From positions 1,376,001 through 1,440,000 of the forward strand of contig CBDANF010000003.1 of NCBI GenBank assembly GCA_965197475.1: a stretch of DNA of 64,000 nucleotides, in the 5' to 3' direction. Position numbers and translations under genes: made by a program. Each line of letters starts with the position of its first letter. Within the stretch, counting starts at the first letter, position 1. This document shows positions 1-64,000 of this stretch, piece after piece. The notes below the pieces were generated by a model that saw only the letters and a program-made list of their open reading frames with translations, searched no databases and had not been told where the DNA came from. The stretch comes from Candidatus Poribacteria bacterium (GTDB taxonomy: Bacteria; Poribacteria; WGA-4E; WGA-3G).

Positions 1-61
1 TTGAACCGAAAAAGCGGAGTTGCTTTTTCTAAGTTCTATCTTATCTATATCATATTAAGAT

Positions 62-91
62 AGTATAGCACAATCTTTCAGAATAAAGCAA
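62..91 (-). promoter_or_regulatory. Putative antisense (outward) sigma70 promoter in transposase leader
   Basis: Minus strand TTGCTT-18bp-TATACT with TGn extension. Same arrangement in copy 2 at 42137-42166. Confidence 0.55.
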
Positions 92-118
92 CTCCTTTTG
101 ACATATAGGAGTATTCTG

Positions 119-1000
119 ATGGATTTAATCAAGGTTATGGAGAGATTCCCAGACCAGTCATCCTGTATTGAGTATCTTGAGAAGATACGATGGAAAGGTA
201 AGCCTCATTGCTCACATTGTGGGATTACCGATGTTTTCAGGCGTAATGAGACGGCAACTGGTCGGATTGGTCGTTGGAATTGTAATGGTTGTAAGGCAAC
301 CTTCAAGGTTACTCAAGGCACAGTGTTTCACGGGGCTAAGATCGCACTTCAAAAGTGGTTTCTGGCTATTTCACTAATGGGAAACGCAAAGAAGAGCTTG
401 TCCAGTTATCAGTTGAGTCGTGATTTAGACCTGAATCAGAAGACGGCTTGGTTTATGATGCAACGCATTCGTGCTGAAATGGCTACTAAAGGTCAAACTC
501 TGCTGAAGGGTATTATTGAGGCAGATGAGACTTATATAGGAGGCAAACCTCGGAAAAAGAACAAGCGCGAGGACGATGAACCCGCCAAAAGAGGAAGGGG
601 AACATCAAAATCCGCTATTCTTGGCGCAGTTGAGCGTGGAGGTAAGGTAGTAGCTAAACTTGCTGATGATTTAACGGGAAGGGGTATCCTGGCGTTTATT
701 CGGGATGCTGTCAAAATAGATGAATCCGAACTGATAACCGATGAATATGCTGCTTACAATGAGATCGGAAAGCAGATAAAACATCGGGTTATCAATCACA
801 AAGAACAGTTCGCTGATGGGGATACCCACACGAACACTATTGAAGGTTTTTGGGCGTTGTTGAAACGCGCATGGTATGGACAGCATCACCACTACTCTAC
901 TGGGTATATCCCGCTATATGTGGCTGAGGCTTGCTATAAATATAACTACCGGAATGTGGATAGCATATTCTGGAAATTTGTTAATGAAAGTATGAGGTGA
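119..1000 (+). CDS. IS1595-family (ISXO2-like) DDE transposase
   Basis: N-terminal Zn ribbon (CSHC...CNGC), HTH (LSSYQLSRDLDLNQKTAW), EADETYIGGK, ITDE, THTNTIEGFW motifs. AGGAG RBS before ATG 119. Confidence 0.95.
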   Translation: MDLIKVMERFPDQSSCIEYLEKIRWKGKPHCSHCGITDVFRRNETATGRIGRWNCNGCKATFKVTQGTVFHGAKIALQKWFLAISLMGNAKKSLSSYQLSRDLDLNQKTAWFMMQRIRAEMATKGQTLLKGIIEADETYIGGKPRKKNKREDDEPAKRGRGTSKSAILGAVERGGKVVAKLADDLTGRGILAFIRDAVKIDESELITDEYAAYNEIGKQIKHRVINHKEQFADGDTHTNTIEGFWALLKRAWYGQHHHYSTGYIPLYVAEACYKYNYRNVDSIFWKFVNESMR

Positions 1001-1004
1001 AAAA

Positions 1005-1145
1005 ATGACTAAAGAAAAACAAGTCTGCCAAGAATGTGGAAACAAAAAGGCCCGCCTACCTGTAAAAAAAACAGATGGTAGACCTATTGAACCAATTAAA
1101 GCAATATGGAATGGAAGATTTAGGGAATATATCCGAAAAAATTAA
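1005..1145 (+). CDS. Small hypothetical protein (46 aa, CxxC) behind the transposase
   Basis: Read by hand: MTKEKQVCQECGNKKARLPVKK...YIRKN*. GAGGTG precedes the ATG, overlapping the transposase stop. Below the ORF-track cutoff. Confidence 0.35.
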   Translation: MTKEKQVCQECGNKKARLPVKKTDGRPIEPIKAIWNGRFREYIRKN

Positions 1146-1426
1146 GTGTTCGTCCGAGCAACCCTAATCATATCGTCTAAAGTTTCTATTGATACTTTTA
1201 AATCTGAGATGATATTTTGTATATCAGTTTGGAGATTTGGTGGAATTGCACCGCTTTCAACGATCAAACAGCATTTACAAAGTGGTCGAATCTGTAAGGC
1301 ACGGACATCTTTGGGGTTAATTTCTAATGCTGTTTCTACATAAGCGAGGGCATCAACAAAATTACCTGTTCTGAATTCATTGAGGCTAAGTCGGATTAAC
1401 TCAGCTGCTTGTCTGGTGGATTTCAT
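1142..1426 (-). CDS. IS passenger: small TPR-like helical protein
   Basis: MKSTRQ start. GNFVDALAYVETALEINPKDVRAL resembles a TPR repeat. Follows 1438-1725 in operon fashion. Confidence 0.6.
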   Translation of the reverse strand: MKSTRQAAELIRLSLNEFRTGNFVDALAYVETALEINPKDVRALQIRPLCKCCLIVESGAIPPNLQTDIQNIISDLKVSIETLDDMIRVARTNT

Positions 1427-1437
1427 GGTTTTCTTCC

Positions 1438-1725
1438 CTATTTGTTGGCATGTTCGATTATAAACACGCCAAACTGATGTCGGATTTCTTTTGGCATTGA
1501 AGTGTCGAGGGTAGTCCACCCGAATTCTTGATTGGAAAGAACCCAATTTCTTAAATCTGAAGTGAGTGGATACAGGAAATGTTCGTTTTCAATAGCATTA
1601 ACATACATTTTCCACATCTTTTTAGTATGTTCATCGCTTGATTGATCCATCTTTTCTTTGTCAGCTCGAAGATGTGTTACCATAAAAAATACTACGATGA
1701 TAACAAAGACACTGAAAATTATCAT
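1438..1725 (-). CDS. IS passenger: small membrane-anchored hypothetical protein
   Basis: N-terminal hydrophobic helix; AAGGGG RBS upstream on minus strand. Confidence 0.6.
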   Translation of the reverse strand: MIIFSVFVIIVVFFMVTHLRADKEKMDQSSDEHTKKMWKMYVNAIENEHFLYPLTSDLRNWVLSNQEFGWTTLDTSMPKEIRHQFGVFIIEHANK

Positions 1726-1745
1726 ATTGTACCCCTTAAATTGTA

Positions 1746-1909
1746 GGTTTGGTCATCCAGTAAATCCCAACTTCTCCACAAAAGAAGTGGGCATCCCTGG
1801 TGACCAAACCATAACACCTAACTTACATTAGATATGGGATACCCATAGTCCAATGGTGTTATAGTTTGGTCTGTTAAGAATTCTACAATTTTAAGAAGGG
1901 GAATGTCAA
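1746..1909 (-). promoter_or_regulatory. Inward-facing passenger promoter and structured 5' leader
   Basis: Minus strand TTGACA(1909-1904)-18bp-TAGAAT(1885-1880), followed by overlapping inverted repeats at 1746-1760, 1797-1818 and 1855-1871. Confidence 0.6.
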
Positions 1910-1980
1910 GTTAAAGGTGGGAATTTTGAAAAAAGTGGAGAAAAAAATGAGAAATCTAATGTCCGAAACTACTTATTCCG

Positions 1981-2190
1981 TTGATTATTGTGATTGGAAT
2001 AGCGGCCACAACACTTGGGTGTGTCTGGATGGTTTTTTCTTTCGTTACAAAGGTAACTGGTGCAGGAAAAGGGGCAACTAAACGTGAGATAGATGCACTG
2101 CAGGAACATGTAAACCACATTCAGGAAGAAATAATCTCACTGAAAAAAGAGGTTAGACAGCTTATCCAGATCGCTAAAGGTAGCGAGTAA
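1981..2190 (+). pseudogene. Probable 3' remnant of small membrane/coiled-coil protein gene cut by IS1595
   Basis: ORF begins at the first base after the TIR with TTG and no RBS. TM segment plus coiled coil. Confidence 0.55.
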
Positions 2191-2204
2191 AGGGAGGGAA
2201 TTGT

Positions 2205-2543
2205 ATGCCGTTTCTACTGCTGACATTACTTGGGGTGATGCTCTTTTTGATAATAAAATATGTCGCTGCAATGTCCATTATTATGGCGGTTGTTATTAGT
2301 GGCATAGCAGTGGTTGTGTTTGTAGGTATTTGGCAGGGAGCATTATATTTGTTGAAAAAATCAGGGCATTACGTCTCCAATTCGAAACAAACTTATGGGC
2401 AAGTTGAATCGAATTTGAAGCAGATAGGTGTGGATTTGCAGGAGATCCGTTCACAGTTGGCGGAAGTTGAACCACATCTACAGAATTTAGAATTTTTAAA
2501 GTACGCCCAGCAAAATACCGAAGTTAAGAAAAGCGAAACGTAG
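2205..2543 (+). CDS. Small membrane protein with C-terminal coiled coil
   Basis: GGGAGG RBS, two hydrophobic segments, heptad-like tail. Confidence 0.75.
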   Translation: MPFLLLTLLGVMLFLIIKYVAAMSIIMAVVISGIAVVVFVGIWQGALYLLKKSGHYVSNSKQTYGQVESNLKQIGVDLQEIRSQLAEVEPHLQNLEFLKYAQQNTEVKKSET

Positions 2544-2658
2544 GCAGGAGAAAAACACGTCCTGCATATTGTGCTTATCAAAGCCATTCAATTTTCAGTT
2601 TTGAATACAGAGTGTGAAACCACACCTTAAAAGGCGTTAAAAAGAGGCTCAATGAATT

Positions 2659-2695
2659 GCGTTTAGTGAATGTGCGTATGACATTCACTAAACGC
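2659..2695. terminator. 15-bp stem hairpin between convergent genes
   Basis: GCGTTTAGTGAATGT-7nt-ACATTCACTAAACGC immediately after the TolC stop. Confidence 0.7.
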
Positions 2696-2700
2696 GTTTG

Positions 2701-4122
2701 TTACTCTGTCCATGCCATTGTTTCCCGTAGTTTTTCTTTTGCTTTAGCGTAATTTCGGCGTGCCTGATAAAAAACTCGTTGCGTCTCCGTGTATTGTGCT
2801 TGCGCCTGAAAAGCATCGTTGAGTGTCAATCCTCGATATCCCTGTATTTCAACAGTACCTTCTTTGAGTACCTGTTCTATTGACCGTAGCCGTTGCTCAA
2901 AAAATTTCACCCGTTTCTGCTCAATTTCCATGCGTTCTTTCGCATTCGCCACTTCCCGGTAATCACGACGCACAGCCACTTTGATAAGTTTCGTCTTTTC
3001 GACGTACTCCAATTGGAGCCTCTCCAGTTCTGCGAGTTCTACAGAGCGGAGGTTTGCTGTCTTTTTCCCATCGTATAGCGGTATATTGATGTTGAAACGT
3101 AACCCCCATCCATCTTGTGTGCGTGGATCTGTCGCAAAAATGCTCGTGGTATCCCGCTCTCGGTCAAGTATTACCGGATCATAAAGAGCCTTTGCATCCC
3201 AAGTTCGGTTTTGTTGATGTTGTTGTAATAGTAGATGCAGATCTTTGTAGCGTGCTTCAGCAGAGAGTTCAGGAAATCGATTCCACATTGTCTCCACGAC
3301 AAGGCGTTCCTGACGTACAATATCACCTTGTAAGTCGCGCAGATCGAGCCTGTTTGTGAGTGCCAATTCAACAGCGGCTTCAAGCGTCACGTCGTCATCA
3401 GGGAGAGATTGTGAGAGAACAACTTGTGCCAGCGGATCAAGTCCCGTCAGACGAATGAGTTCCGCTGTGTCCACGTCAAGCCTCCGCTGGAGTTTGTTAA
3501 GATCAAGTTGTTGTTCAGACAATTCAAGTTCCGTATTGAGTCGACTGAGAAAGGGAATACGTTTCTTGGCGTGTTTGATTTGTGTACTCTTCAGTTTTTT
3601 CTGGAGTTCTACCTCAATCGTTCGACGTTGCGTGATCTCTTCCTGTGTGAGCGTAAGATCATGCCAGAGATTCCGAACGGCGTGAACCGTTTTCTTTTTT
3701 ACACGTTCGTATTCAATCTCCGCTTTGCGCACTTCTTCCTGTGCAGCGTCAAGTCCTTTCGGAATTTCACCGAATTGGGCGAGGATAACACTCATCTGTG
3801 CACGGGTAAGATAGTCTCTTTCGTCAATATCACCGTGTTTTTGGCGTTGATATTCGCTGGTGATCCCTACTTGTGGCAAGTACACAGCTTTGGACACGCG
3901 AAGGTTTGCCTTTGCGCGTTCCACTACTTTTTCCGCTTTTTTCACTGCCTCGTTGTTCTGCAAAGCGAGTTCTATTGCACGGGTTGACCGAAGTGAAACA
4001 AGTTCTTGTGCAGATACAGTACCAACTCCTTTAAATAACCAGCTTTGGCTTACAAGCAATGTAAAAACAAAAAATAGGCAGACTGCCAGCGGTGTCGTCC
4101 TTTTGTTCATTTCAATCTCCAT
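2701..4122 (-). CDS. TolC-family outer membrane efflux protein
   Basis: Signal peptide, AIELALQNN, YLPQVG, TLEAAVELALTNRLDL, NIPLYDG motifs; helical repeats. True start may be 4110. Confidence 0.9.
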   Translation of the reverse strand: MEIEMNKRTTPLAVCLFFVFTLLVSQSWLFKGVGTVSAQELVSLRSTRAIELALQNNEAVKKAEKVVERAKANLRVSKAVYLPQVGITSEYQRQKHGDIDERDYLTRAQMSVILAQFGEIPKGLDAAQEEVRKAEIEYERVKKKTVHAVRNLWHDLTLTQEEITQRRTIEVELQKKLKSTQIKHAKKRIPFLSRLNTELELSEQQLDLNKLQRRLDVDTAELIRLTGLDPLAQVVLSQSLPDDDVTLEAAVELALTNRLDLRDLQGDIVRQERLVVETMWNRFPELSAEARYKDLHLLLQQHQQNRTWDAKALYDPVILDRERDTTSIFATDPRTQDGWGLRFNINIPLYDGKKTANLRSVELAELERLQLEYVEKTKLIKVAVRRDYREVANAKERMEIEQKRVKFFEQRLRSIEQVLKEGTVEIQGYRGLTLNDAFQAQAQYTETQRVFYQARRNYAKAKEKLRETMAWTE

Positions 4123-4415
4123 AAATCTTTTCTACCGTCGGCTAATGCGGATTGTGACAATGACTATACCGATCATAAGAAGTATCAATACCCCAACCAG
4201 AATTGTTATCACCGATATCTGTAATTTTGACTCAACCTGTACTGTGATGGATCGGTCGCGTGCCTGAAACTTGCGGTTGTCAACCGTTACTTCCGCGTTG
4301 AGCTTCGCCTGATATTCTCCTACCCCGATGTCCGCAGGCGGATTTAGTGTGAGTTGTATTTCCGTTTCTTCGTTTCGTCCGAGTGATCCAATGACTTCAG
4401 GCGAAACTGTATATT

Positions 4416-5457
4416 AGACATTATAATGATTTAGTTTTAAATTTTGTTAACCTCTGTTATACTGACTTATTATCTTACGATAGGAGGTTAACTCATGACC
4501 AATTTTCAAGATCTCAAGGACAGACCTGATGCGTTTCTGTCCCTCACCGGATATACATTAGAAGAGTTTACAGAACTATTACCTCATTTTTCTTGTTGTT
4601 TTTTAGAATATATGCGAACACATACCCTTGATGGCAAACCACGCAAAAATCGGAGATATAAACCCTATAAAAATAGTCGTTTTGCTTGCCATGAAGATAT
4701 GTTGCTATTTATCTTGATTTACCTGCGTGATGCTCCGAAACAAGTTCTATTGGGTGCGCTCTTTGGTATGTCTCAACCTCTTGCTAATAAATGGATACAC
4801 TTGCTTTTATCAATATTGAACAAAGCATTAGCAGAACTTGGAGAGTTGCCATCTCGGGAAACAGACCCCGCCCCTATATGTGCTCCATCAAAAGTATCAA
4901 CTCAAAATCAAGAAGGAGAACATTTTTTTCATGATAGCACCGAACGCCCGATACGACGCCCAAAAGACCCGTCAACTCAAAAGGCGTATTATAGTGGTAA
5001 AAAGAAATGCCATACAGTGAAAAATAATCTGATTATCAATGAGGCCTGCAAAGTCGTCCTATTGACACCTTCTTTTGAAGGAAGACACCATGACAAACAC
5101 ATAGCCGATATGGTGGGCTATTGTGTGCCACAGGGTAGCACATTGTCCCAAGATACCGGTTTTCAGGGTTTCACCCTCCCGGATATAAACATCATTCAAC
5201 CGAAGAAAAAACCGAGAGGTAGAGAACGGACGAATGAAGAAAAAGAAAACAATAGAAAGATAGCGTCTATACGCATACGCGTTGAACATGCGATTAGTGG
5301 TGTCAAAAGATGCCGCATTGTCAAAGATAAACTCAGGAATTGGAAGAAAGGGTTTTGTGATTTAGTTATGGAAACTTGTTGTGGTTTACACAACTTCCGA
5401 CTAAACTTTAGACCCTGGCGTTATGAAACTCCTGTTATTTAAATCATTATAATGTCT
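4416..5457 (+). mobile_element. IS5-family (DDE_Tnp_4 type) element, copy A, intact
   Basis: TIR AGACATTATAATGATTTA / TAAATCATTATAATGTCT. 3-bp TSD ATT at 4413-4415 and 5458-5460. Confidence 0.92.
4495..5442 (+). CDS. IS5-family transposase (HTH_Tnp_4 + DDE_Tnp_4)
   Basis: FFHDSTER, YYSGKKKCHTVKN, QDTGFQG, RIRVEHAISGVKR motifs; AGGAGG RBS. Confidence 0.92.
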   Translation: MTNFQDLKDRPDAFLSLTGYTLEEFTELLPHFSCCFLEYMRTHTLDGKPRKNRRYKPYKNSRFACHEDMLLFILIYLRDAPKQVLLGALFGMSQPLANKWIHLLLSILNKALAELGELPSRETDPAPICAPSKVSTQNQEGEHFFHDSTERPIRRPKDPSTQKAYYSGKKKCHTVKNNLIINEACKVVLLTPSFEGRHHDKHIADMVGYCVPQGSTLSQDTGFQGFTLPDINIIQPKKKPRGRERTNEEKENNRKIASIRIRVEHAISGVKRCRIVKDKLRNWKKGFCDLVMETCCGLHNFRLNFRPWRYETPVI

Positions 5458-7489
5458 ATTTCCAATCCGTGTTGACATCAACAAGCATGCGGATATCAAC
5501 CAGGTCACGAGTGCCGATGTTTTTTAGCGTTGCAGTCATGTTAACCTGATCGCCAATTTTAATAGTTTGGAAAGCATTTTGAACGAAAACCTCAATTTCT
5601 GGCACACCCTTTGGAATCAATTCAAACCGCTCCACACCACCTTGTATGCTGGCGATCTTGTCCGCGGGCAAATCCAATCGATTGTTGACACCTCCGAGTT
5701 GGTTTGCTTCGGTCTCATCAAGCACGGCAACATAGAACTCAGTTGTGTTATCAAGATAGGACGCATCCAATTCTTCTGGTAGATAGACAATCAATGACAG
5801 ATTTCGCTTCGACTGTTCCTGTGTAAATTTGACCTGTGACTGCCGCGACTTTGTCTCCGGGTCTTGGAATTCAAAGGAGAGACGATTCAACAGATTGATG
5901 ACACGCAACTGGAACGTATTTTCGGTTTCTGCCAATCTATCCAACGTCAAATCGTAGGTGACACTGCTCCCTAAATTGCCTTCCTGCGAAAAACGTAGCG
6001 AACTGACATTTACTACATCTAATGCGGACTCTTTTTGCAGATAGATCAACCGCGTGTCAGGTTCGGGAATTTCAGGGTACTTCATCGATACCTTGACACT
6101 ATCAACATCTTTCTGGAGTTGAAACGTCAATTCCGCAGTTTCATTGTAACCAAGAACTGCAATTTTATCTTCATACGGTTTAACGATATTTGTGCTATCC
6201 ACGGCATCAAGTAAAGAGACATAAATAGAGCGGATTTCATTTGCCGCTGCGATTTCTTCAGGAGTCGCAGCGCTCGGCATTGCTTCTGTCGCTGATGTGT
6301 TCTTTAGTTGAATTGTCACCATCATTTGGTTATCAACGCGAAATTTCTTCGCACTGAGAATAGAGATATGACGCGTGTCTTCTTCAAGGTGGATTTTATA
6401 AGGGTAATCCCTATCAAGGTATCGGAGATTAACCGTGAGACTGTCCACGTTGCGCCTTAGTTCAAAATCAAGTGTTTTCTCCTGTCCATCCTTTAATGTC
6501 GGGATGCGGTACTCGTAAGGAAAACCGATAATAGCATCACTATCGTCTTTGATGGAAACATAGACATTGTTGATCTCTTGTGCTGTGTTAACATTGGTTT
6601 CCTCTGTTTCATCCTTCACCGCACCATACGTCAGAACAAGTTCCAAACGTCTTCGGTCACCCTCCTTGTAACGCTTCACCGATACCACGGATATATATGG
6701 ATCTTCCTGTTTTAGATGTATATGGCGTTCGTCAGGAGTATCAAGGTAGTTCAAATGAACGACAACATTACGTACATCCTCTTTAATTAACTCAAATTCC
6801 AAAGTGACAGTCTCGTTCTCTTTGAGTGTTTTGATGCGGCGTTCGTAAGGCACGGCAATAATCGCGCTACCGGAACCATCCTTTTCCTTAATTGATACAA
6901 AGATGTCATTAATCTGCGCACTGATGACAATGTCTCGTCCGAGGACTTTGGAACTCTCAACCAATTTGACAGGTAATGAACTATTCTGCAACGTAATCGA
7001 AAACATCTCGCGACCGTCACGCGATTCATATAGACGTGTGCCTTCTACTGTAATGTGCCAAGCATCCTTCAAGGAATCAAGCTCTACTTGTTGCAAACTG
7101 AGCTTCGATTTCTCATATTCCGAGGCAGCACTTTCATATTCCTCCTCAGCTTTATTTACTTCCGAGACCGTGACGATATTGTTTTCCTCTTCCATCATCG
7201 TGCATAAGTTCTCAAGTTCAATCTGTTTCTTTTTCATCAGGTTTTCCGCCAATTCCATCTCTAAGCGTGCAGTCTCTATAAGGATTTGACGGCTCTGCTC
7301 ATCTCTGGTCTTCGTGGTGTCAACATCAGTAGGAGGTTCCTCTTCAGATTCAGCTGCCATTCCCACTTGCAGTGACATCCCTATCACGACGATGCAAACC
7401 AGTACAAGAATTTTAATTCGCAAAACTTTTCCTCTATTGGTATGTATGTTTTAATCCTTTAAATCTAACAATGGATCCACTGAGGTTAT

Positions 7490-8224
7490 TTACTCGCTCG
7501 CTTCTTCCTCGGGTTCATATCCAGCGACATAGTGCAGATACAATTCCTCAAGATTTTCATTTTGAATTTCTTCGCGAGTTAACTCACGCTCAAGGTTACC
7601 CTGCACGAGAATTCCGATTCTATCAGCGATCTCCTTCGCGCGAAAGATGTCGTGAGTAGACATAAAGATGGCTTTTCCTTCCTCTTTTAATTGGCGGAGA
7701 AGGTTCAGAAAATCGGCACCCCCTTTCGGATCAAGCCCCGAAGTCGGTTCATCAAGTAATACAGCTTGTGCGTCCTTCATAATCGCAATAGCAATGCCGA
7801 GACGTTGCCGCATCCCTTTAGAGAAAGTTTTGACGCGCCGTGTAAACGCTTCTTCGGCTAAACCGACCCTGCCGAGTGTTTCATCCAGTTCGGCGTTTGA
7901 CACCTTCTTTCGTCCTCCAAGTTTCGCGAAAAAGGATAGGTTTTGGCGTGCCGTAAAGTTCCGATAAAGTTCAACGTTCTCAGAAACGTAGGCGAGATGT
8001 TTCTTCGCTTCCAGTGGGAACTTTGGAATCTCAATATCCCCTACAAGTGCGGTGCCGCTTGTCGGTTCAATGAAGTTGAGCAGCATGGATATGGTCGTGC
8101 TTTTACCGGCACCGTTCGCACCGAGGACGACATAGATTTCACCATCTTCCACTTTCATGTTCAATTTGTTGACAGCTAGAACGCTCTCGTTATAGACTTT
8201 TGTTAAATCACGTGTTTCTAACAT
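7490..8224 (-). CDS. ABC transporter ATP-binding protein
   Basis: Walker A GANGAGKST, signature FSKGMRQR, Walker B LLDEPTSGLD, H-loop STHD. Confidence 0.97.
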   Translation of the reverse strand: MLETRDLTKVYNESVLAVNKLNMKVEDGEIYVVLGANGAGKSTTISMLLNFIEPTSGTALVGDIEIPKFPLEAKKHLAYVSENVELYRNFTARQNLSFFAKLGGRKKVSNAELDETLGRVGLAEEAFTRRVKTFSKGMRQRLGIAIAIMKDAQAVLLDEPTSGLDPKGGADFLNLLRQLKEEGKAIFMSTHDIFRAKEIADRIGILVQGNLERELTREEIQNENLEELYLHYVAGYEPEEEASE

Positions 8225-8455
8225 TTTGTTCCTCCTATCAGTCTTGTTTTAAGTTGCACTTTCAAACAACATTGACTTACGTTATATAGACGCGTTTTAA
8301 GGGCAAAAGGTTGCAATATTTCAGAGACAATCTATATTGGTTATACACACTCCCTTCCTTGAAAAGTTCAAACAAAAAGCACAAGGTCAAAAATGTTGCC
8401 GCACAACGAAGATCATTGAACGGTCACCTGCGAATAACCGTTTCCGTCACCACAA

Positions 8456-9862
8456 TTATACCTCAACGCGTACAAACGCAAGGTAAGTCCCATACGAAAG
8501 AACAACAAAAAACAGCGTCAACAAGAGCAGATCCACTGCCGCAGCGTTGAAATCACGACTGAGACTGAGTGTATCTTCAAATGTTGGAATCGCCTCTGGA
8601 CTGACAGGTTTTTGCGACATACCTTCACGAACTCCAATGATGTGGAGACTGTCCGGGTCTGCTCTATCCATATCCGTGACGAATTCTCGATATTCACGGG
8701 CGTAACGTTGCACGTTTTCCACAAATTGTTGATGCCGTTCAAACCCAGTTCCAGCAAAAACCTCAAGGAGGTGCTGAACAAGCACAACGGGTGAGATGCG
8801 GGTGACAGAACGCGCCAGTTGAATTTGGGCATGCTGCTGAGTTAAGTATTCTTGGCTCAAACGTTCCCGTTCCGCTACGTCTTTGGTGACGTATTCACCC
8901 GCTAACTCCATTTTTTTCGCTGGATCCTCACGCGTGCCTTCCAAACGAGCGTCGTATTCACCCCTAAGTTCATTTACAAGTTGTCTGGCGCGTTCGTCGA
9001 ATTGACCATAAGTTATGGGGGTTGAAAATCCGCTTGCAATAGAGGCGAGAGTGCTCGGCATAAAAACAACAAAAGTAACCCACGTCAGCAAGAGTATCAC
9101 AAGACTCGCCGCACTATGCTGCACAAGTGTTGACACTAACAAACCTAACGCAAGAAACAGACATAAGTACAGAATCGCAATAAACAAAATTATGCCTAAA
9201 CGGCTCCACGCATCGGTGCCAAGTTGGACATCACTGGACGTGGAAATTACCAACAGGTTCATCAATACCGCGAGCATAAACGGGACGCTAATACTTACCA
9301 ATGCCCCTAAAAATTTGCCAATTAACACGGTATGGCGCGGTACAGAGTTCGCCAACGTCAAACGTAGTGTACCATGCTCTCGTTCGCCGGAAATCGAATC
9401 AAAGGTGAATAGGATCGCGATGAGACTTAAGACTTACCCTATCACAAACGCCCAATCTATTTTGATAGTGTCCGGACGAATATTTTTTGAATTGACAGTC
9501 GCAGGGATATAATATAACTGCCAGAAGCCTGCTAAGCCATCGGTGGCCCAAGCGTAAAATCCGCCGTGGACATTATCTGACAAAAAGGCCTCACCGCCAT
9601 CTGCACAGAAATGGAGAGATGATGGCTTTTTGTAAAGGTATCCGGGACCCTCTTGCGCAATGTGATACAAATTTGTTCGAGACCTTAAGCGATTCAACGA
9701 TCCTGTGACGGCATCGTGATATTTCTGCATCCGCACAGGATGTTCCTGGAGATGCACAATCGCATTGATCAGCATCAAGCCAAGAAACAATACGGTTGCC
9801 AACGCAAACCGGAGGCTATTGAGATTATCATAGAGTTCACGTTTTGTGATATGCCAAATCAT
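8456..9862 (-). pseudogene. ABC-2 type permease with in-frame nonsense codon
   Basis: ORFs 9434-9862 and 8456-9361 are in the same frame. TAA at 9434-9436 interrupts FVIG*VLSLIAILFTFDSISGEREHGTLRL. Confidence 0.85.
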
Positions 9863-9990
9863 ATTTTAAAGTCCCTTGCGGTTCGTTCAGGGTGTTTGTG
9901 AAAAAACGATTTCTTCCGTATATCCAGCCCGCCCGTTGGTTGGGCTTGCCTCCGTTGAATACGTTTATCAGCAGAATGCCGAAAGCCATC

Positions 9991-11526
9991 CTATACTTCG
10001 CTTTTGATGAAAACCAGAAATATTATCATAAAGAGAAGAAGGTTCATCATTAGTAATAAGAGTAGATCCGGTAACGCTCGCTCCGCATTTATTCGGACAC
10101 TGCTTCTCTGAAAAGAAAACTGAGGTAAACGATCCCAATCTACCGCGCCCTTGTCGGCAGAAAACCATTGTTGAGACCCGAAAGCGTTCTTATCGTAGTA
10201 ATAGTCAATCAAGGTCCGTCGATGCCTTCGCGCCGCTTCAAAAAAATCTCTGAGTCCGCTCAGGTCTGTCCCCGCCCACGCTTGCGTTGCCGCGTCGTAC
10301 ATCCCGACTGGCGAACCTCTCAAAAGGATGCGATCAATAATCGCTGGTTGAACGAAGATAGTTTCGAGTGCCTGTTTTCGGACAAGCCATGCGCGTTCTG
10401 CGGTGTTGACGATTTGCGGTCCGAGGAAGCGGTAATAATCCTGCGCGTGTGGCACCTGAGGTTTGGATGCTTCACTAAGCTTCTCAATGTTTGAAACAGC
10501 GTGATAGTCATACCTAAGTATTGATGAATCTCTATGAAAATATTCGTAGTGGTAACCTGATCCCCATATCATGTTGAAATTCGGATCTGCTCCTACCATG
10601 CCAAAATGCGGATCTTCTCCTGGAACGGCATCATTCGCAAGGAAGTGTTTTCGCTCTCTGTCGAATTCCTCCCATATCTGTTTAATTTCGTCGTAAGCGG
10701 ATACCATACGTGGTTGAGAAGTCTGAGGCGGGGCAATAGCGGCGAGAATCGCGTTTGGATACACTAACACCCAAAACCCCCAGACAAACATAGCAAGCAT
10801 CAGCACAGTGCCGGTTCTGCGGGTTACTGTTGAAATTAGCATGCCGATGAGGTAGAATACCGACAGATACACAATTGAACTCAAAACAATGCCACCGATA
10901 CAGAGAAGATCATTAATATTCAGGGAAATAGCGGTGGATGTCGTCAGCAAAATCACTGCAAGGAACAGACTTGTCAGCAACGGGACAAGCAAGCAGAGCA
11001 TCGCACTGATGTATTTCGCAAGCAGGATTTGGCCGCGACTCACCGGATGCGTTACGACCAAACGCAATGTGCCGCGCTCGCGTTCCCCCGCAATGGCATC
11101 GTAGGCGAAAATAAGTGCGATTAGACTCAGAACGACCTCAAAAATAAAAACAATATCAATCGAAGTGAAGAGGTTGAGAAGTGGATTCGTCATTTTATAC
11201 GTTCCAGTATCCCACAGTGTCGGTACAAAACCTTGAGATATCCAAATTTCGTTCCCCAGTCGTTTATCCAACCCGATATTGAAAATACTCAACGGATTTG
11301 GTGGACGGGCAACGTGCAATCTTCCGCCCGAATAAGTCTTCAATTCCCGCGATCGCTGATGCTCCGTTTTGAGAACAGTGTTGTAACCTTCCAAGCGTCG
11401 CTCATAATCTTTGATAAGCACAAAGGTATTGGCAACCACGAGCAACAGCATAATGAAAACTGCAGCAGCGAATCGGAATGTCATCAAATTATCAAGGAGT
11501 TCTCTACGGATGAGTGTTCTTATCAT
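9991..11526 (-). CDS. ABC-2 type permease subunit (intact paralog)
   Basis: AYDAIAGERERGTLRL and PVSRGQILLAKY motifs; multiple TM segments. Confidence 0.92.
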   Translation of the reverse strand: MIRTLIRRELLDNLMTFRFAAAVFIMLLLVVANTFVLIKDYERRLEGYNTVLKTEHQRSRELKTYSGGRLHVARPPNPLSIFNIGLDKRLGNEIWISQGFVPTLWDTGTYKMTNPLLNLFTSIDIVFIFEVVLSLIALIFAYDAIAGERERGTLRLVVTHPVSRGQILLAKYISAMLCLLVPLLTSLFLAVILLTTSTAISLNINDLLCIGGIVLSSIVYLSVFYLIGMLISTVTRRTGTVLMLAMFVWGFWVLVYPNAILAAIAPPQTSQPRMVSAYDEIKQIWEEFDRERKHFLANDAVPGEDPHFGMVGADPNFNMIWGSGYHYEYFHRDSSILRYDYHAVSNIEKLSEASKPQVPHAQDYYRFLGPQIVNTAERAWLVRKQALETIFVQPAIIDRILLRGSPVGMYDAATQAWAGTDLSGLRDFFEAARRHRRTLIDYYYDKNAFGSQQWFSADKGAVDWDRLPQFSFQRSSVRINAERALPDLLLLLMMNLLLFMIIFLVFIKSEV

Positions 11527-11612
11527 AAGTTTTCTGTATGAATCTGTTCAAATGGAAAAATACACCATCGGTTTTAACGCTTAAACACATTTTCGGATGC
11601 ACTTTTGGAACG

Positions 11613-12080
11613 TCAAGAGAGTGATAACTTATGCATTGCTGCAAGATATAAAGCTTTGATTTTCAAACGTTCCCGGCTTGGACTGATTTTCGGGAAGCAC
11701 GAGAACAGTTTCGCTTCACTGACTTCGTTAAGGTCTAATGGACTACCTAACTTTTTAATCTCTCCCAAGTAAGCAATTCCCCAATATTTGAGATTGAACA
11801 TGAAGCAGCGGATGTAACACAACACTTCAATGTTTTTCAACGTCGCGCCTGTCTCTTCCATGAGTTCACGGTGCAAAGCTTCTTCAGCTGTTTCTCCAGA
11901 TTCAATATGTCCGCCCGGCAAAACCCAGATGTTGTCATCCCGCCATTTGCAGAAAAGTATCTGATTTTGTTGATACGCAAGACAAGTAACGAACTCAAAT
12001 TGTCCTACATTTTCTGGAGGGTCACTAAAATAGAATAACATGTAACCGTCTTGTTTTTCAATTTTTCTCCTTAAATTCAT
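11613..12080 (-). CDS. NUDIX hydrolase
   Basis: Nudix box GGHIESGETAEEALHRELMEETG. Confidence 0.92.
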   Translation of the reverse strand: MNLRRKIEKQDGYMLFYFSDPPENVGQFEFVTCLAYQQNQILFCKWRDDNIWVLPGGHIESGETAEEALHRELMEETGATLKNIEVLCYIRCFMFNLKYWGIAYLGEIKKLGSPLDLNEVSEAKLFSCFPKISPSRERLKIKALYLAAMHKLSLS

Positions 12081-12105
12081 ATAATGTCTCTAATAATGTG
12101 AGTTG

Positions 12106-12445
12106 GCTCATGTAAAAAGTATATGCTTTTTGTTTAGCTGTGCTATAGTTTAGTGTATGGATTTTCCAATACTTTCTTTGATTGATGAAGAACGTGCGGG
12201 GGAATGGTTGCTAAATCATTTCCATCCTCAGGGTCTATACTGTCCACATTGCGATGCAAGCGTGGAGGAGGCACGCCATTTCCGAACAACAAAAACGAGT
12301 TGCTTAAAGGTATACTGCTGTCCTGTATGTGCAGGTGTGTCCAACCTATATAGTGGGACAGTATTTGCTCAAAAGCAGTTTCGTCCTTCGCAGGTTGTTC
12401 TTCTTGGACAAGGTCTGCTAAAACGCACTCAATCTTAACATGAGC
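12106..12445 (+). mobile_element. Internally deleted IS remnant (Zn-ribbon N-terminus of an IS1595/IS1-like transposase)
   Basis: Imperfect TIR GCTCATGTAAA / TTAACATGAGC. ORF 12157-12438 has CPHC...CPVC and SGTVF but no DDE core. Confidence 0.65.
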
Positions 12446-12446
12446 T

Positions 12447-12794
12447 GAAATGGATTATCAAGACTACGCGCCGAAGCATTAGAAATCATCGGAACGGAAC
12501 TGTGATAAATTTCAAGTGTTTCCTCAAGCCGCTTGTCCAGTCCTGCGCTAAAGAGACCTAAGGGTTAGGAGGGCGTTCAACAAAAAGTTTTAAAAATGAA
12601 TAGGTTTTCGCTTCTTGCGCTTTCTGACGATGAACATTTTCTTGATGGCTATATCTTTCCAACCGCCCTTCGTAGTCTTCGAGAAGTACGACAGCATTCT
12701 TGACAACAAGCAGGAGTGTAATGATAACAGCAGCAAAAAACCGTGCGTTCATCAGATGCGCGAGAAATTCTTGTCGGATAAGTGTTCGTAACAT
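12447..12794 (-). pseudogene. 5' fragment of ABC-2 permease, frameshifted and truncated by the IS remnant
   Basis: MLRTLIRQEFL...ERPPNP continues after a frameshift near 12560 as LGLFSAGLDKRL...SLDNPF (paralog PNPLSIFNIGLDKRL) and stops at the IS end. Confidence 0.8.
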
Positions 12795-12923
12795 AACGTC
12801 TCCTTAAAAATTTGAGGGGTTGCTTATTAGAGAAACTTCGGATGGGAAGGATAGTAAAAACCGCACAGGATAGAGAAGAGGAGGATTACGCTATCTGTAA
12901 GCCACGCAATGAGGAAGAATAAG

Positions 12924-14337
12924 TTAAATATCGGAACGGAAGAATTTTAGAAACGCCACAGTTGTCAACGCCACTGCAAAGAAGCAGAGTAGCAGTACAT
13001 CTACCATTGATTGACGGAGTGTTTCTCCTAAGGTTATTGTCTCTAAAGGTGGCGGTTGTGTGATTTTGACAGTATCCTCTGCTGTAAATGATCTTCCTGA
13101 AGCATGATCCGAAATTTTGCTGAACAAATCTGTATGGAGCATATCGTAATAGCGATCTCCCACTTGAAAATAGATACTTCTTGCGCCTTTTCCTGTCTGT
13201 GTTAGGTTAGTAGCAAGGTAGGTGAGAGAAGATGTCGGTGTGATTCGGGAAAGCATCTCACCGATCTGCTCTTGTCGTTCGGTTTCACGTTTGTAATCGC
13301 GATCGAGTTTGTCAGCATAGTCTTGGAATTTCGATCGATATTCCTCTTCGAGAGGTTTCACGCGTTCATCAACTTTTTTAGCATTTTCTCCTCCTATCAT
13401 TACATTGCCGTCCTCATCCGGGGGGATCTCCATTATGAATTTCCATTTTTCCTTATCGATTACCGCGTTGAAATCGTCTCGCATGGCTGTTTTTTCCATA
13501 TAGACACTCTGCAAAGTTCGTGTTGGAGCGATGAGTTTTGCGGCGAGAAACCCAACGCGTGGTGTAATCAACACGGCAAACACCCATACGGTGAAGGCGA
13601 CGATGAGCGCAGTTTTGGAATTGTCTAAGTAGGTAGAAATCACCGTTCCGATTGCAAAAAATACACCAATGTAGAGTAGTGATACGAGGGTTAGAATGAG
13701 CACTCGTGGAAAAATTTCTGCCTCGCCGAGAGGAAAGCCTTGCCAGACAAGCACAAGTAGACCAAATAGAAAAGACACCAAAAACGGAACGACAAACACA
13801 ATGTATCCGCCAATCAATTTGCTCCACAGAAATAGGTCGCGTGGCAAAGAGTTTGCTAAGGTAATTCGGAGTGTGCCTGTTTCTCTTTCCCCAGCAACGG
13901 CATCGAACGTAAACAACAACGCAAGGAGACTAAAGACTGTGCCTACCACAAACAGAAAATCGAGATGTCCTAAAAGATAGGAAAGGGGTGCCGAAACCAG
14001 TGCTGGTGGACCTAAGTGTAACCCCATTGCGCGTCATTCCAAGGTAGCTCGGGAGTGCATCCCCTAATCCATTTGCAAAGACACTTAAGGGTGTGGGTTT
14101 GAGAATGAGTTTGGAAACCTCAATCTCCGGTTCCAACGGCATCTTCGGGTTTACCGTGGTTTCCTCAATGTTGGCAAGCTTGACAGCTTCTTGATAGTCA
14201 ATCAGATTTTGGCGATAATTCCGATAGTTAATGAAAAGGGTGAGTGGGATGAGCAGGAGACACATCAAAAGCAGTGCCACAAACCGGACGCTCAGGATAT
14301 GATGCATCATCTCTTTGCGAATTAGCGTTAGTAACAT
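12924..14337 (-). pseudogene. ABC-2 type permease with frameshift near 14015
   Basis: ORF 13930-14337 gives the N-terminus and ORF 12924-14027 the remainder (FDAVAGERETGTLR) in a different frame. Confidence 0.85.
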
Positions 14338-14959
14338 TTAGTGTTCTCCATATATGATGGCAAAAAACTCCCTTAAGATTTACACAAATCCGTTTTTTGC
14401 TGGTGCAATTAACGTGTACGCCAGTAAAAGGTGTGGTGTGCAAGCTTACGGTTATTAAGCCAGAACAGGATAGCCCATAAGAGTCTATCGCGCTATTCTT
14501 TATGCTATATCTGGATAGTAGATGGCTTCTTTCCCATATTCCGGTTTGGATCCTGAGGAGGCATTGATTTTTTAAGACGTTCTAAAGTTTCTTGTAAATG
14601 CTCAATCTGTTTTCTGGCGTTCTCAAGTTGTTTCCTTACACTCTCAAGCTGTTGTGAATTGAACATTTTCTTTACGCGTTCAGCCTGTGCCTTAGCTTGT
14701 TCAGCCAGCACCTTGGCGCGTTCAACTTTTTCTTTACTCTGTTCAACTTGTTCTGCAGCTTTCCGAAGATTGGCATAATCCATTTCCAATTTATCAATAT
14801 AGGCGGCTTTATAGGTTTCCCAATCATCTGTCGGTGGAATGCCGAGAATTCTGGCGTTACGGAGATTTGGATTGTCTTCTAAAAATGCCAAAGTATGTCG
14901 TTTTGACAGGTAGGACGCGTACTCTCCGAAATTTTCTATGGTGATACCTTTGTCCAAAA

Positions 14960-15230
14960 GTATCTGAAGCCATGCTGCTCTCGGATATCGTGCATCAATT
15001 TCCTCGTTTGTAAACTGGCTGACGTGTCTTTTTCCATCAACACTATCAATTATATTGGATAAATTTACTTTCCCCTCACCGGAAAGTTTTATAGAAGCAC
15101 CTTCATTCAGACGCATCTTAAGCCATGTTATCTGTTGATGTTGCGCATCAATTTCCTCGTTTGTAAATTGGCTGACGTGTCTTTTTCTGTCAACACTATC
15201 AATCTTATGGGAGAGGTTTACTTCACTTGT
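14960..15230 (-). repeat. 153-bp (51-aa) intragenic tandem duplication
   Basis: GCATCAATTTCCTCGTTTGTAAA(C/T)TGGCTGACGTGTCTTTTT at 14992 and 15145; VNLS..IDSVD.KRHVSQFTNEEIDA occurs twice. Confidence 0.85.
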
Positions 15231-15281
15231 TGTTAGTATAGAAGCAGTGATTGTTCCGCCATCGGTTTTACGGTATATAAT

Positions 15282-16321
15282 AGACATTATAACTAATTAG
15301 TTGTCCGTTTGGTTAGTCTCTATTATACTTATTACAATCGGACAATAGGAGGCTAACTCATGATAAGTTTTCAAGAACTAAGGGACAAACCTGATACGCT
15401 CCTGTCCCTCACCGGATATACCTTAGAAGATTGGACTGAACTATCACCTTATTTTACTAAATGTTTTTTAGAGTATGTTCAAACACATACCCTTGCAGGA
15501 AAACCGCGCAAAAAACGGAGATATAAACCGTATAAAAATAGTCGTTTTGATACACCTGAAGATATGTTGCTATTTATACTGATTTACCTTCGTGAAGCAC
15601 CGAAACAAGTGCTATTCGGTGCGCTCTTTGGCATGTCTCAACCTCTTGCTAATAGATGGATTCACTTGCTTTTATCGATATTGAACAAAGCATTAGCAGA
15701 ACTTGGAGAGTTGCCATCTCGGGAAACAGACCCCGCCCCTATATGTGCTCCATCAAAAGTATCAACTCAAAATCAAGAAGGAGAACATTTTTTTCATGAT
15801 AGCACCGAACGCCCGATACGACGCCCAAAAGACCCGTCAACTCAAAAGGCGTATTATAGTGGTAAAAAGAAATGCCATACAGTGAAAAATAATCTGATTA
15901 TCAATGAGGCCTGCAAAGTCGTCCTATTGACACCTTCTTTTGAAGGAAGACACCATGACAAACACATAGCCGATATGGTGGGCTATTGTGTGCCACAGGG
16001 TAGCACATTGTCCCAAGATACCGGTTTTCAGGGTTTCGTTCTCCCGGATATAAACATCATTCAACCAAAGAAAAAACCGAGAGGTAGAGAACGGACGAAT
16101 GAAGAAAAAGAAAACAATAGAAAGATAGCGTCATACGCATACGCGTTGAACATGCGATTAGTGGTGTCAAAAGATGCCGCATTGTCAAAGATAAACTCAG
16201 GAATTGGAAGAAAGGGTTTTGTGATTTAGTTATGGAAACTTGTTGTGGTTTACACAACTTCCGACTAAACTTTAGACCCTGGCGTTATGAAACTCCTGTT
16301 ATTTAAATCATTATAATGTCT
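15282..16321 (+). mobile_element. IS5-family element, copy B
   Basis: Ends AGACATTATAA.../...TTATAATGTCT. TSD AAT at 15279-15281 and 16322-16324. Confidence 0.92.
15360..16306 (+). pseudogene. IS5-family transposase, frameshifted
   Basis: 1-nt deletion near 16132 (GCGTCATACG vs GCGTCTATACG in copies A and C) moves the catalytic VEHAI segment out of frame. Confidence 0.85.
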
Positions 16322-16711
16322 AATCACCCTGGTTTTTAAATGGTGACGATTGTAGATTTTGTCAAACGCTTCCATCAGGGCTTGCACGGTTTGTGGTCCA
16401 TTATATTCTTTAGCGGTACTTAGTCCCTCCTTCGTTAGTTTTGCCATTTCAATCATACTGAACCCTCCTGTATTCTCTGCTGTTTCTGAGTTCGCGTGTA
16501 ACCCAAAAATAGTGGCTATACCCAGAACTGTCAAAAGCGAAAAAAATCGTATAATGTTTTTACGTTTCATAATGTCTCCTTCGCTAATTTAAATTGTAGA
16601 TGTGATCCCTATGTTTGTAAACCTGCGTTTGTCCGTTAATCCTTTGCTAATTTCTATACACTTGACTCTCAGAAAAGTTGCAGAAAAATAATTCTTACTC
16701 AAATTCACAAC

Positions 16712-17122
16712 TTACGTCCCAAACAACTCGGTTTTGTACGTTTCAACAATTGCGTTGAAAACGGATTCAGGAATATCCTCTAACTGCGATGCTAACTCCT
16801 CTTCAACATTAACCATCAGACTGTGATCAAATGTTTCGCGTTCTGCACAAGGGTCAAAAGATTCACCATGCGATTCCAGTAGAATTGCTAAACGCGCAGG
16901 TGTCAAACCCGCAGAGATACCGTGCAAGTCCCAAGCGGTGCCACGATAACCTTTTTCATAATCTGTGCCGAGATGTTTCTGTAAGATTTCTTCTCTTTCT
17001 GCGCCTTGCGCGCTGCTGTTTTCAAGTTCTTCTGCAGCAGCAATTGCTCGCGCGTCCAATTCTATTTGGAATGCTGTTGAAGCATCCGCAGCTGCGACAG
17101 AATATATTTTGTAGGTCTCCAT
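16712..17122 (-). CDS. Hypothetical protein (acidic, 136 aa)
   Basis: GAGGGA RBS; lies directly downstream of nnr. Confidence 0.75.
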   Translation of the reverse strand: METYKIYSVAAADASTAFQIELDARAIAAAEELENSSAQGAEREEILQKHLGTDYEKGYRGTAWDLHGISAGLTPARLAILLESHGESFDPCAERETFDHSLMVNVEEELASQLEDIPESVFNAIVETYKTELFGT

Positions 17123-17140
17123 TTTCCCTCACAAATTAGG

Positions 17141-18754
17141 TTAATTGGATATCAGTGATGAAATAGCCTCAGGTACTGCCTGTAGCACATCACCTGCGAT
17201 GAGTCCGTGCATTCCCAACGTTTCAGCGGCAATGTCTCCCGCTAATCCATGTAGGTAAACACCAAGTACTGCTGCTTTTTCACTTGGCACATTTTGCGCC
17301 ATCAATCCTGCAATTATGCCTGTCAACACATCTCCCATTCCCGCTGTTGACATACCAGGGTTACCTGTTGAGTTTATCCATACATTTTCGTTTAGATCTG
17401 AAACAACTGTGGGTGCACCTTTAAGTACAAGGGTTAAACCGTATTCTTTCGCAAAATCTACGGCAGTCCTAATTCTTTCTGCTTCTAATGTTGGGATGGA
17501 GGTATTTGTTAGCCGTGCCATCTCGCCAAGATGCGGTGTTAGCACTGCTTCCTCACCGAGTAATGAGATAAGTTCTGTTGCTTGTGATAAGGCGTTCAAT
17601 CCATCCGCATCAATGACCATTCTTAAACCGAGTTCCTGTTTTCGATTTTCGTTAATCAGTTGATGAACGAGTGCCACCGTTTCAGGATGTTGAGACAACC
17701 CCGGTCCTATAGCAACAACAGATTTCGTCTTCTCTGCAAATTCGAGAATAGCTGAGGTTGCTGATTCTGCTAAACTTCCTGCTCCTGTTTCAGGCAGTGG
17801 CAACGTCATTACTTCAGACAACTTAACTTCCAGAATTGGGTTCAGGCTTTTCGGAATAGCGAGCGTTACCAACCCCGCGCCAGCGCGCAAAGCTGCCTCA
17901 CTTGCAAGTGAGGCAGCTCCTGTCATCCCTGTTGAACCCGCAACGACAAGAACTCGTCCGTAACTACCCTTGTGAGAATCAGGTGAACGAGGCGGTATCC
18001 ATTCTGCAGTGTTTTTTTTAGTTGTCCAATTTACCTTAATATTCTGAGCGTCAATAACCTGTTGCGGAAAACCGATGTCAACAATTTCCAATTTGCCTGC
18101 AAGTTCGGTACCCGGATGCACCAACAAACCCCTTTTAGGTAAGCCTATTGTTACCGTCCTATCCGCTTGCACGCAGGCACCTAAAGGACTACCTGTATCT
18201 GCATCCAAACCAGAAGGCAGGTCAACAGCAAGAATAGGTATCGGATGGTCATTGATAGCATTGATTATATTTGCGATGGGTTTTCGCACGGCACCCCGTA
18301 ACCCCGTGCCAAAAATAGCATCTACCAATAATTCACAACTTGTGATACTACTCTGTGAAACTTTCAATGGAGCATCTTTTTCTTTGGAAGGATCATATCC
18401 GAGAGCATCTATAAGGGCTGCATCTGTTAGAATTTCCTCAATGTGCAACCTAAGATTTTTGGCAACATCCAAATTGGTGCGTGCTTCCCCCGTGAAACTT
18501 TCTGCTGGGGAGACAAGAAAAATATACACCTCACGACCAGCGTGGGCAAGCTGTCGTGCGATAACTAGACCATCGCCTCCGTTATTCCCCTTGCCAACAA
18601 AAATACCGATACGTTGCGCAGTCGGATAATGGCGTTCTATGACTCGGACGATTTCACTCCCCGCAGTTTCCATAAGAACAATGCCGGGAATTCCGATGCT
18701 TTCAATCGTATCCTGGTCAATTTTGCGCATTTCGGCTGCAGTCACAACTTTCAT
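17141..18754 (-). CDS. nnr: Bifunctional NAD(P)HX epimerase/dehydratase
   Basis: YjeF_N GKGNNGGDG, DAIFGTGL, DLPSG; kinase-like SHKGSYG, IGPGL, IDADGL, LTPH, TAGMGDVLTG. Confidence 0.96.
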   Translation of the reverse strand: MKVVTAAEMRKIDQDTIESIGIPGIVLMETAGSEIVRVIERHYPTAQRIGIFVGKGNNGGDGLVIARQLAHAGREVYIFLVSPAESFTGEARTNLDVAKNLRLHIEEILTDAALIDALGYDPSKEKDAPLKVSQSSITSCELLVDAIFGTGLRGAVRKPIANIINAINDHPIPILAVDLPSGLDADTGSPLGACVQADRTVTIGLPKRGLLVHPGTELAGKLEIVDIGFPQQVIDAQNIKVNWTTKKNTAEWIPPRSPDSHKGSYGRVLVVAGSTGMTGAASLASEAALRAGAGLVTLAIPKSLNPILEVKLSEVMTLPLPETGAGSLAESATSAILEFAEKTKSVVAIGPGLSQHPETVALVHQLINENRKQELGLRMVIDADGLNALSQATELISLLGEEAVLTPHLGEMARLTNTSIPTLEAERIRTAVDFAKEYGLTLVLKGAPTVVSDLNENVWINSTGNPGMSTAGMGDVLTGIIAGLMAQNVPSEKAAVLGVYLHGLAGDIAAETLGMHGLIAGDVLQAVPEAISSLISN

Positions 18755-18765
18755 GCAATATCGCC

Positions 18766-19158
18766 TTATAATTTATCTGCAAATTCTAACAACTGTGTTT
18801 CCATTTTACGAACAGCGTGTTCTAACTCATCCTGTGCTATCTGAATTTCCTGAATCCGCTGATCTTGGTGGGTTTTCAGACAGAACGTCAGATTCGTGCG
18901 GAGGTCGAACAAACTCTGCTGAATATGGTCTTGGAAAGAACCCTTTGGGTACATCCATCGCCTACCGCGAGTCTGCCGTAAATTGAAGTGACAATGTCCA
19001 TTGTTTCCGCTGAAGCAATCGAACCGCATAATCTCATCGTCATAAACATATAGAGATGCTGCTGGTCCGCGTCCGCCGACATCATCGCGCCAATATACTT
19101 GTAGCAAGACGTTATCTTGGATAGGGTATTCAACCAAATCATGTTTTCGGTTTGCCAT
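18766..19158 (-). CDS. Hypothetical protein
   Basis: AGGAG RBS before MANRKH at 19158; abuts nnr. Confidence 0.7.
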   Translation of the reverse strand: MANRKHDLVEYPIQDNVLLQVYWRDDVGGRGPAASLYVYDDEIMRFDCFSGNNGHCHFNLRQTRGRRWMYPKGSFQDHIQQSLFDLRTNLTFCLKTHQDQRIQEIQIAQDELEHAVRKMETQLLEFADKL

Positions 19159-19311
19159 CTGTAGTTCTCCTCTTCCCATAAAAAAGATTTGTGGACAGAA
19201 TTTGGTGTTGTGCACTGGGTAAAAAGTCGCTTGAGTTTCAACTTGATATGTGCTAAATTATAGCATTGTTAAGAATAAGGGTCAACACCTAACTTACCTA
19301 TAGACTTAAAG

Positions 19312-20292
19312 TTGTGGAGAAACAACTTGCTTATTTCCATTGATGAGGCACGGAAACTTGCTGAATCTTTCCTGACAACCATCGGAATGTCGGTAACTGA
19401 TTCCGCTATTATTGCGGATATTCTGTTAGAAGCGGAGTTGCGCGGAAGAAAAACGCACGGTTTCATCAGACTGCCCGGAATTAAAAACCGCTATGAGCAG
19501 GGCCAACGCGCTGAAATCCAAGTAGACAAAGAAGGTGGGCAGTGTATTCGGGTTGATGGCGGAAATCAACCGGGTTACCTTGTGGCTTACCGCGCTATGG
19601 AATTAGCGATTGAAATGGCAAAGCAGACTGGCGCGAGCATTGTTGGTGTTTACAATACATCGCACTGTGGTATGGCAGGCTACTATGCGGATATGGCAAG
19701 AAAAGCGGATGTCATCGGAATGTTATTTGCTGACTGTCTACCGCGTATTACTCCCGAAGGTGGAACTGAAGCAATTTTAGGCACAAACCCAATCGCTATC
19801 GGAATTCCTTCCAACATTGTCCCACTCCTGTTTGATATGTCTACTGCAGCGATTACCAACGGGGATCTGCTCGTAGCAATACGGGAGGAGATATCTATTC
19901 CCGAAGGTTTCGCGTTTAATTCTGACGGTAAACCGACAACAGATGCGGAAGAAGCATTGAGAGGAAGCGTCCGCCCTTTCGGTGGGCACAAAGGCTTTGG
20001 ACTTGCCCTCATAACACAAATCCTTGCGGGTGCTCTTGTGAATGCATCCACAATTCCACTTCCCGGCACAAACTACGGTTTGCTCATTATTGCACTGGAT
20101 CCTACGGTTTTTGTTCCGTTGGAACAATTTAAGATGGAAGTAGATGAGTTAATTTCTCGAATCAAAGCAAACCGGCGAGAAGCGAGTGTCGCAGAAATTC
20201 TTATCCCCGGTGAACGCGCTTATCGACAAAGGGAACTCTATCTCAAGTCAGGGATAGACTTAGACGAAACACTTGTAAATCAATTAACGTAA
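19312..20292 (+). CDS. Ldh_2 family (malate/L-lactate/L-sulfolactate-type) dehydrogenase
   Basis: AELRGRKTHG, SHCGMAGYY, GTNPIAIGIP, DMST, PFGGHKGFGLA, IPGER motifs. Confidence 0.93.
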   Translation: MWRNNLLISIDEARKLAESFLTTIGMSVTDSAIIADILLEAELRGRKTHGFIRLPGIKNRYEQGQRAEIQVDKEGGQCIRVDGGNQPGYLVAYRAMELAIEMAKQTGASIVGVYNTSHCGMAGYYADMARKADVIGMLFADCLPRITPEGGTEAILGTNPIAIGIPSNIVPLLFDMSTAAITNGDLLVAIREEISIPEGFAFNSDGKPTTDAEEALRGSVRPFGGHKGFGLALITQILAGALVNASTIPLPGTNYGLLIIALDPTVFVPLEQFKMEVDELISRIKANRREASVAEILIPGERAYRQRELYLKSGIDLDETLVNQLT

Positions 20293-20369
20293 ACACATTG
20301 GCAAGCGCGATCTTCTGATCGCAACGAAATGTAACAACGATTTTCGGATCACAACGAAAGGAAATTTAC

Positions 20370-21374
20370 ATGGCAACTTTTAAAGCAGGCGTTATTGGCT
20401 GTGGTGGACGTGGACGCGCCCATGCACAAGGATATCAAGCCTCTCCAGATGTTGAGATTGTCGCATGCTCAGATCCAGTCGAAGGGGCACGGAACAGATT
20501 CGCAGAACAGTTTGAAGGTGCAAAGCCTTATGAAGATTATCATGAGATGCTTGAAAGGGAATCACTCGATTTTGTCAGCGTCTGCACGTGGATTGCACTT
20601 CATAAGGACATGGTTATCGCTGCTGCCAACAGCGGTATCAAAGCCATCCATTCTGAAAAACCGATGGCACCCACATGGGGAGATGCGAAAGCACTTTATC
20701 AAGCTTGCGTGGATAATGATGTCGTCATAACGTTTTGTCATCAACGTCGTTTTGGTGCACAATTCATCAAGGCGAGACAGTTGGCAAACGAAGGGGCAAT
20801 CGGCGAACTTCGCCGCCTTGAAGGTTCATGCTCGAATTTGCTTGATTGGGGAACGCATTGGTTTGACATGTTCCAATTTTATAATAATGACGAACCTATT
20901 GAGTGGGTTATCGGTCAAATAGATGTGACGGGTACACATATCGTCTTTGGCACTCAGGTTGAGACGAGCGGTTTAACGTGGTACCGCTGGAAAAACGGTG
21001 TAGAAGGATTGTTAACAACAGGCGGCGTTTCATTAAAAGGCTTCGCAAATCGTATCATCGGCACTAAAGGCATTATTGATGTCGGTGGAGGTTCGCCTGT
21101 CCGTATGCTTCGAGAAGGTTCAAGCGAATGGGAAAACCAAGACTTAAGCGATGTCACGCCTAAAGGGAACGACACGACCCTTTCTGTTCTTGATCTCATT
21201 GACAGTGTCAAGACAGGACGTGAACCTGAACTTAGTGGTCGTAAAGCAATACAGTCAACTGAACTTATTTTTGCGACTTATCACTCCAGTCGGGAGCGAG
21301 CGAAAATAACTTTGCCGCTCACTGCAGACGACTCAGCATTTTTAACGATGGTCGCAAATGGTGATATCGGTTAA
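20370..21374 (+). CDS. Gfo/Idh/MocA family oxidoreductase
   Basis: GVIGCGGRG Rossmann motif, SEKPMA, LLDWGTHWFD. Confidence 0.93.
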   Translation: MATFKAGVIGCGGRGRAHAQGYQASPDVEIVACSDPVEGARNRFAEQFEGAKPYEDYHEMLERESLDFVSVCTWIALHKDMVIAAANSGIKAIHSEKPMAPTWGDAKALYQACVDNDVVITFCHQRRFGAQFIKARQLANEGAIGELRRLEGSCSNLLDWGTHWFDMFQFYNNDEPIEWVIGQIDVTGTHIVFGTQVETSGLTWYRWKNGVEGLLTTGGVSLKGFANRIIGTKGIIDVGGGSPVRMLREGSSEWENQDLSDVTPKGNDTTLSVLDLIDSVKTGREPELSGRKAIQSTELIFATYHSSRERAKITLPLTADDSAFLTMVANGDIG

Positions 21375-21385
21375 TTCTGTTTAAG

Positions 21386-21412
21386 CGTGGGCAGGTTGTG
21401 AACTTGCCCACG
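21386..21412. terminator. Hairpin (terminator or REP-like) after oxidoreductase
   Basis: CGTGGGCAGGTT-GTG-AACTTGCCCACG. Confidence 0.55.
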
Positions 21413-21655
21413 AAAAATCAAATTGAGAGATCCCATGAGTCGGTTTTAATCAACCTAATTAAAAATACTGCGTCTAACATACCAATTAAACCATAACCTT
21501 TTCTGTTAAATCTCAAAATCAGTAAAATAGATAAAGGGACGTTCCGACACTGCAAGACATTGCAATCATCACACTGATTCAGGTCTATAATGTGTTGAAT
21601 TATATTTGTGCTAATAAGAAATTACGGTGAAACATAAAAATAATAGACATCTGCT

Positions 21656-21678
21656 GTAGGCGCGCTCTATAAGCGCGC
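21656..21678 (+). repeat. GTAG-type REP-like palindrome
   Basis: GTAGGCGCGCTCTATAAGCGCGC; related to copies at 38455 and 50031. Confidence 0.65.
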
Positions 21679-21783
21679 TGATTGACGATATTTTTTAATT
21701 GTAAATCTACTATAATACTTGTGAATTCACGCGAAGTTTAAAAATAGGAATAGACCAGACTTCGCGGTAGCGGGGGAAAACGC

Positions 21784-24700
21784 GTGTCAAAAATCAAAAA
21801 TAGTTTTTCTGTTCTGTACCACAACAAAAAGAAGTCCACATTACCATTCGGTTTTTATTGGGCACCCTTTCTCATTTTTCAATTGTTTGTCGCGCTGTTA
21901 GTTATACAATCTCCTGCTTGGGCGGGACTTGTTCCAAATTCATTAAAAGTTGATGCGAATGGTGATTCCATTTTTAACGGGGACAATGAAAAGTTAACCA
22001 TCTCCTTTACAACTGACAATGTAGAGCAAGAGTACACCTATGAGATTAAGTTGGATGACGGTAGAAAAATTGCCGAGGGGCCTAACACGGATGCTGGACA
22101 AAAATTGTCTAAAAATCAGACTGTAAAAGTAATATGGGATGGGAAAATTGGAAATGATCAGCTTCCAGATGGTGATTATAAGATTAAAGTCTTTCTTACG
22201 CTCATAGATTCTGATGGCAATCCGCTCATAGATTCTGAAGACAATTCGCTAGATCCCATTTCGAGCAAGGAAAAAGAGGTAACATTAGACACTAAAGCCC
22301 CAGAGCTTTCCATCAGTATAGATGCTAAGGAATTTTCACGCATCTTGGAAGATCGATTTCCTATTCACTATAGTGGTTTGGACGAAGATGTTGCCGAGGC
22401 GTGGTTAGAATTGCAAAAAATCATTGGAGGGGACCCAATTAAAAGGGCAATTGAGCCGAATGAATTGAGCAAAGAAGGCGGCATCTACTATTGGGATGGC
22501 AAGGATAACAACTCCAAACCCTTTTTCGATGGCCAGTACACCTTGCAACTATGGGTAAAAGATAGAGGCGGAAATGTAATAGGAAGTAATAAAATAGAAA
22601 CTATCACAATTGACTCGGCTGATAACGCTGCACCAACTTTAGAAAGTGTCGCTACCGACAAAGGTAAATTTATTACTCCCGGTAGCGGTATCAGTGGAGA
22701 GATGAGTTTTGTTGAAGCTATTTTAGAAGACAATATAGAACTTAATCTTGATGATTCAACTATCAGACTTATAGGGCCAAGTGGAAGTCCGGTACTCGGA
22801 CAGCAAACTCGCCCTGCCGACAATAAAATTCGGTGGCAACTGCTATCTCCTCTGTTAGCAAAAGACGGGCTTCAGGACGGTCAATATACCATTGAAATTG
22901 TTGGTGCTGACAAAGCAGGAAACAGAACCTCACCGATTCAAATCTCATTTCTTTTTGATAATCTGGCACCGGAACTCGTTTCCCTAAAACCGACGCGGGA
23001 TGGTGAAGCATTTAACATCTTAGGCGATACTGTCTATTACAATCTCCCCCTCAACCAGTTTGTCGCAACCTTTAATGATGGTGAATCTGGAACCGGCGTT
23101 ACTTTTGCAGGTGGAGAGGAAATTAGCCGTATTGTGTTTGGCACTCCCAATGCTGACGGTGGAGTTAACGCAATTTCCGGTCGCGCATTTCCAGACAGAA
23201 ATAACAGCGTACTAACTTACATATTGGATGCCCCACTCCTAAAAAGCGATGGCAGTCAAGACAGAAACTATACACTCAATGTTAAGGCTGCAGACCCCCT
23301 CGGTAATACCAAGACTTACACATACCGGATTATCTATGACACGCAAGTCCCAACACTTGCTTCAACAGTTCCTGTTGTTAATCAGACTGTTTCAAATCTC
23401 TCACAAGTTGTAGTCAAACTTAATGAAACAACGAGCGGTGTTAATTTCGTTAATAGCACTTTCCGACTGACACACAGCACCGGCGAAACTCAGGTTGAAG
23501 TGCCTGTAAATATGACAAGTAACGGCGCAGATACTGCTACGCTCACACTGTTGCAACCGATTGCATTGGACGGTTCGGATGATGGAACTTACACGATTGA
23601 AGTTACCCCAACCGATCTTGCAGGAAATATGGGGGCAGTTGTCCGACGTCAATTTTATCTGGTTAGCCAGACACAACCACAAGTTAAATTAACAGCACCA
23701 TCAATTGGAACTGTCAATAGTTTGGATAGTGTCACGGTAGAGATTGACAATTATATCGGTTCAGGTATCAATTTTGATGCTTCAACAATAAGTGTCAGAA
23801 ACGCGCAAGGACTCATTGTGCCACAAGCAAAGGTTGAATCGGATGCGACAAACAATCAGTTAACTTGGAGTACCGAGGCAACGATTCCACGAAACGGCAC
23901 CGCAGATGGAGAATATACTATCACTGCAACTTTTGTGGACTTTTCTGGACGGCGTTTTACCTGGCGGTTTCCTCTCCTGTTGGATACACAATTTCCTGCT
24001 ATCAACAAGGTCCAGGTTATAACCGATCCGCAACAACAACTTTCCCACAATAGTGCTACAAACATAGCCGAAACATTCTCTCAGGTAACCGTTGAATTTG
24101 ATAAAACTGACATAGACTTTGAAAACACAATTGTCTCTTTGACAGGGCCTGACGAAGCTCACATTGCGCTTCACCGAAGTAATGATGGCGATACCGTTTT
24201 GACACTTAATTTCCCAAACCTATCCCAATCCGGAACATATACCCTCGCAGTCACGCCGCAAGACAGAATTGGTAATGTTTCTGAAAACCCATTTGTCTAT
24301 AGGTTCCGTTTGGATATAGGAGTACCTGTTGTTACGACAGTGTTGATAGACGGTCAGAGCAGTGCTGTTGCCTATGTCAACGGCACTGCTAGTGACATAA
24401 CTGCAACGTTGGTAGATACCACAGGGACAGGCTTAGCGTTTGGTGAAGGCGAATCAAGCATCGTTGTAACGAGTGTCGTTGGATTACCAGTACCTGGCAT
24501 CACAACAACCAATGTCGAAAATCAATTGGTATGGCGACCAATAGCACTTCCGGACGACGGTAGTGTCGATGGAAGATACACTGTGGCTGTCACGCCGGTA
24601 GATAAAGCTGGACACACAGGTGATGTTGCGTATCGTGCATTCATATATGATACACAAGTTCCCCGAATAACTGCTGCTACTCCCGTGACATTGCATCAAC

Positions 24701-27700
24701 CTATATCTTATATTGGTGGTAGTTTGACGCAGTTCCAATTTACTATTGAAGATGTTGGTCCTGCATTACTTGAACTTGATGACCAAACAATTGGGTTTAG
24801 CAAGCAAAGCGGTGAACCGGTCCCAGGACAAATAACTCATGATGGTAGCAACCAACTTTTCTTTACTCTCTCCGCGCCTTTACCGACAGATGGTAGTGCT
24901 GATGGTGAATATACCCTGACGGTTAACCTCATTGATAAAGCTGTCAACCCTTATCAGGTTGAACACAATATCTTTTATGATTCTCAAGCACCGCGCCTGT
25001 CAACAGTCTCTCTGAACACTGAAACGCCATTGAACCTAACACCGTATCAGGTTACGGATCTGTCTGAGTCTATCAACAAGCTCACACTTAATTTCGCAGA
25101 GGCGACACGAGTTGACTTCGAAAATACGATGATTACTCTTATGGGTCCGGATGGTTCTGCGATCCCGCTGACATTAGAAAATAATGGTATTGACCAAATA
25201 ACCGCAAGTTTTGTCTCTTTGACACAAGGTGGCTTGTATACACTGTCAGTGACACCTCAAGACATAACAGGCAATGCTGCACAAGGTGCGGTTCCGTATC
25301 CGTTTAGACTGAAGTTTGAAGTTCCGGACTTAACGTCTGTGAAAGCAAACACAGCAAACGCTTCTTTAGAACTTATACAGCACGAAATTATTGATATTTC
25401 TGAAACCCTCAGAAGCCTCACGCTTGAGTTCACAGATGCAACGCGGGTTGACTTCGAAAATACCAGAGTGGTATTGACAGGACCAGGTGGGCAAGAGATT
25501 CTTGTTACCCAAGAAAGTGGAGACGACTCTCAGTTGATGGTTCGTTTTGTCTCTTTGACGCAAAGCGGTTTGTATACGCTTTCCGTTTCCCCGCAAGATG
25601 TTGCTGGTAATGTCGCACAAAGTCCTGTTCGGTACCAGTTCCGACTTGATATCGCATTGCCGATAGTCAGTTCTATTCTTATTGATGGCAAACTTGGCAC
25701 CAATGTTTACGTCAACAATGCGAACACTGATATAGTCGTCACATTCACTGATGCAACAGGTGTAGGATTAGCGTTAGGTGATAACGGATCGACTATCGTT
25801 GTCACGGGTGCTGAAGGGCTTCCGGTGTCCAGCATTATTACCTCCAACGGAACGAATCAGTTGACGTGGACTCCCACAGCACTTCCGACAGATGGCAGTG
25901 CTGATGGGCGATATACAGTCACTATCACACCAATAGATAAATCTGGGCGTTCTGGCACAGTTGTCAACCGTCACTTTATCTACGATACGCAGGCACCTCG
26001 GATCACCGCTTCTACACCTACCACACTTCATCAACCTATATCTTATATTGGCGGCAGTTTGACACAGTTCGAATTTACTATTGAAGATGTTGGTCCTGCA
26101 TTACTCGATCTTGACGATCAAACAATTGAGTTTAAGAAGACAGAAGGTGAAGTGGTTGCGGGTCAAATAACACATAATGGTTTCAACCAACTTTTCTTTA
26201 CTCTCTCCGCACCTTTACCGACAGATGGTAGTGCTGATGGTGAATACACACTGACGATTAACCTCGTTGATAAAGCAGGAAATCCTTATCAGATTGAACA
26301 CAACATCTTTTATGATTCTCAAGCTCCACAGTTATCCGCAGTGTCTCTGAACACTGAAACAGCATTAGACCTAACACCTTATCAGGTTACGGATTTATAT
26401 GAGTCTATCAACAAACTCACTCTGAATTTTGTAGAGGCGACACGGGTAGACTTTACAGAAACGGTAATTATGTTAATCGGTCAGGACGGTTCTTCCATTT
26501 CGCTGACTTTAGAGAATAACGGTATTGACAAAATAACCGCGAGTTTTGTTACGCTGACGCAAGGTGGTTTGTATACGCTTTCCGTTACCCCACAAGATAT
26601 TGCTGGTAATGTTGCACAAGGTGCTGTTTTGTATCCGTTTAAGTTGGTGTTCAAAGTTCTGGGCTTAGCGTCCGTGAAAGCTAATACAGCAAAGGCATCG
26701 GTAGAACTTATCCAGCACGAGATTGTTGAGATTTCTGAATCCGTAAATGGTTTCACCCTTGAATTCACAGATACAACGCGGGTTGACTCCGAAAATACAA
26801 GAGTGGCATTGACAGGTCCAAACGGTCAAGAGATTCCTGTCACCCAAGAAGACAATGATTCCGCTCAGTTAGTGGTTCGTTTTGCCTCTTTGACACAAAA
26901 TGGGCTTTACACGCTTGCTGTCACACCCCAAGATATAACCGGCAATGTCGCACAAGGTCCGGTACTTTATCCGTTCCGACTCCAGTTCAAAGTTCCGGGA
27001 TTATCTTCAGTGAAAGCAAATATCGGAGATGTTTCACTTGATCTTATTCCATACGAGATTGTTGAGATTTCTGAATCTTTTAGCAGCCTCACGTTTGAAT
27101 TTACAGATGCTGCACGGATTGATTTTGCAAGTACTAGAGTGACATTAACAGGACCGAACGGTCAAGAGATTCCTGTCACCCAAGAAGACAATGATTCTAC
27201 TCAGTTGGTAGTTCGTTTTGTCTCCTTGACACAAAGCGGTCTTTATACACTTGCTGTCACACCACAAGATAAAGCTGGCAATGTCGCACAAAGTGCAATT
27301 CGATACCAGATTCGACTTGAAATCGCACTCCCAATGGTCAGTTCCGTTCTTATTGATGGCCAAATCGGTGCTACTATATACGCGAATAATGCCGACACCA
27401 GCATCATTGCCACGTTTACCGAACCAACCGATGCGGGGATAGACCTTGGTGATGGTGGTTCAACTATTGTGGTCGCCAATGCCGAAGGCATTTTGGTTCC
27501 TGGAATCATTACCTCCAACGGAACGAATCAGTTGACGTGGACACCGACAGCATTTCCTGCCGATGGTAGTGCCGATGGACGATATACAGTCACTATTACA
27601 CCTATAGATAAATCTGGGCGTTCTGGCACAGTTGTCAATAGACAGTTTATTTACGATACACAAGCACCCCATATTACATCTGCTACGCCTGTAACACTAC

Positions 27701-30700
27701 ACCAACCCATCTCTTATATCGGTGGTAGTTTGACACAGTTCCAGTTTACTGTCGCAGATGTGGGTCCAGCATCACTTGACCTTGATGATCAAATAATCGG
27801 CTTGAATAATAAAAATGGTGAAGCGGTTCCAGCTCAAATAACGCATGATGGAACAGATCAACTCTTCTTCACCCTTTCTGCACCTTTACCGACAGATGGT
27901 AGTGCTGATGGGGAATACACACTGACGGTTAACCTCGTTGATAAAGCAGGAAATCCTCATCAGGTTGAACATCACATCTTTTATGATTCGCAAGCACCAC
28001 GCCTATCTACAGTCTCTCTGAGTACTGAGACACCGTTAAACCTGACACCGTATCAAGTTACTGATCTCTCGGAATCTATCAACAAACTTACACTTAATTT
28101 TATAGAGACAACACGGGTTGACTTCGAAAATACTGTGGTTACCCTCATAGGTCCGGACAATTCTCCCATTCCCCTCACCTTAGAGAATAACGGTGTTGAT
28201 CAACTCACAGCGAGTTTCGTCTCTTTGACGCAAGGGGGTTTGTATACTTTGTCAGTGATGCCACAAGATATCGCAGATAATGTTGCACAAGGGTCAGTAC
28301 CTTATCAGTTCCGACTTGAATTCCAAGTTCCAGGTTTATCATCTGTAAAGGCAAACACAGCAGAGGCATCGGTAGCACTGATCCAACACGAGATTATTGA
28401 GATTTCTGAATCCGTAAGTGGTTTCACCCTTGAGTTCACAGATACAACCCGAGTTGACTTCGAAAATACAGGAGTGGCATTGACAGGTCCAAACGATCAA
28501 GAGATTCCGGTGACATTAGAAGATGATGACGGCTCTCAGTTAATGGTTCGTTTTGTCGCGCTGACACAAAATGGACTTTACACGCTTGCTGTCACACCAC
28601 AAGATAGAACCGGTAATGTCGCACAAGGTGTAGCACTTTATCAGTTCCGACTCCAGTTCAAAGTTCCGGGGTTATCTTCAGTAAAGGCAAACACTGAAGA
28701 CGCTTCATTAGAACTAGTACCATACGAAATCGTTGAGATCGTTGAATCTGTCCGTAGCCTCACGCTTGAATTTACTGATGCAACGCAGGTTGACTTCAAA
28801 AATACAAGCGTGGCATTGACAGGTCCAAACGATCAAGAGATTCCGGTGACATTAGAAGATGATGACGGCTCTCAGTTAGTGGTTCGTTTTGTCTCCTTGA
28901 CGCAAAGCGGTCTTTACACACTTTCAGTCACTCCACAAGATATAGCTGGTAATGTTGCGCAAGGTGCAGTGCCGTATCCGTTTAGGCTAAAATTTGAAGT
29001 TCCGGGCTTAGCATCCGTGAAAGCAAACACCGTTGACAGGTCTTTAGAACTTACATCATACGAGATTACTGATATATCAGAATCCATCAACAGTGTCACG
29101 CTTGAGTTTACAGATGCAATGCGCGTTGACTTCCAAAATACAAGCGTGACATTGACAGGAGCAGACGGGCAAGAGATTCCAGTGACCTTGGAGAACGATG
29201 ATGATTCTCAGTTAGTGGTTCGTTTTGTCTCCTTGACGCAAAGCGGTCTTTACACACTTTCAGTCACTCCACAAGATATAGCTGGTAATGTTGCGCAAGG
29301 TGCAGTGCCGTATCCGTTTAGGCTAAAATTTGAAGTTCCGGGCTTAGCATCCGTGAAAGCAAACACCGTTGACAGGTCTTTAGAACTTACATCATATGAG
29401 ATTACTGATATATCAGAATCCATCAACAGTGTCACGCTTGAGTTTACAGATGCAATGCGCGTTGACTTCCAAAATACCAGAGTGACACTGAGCGGTCCAG
29501 ATGGACAAGAGATTCCTGTTACCTCGGAAGACGATGATGATTCTCAGTTAGTGGTTCGTTTTGTCTCCTTGACGCAAAGCGGTCTTTACACACTTTCAGT
29601 CACTCCACAAGATATAGCTGGTAATGTTGCGCAAGGTGCAGTGCCGTATCCGTTTAGGCTAAAATTTGAAGTTCCGGGCTTAGCATCCGTGAAAGCAAAC
29701 ACCGTTGACAGGTCTTTAGAACTTACATCATACGAGATTACTGATATATCAGAATCCATCAACAGTGTCACGCTTGAGTTTACAGATGCAATGCGCGTTG
29801 ACTTCCAAAATACAAGCGTGACATTGACAGGAGCAGACGGGCAAGAGATTCCAGTGACCTTGGAGAACGATGATGATTCTCAGTTAGCGGTTCGTTTTGT
29901 CTCCTTGACGCAAAGCGGTCTTTACACACTTTCAGTCACTCCACAAGATATTGCTGGTAATGTCGCTCAAAGTGCTATTAGATACCAGTTTAGACTTGAC
30001 ATCGCATTACCAATAGTCAGTTCCGTTCTCATTGATGGCAAACTTGGTACCAATGTTTACGTCAACAATGCTAACACCAATATCATCGCGACGTTCACAG
30101 AACAAACCGATGCCAGGATAGACTTTGGTAATGATGGTTCAACTATTGTGGTCACTAATGCTGAAGGCGTTTTGGTTCATGGAATCATTACCTCCAATGG
30201 AACGAATCAGTTGACGTGGACACCGGCAGCACTTCCGACAGATGGCAGTGCTGATGGACGATATACAGTCACTATCACACCAGTAGATAAATCTGGGCGT
30301 TCTGGCACAGTTGTCAACCGGCACTTTATTTACGATACACAAAACCCTCGTATTACGGCTACTACACCTGCCACACTCCATCAACCCATCTCTTATATCG
30401 GTGGAAGTTTAGCACAGTTCCAGTTTACTGTCGTAGATGTTGGTCCAGCATCACTTGACCTTGATGACCAAACAATTGGTTTTAAGAAGAAAAGTGGTGA
30501 AGCGGTTTCAGGGCAAATCACACATGATGGCACCGACCAACTCTTCTTCACCCTTTCTACGCCTTTACCGACTGATGGTAGTGCTGATGGGGAATACACA
30601 CTGACGGTTAACCTCGTTGATAAAGCAGGAAATCCTCATCAGGTTGAACATCACATCTTTTATGATTCGCAAGCACCACGCCTATCTACAGTCTCTCTGA

Positions 30701-33700
30701 GTACTGAGACACCGTTAAACCTGACACCGTATCAAGTTACTGATCTCTCGGAATCTATCAACAAACTTACACTTAATTTTATAGAGACAACACGGGTTGA
30801 CTTCAAAAATACTGTGATTACCCTTATAGGTCCGGACAATTCTCCCATTCCCCTCACCTTAGAGAATAACGGTGTTGATCAACTCACAGCGAGTTTCGTC
30901 TCTTTGACGCAAGGGGGTTTGTATACTTTGTCAGTGATGCCACAAGATAAAGCAGGCAATGCTGCTCAAGGTGCGGTTCAGTATCCGTTTAGGCTAAAGT
31001 TCGAAGTTCCTGGCTTAGCATCCGTGAAAGTAAACACCGCTGATGCTTCTTTAGAACTTACATCATACGAAACTACTGAAATATCAGAAACTATCAGTAG
31101 TCTCACGCTTGAGTTTACAGATGCAATGCGCGTTGACTTCCAAAATACAAGCGTTATATTGACAGGAGCAGACGGGCAAGAGATTCCAGTGACCTTGGAG
31201 AACGATGAAGGTTCTCAGTTAGTGGTTCGTTTCGTCTCCTTGACGCAAAGCGGTCTTTACACACTTTCAGTCACGCCACAAGATAAAGCAGGTAATGTCG
31301 CGCAAGGTGCAGTGCCGTATCCGTTTAGACTGAAGTTCAAAGTCCCGGGCTTAGCATCTGTGAAAGCAAACACAACTAAAGCTTCGGTAGCTCTTATCCA
31401 ACACGAGATTATTGAGATTTCTGAAACCATCAGTAGTCTCACACTTGAATTCACTGATGCAACACGCATTGACTTCCAAAATACAAGCGTGACGTTGACG
31501 GGACCAAACGGTCAAGAAATTCCTATCACTTTTGAAGATGATGGTTCTCAGTTGATGGTTCGTTTTGTCCCTTTGACGCAAGGGGGTTTGTATACTTTGT
31601 CAGTGATGCCACAAGATAAAGCAGGCAATGCTGCTCAAGGCGCAGCACTTTATCAGTTCCGACTCCAGTTCAAAGTTCCGGGGTTATCTTCAGTAAAGGC
31701 AAACACCGCTGATGCTTCTTTAGAACTTACATCATACGAAACTACTGAAATATCAGAAACTATCAGTAGTCTCACGCTTGAGTTTACAGATGCAATGCGC
31801 GTTGACTTCCAAAATACAAGCGTGGCATTGACAGGTCCAAACGATCAAGAGATTCCGGTGACATTAGAAGATGATGACGGCTCTCAGTTAGTGGTTCGTT
31901 TTGTCTCTTTGACACAAAGCGGTTTATATACACTTTCAGTCACGCCACAAGATATTGCTGGTAATGTCGCGCAAGGTGCGGTTCAGTATCCGTTTAGGCT
32001 AAAGTTCGAAGTTCCTGGCTTAGCATCCGTGAAAGCAAACACCGCTGATGCTTCTTTAGAACTTACATCATACGAAACTACTGAAATGTCAGAAACTATC
32101 AATAGTCTCACGCTTGAGTTTACAGATGCAACGCGCGTTGACTTCCAAAATACAAGCGTGACATTGACAGGAGCAGACGGGCAAGAGATTCCAGTGACCT
32201 TGGAGAACGATGAAGGTTCTCAGTTAGTGGTTCGTTTTGTCTCCTTGACGCAAAGCGGTCTTTACACACTTTCAGTCACGCCACAAGATAAAGCAGGTAA
32301 TGTCGCGCAAGGTGCAGTGCCGTATCCGTTTAGGCTAAAATTTGAAGTTCCGGGCTTAGCATCCGTGAAAGCGAACACAACTAAAGCTTCGGTAGCTCTT
32401 ATCCAACACGAGATTATTGAGATTTCTGAAACCATCAGTAGTCTCACACTTGAATTCACTGATGCAACACGCATTGACTTCCAAAATACAAGCGTGACGT
32501 TAACAGGACCAAACGATCAAGAAATTCCTATCACTTTTGAAGATGATGGTTCTCAGTTGATGGTTCGTTTTGTTTCTTTGACACAAAGCGGACTTTATAC
32601 ACTTATCGTTATACCGCAAGATAAAGTAGGCAATGCTGCTCAAGGCGCAGCACTTTATCAGTTCCGACTCCAGTTCAAAGTTCCGGGGTTATCTTCAGTA
32701 AAGGCAAACACCGCTGATGCTTCTTTAGAACTTACATCATACGAAACTACTGAAATATCAGAAACTATCAGTAGTCTCACGCTTGAGTTTACAGATGCAA
32801 TGCGCGTTGACTTCCAAAATACAAGCGTGGCATTGACAGGTCCAAACGATCAAGAGATTCCGGTGACATTAGAAGATGATGAAGGTTCTCAGTTAGTGGT
32901 TCGTTTTGTCTCTTTGACACAAAGCGGTTTATATACACTTTCAGTCACGCCACAAGATAAAGCAGGTAATGTCGCGCAAGGTGCAGTGCCGTATCCGTTT
33001 AGGCTAAAATTTGAAGTTCCGGGCTTAGCATCCGTGAAAGCAAACACCGCTGATGCTTCTTTAGAACTTACATCATACGAAACTACTGAAATATCAGAAA
33101 CTATCAATAGTCTCACGCTTGAGTTTACAGATGCAATGCGCGTTGACTTCCAAAATACAAGCGTGACATTGACAGGAGCAGACGGGCAAGAGATTCCAGT
33201 GACCTTGGAGAACGATGATGATTCTCAGTTAGTGGTTCGTTTTGTCTCCTTGACGCAAAGCGGTCTTTACACACTTGCTGTCACGCCACAAGATATTGCT
33301 GGTAATGTTGCGCAAGGTGCAGTGCCGTATCCGTTTAGGCTAAAATTTGAAGTTCCGGGCTTAGCATCCGTGAAAGCGAACACAACTAAAGCTTCGGTAG
33401 CTCTTATCCAACACGAGATTATTGAGATTTCTGAAACCATCAGTAGTCTCATACTTGAATTCACTGATGCAACGCGCATCAACTTCCAAAATACAAGCGT
33501 GACGTTAACAGGACCAAACGATCAAGAAATTCCTATCACTTTTGAAGATGATGGTTCTCAGTTGATGGTTCGTTTTGTTTCTTTGACACAAAGCGGACTT
33601 TATACACTTATCGTTATACCGCAAGATAAAGCAGGCAATACCGCTCAAAATGCAATTCGATACCAGTTCCGACTTGAGACCGCACTCCCAACAGTCAATT

Positions 33701-36700
33701 CAATCCTAATTGATGGAAAACCGGGGTCAACTGTTTACGTAAGTAGGTCTATACTTAAAATAGTTGCAACAATTGCTGATTCTATCGGTGTCGGTGTGTC
33801 GTTAGGAGACGGAGGCTCAAATATCGTCGTCACCAATGCTCAAGGTCTTCAGGTGAACGGTGTTACCACCTCCAATGGAACGAATCAATTGACGTGGACA
33901 CCCACACCACTCCCAACAGATGGAAGTGCTGATGGACAATATACAGTTGCTGTCACGCCAGTAGATAAAGCCGGACGCTCTGGCACAGTTGTCAACCGGC
34001 AGTTTATTTATGATACACAAGCACCCCGTATTACAGCTGCTACACCGCTAACAATGCATGCACCTATATCTTATATTGGTGGAGGGTTGAATCAGTTTGT
34101 TCTCACTATTGAAGATGTGGGACCAGCGGGTCTCGTTTTAGCCTCTCAAGTTGTAGTCCTGATGGATGCTACAGGAAAACCTGTTTCCGCCGCAATGACG
34201 TACGATGAACTAACAGACCAACTATATCTAACGCTTTCCAAACCCTTCGCTAACGACGGAAGTGTAGATGGCACTTACACACTAAACGTACTCCTGATTG
34301 ACAAAGCGGGTAATCGCACGAACTCTCGATTCACGTTGGTTTACGATTCTAAAGCCCCGCAAGTATCGTTAGTTCAGGTAAACACTGCAGGGACTCCTAT
34401 GGACCTTGTCCCGAACCAAGTTGCTGAACTCTCTGAATCTATTAGCACTATCACACTTAAGTTTGAAGAATCTACCCGGGTTGACTTTGCAAATACTGCT
34501 TTGTCATTGATCGGGCCCGACGACCAAACAATCCCTCTCACCAGAGAAGATGATGGTGTCTCTCAACTGACATTAAGTTTTGTTGACCTAACACAAAGCG
34601 GTCAGTATACTTTCTCAGTGACACCACAAGATGTCGCAGGGAATGCTGCACAAAGTCCAATAGAATTCTCGTTTAACCTTGAGTTCATCCTACCAACCGT
34701 AGAGTCCGTTATTATCGGAGATACTGTCACGTTGGGAAGTGGAGACATTGCTTATGTCAATGCAGACAACATAGTAATTGCGGCGAACTTACTTGACCCA
34801 GCAAGCACAGGGTTATCTTTTGATAGCACCACGGGATCAGACCTCTTAGTAGCGACCCTTGATGGAATAATTGTTCTGGGGGCTACTGCCACAAATGGAA
34901 CTGACCTAATTATTTGGCGACCATTAACACTTTCCACAGATGGTAGTTCCGACGGTAGATACGCTGTATATGTCACACCTGTTGATAAAAAAGGACGTGA
35001 AGGCAATACTATCTATCGAGAGTTCGTTTTTGATACGCAAGAACCGGAAATAACGGATGCTAATCCGATCAACTTGAGTCAGCCGGTTTCTTATATCAGC
35101 GAGAGTTTAACCCAACTCCAATTCACACTTCAGGACGTTGGTCCAGCAGATTTAACACTTGCTGACCAGAAAGTTAGTCTGCGAAATCAAGGTGGATCTC
35201 TGATTCCCACAAAACTAACGAATGATACGAACAATCAACTCTTCCTCACACTTGATGAACCACTACCGCTTGATGGTAGCAAAGATGGGAAATACACTGT
35301 CGTTATTGCGTTCTCAGACAAAGCGGGAAATGTGCTTTCTGTTGAGCATCCAATAGTATATGACACACAAGCCCCCACACTTGTCAGCACAGTACCCGCT
35401 GACGGTGCCCTACTCACCGAAGACATAACGCAGATACAAGTAAATCTGAATGATAAAGGTGAAAGTGGTATAGACTGGTCGCTCACAACAGTTACGTTAG
35501 TTGATCCAAACGGCGCGGAAATTTCAGGCGAAATTACCAGTAATGGCAAAACGCAGTTGACACTTAACACGAATCAACTTGTGGCAGATGGACGATATGT
35601 TATCCGTGTTCAAGCCATTGACAGAGCAGGGAACGGAAGTCAATCCGTTTTTGAACGTAGTTTCCTACTTTCCAGACGCTTACCCGCCATCATCTCTACC
35701 TCACCGAGTACTGCGCCTAAGGATGAAGCGTTTACAAATGAAAAAGTTGATCAGATTGATGTACTACTTGAGACGATAGATGAACGTCATCTTTCAACAC
35801 TTCGCTTGTTGAATGCTGCGGGTCAAGTTGTCGCGGGACAGCAGTATCGAGAACCAAACAAGTTGATCTATAGATTGGTTCGTCCGCTTGCAACAGATGG
35901 GTCAGAAGATGGTTTATATACTATTGAATTCACGCCAATTAGTGCATCTGGTCGAAGCGGTGCAGTCCAAAAATTAGTTTTCGTCTACGATAGGCAAGTC
36001 CCTGAAATTAATCCTGATGGGATTCACCTCATCGTAGCGGAACCTGAGGTAAATAATTCACTGACTGAAATTCGCGTGGATCTTACCGACAACCAAGCCG
36101 GAATTGACTGGGAAAACCTTGATGAAGAATGGTTGACCTTTGAACAGCTTTCACCTAACGCAACTAAAATTGCTGGGCGGGTGTCTTATGAACAAGACAC
36201 CCTTATCTTCCGACTTACTGTTCCACTCGCGGACAACGGTTCGGCAGATGGGGAATATCAAATTACCGTTAATCCCATAGACAAAGCAGGAAACGGAGAT
36301 GAAACTTACGAAAAGGTATTTACCTACGATGCAAGTCCACCAGTGATTGACCCCAACTCTCTGCTAATTAATGATGCACCACTGCTCACCGATATTGATG
36401 CAGAAGATTACCCAAACGCAATATCAACAACTGGTGGTGTTGTCATCCAAGCAAGTGTCACTGACACAGGGTTAGGTGTTAATCTATCACAGTCGAGGAT
36501 AGTTATCAGAAATCCTAATGGTCAAGAAATTTCCGGCACCACTAGACAGAACGGTGTGGATACCATTAGTTTCAAATCGGATGGTTTGAATATAGAAGGA
36601 ATCTATCAAGTTACGATTACCGGTACTGGAAATGACTCAGAACTGCTCGGATTCGCACCTAAGGGTTCAATTACAACCGCATTCCTTTATGAAACAACAT

Positions 36701-37395
36701 CCCCTACTGCACTTGTAACAAACGATGGCGGGAAAACTGAGCTCACTGATGAAGCACTACCTTTAGAGGGTGCGGCTGCTGACCCGCAAGGCACACGCCG
36801 AGCTGGACCACAACAAGAAGGTGAAATTCCGGTGCCTGCATCTGGCGTATGGTTGGTGGAAATCGTAGGAACCGGTCCTGATGGACAACCTATTGAACCT
36901 GTCCCCACTGAGGATGAAAGCAATGCGCAAGAGCAACCATGGAGCCGCTGGTCAGTAGACTTCCTTCCAGCACGATCAGGTGAATACGATTTGGATCTCC
37001 GTGTCACAGACAAGGCAGGAAACTTCACTGTTTATGATATCGGAGAATATACGATGTCGGTTTCCTTCTCCTTCCGAGGAAAGACTTTCGGATGGCCGAA
37101 CCCATTACGGCATTCGAAAAACGATGTCGCATTCTTTTCCTTTGATCTAAATGCTTCAGCGGACGAGACAGTGGAATTGGTGCTGTATATCTATGACTGG
37201 AGCGGTGACATGGTTTACTCAAAAACATATACAGATATTACACCGGGGCAGCGGAATGATACACAGATTAAATGGAATTTGGAAAACCAAGCTGGAACCC
37301 CAGTAGCGCGCGGCCTTTACGTGTTCCGTTTAGAAGCAGTTAATGGAGCAGGAAATCGCGCCAATGCCGTCGGCAAGATACTTGTCGTTGACTAA
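21784..37395 (+). CDS. Giant secreted Ig-like repeat surface protein (5203 aa) with FlgD-like N-terminal domains and T9SS-like C-terminal domain
   Basis: Signal peptide (SPAWA). About 40 beta-rich ~110-aa modules ending (A/P)xD(K/I)AGN...YDTQAP. C-terminus WPNP...IYDWSGDMV...WNLENQAGTPVARGLYVFRLEA...GKILVVD. Confidence 0.92.
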   Translation: MSKIKNSFSVLYHNKKKSTLPFGFYWAPFLIFQLFVALLVIQSPAWAGLVPNSLKVDANGDSIFNGDNEKLTISFTTDNVEQEYTYEIKLDDGRKIAEGPNTDAGQKLSKNQTVKVIWDGKIGNDQLPDGDYKIKVFLTLIDSDGNPLIDSEDNSLDPISSKEKEVTLDTKAPELSISIDAKEFSRILEDRFPIHYSGLDEDVAEAWLELQKIIGGDPIKRAIEPNELSKEGGIYYWDGKDNNSKPFFDGQYTLQLWVKDRGGNVIGSNKIETITIDSADNAAPTLESVATDKGKFITPGSGISGEMSFVEAILEDNIELNLDDSTIRLIGPSGSPVLGQQTRPADNKIRWQLLSPLLAKDGLQDGQYTIEIVGADKAGNRTSPIQISFLFDNLAPELVSLKPTRDGEAFNILGDTVYYNLPLNQFVATFNDGESGTGVTFAGGEEISRIVFGTPNADGGVNAISGRAFPDRNNSVLTYILDAPLLKSDGSQDRNYTLNVKAADPLGNTKTYTYRIIYDTQVPTLASTVPVVNQTVSNLSQVVVKLNETTSGVNFVNSTFRLTHSTGETQVEVPVNMTSNGADTATLTLLQPIALDGSDDGTYTIEVTPTDLAGNMGAVVRRQFYLVSQTQPQVKLTAPSIGTVNSLDSVTVEIDNYIGSGINFDASTISVRNAQGLIVPQAKVESDATNNQLTWSTEATIPRNGTADGEYTITATFVDFSGRRFTWRFPLLLDTQFPAINKVQVITDPQQQLSHNSATNIAETFSQVTVEFDKTDIDFENTIVSLTGPDEAHIALHRSNDGDTVLTLNFPNLSQSGTYTLAVTPQDRIGNVSENPFVYRFRLDIGVPVVTTVLIDGQSSAVAYVNGTASDITATLVDTTGTGLAFGEGESSIVVTSVVGLPVPGITTTNVENQLVWRPIALPDDGSVDGRYTVAVTPVDKAGHTGDVAYRAFIYDTQVPRITAATPVTLHQPISYIGGSLTQFQFTIEDVGPALLELDDQTIGFSKQSGEPVPGQITHDGSNQLFFTLSAPLPTDGSADGEYTLTVNLIDKAVNPYQVEHNIFYDSQAPRLSTVSLNTETPLNLTPYQVTDLSESINKLTLNFAEATRVDFENTMITLMGPDGSAIPLTLENNGIDQITASFVSLTQGGLYTLSVTPQDITGNAAQGAVPYPFRLKFEVPDLTSVKANTANASLELIQHEIIDISETLRSLTLEFTDATRVDFENTRVVLTGPGGQEILVTQESGDDSQLMVRFVSLTQSGLYTLSVSPQDVAGNVAQSPVRYQFRLDIALPIVSSILIDGKLGTNVYVNNANTDIVVTFTDATGVGLALGDNGSTIVVTGAEGLPVSSIITSNGTNQLTWTPTALPTDGSADGRYTVTITPIDKSGRSGTVVNRHFIYDTQAPRITASTPTTLHQPISYIGGSLTQFEFTIEDVGPALLDLDDQTIEFKKTEGEVVAGQITHNGFNQLFFTLSAPLPTDGSADGEYTLTINLVDKAGNPYQIEHNIFYDSQAPQLSAVSLNTETALDLTPYQVTDLYESINKLTLNFVEATRVDFTETVIMLIGQDGSSISLTLENNGIDKITASFVTLTQGGLYTLSVTPQDIAGNVAQGAVLYPFKLVFKVLGLASVKANTAKASVELIQHEIVEISESVNGFTLEFTDTTRVDSENTRVALTGPNGQEIPVTQEDNDSAQLVVRFASLTQNGLYTLAVTPQDITGNVAQGPVLYPFRLQFKVPGLSSVKANIGDVSLDLIPYEIVEISESFSSLTFEFTDAARIDFASTRVTLTGPNGQEIPVTQEDNDSTQLVVRFVSLTQSGLYTLAVTPQDKAGNVAQSAIRYQIRLEIALPMVSSVLIDGQIGATIYANNADTSIIATFTEPTDAGIDLGDGGSTIVVANAEGILVPGIITSNGTNQLTWTPTAFPADGSADGRYTVTITPIDKSGRSGTVVNRQFIYDTQAPHITSATPVTLHQPISYIGGSLTQFQFTVADVGPASLDLDDQIIGLNNKNGEAVPAQITHDGTDQLFFTLSAPLPTDGSADGEYTLTVNLVDKAGNPHQVEHHIFYDSQAPRLSTVSLSTETPLNLTPYQVTDLSESINKLTLNFIETTRVDFENTVVTLIGPDNSPIPLTLENNGVDQLTASFVSLTQGGLYTLSVMPQDIADNVAQGSVPYQFRLEFQVPGLSSVKANTAEASVALIQHEIIEISESVSGFTLEFTDTTRVDFENTGVALTGPNDQEIPVTLEDDDGSQLMVRFVALTQNGLYTLAVTPQDRTGNVAQGVALYQFRLQFKVPGLSSVKANTEDASLELVPYEIVEIVESVRSLTLEFTDATQVDFKNTSVALTGPNDQEIPVTLEDDDGSQLVVRFVSLTQSGLYTLSVTPQDIAGNVAQGAVPYPFRLKFEVPGLASVKANTVDRSLELTSYEITDISESINSVTLEFTDAMRVDFQNTSVTLTGADGQEIPVTLENDDDSQLVVRFVSLTQSGLYTLSVTPQDIAGNVAQGAVPYPFRLKFEVPGLASVKANTVDRSLELTSYEITDISESINSVTLEFTDAMRVDFQNTRVTLSGPDGQEIPVTSEDDDDSQLVVRFVSLTQSGLYTLSVTPQDIAGNVAQGAVPYPFRLKFEVPGLASVKANTVDRSLELTSYEITDISESINSVTLEFTDAMRVDFQNTSVTLTGADGQEIPVTLENDDDSQLAVRFVSLTQSGLYTLSVTPQDIAGNVAQSAIRYQFRLDIALPIVSSVLIDGKLGTNVYVNNANTNIIATFTEQTDARIDFGNDGSTIVVTNAEGVLVHGIITSNGTNQLTWTPAALPTDGSADGRYTVTITPVDKSGRSGTVVNRHFIYDTQNPRITATTPATLHQPISYIGGSLAQFQFTVVDVGPASLDLDDQTIGFKKKSGEAVSGQITHDGTDQLFFTLSTPLPTDGSADGEYTLTVNLVDKAGNPHQVEHHIFYDSQAPRLSTVSLSTETPLNLTPYQVTDLSESINKLTLNFIETTRVDFKNTVITLIGPDNSPIPLTLENNGVDQLTASFVSLTQGGLYTLSVMPQDKAGNAAQGAVQYPFRLKFEVPGLASVKVNTADASLELTSYETTEISETISSLTLEFTDAMRVDFQNTSVILTGADGQEIPVTLENDEGSQLVVRFVSLTQSGLYTLSVTPQDKAGNVAQGAVPYPFRLKFKVPGLASVKANTTKASVALIQHEIIEISETISSLTLEFTDATRIDFQNTSVTLTGPNGQEIPITFEDDGSQLMVRFVPLTQGGLYTLSVMPQDKAGNAAQGAALYQFRLQFKVPGLSSVKANTADASLELTSYETTEISETISSLTLEFTDAMRVDFQNTSVALTGPNDQEIPVTLEDDDGSQLVVRFVSLTQSGLYTLSVTPQDIAGNVAQGAVQYPFRLKFEVPGLASVKANTADASLELTSYETTEMSETINSLTLEFTDATRVDFQNTSVTLTGADGQEIPVTLENDEGSQLVVRFVSLTQSGLYTLSVTPQDKAGNVAQGAVPYPFRLKFEVPGLASVKANTTKASVALIQHEIIEISETISSLTLEFTDATRIDFQNTSVTLTGPNDQEIPITFEDDGSQLMVRFVSLTQSGLYTLIVIPQDKVGNAAQGAALYQFRLQFKVPGLSSVKANTADASLELTSYETTEISETISSLTLEFTDAMRVDFQNTSVALTGPNDQEIPVTLEDDEGSQLVVRFVSLTQSGLYTLSVTPQDKAGNVAQGAVPYPFRLKFEVPGLASVKANTADASLELTSYETTEISETINSLTLEFTDAMRVDFQNTSVTLTGADGQEIPVTLENDDDSQLVVRFVSLTQSGLYTLAVTPQDIAGNVAQGAVPYPFRLKFEVPGLASVKANTTKASVALIQHEIIEISETISSLILEFTDATRINFQNTSVTLTGPNDQEIPITFEDDGSQLMVRFVSLTQSGLYTLIVIPQDKAGNTAQNAIRYQFRLETALPTVNSILIDGKPGSTVYVSRSILKIVATIADSIGVGVSLGDGGSNIVVTNAQGLQVNGVTTSNGTNQLTWTPTPLPTDGSADGQYTVAVTPVDKAGRSGTVVNRQFIYDTQAPRITAATPLTMHAPISYIGGGLNQFVLTIEDVGPAGLVLASQVVVLMDATGKPVSAAMTYDELTDQLYLTLSKPFANDGSVDGTYTLNVLLIDKAGNRTNSRFTLVYDSKAPQVSLVQVNTAGTPMDLVPNQVAELSESISTITLKFEESTRVDFANTALSLIGPDDQTIPLTREDDGVSQLTLSFVDLTQSGQYTFSVTPQDVAGNAAQSPIEFSFNLEFILPTVESVIIGDTVTLGSGDIAYVNADNIVIAANLLDPASTGLSFDSTTGSDLLVATLDGIIVLGATATNGTDLIIWRPLTLSTDGSSDGRYAVYVTPVDKKGREGNTIYREFVFDTQEPEITDANPINLSQPVSYISESLTQLQFTLQDVGPADLTLADQKVSLRNQGGSLIPTKLTNDTNNQLFLTLDEPLPLDGSKDGKYTVVIAFSDKAGNVLSVEHPIVYDTQAPTLVSTVPADGALLTEDITQIQVNLNDKGESGIDWSLTTVTLVDPNGAEISGEITSNGKTQLTLNTNQLVADGRYVIRVQAIDRAGNGSQSVFERSFLLSRRLPAIISTSPSTAPKDEAFTNEKVDQIDVLLETIDERHLSTLRLLNAAGQVVAGQQYREPNKLIYRLVRPLATDGSEDGLYTIEFTPISASGRSGAVQKLVFVYDRQVPEINPDGIHLIVAEPEVNNSLTEIRVDLTDNQAGIDWENLDEEWLTFEQLSPNATKIAGRVSYEQDTLIFRLTVPLADNGSADGEYQITVNPIDKAGNGDETYEKVFTYDASPPVIDPNSLLINDAPLLTDIDAEDYPNAISTTGGVVIQASVTDTGLGVNLSQSRIVIRNPNGQEISGTTRQNGVDTISFKSDGLNIEGIYQVTITGTGNDSELLGFAPKGSITTAFLYETTSPTALVTNDGGKTELTDEALPLEGAAADPQGTRRAGPQQEGEIPVPASGVWLVEIVGTGPDGQPIEPVPTEDESNAQEQPWSRWSVDFLPARSGEYDLDLRVTDKAGNFTVYDIGEYTMSVSFSFRGKTFGWPNPLRHSKNDVAFFSFDLNASADETVELVLYIYDWSGDMVYSKTYTDITPGQRNDTQIKWNLENQAGTPVARGLYVFRLEAVNGAGNRANAVGKILVVD
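24300..35370 (+). repeat. Hierarchical intragenic tandem repeats (336-bp unit; 1005-bp three-unit super-period)
   Basis: Identical shadow ORFs at 28914/29250/29586 (336 apart) and near-identical ones at 31257/32262/33267 (1005 apart). Module order is (A-B-C-Dn). Confidence 0.95.
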
Positions 37396-37432
37396 GGCTT
37401 CAAAAACGGAAAAACCGAAAAGGAGACAAATA

Positions 37433-38404
37433 ATGCACAAAAGTGTAGTTGTAGCAGTTCTAATCATAACCGTACTGTTAACCGTACCCCAAAGTTTCGC
37501 AGTTGATATCCATGACAGCGCAGGCACTGCTGGTGCAGCATTTCTCAAAATTGAACCGGGAAGCAGACCCGTTGGAATGGGCGGTGCTTTCACAGGACTT
37601 GCCAACGATATTAACACTATCTTTTGGAATCCCGCTGGTTTAACTGCTGTCCACACACGAGAACTTACTGCGATGCAACACTTCTCATTTGTTGACATCA
37701 ACAATCAATCAATCGGATACGCGCAGCGCGCGAACCGATTCGTTTGGGGAGCAAGTTTCCTCGGAAGCTTTACTGAAATTGAGCGCAGAATCGGCCCAAC
37801 GGAAACCCCAGATAGCACCGTAACGGTAGGTGGATTTGCTACAGGTTTATCTCTCGCTTACCCACTCGGCACAACCGCTTCAATCGGTGGCACAGCGAAA
37901 TTAATATCACAGCAATTGGACATTCAGAACATCTACGGTGTCGCTGCAGACCTCGGTGTAATCTTACGTCTAATAGACAATCACCTCGGTATCGGAATTA
38001 CTGTGCAAAATGCCGGCGTGTTGAGCGGTGAGGAAAATCTTCCGATGGCACTTCGCGCTGGACTCGCTTACAGAACGTGGAAGCAAGCTAAAGCGGAAGA
38101 AAAAGAAGTGCTGCCGCCGCGTGAACTATGGGCATTCGTCGCTGATGCACATCTCCCACTCATTGACGCACACCCCAGTTTCCATATCGGTATTGAACGG
38201 TGGTTTTATGATATTGTTGCCGCACGCGTCGGTTATCGTATCGGTTTAAACGAAAATCCGAGCGATGGATTATCGATCGGTATCGGTGTACGCCGCGGTG
38301 GGCATGACTCTTTAGCAAATATTGATTTCCAATTCGATTACGCCTTCGTCCCCGATGCGTATGTCGGAAATTCACACAGAATTTCTGTTATCACACGGTT
38401 TTAG
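37433..38404 (+). CDS. PorV/PorQ-family outer-membrane beta-barrel
   Basis: AGGAG RBS, signal peptide, GAAFLKIEPGSRPVGMGGAFTGLANDINTIFWNPAGL family signature, C-terminal FDYAF...HRISVITRF. Confidence 0.9.
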   Translation: MHKSVVVAVLIITVLLTVPQSFAVDIHDSAGTAGAAFLKIEPGSRPVGMGGAFTGLANDINTIFWNPAGLTAVHTRELTAMQHFSFVDINNQSIGYAQRANRFVWGASFLGSFTEIERRIGPTETPDSTVTVGGFATGLSLAYPLGTTASIGGTAKLISQQLDIQNIYGVAADLGVILRLIDNHLGIGITVQNAGVLSGEENLPMALRAGLAYRTWKQAKAEEKEVLPPRELWAFVADAHLPLIDAHPSFHIGIERWFYDIVAARVGYRIGLNENPSDGLSIGIGVRRGGHDSLANIDFQFDYAFVPDAYVGNSHRISVITRF

Positions 38405-38454
38405 ACATAGATTGTAGACACAGTTTATTACACCTGCTGTATTACATCAAAAAA

Positions 38455-38481
38455 GTAGGCGCGGTTTAAAACCGTGCCTAC
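38455..38481 (+). repeat. GTAG-type REP-like palindrome (may act as bidirectional terminator)
   Basis: GTAGGCGCGGTTT-A-AAACCGTGCCTAC between convergent genes. Confidence 0.7.
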
Positions 38482-38527
38482 CAAGGGTTGTTACATATTT
38501 TCAGGTTTACTACAAGCGATTTCGTTT

Positions 38528-39646
38528 CTACCCACTCGCTTCAAGCATGCGTTCAATCGGCAAACGTGCTTTGTCAATCACTTCAGGGTCAAGCGTAACT
38601 TCGTATTCGGTGAGATCCTCACCACTGTCAATTGCTTCTAAGATGTTCGCAATCTTGTCTATTCGTACTTTTGCCATGTGGGAACACCGCACCGAACAGG
38701 CTGTCCAGAATTCTACTTTTGGAAATTCTTGTGACAAATTAGAGGTTAATTCACATTCAGAAGCGATAAACGCGCGTTCTAACTGATCTTCTGCTACGTA
38801 TGCAGCAATATCCTTCATTATTTGACTGGTACTGCCATAAAAATCAGCTTCCTTTAGAACATCCGGTCGGCATTCCCAATGTGCATATAATTTTCGTTTT
38901 GAATGTCCTTTCGGAATCTCAAATGATTCACGTACCGCGAGCAGATCCGAAAGTGTAAATCTCTCGTGAACTTCACAAACCGCACCGCGCGCTGTATTGT
39001 CTTTGCCGGGATAAACAACATTTTTCTCGCCCTTCAACTCTTCTTCTAAATTTTGTGCGAAGAAGATGTCTGGCACGAAAATTACGGTATCACCTGGCAT
39101 GGATTTGGCGATATGTACGGCATTCGCGGACGTGCAGCAGATATCGGATTCCGCTTTAGCATCTGCGTAACTATTGACATAAATCATTACAGGGGCACCG
39201 GGGTAGAGTTCTTTCAGTTCCCTCACATCTTCCGCGCCGAAGTTATCGGCAAGCGAACATCCCGCTGTCTTATCTGCTACTAACACCGTTTTGTCTGGAC
39301 TCAATATTTTCGCCGTTTCTGCCATAAACGGCACACCGTTAAAGATGAGGTGCGGTGCTTCTGTCTTCGCAGCGAACATACTCAGACCAAGCGAGTCACC
39401 TTGTTCCTCTTTTTCGGATAATCCAAAAACTAAAGGCTCCATATAGTTGTGACCTAACATCACAACATCATGCTTTTGTTTCAACGTTCGTATCTTATGT
39501 ATCGTTTTGGCATGTACCTCTATATCAAGAGACGTTAAACTCGGATGATGTCGGTTATATAACTCGTTTTTAACGTCCTCAAATGTCAGTTCCTTACTAT
39601 AATTCTGAGCATTTTCCACTTTGGGAGGTTTTCCCGTAGGATCCAT
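38528..39646 (-). CDS. nadA: Quinolinate synthase
   Basis: GHNY, GDSL, FMAETAKILSP, AGCSLA, YVNS, CCTSANA, CEVH, AHWEC, GSTS, C-terminal ARLPIERML. Confidence 0.95.
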   Translation of the reverse strand: MDPTGKPPKVENAQNYSKELTFEDVKNELYNRHHPSLTSLDIEVHAKTIHKIRTLKQKHDVVMLGHNYMEPLVFGLSEKEEQGDSLGLSMFAAKTEAPHLIFNGVPFMAETAKILSPDKTVLVADKTAGCSLADNFGAEDVRELKELYPGAPVMIYVNSYADAKAESDICCTSANAVHIAKSMPGDTVIFVPDIFFAQNLEEELKGEKNVVYPGKDNTARGAVCEVHERFTLSDLLAVRESFEIPKGHSKRKLYAHWECRPDVLKEADFYGSTSQIMKDIAAYVAEDQLERAFIASECELTSNLSQEFPKVEFWTACSVRCSHMAKVRIDKIANILEAIDSGEDLTEYEVTLDPEVIDKARLPIERMLEASG

Positions 39647-39870
39647 GCTAATCACGCTCCAAGTCATTTGCTAATAAAATGGTGAAGGGATTTACCCAAC
39701 ATTACTGTACGCAACCCAAGTATATAACTTGATCCATATCCCAAATTAATGGGTGATACCTACAGAATCCATTTCTTAACGGTCTTCTTTATTCGTACTA
39801 GGATACTCGTAATCTACATTTTTGTCAAGGATAACACACAAAAACGCTAATATTTTGCCAAATTTTTAGT

Positions 39871-40431
39871 ATGAATGTAAAAAAAACGCTTTCTCTTATC
39901 CTTATCGCGTGTTTAATTTGGAATTTGAGTTTATCTGCGGAGGGTTTTTCGGTTAAACTTAGAGGAAAACTTGCCTTAGTTGGAATTCTTTCGGGGGTTG
40001 CATATTTGACACACGTGCTTGTCAAGCGGGACAAGCAGGTTGCGGAAACAATACAGTCACAACTCGGCACTCTTGAAAATATTATAAAAATTGAACGTGG
40101 GTTTAACCAGTGGAACGTTCATTACTACGGTGGACATTCCTATTTTTTCCTAAACAACCGTTTCATAAGGAAAAAGGGCAATAAAGCCTTTTTCCTTAAT
40201 CAAATATCTCCAGGCTTTACGGGGCAAGGTCTTTCAACTTATGATACCTCAAACTTGATCGGGTCATTTTCACCTTTTTTCACCGATACTTCTGTTTCAG
40301 TGAACCCCAGGTGGTTGTCACTTTATCCTTCACATCAACAGATAGTCCTTCCTCCTGCAATTCCCTATCTTCATCCGTTGGAAGACGAACGTTTGTCTGT
40401 CCTGCAGCAACTGCACCTACATTTGAGGTGA
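39871..40431 (+). CDS. Hypothetical exported/membrane protein (3' end overlaps convergent gene)
   Basis: Signal peptide and TM segment. The last ~150 nt overlap 40280-40957 on the other strand, so the 3' end is uncertain. Confidence 0.55.
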   Translation: MNVKKTLSLILIACLIWNLSLSAEGFSVKLRGKLALVGILSGVAYLTHVLVKRDKQVAETIQSQLGTLENIIKIERGFNQWNVHYYGGHSYFFLNNRFIRKKGNKAFFLNQISPGFTGQGLSTYDTSNLIGSFSPFFTDTSVSVNPRWLSLYPSHQQIVLPPAIPYLHPLEDERLSVLQQLHLHLR

Positions 40432-40957
40432 CAAAAATAGCGTCTAACTTCGCGGCATCTTCGCGTACAGCTATGCGCAAAACCGTCTCTCCAGGTTCAT
40501 CAAACTCCCATTCTCTGTCAACGTTTCCGGGATCTAACCAGGAATTAACACGATCCCAGTTCCACGCATTTTTTTCACCGATACTCCAGCGATAGTCAAC
40601 ATTTTGCGTTACTTGGGCATCTTCGTCTGGATCTGCTGGTTGCCACGTCACCCAAAACGAATCGCTATTGCCATCCCAAGCGAAAGCATGACCCCACAGT
40701 GCATATTTTCCCTTTTCAGGGATGTTGATTTTGAATTCTGCCCAACCTTGACCGAGACCGCCTGTTGCGGGTTCACCTTCCATCCAGATGTATTTTCCAT
40801 CAGATGCCAGTTCATCATCTGCAATTACCATCGGTGCCTGAATTGTATTTGCCAACTCCGCTTCAAGTGCGATTTCAACATCAGCTTCAAGTGCCACAGA
40901 TACTAATAAAAACGCTCTAACTATAAGCATTGAAATAATTATACCGTATTTCATCAA
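40280..40957 (-). CDS. Secreted beta-sandwich (CBM-like) protein with Poribacteria-type C-terminal motif
   Basis: Signal peptide, LEAE, GKYALW, NSDSFWV, REDAAKLD, ending SVDVKDKVTTTWGSLK; AAAGGAG RBS. Confidence 0.85.
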   Translation of the reverse strand: MMKYGIIISMLIVRAFLLVSVALEADVEIALEAELANTIQAPMVIADDELASDGKYIWMEGEPATGGLGQGWAEFKINIPEKGKYALWGHAFAWDGNSDSFWVTWQPADPDEDAQVTQNVDYRWSIGEKNAWNWDRVNSWLDPGNVDREWEFDEPGETVLRIAVREDAAKLDAIFVTSNVGAVAAGQTNVRLPTDEDRELQEEGLSVDVKDKVTTTWGSLKQKYR

Positions 40958-41069
40958 AAACTCCTTTCTGTTTAAGATATATCGGGTTTTAGGTAGAGAA
41001 ATTGTGGAAGATTATCTCTACCTAAAGAAGGATTCAATCGTTCCTACCAAATAGGACTAACTAAGTTAA

Positions 41070-41310
41070 CTATCTTTGTGCTTTGATATTTTCCCACGTT
41101 GTTGTTAGTTTATCTTGTGGTTCAACAGGGGTTATTATAATGTCTTCGGGCCCAGGGTTACGCGGGCTGACTTCTGCCTCATCTTCCGAGAGATTGTCGG
41201 TGATAAAGATAACATCTAACTTAGCCGCATCCTCTCAAACAGCAACATGTAAGGTTGTTTCCCCAGGTTTATCAAATTGCCACTCTCGTTCAAAGGTTCC
41301 ACCATCTAAC
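41070..41310 (-). pseudogene. 3' remnant of a paralog of 40280-40957
   Basis: Read by hand: LDGGTFEREWQFDKPGETTLHVAV*EDAAKLDVIFITDN...VEPQDKLTTTWENIKAQR*. Internal TGA; 5' part missing. Confidence 0.8.
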
Positions 41311-41462
41311 CTTGGTGGCAATTCACAGCGAAAAGCATTGAGCAGAAGATAAGCAACTATCGGAGAATTGAATGGTCCAGAGTTTTCTGGTAGAAAATTG
41401 TATGCCCAATTCTATAGGAGGATTCCGCACTGAATAGTGCAATTCTTTCGTCCCACCCGGGA

Positions 41463-41900
41463 TTATTTTGCTTTACGAAGGATCACTTTACTCGGACTTC
41501 CCAAATTCAAGGTTTCAGCGAGGTTGCCGCGGTTAATCGCAATCTTGAACCGTTTCGTGGAGGTTGAAAATCTACCCAAGTATTCACCTTCTGGAACATC
41601 ACTATAGTTTTCAACGAACCTAATGTTAATTGTTTGTCCCATTGCAAAAGTTGCCTCAAGTCTATCTCCGAGTTGCCAACCGCGTTCTGTAAAAGCATTT
41701 ATAAATAGATCGGTAACACCATTTCCGTGGTCATCAATTTCAGTAATAGTAGCGGATATCTGCGTCAGGTTAACGTTTTCCTGCACACCCGCTTTCCCAC
41801 TGCATCCTGTCAACGATACTATTGTCAAAATTAAACACGCTATTGTCAACAACCAAAAAGATATACGACAATTATAGTAGAATGTCACAGATGCCTCCAT
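41463..41900 (-). CDS. Lipoprotein with stand-alone SAM hydroxide adenosyltransferase (DUF62) C-terminal-like domain
   Basis: Lipobox LTGC; IDDHGNGVT, YSDVPEGEYL, IAINRGNLAETL resemble the DUF62 C-terminal domain. Confidence 0.7.
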   Translation of the reverse strand: MEASVTFYYNCRISFWLLTIACLILTIVSLTGCSGKAGVQENVNLTQISATITEIDDHGNGVTDLFINAFTERGWQLGDRLEATFAMGQTINIRFVENYSDVPEGEYLGRFSTSTKRFKIAINRGNLAETLNLGSPSKVILRKAK

Positions 41901-42023
41901 TTATGTCGTTGAATTTGGAAATCGTCCGGGAACTACAGTTTGAAATAATTATGGATTTACTAAAAAGTATCGCAATGAGTAGTTTTGGACTTGAGAAAAA
42001 TTTTAAAAAATCGCTATAAAGCC

Positions 42024-42052
42024 TTGTGTCCACTGGGTTTATATGGTATAAT
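42024..42052 (+). promoter_or_regulatory. Putative transposase promoter
   Basis: TTGTGT-17bp-TATAAT with TGn extension. Confidence 0.55.
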
Positions 42053-42057
42053 ATAGA

Positions 42058-42132
42058 TAAGAAAATAGGGGGTTGGTAGCCCCCTAAATGAACACAAAAA
42101 GCGAGTTGCTTTTTGACGGTTCTAATCTTATC
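42058..42132 (-). ncRNA. Putative cis-antisense sRNA to the transposase leader
   Basis: Minus-strand promoter TTGCTT-18-TATAAT (42166-42137), internal hairpin AAAAAGC-AACTC-GCTTTTT, terminator TAGGGGG..CCCCCTA + TTTTCTT. Promoter and hairpin are conserved in copy 1. Confidence 0.5.
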
Positions 42133-42189
42133 TGGTATTATATCAGAAATCCGTCAGAAAAAGCAACTCCTATTTCAAGGAGTTATCTG

Positions 42190-43071
42190 ATGGATTTGTT
42201 GAAGGTGATGGAGCGTTTTCCCGATCAAGAGAGTTGTATTTCGCATTTAGAGAAGATTCGGTGGCGAGGTAAACCTGTGTGTCCGCATTGTGAAAGCGAT
42301 CATATAGGAGAACGGACAGAAACAGAAATCGGTCGTATCGGTCGTTGGAACTGCCACGAGTGCCAAGTGAGTTTCAAGGTGACGTGCAGGTCGGTGTTTC
42401 ACGGGACAAAGATAGCGTTACAGAAGTGGTTTTTGGCTATTTCGTTGATAACGAATGCGAAGAAAAGTTTGTCAAGTCATCAACTTGCGCGCGATTTAGA
42501 CTTGAATCAAAAGACAGCATGGTATATCATGACTCGTATCCGTGCTGAAATGGCAAAGAAAGGTAACGTGCTACTACAAGGCATCATAGAGGCAGATGAA
42601 ACTTACATCGGGGGTAAACCTCGTAAGCCTAATAAGAAGGAAGACCACGTGCCTGCCAAGCGTGGACGTGGAACAGAGAAAGACGCTATTATCGGGGCAG
42701 TACAGCGGGGCGGGAAAGTTGTAGCACAACTCGCTAAAGATTTGACAGGACGGACTATTTTAGACTTTATCCGAAGAGTCGTCAAAGTTGAGGATTCGGA
42801 GTTGATGACCGATGAGTATAAGGCGTATCTCGCTATCGGCAAGGAGATGAAACACCATATCATAGATCATCAAACGCAATTTGTTGAGGGTGATGTCCAC
42901 ACAAACACAATTGAGGGGTTTTGGAGTCTACTCAAACGAGCTTGGTATGGAAGTCATCACCACTACTGGACTGAATATACGCCCCTGTATGTAGCAGAGG
43001 CGTGCTATAAATACAACTATAGGAGCATTGACAGTATCTTTGATAAGTTTGTTAATGAAAGTATGCGGTGA
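42190..43071 (+). CDS. IS1595-family (ISXO2-like) DDE transposase
   Basis: Diverged paralog of 119-1000: CPHC..CHEC, EADETYIGGK, MTDE, VHTNTIEGFW. Start set by RBS and homology. Confidence 0.95.
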   Translation: MDLLKVMERFPDQESCISHLEKIRWRGKPVCPHCESDHIGERTETEIGRIGRWNCHECQVSFKVTCRSVFHGTKIALQKWFLAISLITNAKKSLSSHQLARDLDLNQKTAWYIMTRIRAEMAKKGNVLLQGIIEADETYIGGKPRKPNKKEDHVPAKRGRGTEKDAIIGAVQRGGKVVAQLAKDLTGRTILDFIRRVVKVEDSELMTDEYKAYLAIGKEMKHHIIDHQTQFVEGDVHTNTIEGFWSLLKRAWYGSHHHYWTEYTPLYVAEACYKYNYRSIDSIFDKFVNESMR

Positions 43072-43080
43072 TGGACACAA

Positions 43081-43353
43081 CTAAAGGTATGCCTTATCAA
43101 TCTTGTTCTTTTTGTCATCAGGATTTGAGGGAAAATGCTGTGGAAGTTCAAAAGTTGGCTTTCCATCTTTCAGAGCATCGATCATGTCAAGAGCAAATTC
43201 CAACCTCTCATTGTCCGTGTCAAAAGGTTTCTGAATCACTACGCGAAAATTTGTATCAAGTTTTACAAGGGCGAGTTCTACAAAACTCTCTGTATGTAAG
43301 GCTAAAAGTGAAAAATCAACAGGATCGGAAGGCGGCTTGAATATTACCCACAT
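43081..43353 (-). CDS. IS passenger: hypothetical protein (90 aa)
   Basis: AAAGGAG RBS upstream on minus strand; inside the TIRs. Confidence 0.6.
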   Translation of the reverse strand: MWVIFKPPSDPVDFSLLALHTESFVELALVKLDTNFRVVIQKPFDTDNERLEFALDMIDALKDGKPTFELPQHFPSNPDDKKNKIDKAYL

Positions 43354-43409
43354 GGGTTTAGTCTCCTTTGGGGTTAGAGGGGACAGAGTCCCCTCGTTGG
43401 TTGGAATTG

Positions 43410-43799
43410 CTAATACCCGTATGGAGAATCAGCAGCTGAAATTAAAATTATCCAAAGTCCCACCATAGTGCCAGTTCCAATAACACATCCTATTGTAGCA
43501 TGTGTTATTTGGTCGTTTTTCACAAGTTTTTGATAAATGCTTGTGTAATAAGCAACATATTCTGGTGATTTTCCAAGCAATTTTTCTGGTAGTACCGTTG
43601 GTGTGACAACATACGCAATTAACATACCGGTAACACCAAGTAGACAACCAACAGTTCCCCATATTTGAGTGTTTGCAAGTGTTGCATCACGTCGTGCATC
43701 AAATATTGCTTGCGCAGCATCACTTGTTTGTTGTGCAAGTGTGAGATATGGCGTAGTGAATAACATCACAACCATTATAAACGACAAAGTTTTCATCAA
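43410..43799 (-). CDS. IS passenger: exported/membrane hypothetical protein
   Basis: Signal peptide (TLA-QQ), two TM segments, LLGKSPEYVAYY; AAAGGA RBS. Confidence 0.8.
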   Translation of the reverse strand: MMKTLSFIMVVMLFTTPYLTLAQQTSDAAQAIFDARRDATLANTQIWGTVGCLLGVTGMLIAYVVTPTVLPEKLLGKSPEYVAYYTSIYQKLVKNDQITHATIGCVIGTGTMVGLWIILISAADSPYGY

Positions 43800-43866
43800 T
43801 GTTCCTTTTGTGAGGTAAAATGTGTATGTAGGGGATCAAAAGACCCCCTACATGTTTGCAAGCGGA

Positions 43867-43998
43867 TTATTTACACCGCTTGTGAGGTTTGACAGTTTCT
43901 TTCACCGTTGTGGCGGGACGGCGTTTGTCCGTGCCTTTGGGAAGGAACCGTCCATCTTTGGCATCGCGTACACGCGTGCCAGTGGCTTTTTTAGCCAT
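43867..43998 (-). CDS. IS passenger: small basic protein (43 aa)
   Basis: GAGGT RBS. MAKKATGTRVRDAKDGRFLPKGTDKRRPATTVKETVK resembles small RDAxxGRF...RRPxTTV proteins of mobile DNA. Confidence 0.7.
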   Translation of the reverse strand: MAKKATGTRVRDAKDGRFLPKGTDKRRPATTVKETVKPHKRCK

Positions 43999-44029
43999 AG
44001 TATACCTCACTTTGCTTGAGATAAATTGG

Positions 44030-44220
44030 TGCATAGCGTATTTCCAGTGCGTTATGCACTGTTCAAGCATATAAAATTGATACGTTAAACGGGTATCGTT
44101 CGTAGGTTCGTTTACACCTTTCTATGGGTGAGGGCAGGACACAACACAAGGAGTGTTGCGATAGAAATCCTGCCCAACGAACTTGAGAATAGTATAACAT
44201 GGAAAGAATTTGAGTGTCAA
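44030..44220 (-). promoter_or_regulatory. Inward-facing passenger promoter and structured leader
   Basis: Minus strand TTGACA(44220-44215)-18bp-TATACT(44196-44191) with TGn. Stems GGGCAGGA/TCCTGCCC, CAACAC/GTGTTG, GTGCATA/TATGCAC. Confidence 0.6.
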
Positions 44221-44266
44221 GTGAAAAATTTGAGAAAAAATTTCAAGTCCAAAACTACTCATTGCG

Positions 44267-44724
44267 AAAAGAAATGTCATACAGTGAAAAATAATTTGAT
44301 TATCAATGAGACCTGCAAAGTTGTCCTATTGACACCCTCTTTTGAAGGAAGACACCATGACAAACACATAGCCGATATGGTGGGCTATTGTGTGCCACAG
44401 GGTAGCACATTGTCCCAAGATACCGGTTTTCAGGGTTTCGTTCTCCCGGATATAAACATCATTCAACCGAAGAAAAAACCGAGAGGTAGAGAACGGACGA
44501 ATGAAGAAAAAGAAAACAATAGAAAGATAGCGTCTATACGCATACGCGTTGAACATGCGATTAGTGGTGTCAAAAGATGCCGCATTGTCAAAGATAAACT
44601 CAGGAATTGGAAGAAAGGGTTTTGTGATTTAGTTATGGAAACCTGTTGTGGTTTACACAATTTTCGCCTAAACTTCAGACCCTGGCGTTATGAAACTCCT
44701 TCTATTTAATTCATTATAATGTCT
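44267..44724 (+). mobile_element. IS5-family element copy C, 3' part only (truncated transposase)
   Basis: Matches copy A from KKCHTVKNN to the right TIR (TCATTATAATGTCT). About 580 bp of the 5' part is missing at the IS1595 boundary. Confidence 0.9.
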
Positions 44725-44726
44725 AA

Positions 44727-46079
44727 TTATTTCAATAATTCACCATAAATAGCCCTGTTATCCAGATGTTTGTCTATCTGCTTCAGAACATTTTCATAAT
44801 TTGCTTCTAATTCAAGTGGGGTGTTTAGGTATTGTGGCGGCGGTTGTCCGGGAAGGACATTATGATATGCCACCTTGAAATCGGGGAATTTCAGTCCATT
44901 TGCAGTTGAGATCACGATAACTCTATCACCTTTTTGGATCTGTTTCCGTTCGACCATCTTTATGAGAACAGCCAAGGCAACACCTGTATGTGGACAATTG
45001 AACAGTCCAGTTCTATCTGCTCTGGCAGCTGCGTCAGCCAATTCCGCTTCTGTAGCCTGATCAACGATACCATCAAATCGCTGCAAGATACGGATAGCAC
45101 GATGAATAGAAACAGGATTTCCAATCTGAATTGCTGTAGCTTGTGTAGATTGAGCAGTTATTGCCTTGAACTCTGTGAACCCTGTTTTATAACTCCGATA
45201 GAGTGGATTTGCCCGTTCTGCTTGTGCACATGCAATACGTGGAAGTTTGTCGATGATGCCGAGATCTTTCAACATTAAAAATCCTAAACCGAGTGCAGAG
45301 ACATTGCCGAGGTTTCCCCCAGGTATGATAATCCAATCTGGAACCTCCCAATTAAACTGCTGGACGATCTCAATACTGATAGTTTTTTGTCCTTCAATAC
45401 GAAGCGAATTGATAGAGTTGGCAAGATAGAAGTCCTTTCGTGCAGCAAGTTTTTGGACAATTGCCATGCACCCATCGAAATCTGTCTCAAGCGAGAGCGT
45501 TAATGCCCCATTTGCAAGTGGCTGGAGAAGTTGTTCTCGAGTAACCTTCTCTTTGGGCAAAAGAATGATAGCCGGGATTCCTGCTGCAGCAGCATACGCA
45601 GCCAAAGATGCAGAGGTATCGCCAGTGGAAGCACACATAACAGCACGGATGTTACCTGATTCCGAAATAATATGGTTTACCATTGAGACGAGTACGGTCA
45701 TCCCAAGGTCTTTAAATGAACCCGTATGACTGTTGCCGCACTGCTTTATCCAGAGGTCAGTGAGTCCGAGTTGATGACCGAATCGTTCCGCCCAAAACAG
45801 ATTGGTCCCACCCTCATACATTGAGATGATTTTATTATCATCAATGATGGAACATACAAGTTCTTTTTTGCCCCAAACACCACTACCATACGGGTATTGA
45901 GGACGCATATAACGTTGTTCAAACAGGGATTTCCAGTCATCCGCACTGCGTTGTTTTAACGCGTCCATATCGTGTTTGACTTCTAACAATCCACCACAAT
46001 TTCTACAATGATATATAATTTCTGTGAGAGGATAAGTGCATCCTTCATGGCATTGAAACCATGCGTTGTAATTCATCAT
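44727..46079 (-). CDS. thrC: Threonine synthase
   Basis: EGGT, SHTGSFKDLG (PLP lysine), CASTGDTSASLAAY, EGQKT, PGGNLGN, STANGLKF. Confidence 0.96.
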   Translation of the reverse strand: MMNYNAWFQCHEGCTYPLTEIIYHCRNCGGLLEVKHDMDALKQRSADDWKSLFEQRYMRPQYPYGSGVWGKKELVCSIIDDNKIISMYEGGTNLFWAERFGHQLGLTDLWIKQCGNSHTGSFKDLGMTVLVSMVNHIISESGNIRAVMCASTGDTSASLAAYAAAAGIPAIILLPKEKVTREQLLQPLANGALTLSLETDFDGCMAIVQKLAARKDFYLANSINSLRIEGQKTISIEIVQQFNWEVPDWIIIPGGNLGNVSALGLGFLMLKDLGIIDKLPRIACAQAERANPLYRSYKTGFTEFKAITAQSTQATAIQIGNPVSIHRAIRILQRFDGIVDQATEAELADAAARADRTGLFNCPHTGVALAVLIKMVERKQIQKGDRVIVISTANGLKFPDFKVAYHNVLPGQPPPQYLNTPLELEANYENVLKQIDKHLDNRAIYGELLK

Positions 46080-46705
46080 TCTGTTTCCTCCTGACCGGCA
46101 TGAATACTTTCAACTCCGTTTGATGTGGAAAAGAGCTGCTCAATCTCATCAAGGGAAGGTAATTCGGATGGAGCTTTCAACCCGAATTGTTGAAGAAAAG
46201 TATCAGTAGTAGAGAAAAGCAGGGAGCGACCCGCGCCTTCTTTTCGACCTGACACACAAATAAGGTTTTTTTCTACAAGCGCACTGATCACACTGTCGCT
46301 GTTAACGCCGCGAATATTTGATACATCCGCACGTGTGACAGGCTGTTTGTAGGCTACAATCGCAAGCGTTTCAAGGGCAGAAGGGGACAACGTTACGCGG
46401 ACCTGTTGGATATAAAACTTCCGAATCCATTCCGAAAATTCTGGACGGGTACATATTTGATATCCATTCGCGATTTCAATAAGATGAAAACTTCGGTTGA
46501 TCTGTTGATAGTCATCTTGCAGGTCTGAAAGTGCACTCCCAATTTCGTGAGCAGTCGCGCCCGGAATTGCATGCTGAAACTGCTTCACTGATATCGGCTC
46601 ACTGGCAGCAAACAAAATTGCTTCTAATATTGATTTTGTATTTTCTTCTGGCATCACATCCGGGTTGTTCATCAGATGTTCAGTCGTGACATTTTCAGAA
46701 TCCAT
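46076..46705 (-). CDS. scpB: Segregation and condensation protein B
   Basis: LEAILF, LSPSALETLAIVAYKQPVTR, IRGVNS, TTDTFLQQFGL..ELP. Confidence 0.96.
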   Translation of the reverse strand: MDSENVTTEHLMNNPDVMPEENTKSILEAILFAASEPISVKQFQHAIPGATAHEIGSALSDLQDDYQQINRSFHLIEIANGYQICTRPEFSEWIRKFYIQQVRVTLSPSALETLAIVAYKQPVTRADVSNIRGVNSDSVISALVEKNLICVSGRKEGAGRSLLFSTTDTFLQQFGLKAPSELPSLDEIEQLFSTSNGVESIHAGQEETE

Positions 46706-46728
46706 TTTGATATAATTCCTATATTTTC

Positions 46729-47517
46729 CTATACAGCCGACGCAGAATTTCCACTTTCGATCATTGCTTTGACAATATATATACTTTCAAATAAACCTGT
46801 TTGCACAGTGACAATTTTTCCTATTCGGATAAGTTCTAAAACAGCAAGAAATGTGACGATTAGATCTATTTTAGTTGAAGTAAGTGGGAACAGACTTTCA
46901 AAAAGCAATTGGTCTGCACTTTCTAATTGAGTTTCAATAAAAGCGATTTTGTCCTCAACAGTGATTGTTTCCTCTTCAACTGTCTGGTAATCCTCATCAG
47001 GTTCAAGTTGTGAAATTTGGTCGTTGATGTTTTTGAAAGCCGTTAGTAGGTCAAAAAGCGTGGCTTTAATCTCATAAGCACGGGTTCCGTCTAAATCTGA
47101 GTGCAGTTTCGGACTTCTGTTGTATATTGATGTGCGCCGTTCAGCATAAACGTCTAAAACTTGCGCCGCTTCTTTGAAGCGTTTATACTCCAAAAGTTGC
47201 TGGACGAGCTGTTCTTGGTTACCTATCGGGTGCTCAGAATCAGAAACAATTTGCGGAAGAATGCTCTGTGATTTTATGTGCAAAAGTGTTGCCGCCATCA
47301 CCAAAAATTCGGATACTACGTCCAAATCTAACTGCTCCATGAGGTTTACATATTCCAGATACCGATCCGTAATTTGGGCAATTTGAATGTCGTAGATATC
47401 CATCTCTTCTTTCTGAATTAGATGGAGAAGCAGGTCAAGCGGACCTTCAAAACCGTCTAATTTGACAGCGTAAATAGGGTGTGTTGCTGAATTGGTAGGT
47501 GAGATATCCGCTAACAT
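46729..47517 (-). CDS. scpA: Segregation and condensation protein A
   Basis: FEGPLDLLLHLI, EFLVMAATLLHIKS, VTFLAVLEL. Confidence 0.96.
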   Translation of the reverse strand: MLADISPTNSATHPIYAVKLDGFEGPLDLLLHLIQKEEMDIYDIQIAQITDRYLEYVNLMEQLDLDVVSEFLVMAATLLHIKSQSILPQIVSDSEHPIGNQEQLVQQLLEYKRFKEAAQVLDVYAERRTSIYNRSPKLHSDLDGTRAYEIKATLFDLLTAFKNINDQISQLEPDEDYQTVEEETITVEDKIAFIETQLESADQLLFESLFPLTSTKIDLIVTFLAVLELIRIGKIVTVQTGLFESIYIVKAMIESGNSASAV

Positions 47518-47562
47518 TTGTTGGTTCTATCTAACTTATTTGTATAATATTGTTCAATCTTG

Positions 47563-48249
47563 TTACCGGACTCCGACGATTTTTCCGATAAAATTGAGCG
47601 TTTCAAAACTTATGTTGTGCAGAAATATGAATACATAATTTGGTATCCCGATTAGACTCGGAAGAAAAATAATAGCGATAAGAATTGGCATCCCATAAGG
47701 TGCAAGTTTTGAAAATTCGCGTGAGGCACGTTCAGGGAGTAGACCGTTTACAACGCTAAAACCGTCTAACGGAAAAAGTGGGAGCATGTTAAACGCCGCG
47801 AGGAACACACTGATTAAGGCTGAAATCACCAATTCCTGTTTAATTCGCAAATGTAGTAAAGATTGACCTGCATCTAAATTAAAAAAGACGATTAGCAGTT
47901 TGAGTATACCAAGAATAACGAAAGTTAGCACGATATTCATGAAGGGACCTGCGGCCGCGATGAGCATTATATCTCTTCTCGGACTTTTGAGATTGTAGGG
48001 ATTGACCGGCACAGGCTTAGCCCAACCGAAGAATCCTCCACCTAAAAGCGATCCAATCAACGGTAAAAACAGCGTCCCGATCGGATCAATATGAACAGCA
48101 GGGTTGAGCGACAGACGACCTTGATCGCGCGCTGTTGAATCACCTAACATATTCGCAGATTTGGCATGTCCCCATTCGTGAAAAGTTAACAAAATAATGA
48201 ACTGTGTCACTACAAGGATTGATTGGTATATTTTATCTGGGGTAAACAT
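47563..48249 (-). CDS. Site-2 protease family (M50) metallopeptidase
   Basis: HEWGH, GRLSLNP, GWAKPVPVNP, AGP, FNMLPLFPLDG. Confidence 0.93.
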   Translation of the reverse strand: MFTPDKIYQSILVVTQFIILLTFHEWGHAKSANMLGDSTARDQGRLSLNPAVHIDPIGTLFLPLIGSLLGGGFFGWAKPVPVNPYNLKSPRRDIMLIAAAGPFMNIVLTFVILGILKLLIVFFNLDAGQSLLHLRIKQELVISALISVFLAAFNMLPLFPLDGFSVVNGLLPERASREFSKLAPYGMPILIAIIFLPSLIGIPNYVFIFLHNISFETLNFIGKIVGVR

Positions 48250-48392
48250 ATTTTATTTGAATTCCATTCAAATCTTTTTGTTATTAGAATTACGCGTTGT
48301 GTTAGTTAACATTTGGTATATTCATATTTCACATGTTCGTCTCGTTTGGGTTTTGAATTATGAAACTTTTTCAATTACGACAACCTCTAAAG

Positions 48393-48447
48393 GTAGGAGG
48401 GAATTCCGATTCCCGACAGCATGTCGCGATTCGGAGATCGCTCCTAC
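48393..48447. repeat. REPIN-like doublet of inverted GTAG REPs
   Basis: GTAGGAGGGAATTCCGATTCCCGAC-5nt-inverted GTAGGAGCGATCTCCGAATCGCGAC. Confidence 0.7.
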
Positions 48448-48489
48448 AAGAAATAAACATTTGTGAAGAACAACAAAACTGTTACGTAA

Positions 48490-49992
48490 CTAGCACAAGT
48501 CGTTAGAATTATTTTGTGTTATCTTTTTGAGATCCCTGAATCGGCAAAATGCATCCGATTTAGAATTAATTTTTCCATCCAATTGTGCTTGAAATAGATC
48601 CCAAAGAATTGTTTCGAAAGTTTTTCCCGGCTTTTCGCCCCACTGAATCAAGTCATCACCTGTAATAATGGGTTGTATCTTCCGCATAGTGCAAAGGTAA
48701 TCTCCAATATTTTTACGTTGTGCCTGCGACAAATTAGCGTCCGAATATCCCAAAGCAAGTGCTTCAAGCGGAAAAGGTTTTAGTACTTGGTAAATTTTGC
48801 TTGGTGCGGTTGTTTCAGTTAAAGAATCCAAAACAGGTATCAATCGGTTATATGCGGTTATCGGTGTCGCCACGCTGTATAGATTTCCATTCCCACAAAC
48901 CAAGGTCGTTTTCGTTTCAGAGTCAACGATGCACCATTTTCCATTTTGGTATCTAACTGTAGCTTTCTTAGAAAACTCAAAACCTAATTTTTCAATAACG
49001 GATAAGTCAACTTGTTCTAATGAGACTCCATGTTGCGCCGCCTGCACCTGGCTAACAATCCTACGAAGTTGATGTGCCAAGACAAGTTTAAAGCATAACG
49101 CCTCTATCTGAAATGTAGGAATACCTTGCAAGTTTCTTGTGCCGAACAGTGCCATCCATCGCACGATATTCGGTTGAAAATCTTCGTCTGGGATATGCTG
49201 TGATGCCCATGAGATTGCTTGTTGTGCAGCTTGGAAATCGCACGAGAAAATAGGAGAGATTTTCCATCCCGGGAAGATAGATTCAAATACGCCAGATTCA
49301 GCAAGTTGATGAACAATTTTCGAAGCATCATCTTCAAGTAAGGCCCTGTCAATTTCATTTCGTATACGTTCACCACTAAGTTGTGCTAATAGTGGTAATG
49401 CTTTCTCAATTAAAAGCACATCGGTTTCAGCAATACAGAAGTTATAACGGCCTGCATATCTGTAAGCGCGAAAGATACGAGTTGGATCATCTATGAAACT
49501 TTTGTTATGAAGAACCCGAATGACACCTGTCTTAAGATCATCAAGTCCACCTGTCTGATCAATAACGCTCCCAAAATCAGTTGTGTCTAACCGCATTGCT
49601 AACGCGTTGATTGAAAAGTCTCTCCGTTGTAAATCGTCTACAATAGACCCACGTTCTACATTAGGTAACGTTCCTGGCTTTTGATACGTTTCACGCCGTG
49701 CAGTGACAAAATCTACTTTCGGTTTATTGGGATCTGCTGGTGTGACGGTTGCTGTACCAAATTGTGGATGTACCTGCAATGTTCCATTCCAACGATTTTG
49801 CAACTGCTCTGCTACTCTGATCGCATCCCCTTCCACAACGATGTCAATGTCAAAAGTTGGTCGTCCCAACAGAAGGTCCCGTACAGATCCACCGACGAGA
49901 AAGGCTTGCTTTCCACTTATCTCACCGATTTCGCGTAAAATCTTTGAGAGCGTTTCTGGAATATTAGGTTCCATTTTTCTTGTCGTGGACAA
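48490..49992 (-). CDS. cca: CCA-adding enzyme / poly(A) polymerase family nucleotidyltransferase
   Basis: LVGGSVRDLLL, DIDIVV, FGTA, DLQRRDFSINA, SFIDDPTRIFRA, SGERI. Confidence 0.88.
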   Translation of the reverse strand: MSTTRKMEPNIPETLSKILREIGEISGKQAFLVGGSVRDLLLGRPTFDIDIVVEGDAIRVAEQLQNRWNGTLQVHPQFGTATVTPADPNKPKVDFVTARRETYQKPGTLPNVERGSIVDDLQRRDFSINALAMRLDTTDFGSVIDQTGGLDDLKTGVIRVLHNKSFIDDPTRIFRAYRYAGRYNFCIAETDVLLIEKALPLLAQLSGERIRNEIDRALLEDDASKIVHQLAESGVFESIFPGWKISPIFSCDFQAAQQAISWASQHIPDEDFQPNIVRWMALFGTRNLQGIPTFQIEALCFKLVLAHQLRRIVSQVQAAQHGVSLEQVDLSVIEKLGFEFSKKATVRYQNGKWCIVDSETKTTLVCGNGNLYSVATPITAYNRLIPVLDSLTETTAPSKIYQVLKPFPLEALALGYSDANLSQAQRKNIGDYLCTMRKIQPIITGDDLIQWGEKPGKTFETILWDLFQAQLDGKINSKSDAFCRFRDLKKITQNNSNDLC

Positions 49993-50001
49993 AGTTGATG
50001 G

Positions 50002-50098
50002 CTAATACCAAATTAACTTGATCTCACTCGGTAGGCGCGCTTTGTAAGCGCGCCTAATAGCCAGAAAAACAAGATAAATCCGGTAAATTTGGTATAAG
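50002..50098. mobile_element. MITE-like element containing a GTAG REP
   Basis: Ends CTAATACCAAATTAAC / GTAAATTTGGTATAAG (14/16 inverted match) around GTAGGCGCGCTT-TGT-AAGCGCGCCTA at 50031-50056. Confidence 0.55.
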
Positions 50099-50129
50099 TA
50101 TGCCGAAGGAAAACGTAAAATCAAGACCA

Positions 50130-50837
50130 TTATACGAACGCCAAAACGCGCGTTGGCGCGCCAGAACTACGCGCTAATTTTAGGGGTGCTATAACCACAT
50201 AGAAATGCGTTGGCAATTGGCTCAAATTGCACAAATCCTCAACATGTGGGATGCCGACTCCGAGAAAGACAAGATGTGCAGGTGGCAAGCCATCATGCAA
50301 CGGTGGGTGCCCCGCCACGGCATCAATGCTGCATGCGTCTGTCCCGATAACTTTTATACCTTTTTGGACGAGGAGTTCAGCCGCATCTTCGCTAAAACCG
50401 ATCCATTCACGGTTAAAGTTGTCTTGATACACGAATCTATCCATTCCGGTCCGCATAAAAACGATGCTATCTTGAGGAATATCTCCGTTTTCATTTACCC
50501 ACGCATTAATATCTTCAGCAGTCACTGCATCATTGGGTTTTTTAATTGCTGAAAAGTCCATCAACACAGCGTGTCCAGTCAATTTCTCTTTCGGAATTTC
50601 AGCGACAGTATATCCATCCGGATACATCAAACAGGGAGTGTCAATATGTGTTGAGCAGTGTCCAGACATGTCAACGCGGCTTTCAAAGTAGCCATCTTTT
50701 TCTAATGTTGCCTGATCATAGATATGAACAGGATCAATCGGTAATTCTCGTGGACTATTTTCGTCAACAATATAAGATAGATCCAGCACATTTTGAAAGT
50801 CAAGGCGCATTTTATGTTTCTCACTCTTTTCTACCAA
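50130..50837 (-). CDS. Cyclase family (kynurenine formamidase-like) metal hydrolase
   Basis: HCSTHIDTP, RTG, IGTDACSID, H..FLG..IPHVEDL, APLKL..SSGAPTRV. Confidence 0.9.
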   Translation of the reverse strand: MVEKSEKHKMRLDFQNVLDLSYIVDENSPRELPIDPVHIYDQATLEKDGYFESRVDMSGHCSTHIDTPCLMYPDGYTVAEIPKEKLTGHAVLMDFSAIKKPNDAVTAEDINAWVNENGDIPQDSIVFMRTGMDRFVYQDNFNREWIGFSEDAAELLVQKGIKVIGTDACSIDAVAGHPPLHDGLPPAHLVFLGVGIPHVEDLCNLSQLPTHFYVVIAPLKLARSSGAPTRVLAFV

Positions 50838-50973
50838 TTATAGATATAGTATAGCACATATCCGCTAAACAATTCAAGTAGATTAGATTGAAATTACTGT
50901 CCATTCTGCAGCCTTAAAAGGTGCATCCGTTTTGGTGTTAATAATGAAACTATTTCGAGAGTTAAGGAGACCC

Positions 50974-51590
50974 ATGCAGAATACAATCACCTACAGACAC
51001 TGGCAGCCTGGCGATGATGACGCTGTTCTGGAACTGTTGGTGCCTTCGGAACAACTTAGTAGCGAAGACAGTTATCGAAATAAGTTCAAAAATTAGCCTG
51101 TTGAAGCAGAAGGGATATGTTTAGCTTTTGTTGATAAAAAGGTTGTAGGGCACGTACTTGGAATGCAGATTTCATGTTACATTCAGGAAAAGATTCAAAA
51201 AATAGGTCTGGTAACACTTGTCTCTGTTGCTCCGAACATGCGTCGTCAAGGTATCGCAACCCGCTTGATGCAGGACCTAAATGCATACTTTGAGAGAAAG
51301 GGTTATCGGGGAAGCATTCTTGATACGGATGAAGAAGCAGCTATTCGATTATACCAAAAGGTCGGATATCGGGCGTTTACAAGAGAATTAGGAACACACC
51401 TTTCACCATATCCGAATTCATCGCAACTCAAATGGACGGAAGTGAATCTAAAAGATTTAAGTGCCATGTCCCAACTGCATAAAAAATGGGGAAGATACAA
51501 TTTTCCAATTAGCTGGAATCCGCAAGGCATGAAGGTGCATCGTTACAATATGAGCGGTTACCGTGTTTTACGTCACGGTAGGAGCATCGT
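50974..51590 (+). pseudogene. GNAT acetyltransferase, nonsense codon and probable 3' truncation
   Basis: AAGGAG RBS and ATG 50974, in-frame TAG at 51094, then VAPNMRRQGIATRLM and AIRLYQKVGY. Coding-like sequence breaks at CTACTATCCACATAAAT (~51590). Confidence 0.8.
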
Positions 51591-51771
51591 CTACTATCCA
51601 CATAAATCGGGCTTAGAAAGCCCTCCCACAAGAGTCGCTCGTGACAATTGAATGGCTCTGAGCATTTTGCAAAGTCAGAGCTGAGGTTCGCTCAGTTTCG
51701 AATTTGGTTGCCATTATGAAAGGGACTACGAATAGGACATACTCTATTATGTGTGCTTATTCGTAAGAACA

Positions 51772-52488
51772 TTATATCAGTTCCGATATCCTAACCCCCT
51801 TTTCATACCTAATTTGGTAAGGAACATCTGGCACCGGTATCCCCCGAATAGCCAACTCACCGAACGTGATAAGCGGTTCAGAAAGCAGAAGCAGCTCATC
51901 AAGAGATTCAGATGGGGTCTTATCGGTTGTGTCCAAAACAATTTTACGTCCTTTTTGGGTAAACAGAGATTTGTCGATCTCCTCCTGAAAAAGGTTTTTG
52001 AGTTTCGGAATATCCTCTGCCTTGATAATCTGATATTCGTGAGGGTTGGCTTTCATTCGTTCCTTAATCGTATTGTCGTTAGCGGTAACGTGAATCAAAA
52101 CCACATCTGGCAACCTTGCCTCCATAACTTGGGTTTCATATCCCCGCTGTGCACGATAGTGATAGTTTCGATAATACGAGCTTTCTGGATCATCGCCATA
52201 GACAGAGGTATAGACTGCCTCCTCAATGTGCCATCCCGCAATAAGCGTATTTGGATAGTTTTTGATTACTTCAACGTGATATTGTATCTGCATCCGTTGC
52301 ATCCGCTCTTTCACGTCATCCGGGAAGCTTATATACGCAGCTCTTGATTCTGCGCTTAGCGTAGAATCCGGGATTGTAAAGTGGTCATCAACGTGTACCG
52401 CTAATTTTCTGTGTTGATAATAGTCTGTCAAAAGGTTTATCAAAGTAGATTTTCCCGCGTATTCAATACCGACAAAAATACATCTCAT
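51772..52488 (-). CDS. P-loop nucleotide kinase-like hypothetical protein
   Basis: GIEYAGKST Walker A, IKERM lid motif; GGAGG RBS. Confidence 0.8.
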   Translation of the reverse strand: MRCIFVGIEYAGKSTLINLLTDYYQHRKLAVHVDDHFTIPDSTLSAESRAAYISFPDDVKERMQRMQIQYHVEVIKNYPNTLIAGWHIEEAVYTSVYGDDPESSYYRNYHYRAQRGYETQVMEARLPDVVLIHVTANDNTIKERMKANPHEYQIIKAEDIPKLKNLFQEEIDKSLFTQKGRKIVLDTTDKTPSESLDELLLLSEPLITFGELAIRGIPVPDVPYQIRYEKGVRISELI

Positions 52489-52602
52489 AAAATACCTCCC
52501 TATTGAATTGATGAATGGTTAGGTTCATAAGTTTACTTTTAGATTTATCACTAAATTGGAAAAATGTCAAGCATTTAGTTATCTCGTTTAATGAAAAGAG
52601 AT

Positions 52603-52631
52603 TTGACAAATGTGTCGTAGGTGAGTATAAT
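52603..52631 (+). promoter_or_regulatory. Consensus sigma70 promoter
   Basis: TTGACA-17bp-TATAAT, 85 nt upstream of 52716. Confidence 0.8.
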
Positions 52632-52715
52632 AGCACGGTATGTTAATGAAATCCCTCTTTGTTAGAAATACTTAACTAACGCATAACAAATAGCAACGCG
52701 AGGACATAAGCGTTT

Positions 52716-53897
52716 ATGTTAGCAGAACAGAAATTACAGTTTCTACAGAAAACAGAGCTTTTTACAGAACTTCCGAGAGCAGGTTTAAAATCAATTTGCG
52801 ATATTGCGCACGAGGTAGTCTGCCCTGCAAATCACACCCTCTTTGAGGAAGGTGCAGAGGGCGATTCACTTTACCTGCTTGTTGATGGCGAAATTAGCAT
52901 CATAAAAGCGGAAACGGAGGTATTATCTTTTAAAGAGAAGGGATATTGTCTCGGTGAAGTCGCCCTAATTGACGATAAACCGAGAAGTGCGACAATTAAA
53001 ACAGTTTCCCCGACGCACCTCCTGCGAATTACTCGGCACGATTTTTACCAAGCATTAGCCCGCGAACCTCTGATCGGTAGAGGAATGTTTCGGGTGCTAA
53101 ATAATAAAATTCGCCATGACCTTGAAATTCAGATGAGTGCAATCCGGAAAGAAGTCGCACAAGAGGAGTCGATGCGGCTTGCCGCCGAGGTACAGCAGTC
53201 AATTTTGCCCAACGAAGAGATTACATACCCGTGTGTAACCTCTGCTGGATATTGTCAACCGACAAACAGTGTTGGTGGTGATTATTACGATTATCTATAT
53301 CTTCCTAACAATCGAGTTGCGATTTTTATCGGTGATGTAATGGGACACGGATTTCATTCCGCTATGGTCGCAGCTATGACGAAAAGTTGCATACAAACGC
53401 AAATCCGTTTTGATGCTTCAGTGCCTGAGGTGATGAAGGCTGTCAAGCGGGTTGCTGAAGAGGATGCACAAACCTTTATTTATATGACATGTTGCTACGT
53501 TATCATCCATCAGGATAATCGGCTTGAGTTTGCCAACGCGGGGCATCCAGCAATGCTTCATTTTCGGGCGAACAGTGAAGAGTGTATTGAATTGGAATCC
53601 CAATTCCCGCCAGTAGGTATTGCGTTACCAAATCAAAATTCGGTGACGCAATACCACAGTACTGAAACGAATTGGGAACCTGGGGACTTACTCGTGCTTT
53701 ATTCGGATGGTATCACTGAAGCTTTTAATGCAGATACTGAGATGTATGGAATTGAGCGGCTCAAAAACCTCTTGTCTGAAAAGCAACATCTGTCTGCTGT
53801 TAAAATTAGGAAAGAGATTCTGTCTGATCTTGAGGCGTATCAGCAAAGTAAAAACCCAGATGATGACATTACGTTAGTTATCGCAAAATTTCTATAG
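52716..53897 (+). CDS. cNMP-binding domain + SpoIIE/PP2C (RsbU-like) phosphatase
   Basis: GEVALIDDKPRSAT; VGGDYYD, GDVMGHG, NAGH, LYSDGITEA, DDITL. Confidence 0.93.
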   Translation: MLAEQKLQFLQKTELFTELPRAGLKSICDIAHEVVCPANHTLFEEGAEGDSLYLLVDGEISIIKAETEVLSFKEKGYCLGEVALIDDKPRSATIKTVSPTHLLRITRHDFYQALAREPLIGRGMFRVLNNKIRHDLEIQMSAIRKEVAQEESMRLAAEVQQSILPNEEITYPCVTSAGYCQPTNSVGGDYYDYLYLPNNRVAIFIGDVMGHGFHSAMVAAMTKSCIQTQIRFDASVPEVMKAVKRVAEEDAQTFIYMTCCYVIIHQDNRLEFANAGHPAMLHFRANSEECIELESQFPPVGIALPNQNSVTQYHSTETNWEPGDLLVLYSDGITEAFNADTEMYGIERLKNLLSEKQHLSAVKIRKEILSDLEAYQQSKNPDDDITLVIAKFL

Positions 53898-53923
53898 TGT
53901 GTGATGATCCTGATCAGGTTGAA

Positions 53924-55189
53924 TTACCGACTCTGCTGTTCAATCTGATTGGCTGCGTAATAGATAATGTTTTCAATGAGTGCTTTGTTCACAGAAACCG
54001 TATACTGATTATCGTTTCGGAGACTGGTGATAATGTAAAGTCCTTTTCCATATCGCCGTGCACCGATAACGAGTTCGTTGCGTTCTTGCGAAGTTGCAAA
54101 TACCTTATCGGTTTTTTCCCAATTCGTCCAAGCATCATCAGTATAGATTTTGCCAGATTGAATTTCGTTCGGAGTGGAGAAAAGCGTGTGACCGTTTTGG
54201 GTAGCAACAAAAAATCTATCTGGCGGACTTTCAACGCCTTTCAAATTGCCCTGCAGCCAACCAACTCCGCACGGTTTTTGTAAAGTACTGTCTTGTCCAG
54301 AAACGATAACAATACCACCATTTTTGACGAAGTTTTTAATTTCTTTCTCTGTCTTTGGGGTAAGGAGGTATCTACCGAAACTTGAAATTTCTTCGTATCC
54401 AATCCATAAAATATCGGCTTCCTGTAAGTTCGGGAGCGTACGCATCTTGGTAGATTCATAAGCCATTGGACGTTTCCCAGTCTTTTTAACATTGCGTAAA
54501 GCCTTGTATTCGTAGGTCATTGAGTTGGTATGGACATGGGTTTGTCCCATAGTAGCAGATGTGCTATTTCCGGTTAAAACCAGAATTTTTACAGCGTTTT
54601 TGGCTGCGGTAACCCACATTTTTCCCGCTAACATGTCGCGAACAACTTTTTGGAACGTTTTTGTCTTACCATTAAAGGTGCGCAACATCATCGGATCAAT
54701 GTGAGTGAAACTCCACCATGAACTACTGTTACCTTGATATCCACGCATTTGAAACCATGTGTTGTCAATAAAGCACATACTATCAATACCGTATTGTTCC
54801 CGATAGAATACGATAATTGGCATGCCCTGTTTAAGTAGTCTTACCATCTTTTGCGGTGAGGTGCCCTGTTGATATTGTCCGGTGGCAAAGTTCATTTTAA
54901 TTTCTTTTAGATAACTTTTGCCCTTCACATCTTCATTGACTTTAATAATAGCCTGCAACCTCCCTGCCTTTACTGAATAAACTTCACCAAAAACGATATT
55001 TGTGCAGGCATCAAGGACTTCTCGAATTGTATACTCACGCTCAATGAAGCCAAGCGCGGGTGATGAAGTGAGGAAACCGATAAGAAATAACGAAACAATC
55101 AATGTTGTTAGGAACTGTGTAAAACGCACTGTCAGACCTCCATGTAGATTGACATCTTTGAATTGTATGATTAATAGAAATTTTATCAT
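53924..55189 (-). CDS. Exported hypothetical protein with C-terminal class I glutamine amidotransferase-like fold (tentative)
   Basis: Signal peptide (true start probably GTG near 55130, VRFTQF); EIKNFVKNGGIVIV and YGKGLYII segments. Confidence 0.7.
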   Translation of the reverse strand: MIKFLLIIQFKDVNLHGGLTVRFTQFLTTLIVSLFLIGFLTSSPALGFIEREYTIREVLDACTNIVFGEVYSVKAGRLQAIIKVNEDVKGKSYLKEIKMNFATGQYQQGTSPQKMVRLLKQGMPIIVFYREQYGIDSMCFIDNTWFQMRGYQGNSSSWWSFTHIDPMMLRTFNGKTKTFQKVVRDMLAGKMWVTAAKNAVKILVLTGNSTSATMGQTHVHTNSMTYEYKALRNVKKTGKRPMAYESTKMRTLPNLQEADILWIGYEEISSFGRYLLTPKTEKEIKNFVKNGGIVIVSGQDSTLQKPCGVGWLQGNLKGVESPPDRFFVATQNGHTLFSTPNEIQSGKIYTDDAWTNWEKTDKVFATSQERNELVIGARRYGKGLYIITSLRNDNQYTVSVNKALIENIIYYAANQIEQQSR

Positions 55190-55402
55190 ATTTATATCAA
55201 TTTGACAACAATTTTGTCAAGTTTCTGTCTGAATCGCGGATTTTCGCAGATTGCACCAAATCAACGGTATGAATGCCTGTTGGCATTCCCCGGATTACGC
55301 GGATTTTGGGAGTCTGACAAATTAGGCGGACAAGGTTTCCTTCCTGCAAAAGAGAAGCCATGGCTAATCTCAAAATTTTACATACCGTAATTTATTTTCA
55401 AC

Positions 55403-55431
55403 TTGAAAATTCTCCAAATTAATATTATAAT
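55403..55431 (+). promoter_or_regulatory. Putative sigma70 promoter at start of defence island
   Basis: TTGAAA-17bp-TATAAT in an AT-rich intergenic region. Confidence 0.55.
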
Positions 55432-55829
55432 GCAATTATTAATAATGTATCCAAATCAAGAATTGATGGATAGGAATTGATCTCTACATGGCAGCGTGAA
55501 ATTGGAGAAAAAATTATGTATAAGAAAAGTATCACAGATCCGTTGGAGGGTGTAACAAGTTCGTTACTGAGCTTTCAAAAACAATTGGAAAATGTCTGCA
55601 GGCTTCCTGAAGTTGTTCCGAATTCTTCTGTTACAAAGTTTTTAAATCAACAAAACAATTAACAATGTTAAGTCCTCTATTGAATCTATCTCTGGTATCA
55701 CCCCAAATTGTCCAAACTATAGTAATATTTATAGCAAGATTGTCCCCGTTATAAGCACATGACGGGATGTCGGTATATATCTTAAGAAATCGCACTTCGT
55801 TTTGGCTTGGGAATTAATAGGGTAATAAT

Positions 55830-58610
55830 TTGCAATTTCAGATAAAAACTATTGGGCACTTACGTTCTCTCTTTACAGATGGACCAGATCCTATCTTCCT
55901 GCTTGGGGCTGGTGCTTCCTACAGTTCAGGTATTCCTCTTGCGGGTGAAATGGTTGAAAAAATAGCAAGATGGGGATACTGTAAGGAAAATAACCTTTCT
56001 ATTGAAGATCCGCGCATACGGCGCAGTGACTGGTATCCGTGGTTAGAAAAACAGAATTGGTATCGGTCAGATTGGGAACGCTCTCAAAATTATCCTTACG
56101 CAATTGAAAACATTCTTCAGCCAAGAGAAGATAGAAGACAATTTTTTCTTGATATCCTGAATACACAAGTGGAACCAGGCGAAGGATATAAATATATGGC
56201 AGAGCTCATGGCGCGTAAACACGTTCGCACCGTTCTTACTACAAACTTTGATAGAATTTTGCAAGAAGTGCACAGAGTAAACCGCAGTATTCATCATGTT
56301 GATATTATCCAAACACCTTCTGAATATAGAAAATTATCCACAAGTCCGCGATATACCCAGATTGTTTACTTACACGGTTCAGTTGAAAATTATAATGACA
56401 AAAATACTTTAGCAGAAACAGCACATCTTGATGAAGGTTTAGTTTCAAGGTTGTTACCACTTTTGAGGGATCATCCTTTGATTGTTATAGGATATCGAGG
56501 CGCGGAAGCTTCCGTAATGAGACATCTTCTCATTGATAACGCTGCGGCTGCAGATGGTTACCGTCATGGGATTTATTGGTGCTCGCGAAATTATATAGAG
56601 GGCGATTCTGACAATCTTCCTTCGTTAGTTCAGGCACTTGCTGGTGAGATCCAAACAAACTTTCAAATTTTTTCTATCAATGGATTTGACGAAGTGATGT
56701 GTACTTTATGGCAGCATGTTCGTCAGCAGAGTACGGATTATCAGCCGCAAATTCCTTCTGTGTCTGAAGAATTATCATTATTTCCTTTTGATTTCCAGAA
56801 ACTTACCGAAGCTGCCTTAGATGATTTTGATTGGCCGACAATGAGAGTTCGGGTGTTTCAGTACTGCGATAGGATGGATATCCGGGTGCCGCCAACTGTC
56901 AACGACGATTGGATTATTCGATTGCTGTGCGATTTAGATCTTGCCTCACCTACTGAAGAAGATAATATTTTTCCAACGGTGGGCGGTTACTTACTTTTTG
57001 CTGCGACTCCGCAGCACTGTATTCGAACCGCCAAAGTTGTCGTACGCATAAATGGGGATCTTGAGTGGATCCAAAACGTATTTGATGTTTCCACCAATCA
57101 AGTAGAACAAAAAATTGAGGGTAACCTTTGGCATCAACTTGACGAGATTTATGCGCTGCTTTCTCGCATTAACCGATCCTTCCTTCTAAAGGAAGGACAA
57201 CACTCAAAATCTGTATATCCCTATCCTCCAGATGCCTTGAGAGAAGTAGTTGTCAACGCACTCGTCCACCGTGACTATAAGAAGGATGAACCAATTGTGA
57301 TTGAAATTGAGCAAAATAGTATCCGTATCCGCAATCCAGGCGGGTTAGTTCAAGACGTTATAGAACAGATGACGGCCACACCTCATAACGAGATAAGAGA
57401 CACGTTTGAAACAAGAATTAAAGGTGGGGGACGGGGTATTCAAGGATATCGGAATCCTGTTGTGTCGGACCTGTTCTATGGCACAGAAGATATGGAAAAA
57501 GCAGGTTCCGGATTACCGGACGTTTGGCAGAAATGCGATGAAAACAAAAATGAGGTGAGTTTTGGACCGATTGATAACAACGCTGCTTTTGAAATAGAAA
57601 TTTCGCGCCGCCCAGAGGCAGTAGATACTATTACTGGAACTGCCTCCAGTAGTAAACACTTCATCCGCTACGCGAGCAATCTTCTTGAAGTAGTTAATCT
57701 ACCGGATGTAGTTTGGCACGCTGGAACTACTGCACGAAAAGCAAAGGATGTATGGGAAAGCACAGAAGCAGATTGGCTGCCTCCATTCATGACTTATGCA
57801 GAAAGGCTTTTTACTTTCGAGAATCTATCAACTTCTGCTAATCCACTTTACACTGCGATTGACACTAACGATATAGGAAAGATAACTATTGAAGAATTTA
57901 TTAACACCTATGATGAGAAGGCCTTTGCCTGGCTACTCAATACATGTTTTTTCAGACACCTTGAAGCACAAGGTCTATTGGTAGACAAAGATCGAAAACG
58001 TGCTTATTTTCCCAAAACAGGCGAAAAATATCGAGAAATCACCTACAAGGCACGTGTCCGCCGTGCTACCCGAAAAGTGGTGAAAAAAAGAAATAATTAT
58101 TGGGAACATAAGTCATTTTGGTTTCGGTTTGAACGCTATGGAAATGTCTGGACCCTACTCTTACTTCCAAGTTATGTTTTTACTACTGATGGAAAAGCAT
58201 CGTATTTGTCTGGTGATTTGGCCAACAAATATTCCACCCGGCTTCAGAGTCACGATTACAACAATGTGGTGCACAACGATCTTGTATTCTGGGCGTGGGT
58301 GCTTTCAGGCGGAAAACATGGTACTTTTGCACTAGACACAGGTGCACCAGAAATAAAATTGGATACGGTTTCAGCAAACAAAATCCATAAAGGCAACGGT
58401 CATCAAATCCTTATTAGAAATAACTTGTCAGCGGTTGTTGCTCCTGTGATGGAATTAGATGAAGCATGGGGAATTGGAGCACTTGAGAAATTGGATACAA
58501 GCGAATTGGCACAGTTAGAGTCAGAAATCTCACAGACGTTTTCGCAATTAGCAGAGGAAGAAGATGTTAATTCAAATGCAAATCAACCAATTACCTACAC
58601 CAGAGATTGA
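55830..58610 (+). CDS. SIR2-like NADase + HATPase_c_4 (RecG-C-terminal-like) + APAZ fusion; short-pAgo effector
   Basis: SIR2: FLLGAGAS..SGIP, LTTNFD, YLHGS, VIGYRG. Middle: YPPDALREVVVNALVHRDY, RNPGGL, YRNPVVSDLF, EKAGSGL. APAZ: SNLLEV..LP, WLLN..F..HL, LLPSYVFTTDG, YNN.VHNDL.FW. Confidence 0.88.
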   Translation: MQFQIKTIGHLRSLFTDGPDPIFLLGAGASYSSGIPLAGEMVEKIARWGYCKENNLSIEDPRIRRSDWYPWLEKQNWYRSDWERSQNYPYAIENILQPREDRRQFFLDILNTQVEPGEGYKYMAELMARKHVRTVLTTNFDRILQEVHRVNRSIHHVDIIQTPSEYRKLSTSPRYTQIVYLHGSVENYNDKNTLAETAHLDEGLVSRLLPLLRDHPLIVIGYRGAEASVMRHLLIDNAAAADGYRHGIYWCSRNYIEGDSDNLPSLVQALAGEIQTNFQIFSINGFDEVMCTLWQHVRQQSTDYQPQIPSVSEELSLFPFDFQKLTEAALDDFDWPTMRVRVFQYCDRMDIRVPPTVNDDWIIRLLCDLDLASPTEEDNIFPTVGGYLLFAATPQHCIRTAKVVVRINGDLEWIQNVFDVSTNQVEQKIEGNLWHQLDEIYALLSRINRSFLLKEGQHSKSVYPYPPDALREVVVNALVHRDYKKDEPIVIEIEQNSIRIRNPGGLVQDVIEQMTATPHNEIRDTFETRIKGGGRGIQGYRNPVVSDLFYGTEDMEKAGSGLPDVWQKCDENKNEVSFGPIDNNAAFEIEISRRPEAVDTITGTASSSKHFIRYASNLLEVVNLPDVVWHAGTTARKAKDVWESTEADWLPPFMTYAERLFTFENLSTSANPLYTAIDTNDIGKITIEEFINTYDEKAFAWLLNTCFFRHLEAQGLLVDKDRKRAYFPKTGEKYREITYKARVRRATRKVVKKRNNYWEHKSFWFRFERYGNVWTLLLLPSYVFTTDGKASYLSGDLANKYSTRLQSHDYNNVVHNDLVFWAWVLSGGKHGTFALDTGAPEIKLDTVSANKIHKGNGHQILIRNNLSAVVAPVMELDEAWGIGALEKLDTSELAQLESEISQTFSQLAEEEDVNSNANQPITYTRD

Positions 58611-60048
58611 ATTTGGTGCCCCAGGTACATTTATAGATCCAAAAGTAGGTCTAATTGAAGCAGGTCCTTTTGACCGACGTTTCGGGGCCGCTCATAAAAG
58701 AGAGGTCCGCGTTGGTTTCGTTGGCAACACAGAAATATTAAATAAAGGCTATAAATGGATTGAAAGGTGTTGCAAAGTAATTCCAACAGAGATTAAAGAC
58801 TCTCCACAATACCAGGATTTTCCTGGTTTTCAAGATATTTTTCACGCTACACTTGAGTTAAGAAACCAGTGGGTAAAAACAATTGACAACAAAAAACTTG
58901 AAAGAGCATTAGCAATAAAGAATTCAAAAAGCCGTTTTGAGGATGTATTGAATCTTTATACCGATGGTATAGATAAGTTGGTCAATTGCACTGAAACTCG
59001 TCCTGACATAGTAATGTGTTGTTTGCCTAATGAGGTCATCCAAACATGTTGGAGCATTTCAAGTAATCTGACTCCTAGACAACTTGAATCCATCAAGAAA
59101 CGTAAGGCTGAGCGTGAGCGTGGGCAACTTTCTTTATTTGAAGACATAGAAGAAACCGAAGAAGACCTGCTGAATCGGAATTTTAGACGGGCATTGAAAG
59201 CACGGACAATGAAATATGAAATGCCAATTCAAATTGGAACTGAGAGATTGTTTGAAGATATGGAAACTAGTCAAGAAGCGGCTACAAGAGCATGGAACAT
59301 GAGTGTGGCACTCTATTACAAAGCGGGAGGAATACCGTGGCGTTTTAAGGTAGACGGACCAGAAACCTGCTTTGTCGGTATCAGTTTTCATCACTTACGA
59401 ACTCCTTCACAACATCTTGTCTATTCAAGTTTAGCACAAGCTTTTTCAAGCCGGGGCGAAGGATTCGCGCTTCGCGGCGAACCTATCCCTAGAGATGAAA
59501 AACAGGGATGGAATGTGCACTTAACAGAGGACCAATCAGCTAAACTAGCAAACAAAGTACTTCAAGAATACAATGAACAGATAGGCGGTAATCCACAACG
59601 TGTTGTACTTCATAAAACATCAAAATTTGACGACTCTGAACAAGATGGGTTCCGACACGGTTTCCGTGACATTCCCATAGTCGAATTAATTAACATTATG
59701 CCGACACAATTTCGGCTATTAACTTATGGAGCATATCCTCCGAGAAGAGGCACCTTGTGTACAGTCAATAAGGAAGCCACATATCTATTCACTACAGGCT
59801 ATATGCCTGAATGGCGGACTTACCCTGGACCTCACATTCCTGCTCCAGTAAGACTAATGAGTAACGATGACGTTGACATGCATCAGGTCGCCTCAGATAT
59901 ATTAGGACTCGCCCGCATGAACTGGAATACTGCAAGCATGAGCAGTTCCCACCCTGTAACGTTATTTTTCTCTCGGCGAGTCGGAGGCATCATGGCGGAG
60001 GTAGGAGAAATTGAAAAACCCCGTCCATCTTTCCGTTATTATATGTAA
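58564..60048 (+). CDS. ago: Short prokaryotic Argonaute (MID-PIWI, catalytically inactive)
   Basis: 494 aa; P.IEFG, GPFD, FPGF, FRRALKA..PIQI, WN..ALYYKAGGIPW, CFVGISF (D>S), VVLHKTS (D lost), YPPRRGT, LARMNWN, PVTL, C-terminal FRYYM. Confidence 0.95.
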   Translation: MLIQMQINQLPTPEIEFGAPGTFIDPKVGLIEAGPFDRRFGAAHKREVRVGFVGNTEILNKGYKWIERCCKVIPTEIKDSPQYQDFPGFQDIFHATLELRNQWVKTIDNKKLERALAIKNSKSRFEDVLNLYTDGIDKLVNCTETRPDIVMCCLPNEVIQTCWSISSNLTPRQLESIKKRKAERERGQLSLFEDIEETEEDLLNRNFRRALKARTMKYEMPIQIGTERLFEDMETSQEAATRAWNMSVALYYKAGGIPWRFKVDGPETCFVGISFHHLRTPSQHLVYSSLAQAFSSRGEGFALRGEPIPRDEKQGWNVHLTEDQSAKLANKVLQEYNEQIGGNPQRVVLHKTSKFDDSEQDGFRHGFRDIPIVELINIMPTQFRLLTYGAYPPRRGTLCTVNKEATYLFTTGYMPEWRTYPGPHIPAPVRLMSNDDVDMHQVASDILGLARMNWNTASMSSSHPVTLFFSRRVGGIMAEVGEIEKPRPSFRYYM

Positions 60049-60154
60049 ATCATAAAATTGTTATACAACTGACGATGTTCAGGCGTTTGATTGACAAACA
60101 GTGAAATGGTTGAGAGACTGTAATAAAATTTAGACATCTCCCAAAGGAAACCCA

Positions 60155-61765
60155 ATGCCCACACTTGACTTCAAAGGCAAACAATTCATATACGCACACC
60201 ACCTCACCGTCCCCTTCCGCAAACCGGAAATAGACGCAGAAAAATCCCTCACAGGCGAAAAACCTCCATCATTAGACGATAACCTCATTATTCACGGTGA
60301 CAACCTACATGCCTTAAAAGCACTCCTCCCCGTATACGCTGGCAAAATCAAGTGTATCTATATTGACCCGCCTTACAACACTGGCAACGAAAATTGGGTT
60401 TACAATGATAACGTCAATAGTCCGATGATGAGAACGTGGCTTGAGAAAAACAGTCCGATTGATATTGAAGATTTGGAACGGCACGATAAGTGGTTGTGTA
60501 TGATGTGGCCTCGGTTACACTTATTGCGTGAGTTGCTATCCGATGATGGCGTAATTTTCATCTCAATTGATGATAATGAACAGCATCGTTTGCGGATGTT
60601 AATGGATGAGATTTTTGGAGCAGAAAATTTTGTAACTAACATAATTTGGCAGAAAAAATTTAGTCCGCAAAATGATGCCAAGTATTTTTCCGATAATCAT
60701 GATTTTGTGGTTTGTTACGCAAAGGATAAAGAAACATGGCGGCCGGTTCTTCTACCTCGAACTGAAAAGCACAACAAGCGATATTCTAATCCTGACAACG
60801 ACCCGCGGGGACCTTGGAGTTCAAGTGGATTAGATGTAAAAACCTATCAAGAAGAATATGACTATCCGATCACTACTCCATCAGGACGAATTGTTAATCC
60901 TCCAACAAGTAGGTGCTGGAGGTGCAGCAAAGAGAAATTTGATGAACTTATTAATGACAATAGGATATGGTTTGGTGAAGAGGGTAATAATGTCCCTCGC
61001 GTAAAGCGTTTTCTATCAGAAGTTAAACAAGGCATCACACCTTTAACTGTATGGTTATATGAAGATGTTGGACATACTCAGAGTGCAACACAAGGACTTA
61101 ATAAAATTGGTGTTGCATTTTCAAACCCAAAACCACATACATTGATAGAACGCATATTACAAATTGGTACTGACCCCGATTCAATTATTCTGGACTCCTT
61201 CGCGGGCAGCGGCACCACTGCCCATGCTGTGCTTGCACTCAACAAAGCGGATGGCGGTAACCGAAAGTTTATCCTCGTTGAATGCGAAGATTACGCTGAC
61301 GACATCACCGCCGAACGCGTCCGCCGCGTCATAAATGGCATTGAAAATGCCAAAGATGAAAACTTGCAAAAAGGACTCGGTGGTTCCTTCACCTACTGCA
61401 CACTCGGTGAAACGATTGACACTGAGGGAATGCTTACTGGCGACTCACTTCCCACATACCAAACCTTAGCGAACTATGTTGCTTATACGGCTACCGGCAG
61501 TAATTTGCAGGTCAAAGCAAAGCAGAAAAATTATTGCTTCGGTGAAACAAAGGATATCCGCTTCTATCTCATCTATGAACCGACACTTGAATTTTTAGAG
61601 AGCAACAAGTCCGCTTTAGATGCGAAACGCGCTGAGCAGATAGCTGAGGAATGCAAAGCGACAGGCAAAAAAGCCTACGTCTATGCGTCTCATAAGTTTA
61701 TGAGCCAGAAAGAACTTACACCGATGGGTATTACCTTCTGCCAACTCCCCTACAGCATCTATTAA
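60155..61765 (+). CDS. mod: Type III R-M adenine methyltransferase (Mod)
   Basis: IHGDNLHALKAL, YIDPPYNTG, FISIDDNE, NPKP, LDSFAGSGTTAHAVL (beta-class order). Confidence 0.95.
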   Translation: MPTLDFKGKQFIYAHHLTVPFRKPEIDAEKSLTGEKPPSLDDNLIIHGDNLHALKALLPVYAGKIKCIYIDPPYNTGNENWVYNDNVNSPMMRTWLEKNSPIDIEDLERHDKWLCMMWPRLHLLRELLSDDGVIFISIDDNEQHRLRMLMDEIFGAENFVTNIIWQKKFSPQNDAKYFSDNHDFVVCYAKDKETWRPVLLPRTEKHNKRYSNPDNDPRGPWSSSGLDVKTYQEEYDYPITTPSGRIVNPPTSRCWRCSKEKFDELINDNRIWFGEEGNNVPRVKRFLSEVKQGITPLTVWLYEDVGHTQSATQGLNKIGVAFSNPKPHTLIERILQIGTDPDSIILDSFAGSGTTAHAVLALNKADGGNRKFILVECEDYADDITAERVRRVINGIENAKDENLQKGLGGSFTYCTLGETIDTEGMLTGDSLPTYQTLANYVAYTATGSNLQVKAKQKNYCFGETKDIRFYLIYEPTLEFLESNKSALDAKRAEQIAEECKATGKKAYVYASHKFMSQKELTPMGITFCQLPYSIY

Positions 61766-61783
61766 ATCAAAAAGTCATAAAAA

Positions 61784-64000
61784 ATGGAACTGAAAGATTA
61801 CCAACAACAAGCATTAGAGGCGTTAGACCGCTACCTTGAGGCATTGAAGGAAGCGCATCTGCAATTGGATAAAGTTGCCAAGATTCTCTCATCAGATGAA
61901 GTCCCCGATAGTTTGAGAAATTATCCCCTTCAAGCATGGGAGAGTTTACGCAAAAAATCGGGGTTGCCGGGTGTGCCAGACAAAAATGGTGAGAACCATA
62001 TTCCAGAATATATTTCACGTGAAGCCGCCTCTGGCGAACCGATCCCGCATGTCTGCTTGAAAGTGCCAACAGGTGGCGGAAAAACGTTGTTAGGTGTAGA
62101 GGCGGTACGGCGACTTAAAATCGGCACAGGATTTTTGCTTTGGATTGTGCCAACTAAAGCCATCTATACCCAAACGTGGGATGCTTTTAGCGATAGAGAT
62201 CATCCGTATCGTCAGATTTTGGATCGCGCTTCTGGTGACCGCGTCAAACTCCTTGAAAAAGACGATAGATTTACAAAGCAAGATGTTAAAAATCACCTCT
62301 GCGTGATGCTTCTGATGCTACCCTCTGCAAACAGAGAGAAAAACAAAGAATTTCTGAAAATATTTCGTGATAGCAGCGGTTATGATTCTTTCTTCCCTAT
62401 TGAAGACGATATTAGGAAACATCAGGCGTTATCGGAGGAACACCCCGACCTTGAAACAGCAGCAATCGACGAACCCGGACAGATGCGTGGTATGTTCGCA
62501 GCAAACCCTGCAGATAGACTGATTAAGCAGAGTCTTATTAATGTACTAAAATTGATACGACCAACGGTGATTTTAGACGAAGCACATAAGGCTTATGGAA
62601 GCAAAAAAGTTGAAAACAACCGGGAGTTTGTGGCAGCAGTGAATCGCCTGAATCCGCGCTTTGTGTTGGAGTTATCTGCCACGCCTCAACTTGGTATCAG
62701 CAACATTCTTGTCAATATCCCCGGTACTGCTCTTAAAGATGAGGAAATGATTAAAATTCCGATTCAACTTCGGAATTTTCCCAATTCCGATTGGAAATGG
62801 ACACTTGCTAAAGCAAAGACAGAACGTGATAAACTTGAAGAGGCAGCAAAGCAGTTTCAGCACGCAGAAAACCGCTATATCCGCCCCATTGCTGTAATTC
62901 GGGTTGATCGGACCGGTAAAAAGCAGCGTGACGGTGTTAAGGTGCATGCATTAGATGCCCGCGATGAACTTATCAAGGTACTTGGCGTTCCAGAGGAGCA
63001 CGTCAAAATTAAATCCTCTGAACAGGATGAACTCGCGGGTGTTGATCTGCTCAGTCCTTTTTGCCCCGTTCGCTACATCATCACAAAAGATGCACTAAAA
63101 GAGGGATGGGATTGTCCATTTGCCTATCAATTGGCACTGCTTGATAACACCACTGCACAAACCGCTATGACGCAGCTTATCGGTAGAGTTATGCGGCAAC
63201 CGCATGCCCGCGCAACGAATCAACCAGAATTAGATACTTGTTATATCTATTGCTTTAATCAGGAAGTAGGCGATGCTGTTGACAACGTCAAAAAAGGTTT
63301 AGAGGCGGAAGGGTTAACAGGACTTGCGGAATACGTTGAAAGCACGGATGCGGAGCGTGAAAAGAAAAATATCCAGCGCAGGAAAAAATACCGTGAGATA
63401 GATATTTTTCTGCCACAAGTAATGCACAAACGGGGGCGTAGTTGGGACATGCTAAATTATGAGCGTGACATTCTCAGTGCGATTGATTGGAGTCAACTCG
63501 AAGCGGTGGAACCGGTAAATTTGGACGACAAGGAACTCCTACAAGAAATTCGCGCGACTATCCATTTGCAAGACCATGACAAACCAGAAAAAATCATATT
63601 AGAGAATACATCTCAAAAATTGGAAATATCGTTTTTTGTTAGGCGTTTGAACGATGTTATCCCGAATCCTTGGCAAGCGGCGCGTATCGTCAAAGCCACT
63701 CTCCAAGCGTATCGGGAACAAGGCACTGATGAGAACAAGTTATTTGCAAATCGGTTGTATCTCTCCGAAGTTTTGAAGAACAAACTCCGTACACAGATAG
63801 AGTCTCTCGCTGAAACTATTTTCCGAGAGAAACTGGATAATAATAAAATTAGGTTTAGTCTTGAAACAGATGTAGAGTTGAATTTTGAGTTGGAAAAAAC
63901 GATTGAAGTTTATCTCACAAAAAACCCAAAACGTTTAACGCGTTCGGATAATAGTCCCGTGCAGCTTAACCTATTTAACCCAGTGTACGAAGCAGAATTC
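61784..64000 (+). CDS. res: Type III R-M restriction helicase/endonuclease (Res), runs off window
   Basis: Read by hand from ATG 61784: MELKDYQQ, CLKVPTGGGKT, ILDEAHKAY, ELSATP, LKEGWDC, QLIGRVMRQP. No stop noticed before 64000. Confidence 0.9.
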   Translation, partial: MELKDYQQQALEALDRYLEALKEAHLQLDKVAKILSSDEVPDSLRNYPLQAWESLRKKSGLPGVPDKNGENHIPEYISREAASGEPIPHVCLKVPTGGGKTLLGVEAVRRLKIGTGFLLWIVPTKAIYTQTWDAFSDRDHPYRQILDRASGDRVKLLEKDDRFTKQDVKNHLCVMLLMLPSANREKNKEFLKIFRDSSGYDSFFPIEDDIRKHQALSEEHPDLETAAIDEPGQMRGMFAANPADRLIKQSLINVLKLIRPTVILDEAHKAYGSKKVENNREFVAAVNRLNPRFVLELSATPQLGISNILVNIPGTALKDEEMIKIPIQLRNFPNSDWKWTLAKAKTERDKLEEAAKQFQHAENRYIRPIAVIRVDRTGKKQRDGVKVHALDARDELIKVLGVPEEHVKIKSSEQDELAGVDLLSPFCPVRYIITKDALKEGWDCPFAYQLALLDNTTAQTAMTQLIGRVMRQPHARATNQPELDTCYIYCFNQEVGDAVDNVKKGLEAEGLTGLAEYVESTDAEREKKNIQRRKKYREIDIFLPQVMHKRGRSWDMLNYERDILSAIDWSQLEAVEPVNLDDKELLQEIRATIHLQDHDKPEKIILENTSQKLEISFFVRRLNDVIPNPWQAARIVKATLQAYREQGTDENKLFANRLYLSEVLKNKLRTQIESLAETIFREKLDNNKIRFSLETDVELNFELEKTIEVYLTKNPKRLTRSDNSPVQLNLFNPVYEAEF

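What the first reader, a model, noticed from the sequence alone, without database searches (positions are those of the whole stretch)
55830..60048. Short Argonaute system with a three-domain SIR2 / HATPase(RecG-C-like) / APAZ effector
Seen: a 926-aa ORF with intact SIR2 motifs (GAGAS, TTNFD, LHGS), a ~290-aa middle block (LREVVVNALVHRDY, RNPGGL, RNP, EKAGSG) and an APAZ-like C-terminus. It overlaps by 47 nt a 494-aa MID-PIWI Argonaute lacking the DEDX aspartates. Established: short pAgos act with APAZ-fused effectors (Sir2-APAZ in SPARSA, TIR-APAZ in SPARTA, nuclease-APAZ in SPARDA) to kill cells on guided invader detection. The middle block is the HATPase_c_4 module normally found behind a Schlafen/AlbA_2 domain. 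As I recall, a 'RecG/DHS-like' APAZ fusion was listed bioinformatically among clade S2B pAgos, but I know of no functional study. Inference: an NAD+-depleting abortive-infection system in which an extra ATP-binding or dimerising module gates or oligomerises the NADase, a mechanism distinct from SPARSA.
Basis: partly seen in the sequence, partly recalled or inferred. Interest (0 to 1): 0.92.

Follow-up and report, generated by a model that had tools for sequence, protein, structure and literature searches.

The report
Short Argonaute with SIR2–ATPase–APAZ partner
This is a two-gene bacterial immune system in which a small Argonaute sensor is paired with a protein that joins an NAD-destroying SIR2 enzyme to an ATP-binding switch domain; the type was listed in gene catalogues years ago but has never been tested in the laboratory.

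Summary
ORF 55830-58610 (926 aa, TTG start) and ORF 58564-60048 (494 aa) overlap by 47 nt, and every quoted motif is present. The first protein has three domains: SIR2 (1-300), a Schlafen-ATPase-type linker plus GHKL ATPase (314-600), and APAZ (604-872), followed by an acidic tail. The second is a MID-PIWI short pAgo. Its closest solved relatives are the SPARHA, SPARDA and SPARTA pAgos, not the SPARSA pAgo, so it sits with clade S2B.

The middle block matches DIP2311 (3lmm) at Z 22, but only after that protein's AlbA_2 domain. SIR2 therefore sits where the Schlafen nuclease sits in stand-alone "Schlatpase" proteins.

The SIR2 residues N139/H182 and the GHKL residues E472/N476 are invariant in 52 of 52 aligned homologs. 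A pAgo gene lies directly downstream in 24 of 24 full-length loci, from several phyla.

The architecture is already catalogued: Ryazansky 2018 og_40, "DHS-like/RecG-like-APAZ", and PADLOC PDLC02402. I found no functional study.

Best reading: guide-directed detection of invader DNA triggers NAD+ depletion, with ATP-driven GHKL oligomerisation assembling or licensing the SIR2 NADase, as shown in 2026 for the SLFN-pAgo RzAgo. That mechanism is inferred, not shown. This is a new member of a catalogued but uncharacterised subtype.

The parts
55830..58610 (+). Effector gene, 926 aa, TTG start: SIR2 - linker/GHKL ATPase - APAZ - acidic tail
   Evidence: PADLOC PDLC02402 gives 1045 bits over the full length. 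The full-length AF2 model has mean pLDDT 85.8.
55830..56729 (+). SIR2 domain (aa 1-300), with GAGAS 26-30, N139 in TTNFD and H182 in LHGS
   Evidence: Pfam SIR2_2. Residues 22-301 align to GsSir2-APAZ 8in8_B at 2.2e-14, with N139 and H182 opposite its catalytic N142 and H186. Both are invariant in 52 of 52 sequences.
56769..57629 (+). Schlatpase-type linker subdomain (aa ~314-392) plus GHKL/Bergerat ATPase (aa ~393-600). N-box E472/N476, PGG 503-505, RNP 541-543, GSG 559-561
   Evidence: Pfam HATPase_c_4. The AF2 domain model has pLDDT 88.2 and pTM 0.86. VIA-align: 3lmm_A Z 22.0, rmsd 3.8, 235 aligned, model 15-299 against chain 170-412; histidine-kinase CA domains score Z about 8 on model 94-301. 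Foldseek agrees. Motif invariance.
57639..58445 (+). APAZ domain (aa ~604-872)
   Evidence: Sequence match to 9om4_A HNH-APAZ at 1.5e-15, and to DREN-APAZ and DUF4365 chains. PADLOC Aga_REase-PNTD1-PNTD2 at 7e-35 over 615-852. Foldseek hits to SPARHA, SPARDA and SPARTA APAZ chains.
58446..58607 (+). Acidic C-terminal tail (aa 873-926): 13 acidic and 2 basic residues; predicted helix 890-912, the rest at low confidence
   Evidence: Acidic C-tails of S2A/S2B APAZ proteins are described as autoinhibitory (passages).
58564..60048 (+). Short pAgo gene (494 aa, MID-PIWI)
   Evidence: PADLOC pAgo_I at 499 bits. PDB sequence hits: SPARHA pAgo 9om4_B 5.1e-70, SPARDA 9jsb_A 4.4e-50, SPARTA 8ifk_B 7.1e-48, SPARSA 8in8_C 5e-21.
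58564..58610 (+). 47-nt overlap of the two genes, suggesting translational coupling
   Evidence: The closest relative L001 has the same 47-nt overlap: its effector ends at 8784 and its pAgo starts at 8738.
55403..55431 (+). Promoter-like site upstream of the operon (TTGAAA, 17 nt, TATAAT; 11 of 12)
   Evidence: This is a consensus match only: 17 sites were found in the region against 13.1 expected from shuffles, so it is weak.

Best explanation
This is a clade-S2B short-Argonaute abortive-infection system.

The 494-aa MID-PIWI pAgo and the APAZ domain of the 926-aa partner form the guide-loaded sensor. This follows from homology to SPARHA, SPARDA and SPARTA. Pairing of a small guide, probably RNA, with invader DNA activates the N-terminal SIR2 domain. 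SIR2 then hydrolyses NAD+ and stops or kills the cell. This step is inferred from intact SPARSA-type catalytic residues.

What sets the system apart is the ~290-aa block between SIR2 and APAZ. It is the linker plus GHKL ATPase of the 'Schlatpase' supradomain, with SIR2 in the position that the Schlafen AlbA_2 nuclease normally holds.

I propose that ATP binding to this block closes its lid and dimerises or tetramerises it, as it does in the SLFN-pAgo RzAgo. That would bring SIR2 domains into the oligomer that SIR2 NADases need for catalysis. Full activity would then require two inputs: cellular ATP at the GHKL, and a guide-target duplex in the pAgo/APAZ lobe. The acidic C-terminal tail may keep the duplex channel closed beforehand.

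Status of each step:
- Shown here: domain identities, motif conservation, operon conservation.
- Inferred: heterodimer formation, NADase activity, ATP-driven oligomerisation, the order of events.
For: 1. Identity. PADLOC gives full-length hits for both proteins. APAZ and pAgo have sequence and fold matches to solved short-pAgo systems.

2. SIR2 looks catalytically competent. N139 and H182 align with GsSir2 N142 and H186, which the SPARSA paper calls crucial for NAD+ catalysis (passage). G26/A27/G28/S30, N139 and H182 are invariant in 52 of 52 sequences that share as little as 22% identity with the window protein.

3. The GHKL looks competent.
- E472, N476, H480, G504, N542, G559 and G561 are invariant in 52 of 52 sequences.
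- E472 and N476 are also invariant in 44 of 44 sequences when 23 stand-alone Schlatpases are included.
- RzAgo uses E314 and N318, with the same ExxxN spacing, for the gamma-phosphate and Mg2+. It binds and hydrolyses ATP, and ATP or ATP-gamma-S induces dimers to tetramers. Deleting residues 1-442 abolishes this, while deleting the SLFN domain alone has little effect (section 9).

4. Fold. 3lmm_A scores Z 22.0 over model residues 15-299 against chain 170-412. Histidine-kinase and PDK ATP-binding domains score Z about 8.

5. SIR2 takes the place of SLFN. Pfam AlbA_2 is found in 0 of 37 family members. It is found at residues ~1-130 (47-168 in one) in 7 of 7 stand-alone relatives scanned, where window residues 287-326 align just after it, at residues 105-185.

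6. SIR2 NADases need oligomerisation. The SPARSA tetramer positions H186; ThsA and DSR2 are cited in the same paper (passages).

7. The operon is conserved. A pAgo lies directly downstream in 24 of 24 loci with a full-length partner. These come from Poribacteria, Acidobacteriota, Bacteroidota, Rhodothermales, Alphaproteobacteria, Actinomycetota, Verrucomicrobiota and Saccharimonadales.

8. Defence context. A type III restriction-modification pair lies immediately downstream.

9. The tail is acidic: 13 acidic to 2 basic residues. This matches the autoinhibitory tails reported for S2A/S2B systems (passages).
Against: - No experiment exists for any member of this family in the literature I could search.
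- The G1 box lacks the canonical Asp of DxGxG. It reads N/S/T-P-G-G, and 2 of 25 sequences have QGS or RGS instead. ATP affinity therefore cannot be read from the sequence.
- The full-length model has pTM 0.54, so the positions of SIR2 and GHKL relative to each other are undefined.
- RzAgo is a long-B pAgo with a fused Schlatpase and a nuclease effector. [quoted passage not shown]
- SPARSA reaches a SIR2 tetramer with no ATPase, so the GHKL block may serve another purpose.
- The RNA evidence is only two low-depth contigs from a metatranscriptome, which could derive from DNA.
Confidence: 0.55

Rival explanations
1. This is SPARSA-like NAD+ depletion in which the GHKL block is a nucleotide-independent spacer or constitutive oligomerisation scaffold. 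Activation would depend only on the guide-target duplex and on pAgo-pAgo and SIR2-SIR2 contacts.
For: SPARSA forms an active SIR2 tetramer without any ATPase (passages). The G1 box lacks the canonical Asp.
Against: The Mg2+/gamma-phosphate pair E472/N476 and the glycine motifs are invariant in 52 of 52 sequences that share as little as 22% identity with the window protein. That pattern is not expected of a passive spacer. The same Pfam family binds and hydrolyses ATP in RzAgo.
Confidence: 0.15
2. The GHKL acts as an ATP sensor or timer with the opposite sign. In this reading ATP binding holds SIR2 off, or ATP hydrolysis resets the complex. A fall in ATP during infection, or the completion of hydrolysis, then licenses NAD+ depletion.
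For: The catalytic-base Glu (E472) is conserved along with the binding residues, which suggests that hydrolysis matters and not only binding. In RzAgo the E314A mutant still binds ATP but oligomerises less well.
Against: The only characterised relative uses ATP binding as the positive assembly signal. Nothing in the sequence bears on the sign of the effect.
Confidence: 0.15
3. The GHKL block is a second effector: a kinase, or an ATP-consuming enzyme that depletes ATP alongside NAD+.
For: PADLOC names a sister model 'Aga_SIR2-Kinase-PNTD1-PNTD2'. The fold resembles histidine-kinase CA domains and PDK. Some relatives stack a further N-terminal enzyme domain: PNP_UDP_1, Metallophos or Trypsin_2.
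Against: Neither Pfam nor the fold search reported a phospho-acceptor (DHp/His) domain. In stand-alone relatives the same block accompanies a nuclease and a wHTH domain. In RzAgo it is regulatory.
Confidence: 0.07
4. The SIR2 domain is not a bulk NADase. It might instead ADP-ribosylate a target or bind an NAD-derived ligand.
For: SIR2 folds support several chemistries. NAD+ hydrolysis was not measured here.
Against: Its closest relatives are the SPARSA SIR2 domains: PADLOC Aga_SIR2 models at 113.8-149.1 bits, against 12.9-13.3 bits for ThsA. The catalytic N and H align.
Confidence: 0.05

Closest known systems
SPARSA (GsSir2-APAZ / GsAgo, clade S1B; PDB 8in8, 8y80)
   Same: Both have a SIR2 effector fused N-terminally to APAZ and paired with a short pAgo. 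The SIR2 domains are homologous (2.2e-14 over 22-301) and the catalytic N and H align. The full-length model's best Foldseek hit is 8y80_E.
   Different: A ~290-aa linker plus GHKL ATPase is inserted between SIR2 and APAZ. The pAgo is only distantly related (78 bits, against 239.6 to SPARHA). This protein has an acidic C-tail, which the SPARSA paper says Sir2-APAZ lacks (passage).
SPARHA (HNH-APAZ / pAgo, clade S2B; PDB 9om4)
   Same: It holds the closest solved pAgo (5.1e-70) and the closest solved APAZ (1.5e-15; Foldseek TMt 0.76).
   Different: Its effector is an HNH nuclease that forms filaments. It has no SIR2 and no ATPase (passages).
SPARDA and SPARTA (DREN-APAZ, TIR-APAZ)
   Same: The pAgo and APAZ are homologous. 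Both have an acidic autoinhibitory C-tail (passages).
   Different: Their effectors are a DREN nuclease and a TIR NADase. Neither has an ATPase module.
SLFN-pAgo RzAgo (long-B; bioRxiv 10.64898/2026.05.29.728809)
   Same: It carries the same Pfam GHKL family (PF13749), placed behind an effector domain and in front of an Argonaute-type sensor. The ExxxN pair is conserved (E314/N318 there, E472/N476 here). PADLOC pAgo model PDLC02394 (1121 positions) matches window residues 377-509 at 1.9e-10.
   Different: RzAgo is a single polypeptide with a long-B pAgo core. Its effector is a Schlafen tRNA nuclease, not SIR2. Here the sensor is split into APAZ plus a short pAgo.
Stand-alone Schlatpases (AlbA_2 + HATPase_c_4 +/- wHTH), e.g. 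DIP2311, PDB 3lmm
   Same: The linker and GHKL share one fold (Z 22.0, 235 residues) and align over window residues ~318-600.
   Different: These proteins carry AlbA_2 at the N-terminus and often a wHTH at the C-terminus. Here those positions hold SIR2 and APAZ.

Membership tests
Short pAgo system (short pAgo + APAZ partner) | A pAgo of ~450-500 aa with MID and PIWI domains only | tested here: met
   The protein is 494 aa. It aligns end to end (residues 11-494) with the SPARDA and SPARTA short pAgos. PADLOC pAgo_I scores 499 bits.
Short pAgo system (short pAgo + APAZ partner) | PIWI lacks the catalytic DEDX tetrad | tested here: inconclusive
   I made no alignment to an active Argonaute. The inference rests on full-length homology to inactive short pAgos and on Koopal 2022's general statement (passage). 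Which columns hold the tetrad is my recollection.
Short pAgo system (short pAgo + APAZ partner) | An adjacent gene encodes an APAZ domain with an N-terminal effector | tested here: met
   The genes overlap by 47 nt. The arrangement holds in 24 of 24 related loci.
Short pAgo system (short pAgo + APAZ partner) | APAZ-pAgo heterodimer and guide/target-dependent activation | not testable with these tools
   Biochemistry is needed. I did not run a heterodimer prediction.
Clade S2B 'DHS-like/RecG-like-APAZ' (Ryazansky 2018 og_40: SIR2_1 + 'Schlafen' + APAZ) | SIR2, a COG2865/HATPase_c_4-type block and APAZ in one protein, next to a short pAgo | tested here: met
   literature passages. PADLOC PDLC02402 covers profile positions 3-869 of 876.
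Clade S2B 'DHS-like/RecG-like-APAZ' (Ryazansky 2018 og_40: SIR2_1 + 'Schlafen' + APAZ) | The pAgo belongs to clade S2B | tested here: inconclusive
   I built no tree with reference sequences. The ranking of bit scores (SPARHA 239.6, SPARDA 173.9, SPARTA 166.6, SPARSA 78) fits S2B.
SPARSA (S1A/S1B) | SIR2 joined to APAZ with only a short linker; pAgo of clade S1 | tested here: not met
   A ~290-aa GHKL block is inserted. The pAgo is much closer to S2B systems.
Schlatpase supradomain (SLFN AlbA_2 + GHKL ATPase) | A Schlafen AlbA_2 (PF04326) domain | tested here: not met
   Pfam finds it in 0 of 37 members at E <= 0.1. The N-terminal 300 aa are SIR2 by sequence and fold. The model aligns to 3lmm only from chain residue 170 onward.
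Schlatpase supradomain (SLFN AlbA_2 + GHKL ATPase) | The linker subdomain plus PF13749 GHKL domain | tested here: met
GHKL (Bergerat-fold) ATPases | Bergerat alpha/beta sandwich fold | tested here: met
   The domain model has pLDDT 88.2. CheA P4 1i58_A scores Z 8.4 (rmsd 3.7, 134 aligned), and dozens of histidine-kinase and PDK domains score Z 7-8 on model residues 94-301. 3lmm scores Z 22. Z near 8 alone would be weak; the 3lmm match and the Pfam hit carry the call.
GHKL (Bergerat-fold) ATPases | N-box Glu/Asn (ExxxN) and a glycine-rich G2 box | tested here: met
   E472, N476, G559 and G561 are invariant in 52 of 52 sequences. RzAgo E314/N318 play this role.
GHKL (Bergerat-fold) ATPases | G1 box DxGxG with the adenine-contacting Asp | tested here: not met
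   The motif reads N/S/T-P-G-G in 23 of 25 sequences and QGS or RGS in the other 2. No Asp is present. The canonical motif is recalled, not taken from a call.
GHKL (Bergerat-fold) ATPases | ATP binding and hydrolysis | not testable with these tools
   Biochemistry is needed.

The most novel reading that the evidence does not exclude
SIR2-GHKL is a sister of the Schlafen-GHKL 'Schlatpase'. In this reading the GHKL ATPase is a general, portable oligomerisation chassis onto which bacteria swap different suicide effectors: SLFN nuclease, SIR2 NADase and, in some relatives, added PNP, metallophosphatase or protease domains. Different sensors are swapped on as well: wHTH, long-B pAgo, or APAZ plus a short pAgo. 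This operon would then be a two-key immune switch that fires only when cellular ATP and a guide-target duplex are both present. No characterised short-pAgo system uses such a control logic.
Probability: 0.35. Interest if true: 0.75.

Novelty: new member of a known kind. Interest (0 to 1): 0.58.

Why it matters
Short pAgo systems are studied as immune mechanisms and as programmable nucleic-acid detectors. The characterised ones (SPARSA, SPARTA, SPARDA, SPARHA) all couple target binding directly to effector oligomerisation.

This subtype adds a conserved ATPase between effector and sensor. If the ATPase gates the NADase, it would be the first nucleotide-licensed short-pAgo system. It would also link the short pAgos mechanistically to the newly described SLFN-pAgo/Schlatpase family.

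The family has cultured hosts by record title: Mesorhizobium loti DSM 2626, Sphingobium mellinum DSM 7458, Sphingopyxis indica DS15, Pontibacter litorisediminis KCTC 52252, Shimia biformata JCM 18818 and Novosphingobium mangrovi HK4-1. The idea can therefore be tested directly.

The finding that SIR2 sits where the Schlafen nuclease normally sits also corrects the older 'SIR2 fused with Schlafen domain' label. The Schlafen AlbA_2 core is not there.

Tried and rejected
1. Complex prediction with two copies of the middle block (alignment A2) plus 2 ATP and 2 Mg. Result: 'no answer', score 0.00 in both runs, controls not folded. This is no evidence either way.

2. I looked for a Schlafen AlbA_2 core in the middle block. 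Pfam finds it in 0 of 37 members. The fold search aligns the block only with the part of 3lmm after its AlbA_2 domain. I therefore rejected the reading 'SIR2 + Schlafen nuclease + APAZ'. The 'SLFN-APAZ' proteins in the 2026 preprint were picked with PF04326 (section 33), so they are probably a different family. I did not find or examine them.

3. Synteny. tblastn of the window's Mod, Res and three upstream proteins against L001-L026 found nothing at E <= 1e-10. The neighbours are not conserved with the operon, so I did not count the restriction-modification genes as part of the system.

4. Shorter representatives could be stand-alone SIR2-GHKL or GHKL-APAZ proteins, or they could be truncated gene calls. 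They are P0168, P0189, P0203 and P0210 (SIR2+GHKL, 590-691 aa) and P0166, P0156 and P0242 (GHKL only by Pfam). L024 has a SIR2-GHKL reading frame with a frameshift, no APAZ match and no pAgo match. This stays unresolved.

5. Transcription. One metatranscriptome run (X23) has two exact contigs inside the effector gene, at 57255-57498 and 57830-58043, with depth about 2. The rest of the operon has no cover in that run. I do not treat this as proof of transcription or of silence.

6. Promoter and terminator scan. There is one 11-of-12 promoter-like site upstream, but the total count is near shuffle expectation. No + strand terminator-like site was found anywhere in 55100-60300, which includes the stretch between the pAgo and the Mod gene.

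7. A literature search for the 'PNTD' nomenclature returned only unrelated papers.

The supplementary tables of Ryazansky 2018 and Koopal 2022 may list this protein family or close homologs, and I could not see them. Koopal, Mutte and Swarts 2023 (Trends Cell Biol) was seen only as a reference entry.

Full report
**Observation**

One search lists ORF 55830-58610 (+, 926 aa, TTG start) and ORF 58564-60048 (+, 494 aa, ATG start). They overlap by 47 nt. An in-frame TAA lies two codons before the TTG. Residues that are invariant among homologs (G26, A27, G28, S30) come before the first ATG, at M41. TTG at 55830 is therefore the only workable start.

**What the two proteins are**

PADLOC gives full-length matches for both:
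- The 926-aa protein matches PDLC02402 'Aga_SIR2-PNTD1-PNTD2' at 1045 bits, covering residues 9-912 and profile positions 3-869 of 876.
- It also matches PDLC02418 'Aga_SIR2-Kinase-PNTD1-PNTD2' at 735 bits.
- The 494-aa protein matches pAgo_I PDLC02376 at 499 bits.

Pfam sees SIR2_2 (134-256) and HATPase_c_4 (487-573) in the first protein and nothing significant in the second.

Against PDB sequences:
- The SIR2 part (22-301) matches the SPARSA Sir2-APAZ chain at 2.2e-14.
- The C-terminal part (615-829) matches the SPARHA HNH-APAZ chain 9om4_A at 1.5e-15, and more weakly matches DREN/DUF4365-APAZ chains.
- Residues 417-510 match 3lmm_A at 3e-7.

The pAgo matches the SPARHA pAgo best (5.1e-70, 239.6 bits). 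SPARDA follows at 173.9 bits and SPARTA at about 166. The SPARSA pAgo scores only 78 bits. The SPARHA paper places the HNH and DREN systems in clade S2B (passage). The ranking therefore fits an S2B pAgo, although I built no reference tree.

**Structure**

The full-length AlphaFold2 model was built from 52 aligned sequences. It has mean pLDDT 85.8 and pTM 0.54. It resolves these parts:
- SIR2: residues 1-300.
- A low-confidence hinge: 301-320.
- A compact block: 314-600.
- A beta-rich APAZ: 604-872.
- A helix at 890-912, followed by a disordered end.

Foldseek places the model next to SPARSA Sir2-APAZ (8y80_E, 3.7e-19). Its C-terminal domain sits next to SPARHA, SPARDA and SPARTA APAZ chains: 9om4_A TMt 0.76; 9qbp_A TMt 0.71 at rmsd 3.0; 9vx1_E TMt 0.84. 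It also hits 3lmm and the ThsA SIR2.

**The middle block**

I modelled residues 300-612 alone, with an alignment of 21 pAgo-associated and 23 stand-alone relatives (A2). The model has pLDDT 88.2 and pTM 0.86.
- VIA-align against 48,161 chains gives 3lmm_A (DIP2311) at Z 22.0, rmsd 3.8, with 235 residues aligned. Model residues 15-299 match chain residues 170-412.
- Below that lies a plateau of histidine-kinase, CheA-P4, PDK and anti-sigma-factor ATP-binding domains at Z 7-8.4, on model residues 94-301.
- Foldseek agrees.

The block is thus a Bergerat-fold GHKL domain (protein residues ~393-600), preceded by the same helical/beta linker subdomain as in DIP2311 (~314-392).

**SIR2 in place of the Schlafen nuclease**

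The genome scan also picked up dozens of stand-alone proteins that match window residues ~318-600. In seven of them I ran Pfam. AlbA_2 (Schlafen) occupies residues ~1-130 (47-168 in one) in 7 of 7, and HATPase_c_4 follows at ~280-430. The tblastn match to window residues 287-326 begins at residues 105-185, just after AlbA_2.

In the pAgo-associated family, Pfam finds AlbA_2 in 0 of 37 members at E <= 0.1. The SIR2 domain therefore occupies the position that the Schlafen nuclease holds in what a May 2026 preprint names the 'Schlatpase' supradomain (passages). APAZ occupies the position of the C-terminal wHTH.

[quoted passage not shown] That label most likely reflects the GHKL/linker part, not a Schlafen nuclease core. 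The preprint's 'SLFN-APAZ' proteins were selected with PF04326 (section 33), so they are probably a separate family.

**Conservation**

Across 52 sequences that share as little as 22% identity with the window protein, the invariant residues include:
- SIR2: G26, A27, G28, S30, N139, F140, H182, G183.
- GHKL: E472, N476, H480, G504, N542, G559, G561.

In the mixed alignment of 44 middle blocks, E472, N476, H480, N542 and G561 are invariant.

N139 and H182 align with GsSir2 N142 and H186. The SPARSA paper reports these as crucial for NAD+ catalysis, with H186 positioned only in the tetramer (passages).

E472 and N476 have the ExxxN spacing of RzAgo E314/N318, which coordinate the gamma-phosphate and Mg2+ (section 9).

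One departure stands out. The G1 box reads N/S/T-P-G-G, with no Asp. The canonical DxGxG motif is my recollection.

The pAgo-associated family also has about 18 more residues than stand-alone relatives between the PGG and RNP motifs. In GHKL proteins this region is the ATP lid. That assignment is from general knowledge, together with the preprint's description of a lid-mediated interface.

**Distribution and operon**

- The word-indexed search found 305 relatives. The best 120 listed share at least 54% identity, nearly all at 91-100% query coverage, and the named ones come from Candidatus Poribacteria.
- The exhaustive search of 50%-identity representatives found 162 proteins at E <= 1e-30.
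- In one-genome-per-species contigs, 24 loci hold a full-length partner. All 24 have a pAgo gene directly downstream on the same strand. One of them, L023, has a frameshift near residue 72.
- Hosts by record title span Poribacteria, Blastocatellia, Rhodothermales, Dyadobacter, Pontibacter, several Alphaproteobacteria, Actinomycetota, Verrucomicrobiota and Saccharimonadales. Several are cultured strains.
- The scan is pattern-limited and capped at 80 loci, so 24 is a lower bound.
- None of the window's neighbouring genes recurs beside these loci.
- In related strains, metagenome contigs follow the window only between about 55679 and 60046 and then run on into unlike sequence.

Both points fit a self-contained two-gene cassette. 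In the window it sits next to a type III restriction-modification pair.

**Mechanism**

The sensor half can be read by homology. APAZ plus the short pAgo form a bilobed complex that loads a short guide and recognises complementary DNA. The acidic tail (13 acidic and 2 basic residues in 873-926) resembles the autoinhibitory tails reported for S2A/S2B partners (passages).

The output is most likely NAD+ hydrolysis by a SPARSA-type SIR2.

The distinctive question is what the GHKL block does. The only characterised relative is RzAgo. There the same Pfam family binds ATP specifically and hydrolyses it. ATP or ATP-gamma-S induces dimers to tetramers through lid-containing interfaces. The ATPase part, not the effector domain, dominates assembly (section 9).

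SIR2 NADases in SPARSA need a tetramer to align H186, and the same paper cites ThsA and DSR2 as also needing oligomerisation. I therefore propose that ATP-dependent GHKL oligomerisation supplies or licenses the SIR2 assembly, with target recognition by pAgo/APAZ as the second requirement.

I put about 0.95 on the identity of the system, about 0.75 on target-triggered NAD+ depletion, and about 0.5 on ATP-driven assembly as the role of the GHKL. The rivals are a passive scaffold, an inverse ATP sensor or timer, a second effector, and non-NADase SIR2 chemistry. The report lists them with their tests.

**Novelty**

The architecture is catalogued in several places:
- Ryazansky 2018, og_40.
- Koopal 2022, S2B 'DHS-like-APAZ', with a suggestion of NADase activity.
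- 'RecG/DHS-like' in a 2024 SPARTA paper.
- Two PADLOC models.

In November 2025 the SPARHA paper still spoke of 'additional uncharacterized effectors' in S2B. Six full-text searches found no functional or structural study of this subtype. The only paper that holds both 'APAZ' and 'GHKL' is the RzAgo preprint, and its text never mentions SIR2. The library lacks most subscription journals and the supplements are closed, so a study could have been missed.

The locus is a new member of a known, catalogued subtype.

**Limits**

- The homodimer prediction gave no verdict.
- The DEDX status, the S2B placement and the heterodimer rest on homology, not on direct tests.

Noticed in passing
window 60155-61765 and 61784-64000 (+): A type III restriction-modification pair lies directly downstream. 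Mod matches PADLOC MTase_III at 6e-190 and Pfam N6_N4_Mtase. Res runs off the window end and matches REase_III at 1.8e-199. Together with the pAgo operon this forms a small defence island. The pair is not conserved next to the operon in relatives.
   Followed up: partly
window 52716-53897 (+): A 393-aa protein carries a cyclic-nucleotide-binding domain (35-116) and a SpoIIE/PP2C phosphatase domain (198-392). Its cNMP-binding part resembles that of PADLOC Pycsar/TIR effector models (about 1e-12 to 1e-13). It could be a cNMP-regulated phosphatase and need not be a defence gene.
   Followed up: no
window 53924-55189 (-): A 421-aa ORF just upstream of the operon, on the opposite strand, has no Pfam or PADLOC family at E <= 0.001.
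   Followed up: no
window ~55225-55310: A short intergenic repeat lies upstream of the operon. The 106-nt query has 22 matches in the window's own genome, three of them at 90-94% identity over 82-87 nt. Metagenome contigs pile up and break there. It may be a REP- or MITE-like element.
   Followed up: partly
window 56065-56365 (effector aa ~79-179): In runs X4 and X8, contigs from related strains that otherwise match at 90-99% carry a 299-nt stretch of the same length but diverged beyond the alignment threshold. The stretch lies inside the SIR2 domain (table 5). This could be local recombination or diversifying change.
   Followed up: no
proteins P0124, P0127, P0151, P0125, P0169, P0145: Some members of the SIR2-GHKL-APAZ family carry a fourth, N-terminal domain: PNP_UDP_1 (P0124, 3e-19), Metallophos (P0127, 2.7e-6) or Trypsin_2 (P0151, 6e-11). 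P0125, P0169 and P0145 have extensions with no Pfam match. These may be stacked effectors.
   Followed up: partly
L024:1451-3353: A Planctomycetaceae MAG contig holds a SIR2-GHKL reading frame (window aa 3-605, with a frameshift near aa 50). It has no APAZ match and no pAgo match in the 6 kb downstream. It is either a decayed copy or a stand-alone SIR2-GHKL module.
   Followed up: partly
own genome G000:C3:3477319-3477564 (-) and G000:C2:1254529-1254801 (+): The same genome holds two more HATPase_c_4 genes, in open frames of 465 and 505 aa. These sizes are typical of stand-alone Schlatpases.
   Followed up: no
window 57255-57498 and 57830-58043: Two contigs from a sponge metatranscriptome run (X23) match the effector gene exactly, at depth about 2. 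This is a weak hint of transcription in situ; carry-over of DNA is not excluded.
   Followed up: partly

What the first reader, a model, noticed from the sequence alone, without database searches (positions are those of the whole stretch)
59065..59175. Exact beta-clamp binding motif QLSLF in a charged insertion of the Argonaute MID domain
Seen: residues 188-192 (59125-59139) read QLSLF, between a basic helix (IKKRKAERERG) and an acidic stretch (EDIEETEED), just before the conserved NFRRALKA MID helix. Established: QL[S/D]LF is the consensus DnaN sliding-clamp binding motif, usually in flexible segments. Inference: this pAgo may be tethered to replication forks or clamp-loaded DNA, where ssDNA of replicating plasmids or phages is exposed. 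That would be a targeting mechanism I have not seen described for short pAgos. A 5-residue match can arise by chance, so conservation is decisive.
Basis: partly seen in the sequence, partly recalled or inferred. Interest (0 to 1): 0.8.

Follow-up and report, generated by a model that had tools for sequence, protein, structure and literature searches.

The report
Sliding-clamp docking motif in short Argonaute
A bacterial immune Argonaute carries, in a floppy loop, a conserved five-residue tag that normally hooks proteins onto the DNA replication clamp, and its archaeal relatives carry a tag resembling the archaeal clamp tag at the same spot, which suggests that these defence systems ride on the replication machinery to find invading DNA.

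Summary
QLSLF is residues 188-192 (59125-59139) of a 494-aa short pAgo (58564-60048, +). Its partner is a 926-aa SIR2-HATPase_c_4-APAZ protein.

The motif is not a chance hit:
- It lies in the only stretch of the AF2 model with pLDDT <50 (188-196).
- Q, L and F are the only conserved positions in a roughly 45-residue variable MID insertion (Q 86/109, L 86/102, F 71/101).
- 40 of 61 bacterial homologues with the insertion match the published beta-clamp motif definitions.
- Only 1 of 18 archaeal homologues does. 12 of 18 instead read Q-x-x-[LI]-x-x-[FWY], which is PCNA PIP-like spacing. Four such genomes were checked and have PCNA and no DnaN hit.

The motif occurs in pAgos whose partners carry SIR2, TIR or Schlafen domains.

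A complex model puts residues 186-192 in the canonical cleft of the host's own DnaN (ipSAE 0.66, best control 0.02). This may reflect memory of solved clamp-peptide complexes.

In published SPARTA structures a MID stretch is untraceable, and deleting residues 171-200 hardly changed NADase activity in vitro. By my residue count this is the homologous stretch.

Caveats:
- No binding experiment exists.
- The tree gives only 3-4 independent bacteria/archaea contrasts.
- The archaeal motifs lack the second aromatic residue of a canonical PIP box.
- 14 of 115 close homologues have lost the motif.

I found no paper linking pAgos to sliding clamps.

The parts
58564..60048 (+). Short pAgo (MID-PIWI), 494 aa
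   Evidence: ORF. PADLOC pAgo_I E 3e-150. AF2 mean pLDDT 90.7. Foldseek TM 0.79-0.86 to solved short pAgos.
59050..59181 (+). Variable MID insertion, residues 163-206
   Evidence: Unaligned or absent in 9om4_B. Absent or short in 58 of 121 distant representatives. pLDDT blocks 73/60/50 across residues 171-200.
59074..59124 (+). Basic helix, residues 171-187 (includes IKKRKAERERG)
   Evidence: DSSP helix 171-187 in the AF2 model. The sequence is variable but basic in homologues. Several of its residues touch DnaN in the complex model.
59125..59139 (+). QLSLF, residues 188-192: candidate beta-clamp-binding motif
   Evidence: Sequence. Column counts Q 86/109, L 86/102, F 71/101. pLDDT <50 over 188-196. 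Docked in the DnaN cleft with ipSAE 0.66 against a best control of 0.02.
59140..59166 (+). Acidic stretch EDIEETEED, residues 193-201
   Evidence: Sequence. D or E at position 193 in 61 of 81 rows, and E-rich columns 196-201.
59179..59202 (+). Conserved MID helix NFRRALKA, residues 206-213 (K212 invariant)
   Evidence: K212 is invariant in 122 of 122 rows. That it forms part of the guide 5'-end pocket is recalled knowledge and was not tested.
55830..58610 (+). Partner gene: SIR2 / HATPase_c_4 / APAZ protein, 926 aa, overlapping the pAgo start by 47 nt
   Evidence: Pfam SIR2_2 (134-256) and HATPase_c_4 (487-573). PADLOC Aga_SIR2-PNTD1-PNTD2 E = 0 over residues 9-912. The APAZ part matches 9om4_A and the SIR2 part matches 8jkz_A.
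60155..61765 (+). Type III restriction-modification methyltransferase. A neighbouring defence gene, not part of the pAgo system.
   Evidence: Pfam N6_N4_Mtase 1.9e-41. PADLOC MTase_III 6e-190.

Best explanation
QLSLF is a functional short linear motif. It sits on a flexible loop inserted in the MID domain and docks the pAgo/SIR2-APAZ complex into the hydrophobic cleft of the beta sliding clamp (DnaN).

Inferred mechanism: clamps accumulate on actively replicating DNA, so the tether concentrates the RNA-guided sensor where invader DNA is single-stranded (replication forks, lagging-strand gaps). There a guide can pair with its target and switch on the SIR2 NADase.

The motif belongs to the pAgo sensor, not to a particular effector. 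It appears to have been re-tuned to a PCNA-type spacing in archaeal lineages.

Shown here: presence, conservation, predicted disorder and exposure, domain-of-life-specific spacing, and predicted canonical docking. Inferred: physical binding, and the fork-targeting role.
For: 1. Exact match to the published high-affinity consensus. The clamp-binding motif is defined as Q-phi-x-[L/M]-[F/L] or Q-phi-x-[L/M]-x-[F/L], with QLxLF the strongest binder (PMC11139829, passages read).

2. Linear-motif signature. In a 122-row alignment the insertion consensus is blank except QxxLF. Column counts are Q 86/109, L+M 53/102 at position 2, L 86/102 and F 71/101, while flanking columns have top residues in only 14-36 rows. 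89 of 115 close and 30 of 121 distant homologues match Q..[LMIF]F, against 1.8% and 1.0% of shuffled insertions. Nine more close homologues carry hexamer forms such as QLLLPF and QLSLSF.

3. Exposure. Residues 188-196 are the only segment with pLDDT <50 in a model of mean pLDDT 90.7. In the SPARTA paper a MID stretch could not be traced, and deleting residues 171-200 had little effect on NADase activity (PMC10474274). By my count on the alignment that stretch includes TPTLF, aligned to LSLF.

4. Switch with the host's clamp type (loci). Under the literature definitions, 40 of 61 bacterial rows with the insertion have a clamp-binding motif and 0 are PIP-only. Among archaeal rows 1 of 18 has a clamp-binding motif and 12 of 18 have only Q..[LMIV]..[FWY]. 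Four such archaeal genomes have PCNA and no DnaN hit. The Gly-Gln that begins the motif sits after a basic helix in bacterial and archaeal rows alike, so the motif looks remodelled in place.

5. In the IQ-TREE tree, two bacterial subclades with clamp-binding motifs are interleaved with archaeal PIP-like rows inside one clade of 19 rows; the partners checked from it (8 rows) carry TIR.

6. The motif occurs with SIR2-HATPase_c_4-APAZ, TIR-APAZ and Schlafen-APAZ partners. It is therefore unlikely to be an effector-specific docking site.

7. Complex model of the host's own DnaN with pAgo 166-202. ipSAE was 0.64, 0.68 and 0.66 in three runs, against a best control of 0.02. The pass mark was reached by 58 of 80 solved complexes and 2 of 110 mismatched pairs. 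The runs agree in at least 94% of contacts, and partner pLDDT is at least 68. Contacts are pAgo 186-192 with DnaN 170-175, 240-245, 318, 342-344 and 358-363. These correspond to the E. coli cleft with an offset of 2 (the E. coli cleft residue list is recalled).
Against: - No experiment shows binding.
- The complex pass may come from the model's memory of the many solved clamp-peptide complexes. An exact consensus peptide would be expected to dock.
- Phylogenetic support is thin. There are only 3 independent bacteria/archaea contrasts on starred branches (4 on all branches). The motif goes the predicted way in 2.2 on average and the other way in 0, so no sign test is possible. The Fisher p values (5e-6 and 4e-10) ignore relatedness.
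- None of the 18 archaeal rows has the canonical two-aromatic PIP box. FEN1 C-termini in the same genomes do have a hydrophobic position 8 (SHNLDQWF, KKTLESFF, QQTLDRWF, QKSLDQWF).
- The archaeal PIP boxes with solved structures are all C-terminal (PMC6881253), whereas these motifs are internal.
- Exceptions exist. Archaeal L090 reads QIDLF and L056 reads QTTLF. L071 has a PIP-like motif but sits in a 0.5-Mb bin labelled 'bacterium' with a weak bacterial L35p hit.
- 14 of 115 close homologues keep the insertion but have no motif, and 21 of 61 bacterial rows fail the strict definitions.
- In the archaeal AF2 model the motif (207-213) is a loop leading into a helix with pLDDT about 75-81, so it is not clearly disordered.
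- I loosened the PIP pattern to one aromatic residue after I had seen the data.
Confidence: 0.65

Rival explanations
1. The motif serves the complex itself. The hydrophobic Q-x-x-L-F anchor together with the acidic stretch would act as an autoinhibitory plug, a nucleic-acid mimic, or a docking or oligomerisation element that contacts APAZ, PIWI or a neighbouring protomer. The clamp would not be involved.
For: The motif is followed by a conserved acidic run. SPARTA uses an acidic TIR-APAZ C-terminal tail as a plug in the nucleic-acid channel (PMC10899771, passage). The insertion lies directly before the conserved MID helix. APAZ is common to all partner types, so a shared docking site is possible. 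I could not model the heterodimer.
Against: In the SPARTA paper a MID stretch is untraceable in the structures reported there, and deleting residues 171-200 hardly changed NADase activity in vitro. By my count this is the homologous stretch. This explanation gives no reason why the aromatic residue should move from position 5 to position 7 specifically in archaeal hosts. AF2 does not pack the motif onto the pAgo.
Confidence: 0.17
2. The motif binds a different host hub protein (for example a recombination, transcription or SSB-related factor) that also differs between Bacteria and Archaea.
For: Short hydrophobic-acidic motifs are promiscuous. The archaeal motifs are not canonical PIP boxes.
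Against: The bacterial form matches the published clamp motif exactly, in both its 5-mer and 6-mer variants. The predicted docking uses the canonical cleft with high self-consistency. No alternative partner is suggested by any result.
Confidence: 0.1
3. The motif is a lineage-conserved remnant with no present function, or a chance match.
For: Exact QL[SD]LF occurs 7 times in this genome against 3.2 expected. 14 of 115 close homologues have lost it.
Against: It is conserved down to about 30% identity, across many bacterial phyla and three effector types, while all neighbouring loop positions vary. It is enriched about 50-fold or more over shuffled insertions.
Confidence: 0.05

Closest known systems
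SIR2-APAZ / short pAgo systems (SPARSA, e.g. GsSir2/Ago; PDB 8in8, 8jkz)
   Same: An operon of a SIR2-APAZ protein followed by a MID-PIWI pAgo. The SIR2 part matches 8jkz_A (2.2e-14) and the pAgo matches 8in8_C (5e-21). PADLOC Aga_SIR2-PNTD1-PNTD2 scores E = 0. GsSir2/Ago plasmid interference depends on the replication origin (bioRxiv 10.1101/2021.12.14.472599, passages).
   Different: The partner here is 926 aa and has an extra HATPase_c_4 middle domain. GsAgo aligns only from query residue 210, so no alignment covers the insertion.
SPARTA (TIR-APAZ / short pAgo; Crt, Map, Bab)
   Same: Same pAgo fold, TM about 0.8. A MID stretch is untraceable, and deleting residues 171-200 is tolerated in vitro (PMC10474274); by my count this is the stretch equivalent to the insertion here. 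TIR-APAZ partners also occur with motif-bearing pAgos here. Whether replication rate contributes to activation was left open by the authors (PMC9097488, passage).
   Different: The solved SPARTA Ago reads TPTLF, without the Gln. Nobody has assigned a function to that stretch.
Beta-clamp clients with a clamp-binding motif (Pol II/IV/V, Hda, MutS/MutL, IS transposases, RecBCD, Tn7 TnsE, SocB toxin)
   Same: Q-phi-x-[L/M]-[F/L] in a flexible region, with docking predicted in the same cleft. IS transposases and RecBCD appeared in search listings and abstracts. The SocB paper appeared only as a reference title. TnsE is recalled.
   Different: The client here is an RNA-guided abortive-infection sensor, not a replication, repair or transposition enzyme. 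I found no defence system described with such a motif.
PCNA PIP-box clients (FEN1 and others)
   Same: Archaeal homologues have Q1, an aliphatic residue at position 4 and an aromatic residue at position 7 at the same loop site.
   Different: Position 8 is K, E, G, D or S rather than aromatic or hydrophobic, unlike FEN1 in the same genomes. The motif is internal rather than C-terminal.

Membership tests
Short prokaryotic Argonaute (MID-PIWI only) | MID and PIWI domains, with no N or PAZ domains | tested here: met
   494 aa. PADLOC pAgo_I matches end to end. Foldseek TM 0.79-0.86 to SPARDA, SPARTA and SPARHA Agos.
Short prokaryotic Argonaute (MID-PIWI only) | Encoded next to an APAZ-domain effector protein | tested here: met
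   The upstream gene overlaps by 47 nt. Its APAZ region matches 9om4_A and the PADLOC PNTD1-PNTD2 models.
Short prokaryotic Argonaute (MID-PIWI only) | Loss of the catalytic DEDX tetrad in PIWI | not tested
   I did not map the tetrad positions.
SPARSA-type (SIR2-APAZ) system | N-terminal SIR2 NADase domain on the APAZ protein | tested here: met
   Pfam SIR2_2 4.7e-09. Residues 22-301 match the GsSir2 chains. NADase activity was not tested.
Beta-clamp-binding proteins | Sequence fits Q-phi-x-[L/M]-[F/L] (or the hexamer form) | tested here: met
   QLSLF fits. The definition comes from PMC11139829.
Beta-clamp-binding proteins | Motif in an exposed, flexible segment | tested here: met
   pLDDT <50 over residues 188-196 only. 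In the SPARTA paper a MID stretch is untraceable; by my count it is the homologous stretch.
Beta-clamp-binding proteins | Motif conserved among orthologues in hosts that have DnaN | tested here: met
   40 of 61 bacterial rows under strict definitions and 50 of 62 under a looser pattern. It has been lost in 14 of 115 close homologues.
Beta-clamp-binding proteins | Physical binding to the hydrophobic cleft of DnaN | not testable with these tools
   Prediction only: ipSAE 0.66 against a best control of 0.02, with canonical cleft contacts. The result may come from memory of solved complexes.
PCNA PIP-box proteins (archaeal homologues only) | Q-x-x-[LMIV]-x-x-aromatic-aromatic | tested here: not met
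   0 of 18 archaeal rows have both aromatic residues together with the Gln. 12 of 18 have the first seven positions. They are PIP-like, not canonical.

The most novel reading that the evidence does not exclude
A large clade of short pAgo abortive-infection systems spans Bacteria and Archaea and uses SIR2-, TIR- or Schlafen-APAZ effectors. These systems would be physically recruited to the replisome through a sliding-clamp-binding linear motif in a MID loop. Evolution would have rewritten that motif from a beta-clamp type to a PCNA type whenever the system crossed between the domains. Clamp density on fast-replicating plasmids and phages would then be part of how these systems tell invaders from the chromosome and gain access to single-stranded targets.
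Probability: 0.45. Interest if true: 0.9.

Novelty: new variant of a known kind. Interest (0 to 1): 0.84.

Why it matters
Short pAgo systems need single-stranded target DNA, and they respond to multicopy, replicating elements. How they reach such DNA, and how they spare the chromosome, is an acknowledged open question. The SPARTA authors wrote that it remains to be determined whether replication rate plays a role by increasing target accessibility (PMC9097488). GsSir2/Ago interference depends on the plasmid origin.

A clamp tether gives a concrete answer that can be tested by mutation. It also assigns a function to a loop that structural studies found invisible and dispensable in vitro. And it would be the first case I know of where a prokaryotic immune sensor uses the sliding clamp as a platform.

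The apparent switch from a clamp-binding motif to a PIP-like motif in archaeal hosts would be a neat natural experiment on how defence systems adapt to a new host's replication machinery after horizontal transfer.

Tried and rejected
- Chance match: rejected on conservation and shuffle controls.
- Buried structural element: rejected on AF2 confidence and the SPARTA literature.
- Docking site specific to the SIR2 or HATPase_c_4 partner: rejected, because the motif also occurs with TIR-APAZ and Schlafen-APAZ partners.
- A compensating clamp-binding motif in the APAZ partner of pAgos without the insertion: I looked and found nothing consistent. One C-terminal QTPLF turned up in L081, which is anecdotal.
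- Phylogenetically corrected statistics: attempted, but only 3-4 independent contrasts exist, so no test is possible.
- L071 as a test case: unresolved. Neither DnaN nor PCNA was found. A weak bacterial L35p hit scored 27.6 bits, below the cut-off of 28.9, and no L31e was found. The bin is 0.5 Mb and the contig 2.5 kb.
- Literature: six searches found no paper linking pAgo to the beta clamp or PCNA. I read the co-occurrences in two papers, and both were unrelated.
- Supplements were not seen. Fig. S4a of PMC10474274, which holds the deletion data, may bear on how 'little effect' was measured.
- Rows dropped: L049 (74-aa fragment). L087, L103 and L124 (the same genes as L055, L067 and L080). 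L092, L094, L096-L101, L117 and L123 (pseudogenes, fragments or PIWI-only matches). Rows under 380 aa were left out of the trees. Rows under 430 aa were left out of the counts.
- The regex classes are crude. For example, 'QGQLF' in QLFLW rows counts as a clamp-binding motif in a shifted register.
Full report
**What is there.** The window encodes a two-gene short-Argonaute system on the + strand.
- The first gene (55830-58610) encodes a 926-aa protein. It has a SIR2_2 domain (134-256), a HATPase_c_4 domain (487-573) and a C-terminal APAZ region. PADLOC Aga_SIR2-PNTD1-PNTD2 scores E = 0 over residues 9-912, and the APAZ part matches PDB 9om4_A.
- Overlapping it by 47 nt is a 494-aa short pAgo (58564-60048). 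PADLOC pAgo_I scores 3e-150. The AF2 model has mean pLDDT 90.7 and matches solved SPARDA, SPARTA and SPARHA Agos at TM 0.79-0.86.
- A type III methyltransferase and a res-type helicase follow.
- Named close homologues are from Candidatus Poribacteria.

**The observation.** Residues 188-192 read QLSLF (59125-59139). The segment is an insertion. The closest solved homologue, 9om4_B, aligns to 11-161 and 198-494 only. 58 of 121 representatives at 50% or lower identity have no or only a short insertion.

**More than chance.**
- An exact QL[SD]LF by itself is weak evidence. It is seen 7 times against 3.2 expected among 5503 ORFs of this genome.
- Conservation is decisive. In a 122-row alignment spanning 28-94% identity, the consensus across the insertion is blank except for Q-x-x-L-F.
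- The column counts are Q 86/109, L or M 53/102, L 86/102, F 71/101 and D or E 61/81 at the next position. Neighbouring loop columns have top residues in only 14-36 rows.
- 89 of 115 close homologues and 30 of 121 distant representatives match Q..[LMIF]F in the insertion. The figures for shuffled insertions are 1.8% and 1.0%.
- Nine further close homologues carry hexamer forms such as QLLLPF, QLSLPF and QLSLSF. These fit the second published motif class, Q-phi-x-[L/M]-x-[F/L] (PMC11139829, passages read).
- 14 of 115 close homologues keep the insertion but have no motif.

**Exposure.**
- Residues 188-196 are the only stretch with pLDDT <50 in the model. They follow a helix at 171-187.
[quoted passage not shown] It also states that deleting residues 171-200 had little effect on NADase activity (PMC10474274; supplementary figure not seen).
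- Counting residues on the HMMER alignment, 171-200 of the 507-aa SPARTA Ago includes TPTLF, aligned to LSLF here. I assume that the paper's protein has that numbering.
- Most solved SPARTA Ago chains have 409-474 modelled residues out of 507.
- So the equivalent loop appears not to be a fixed APAZ interface. It is not needed for guide- and target-triggered activation in vitro. That is what one would expect of a localisation motif.

**The archaeal switch.** From 80 named loci and searches of 401 genomes in each of three archaeal phyla (13, 16 and 6 genomes with hits), I collected 105 rows after the drops listed under Tried and rejected.
- With loose patterns, bacterial rows with the insertion split into 50 with a clamp-binding motif (CBM), 3 PIP-only and 9 other. 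Archaeal rows split into 2 CBM, 12 PIP-only and 4 other, of which three are PIP-like without the Gln (HRPLDTFF, NKFLDEW, NRTLTELL).
- With the literature definitions, 40 of 61 bacterial rows have a CBM and 0 are PIP-only. Among archaeal rows 1 of 18 has a CBM and 12 of 18 have only Q..[LMIV]..[FWY].
- Examples are Nitrosarchaeum QTFLDNF, Bathyarchaeota QVFLDNF, Methanoperedens QSFLSRW and Thermoplasmata QKTLGEW.
- Those four genomes have PCNA and no DnaN hit.
- The Gly-Gln after a basic helix is shared by bacterial and archaeal rows. The motif therefore looks remodelled in place.

**Limits of that result.**
- Relatives are not independent. On the FastTree tree, built with the insertion columns removed, only 3 independent bacteria/archaea contrasts sit on starred branches (4 on all branches). 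The PIP spacing goes the predicted way in 2.2 on average and the other way in 0. That is too few for a sign test.
- The IQ-TREE quick tree agrees. It shows two bacterial CBM subclades interleaved with archaeal PIP-like rows in a 19-row clade with SH-aLRT 94; the 8 partners checked from that clade carry TIR.
- No archaeal row has the canonical two-aromatic PIP box. FEN1 C-termini in the same genomes do have a hydrophobic position 8.
- Solved archaeal PIP boxes are all C-terminal (PMC6881253).
- In an AF2 model of the Nitrosarchaeum pAgo (mean pLDDT 89.8), the motif (207-213) is a loop running into a helix with block pLDDT of 81 and 75.
- The exceptions are L090 (QIDLF), L056 (QTTLF) and L071, whose domain of life is unresolved.

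**Effector independence.** Motif-bearing pAgos pair with several partner types:
- SIR2-HATPase_c_4-APAZ (the window and L003-L054, one with an added PNP_UDP_1 domain).
- TIR-APAZ, both bacterial with a CBM and archaeal with a PIP-like motif.
- Schlafen-APAZ (Methanoperedens).

For the clade without the insertion, the one partner scanned against Pfam (L066) is SMEK-APAZ.

**Docking.** The genome has two tandem dnaN paralogues. I modelled the 372-aa one, which ends in MPMRL plus a short tail, with pAgo residues 166-202.
- ipSAE was 0.64, 0.68 and 0.66, against a best control of 0.02.
- The pass mark was reached by 58 of 80 solved complexes and 2 of 110 mismatched pairs.
- The runs agree in at least 94% of contacts, and partner pLDDT is at least 68.
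- pAgo 186-192 contacts DnaN 170-175, 240-245, 318, 342-344 and 358-363. With the offset of 2 seen against E. coli beta, this is the canonical cleft. The E. coli cleft residue list is recalled.
- Many clamp-peptide complexes are solved, so the pass shows likeness and not binding.

**Mechanism proposed.** The loop motif tethers the guide-loaded pAgo/SIR2-APAZ complex to DNA-loaded clamps. This places it beside single-stranded template at forks of replicating plasmids or phages. Guide-target pairing there then activates the SIR2 NADase and aborts the infection. Only the motif's properties are shown here. Binding and fork targeting are inferred. The idea fits open points in the literature. The SPARTA authors left open whether replication rate increases target accessibility (PMC9097488). 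GsSir2/Ago interference depends on the plasmid origin (bioRxiv 10.1101/2021.12.14.472599).

**Novelty.** Six full-text searches and two passage checks found no paper linking pAgos to the beta clamp or PCNA. The system type and the motif type are both known. Their combination, its breadth and the domain-specific rewriting are new as far as I could find.

**Verdict.** Confidence in the clamp-binding reading is about 0.65.

Noticed in passing
G000 C3:724399-726851 (outside the window; loci L001, L002): There are two tandem dnaN paralogues of 372 and 367 aa, about 76% identical. 33 of 36 other genomes sampled from the same genus have 2-4 dnaN matches, while 23 of 24 from other families of the order have one. 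The second copy ends in APMRL instead of MPMRL.
   Followed up: partly
G000 C3:2348612-2349259 and C3:2350367-2351005 (loci L158, L159): Two AlkB-like 2OG-Fe(II) oxygenases begin with MEQLSLF. This is an N-terminal exact clamp-motif match in putative DNA-repair enzymes. A ResIII helicase (L156) and a TPR protein (L160) also carry QLSLF.
   Followed up: partly
window 55830-58610, residues about 377-573 of the partner: The SIR2-APAZ partner has an extra middle module. It matches HATPase_c_4, PDB 3lmm_A and a PADLOC pAgo model (residues 377-509). This module is absent from the solved GsSir2. Its role is unknown. In L011 a PNP_UDP_1 domain is added at the N-terminus.
   Followed up: partly
L065:3067-4914: A bacterial TIR-APAZ partner of a pAgo with a clamp-binding motif carries an N-terminal helix-turn-helix domain (HTH_31, HTH_19, HTH_3).
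   Followed up: no
L055:3517-4938: The archaeal TIR-APAZ partner ends in a long acidic tail. This resembles the autoinhibitory C-terminal tail described for SPARTA.
   Followed up: no
L071 (contig of 2498 bases): A pAgo nested among Methanoperedens-type archaeal pAgos, with a PIP-like QKFLTEW motif, sits in a 0.5-Mb bin titled 'bacterium'. Either the contig was mis-binned or this is a recent archaea-to-bacteria transfer whose motif has not yet been rewritten.
   Followed up: partly
window 53924-55189 (-): A 421-aa ORF upstream of the system has no Pfam match. My reference for it was off by one codon.
   Followed up: no
window 60155-64000: A type III restriction-modification pair (mod 60155-61765, res-type helicase from 61784, running off the window) lies directly downstream. 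The pAgo system therefore sits in a defence island.
   Followed up: no
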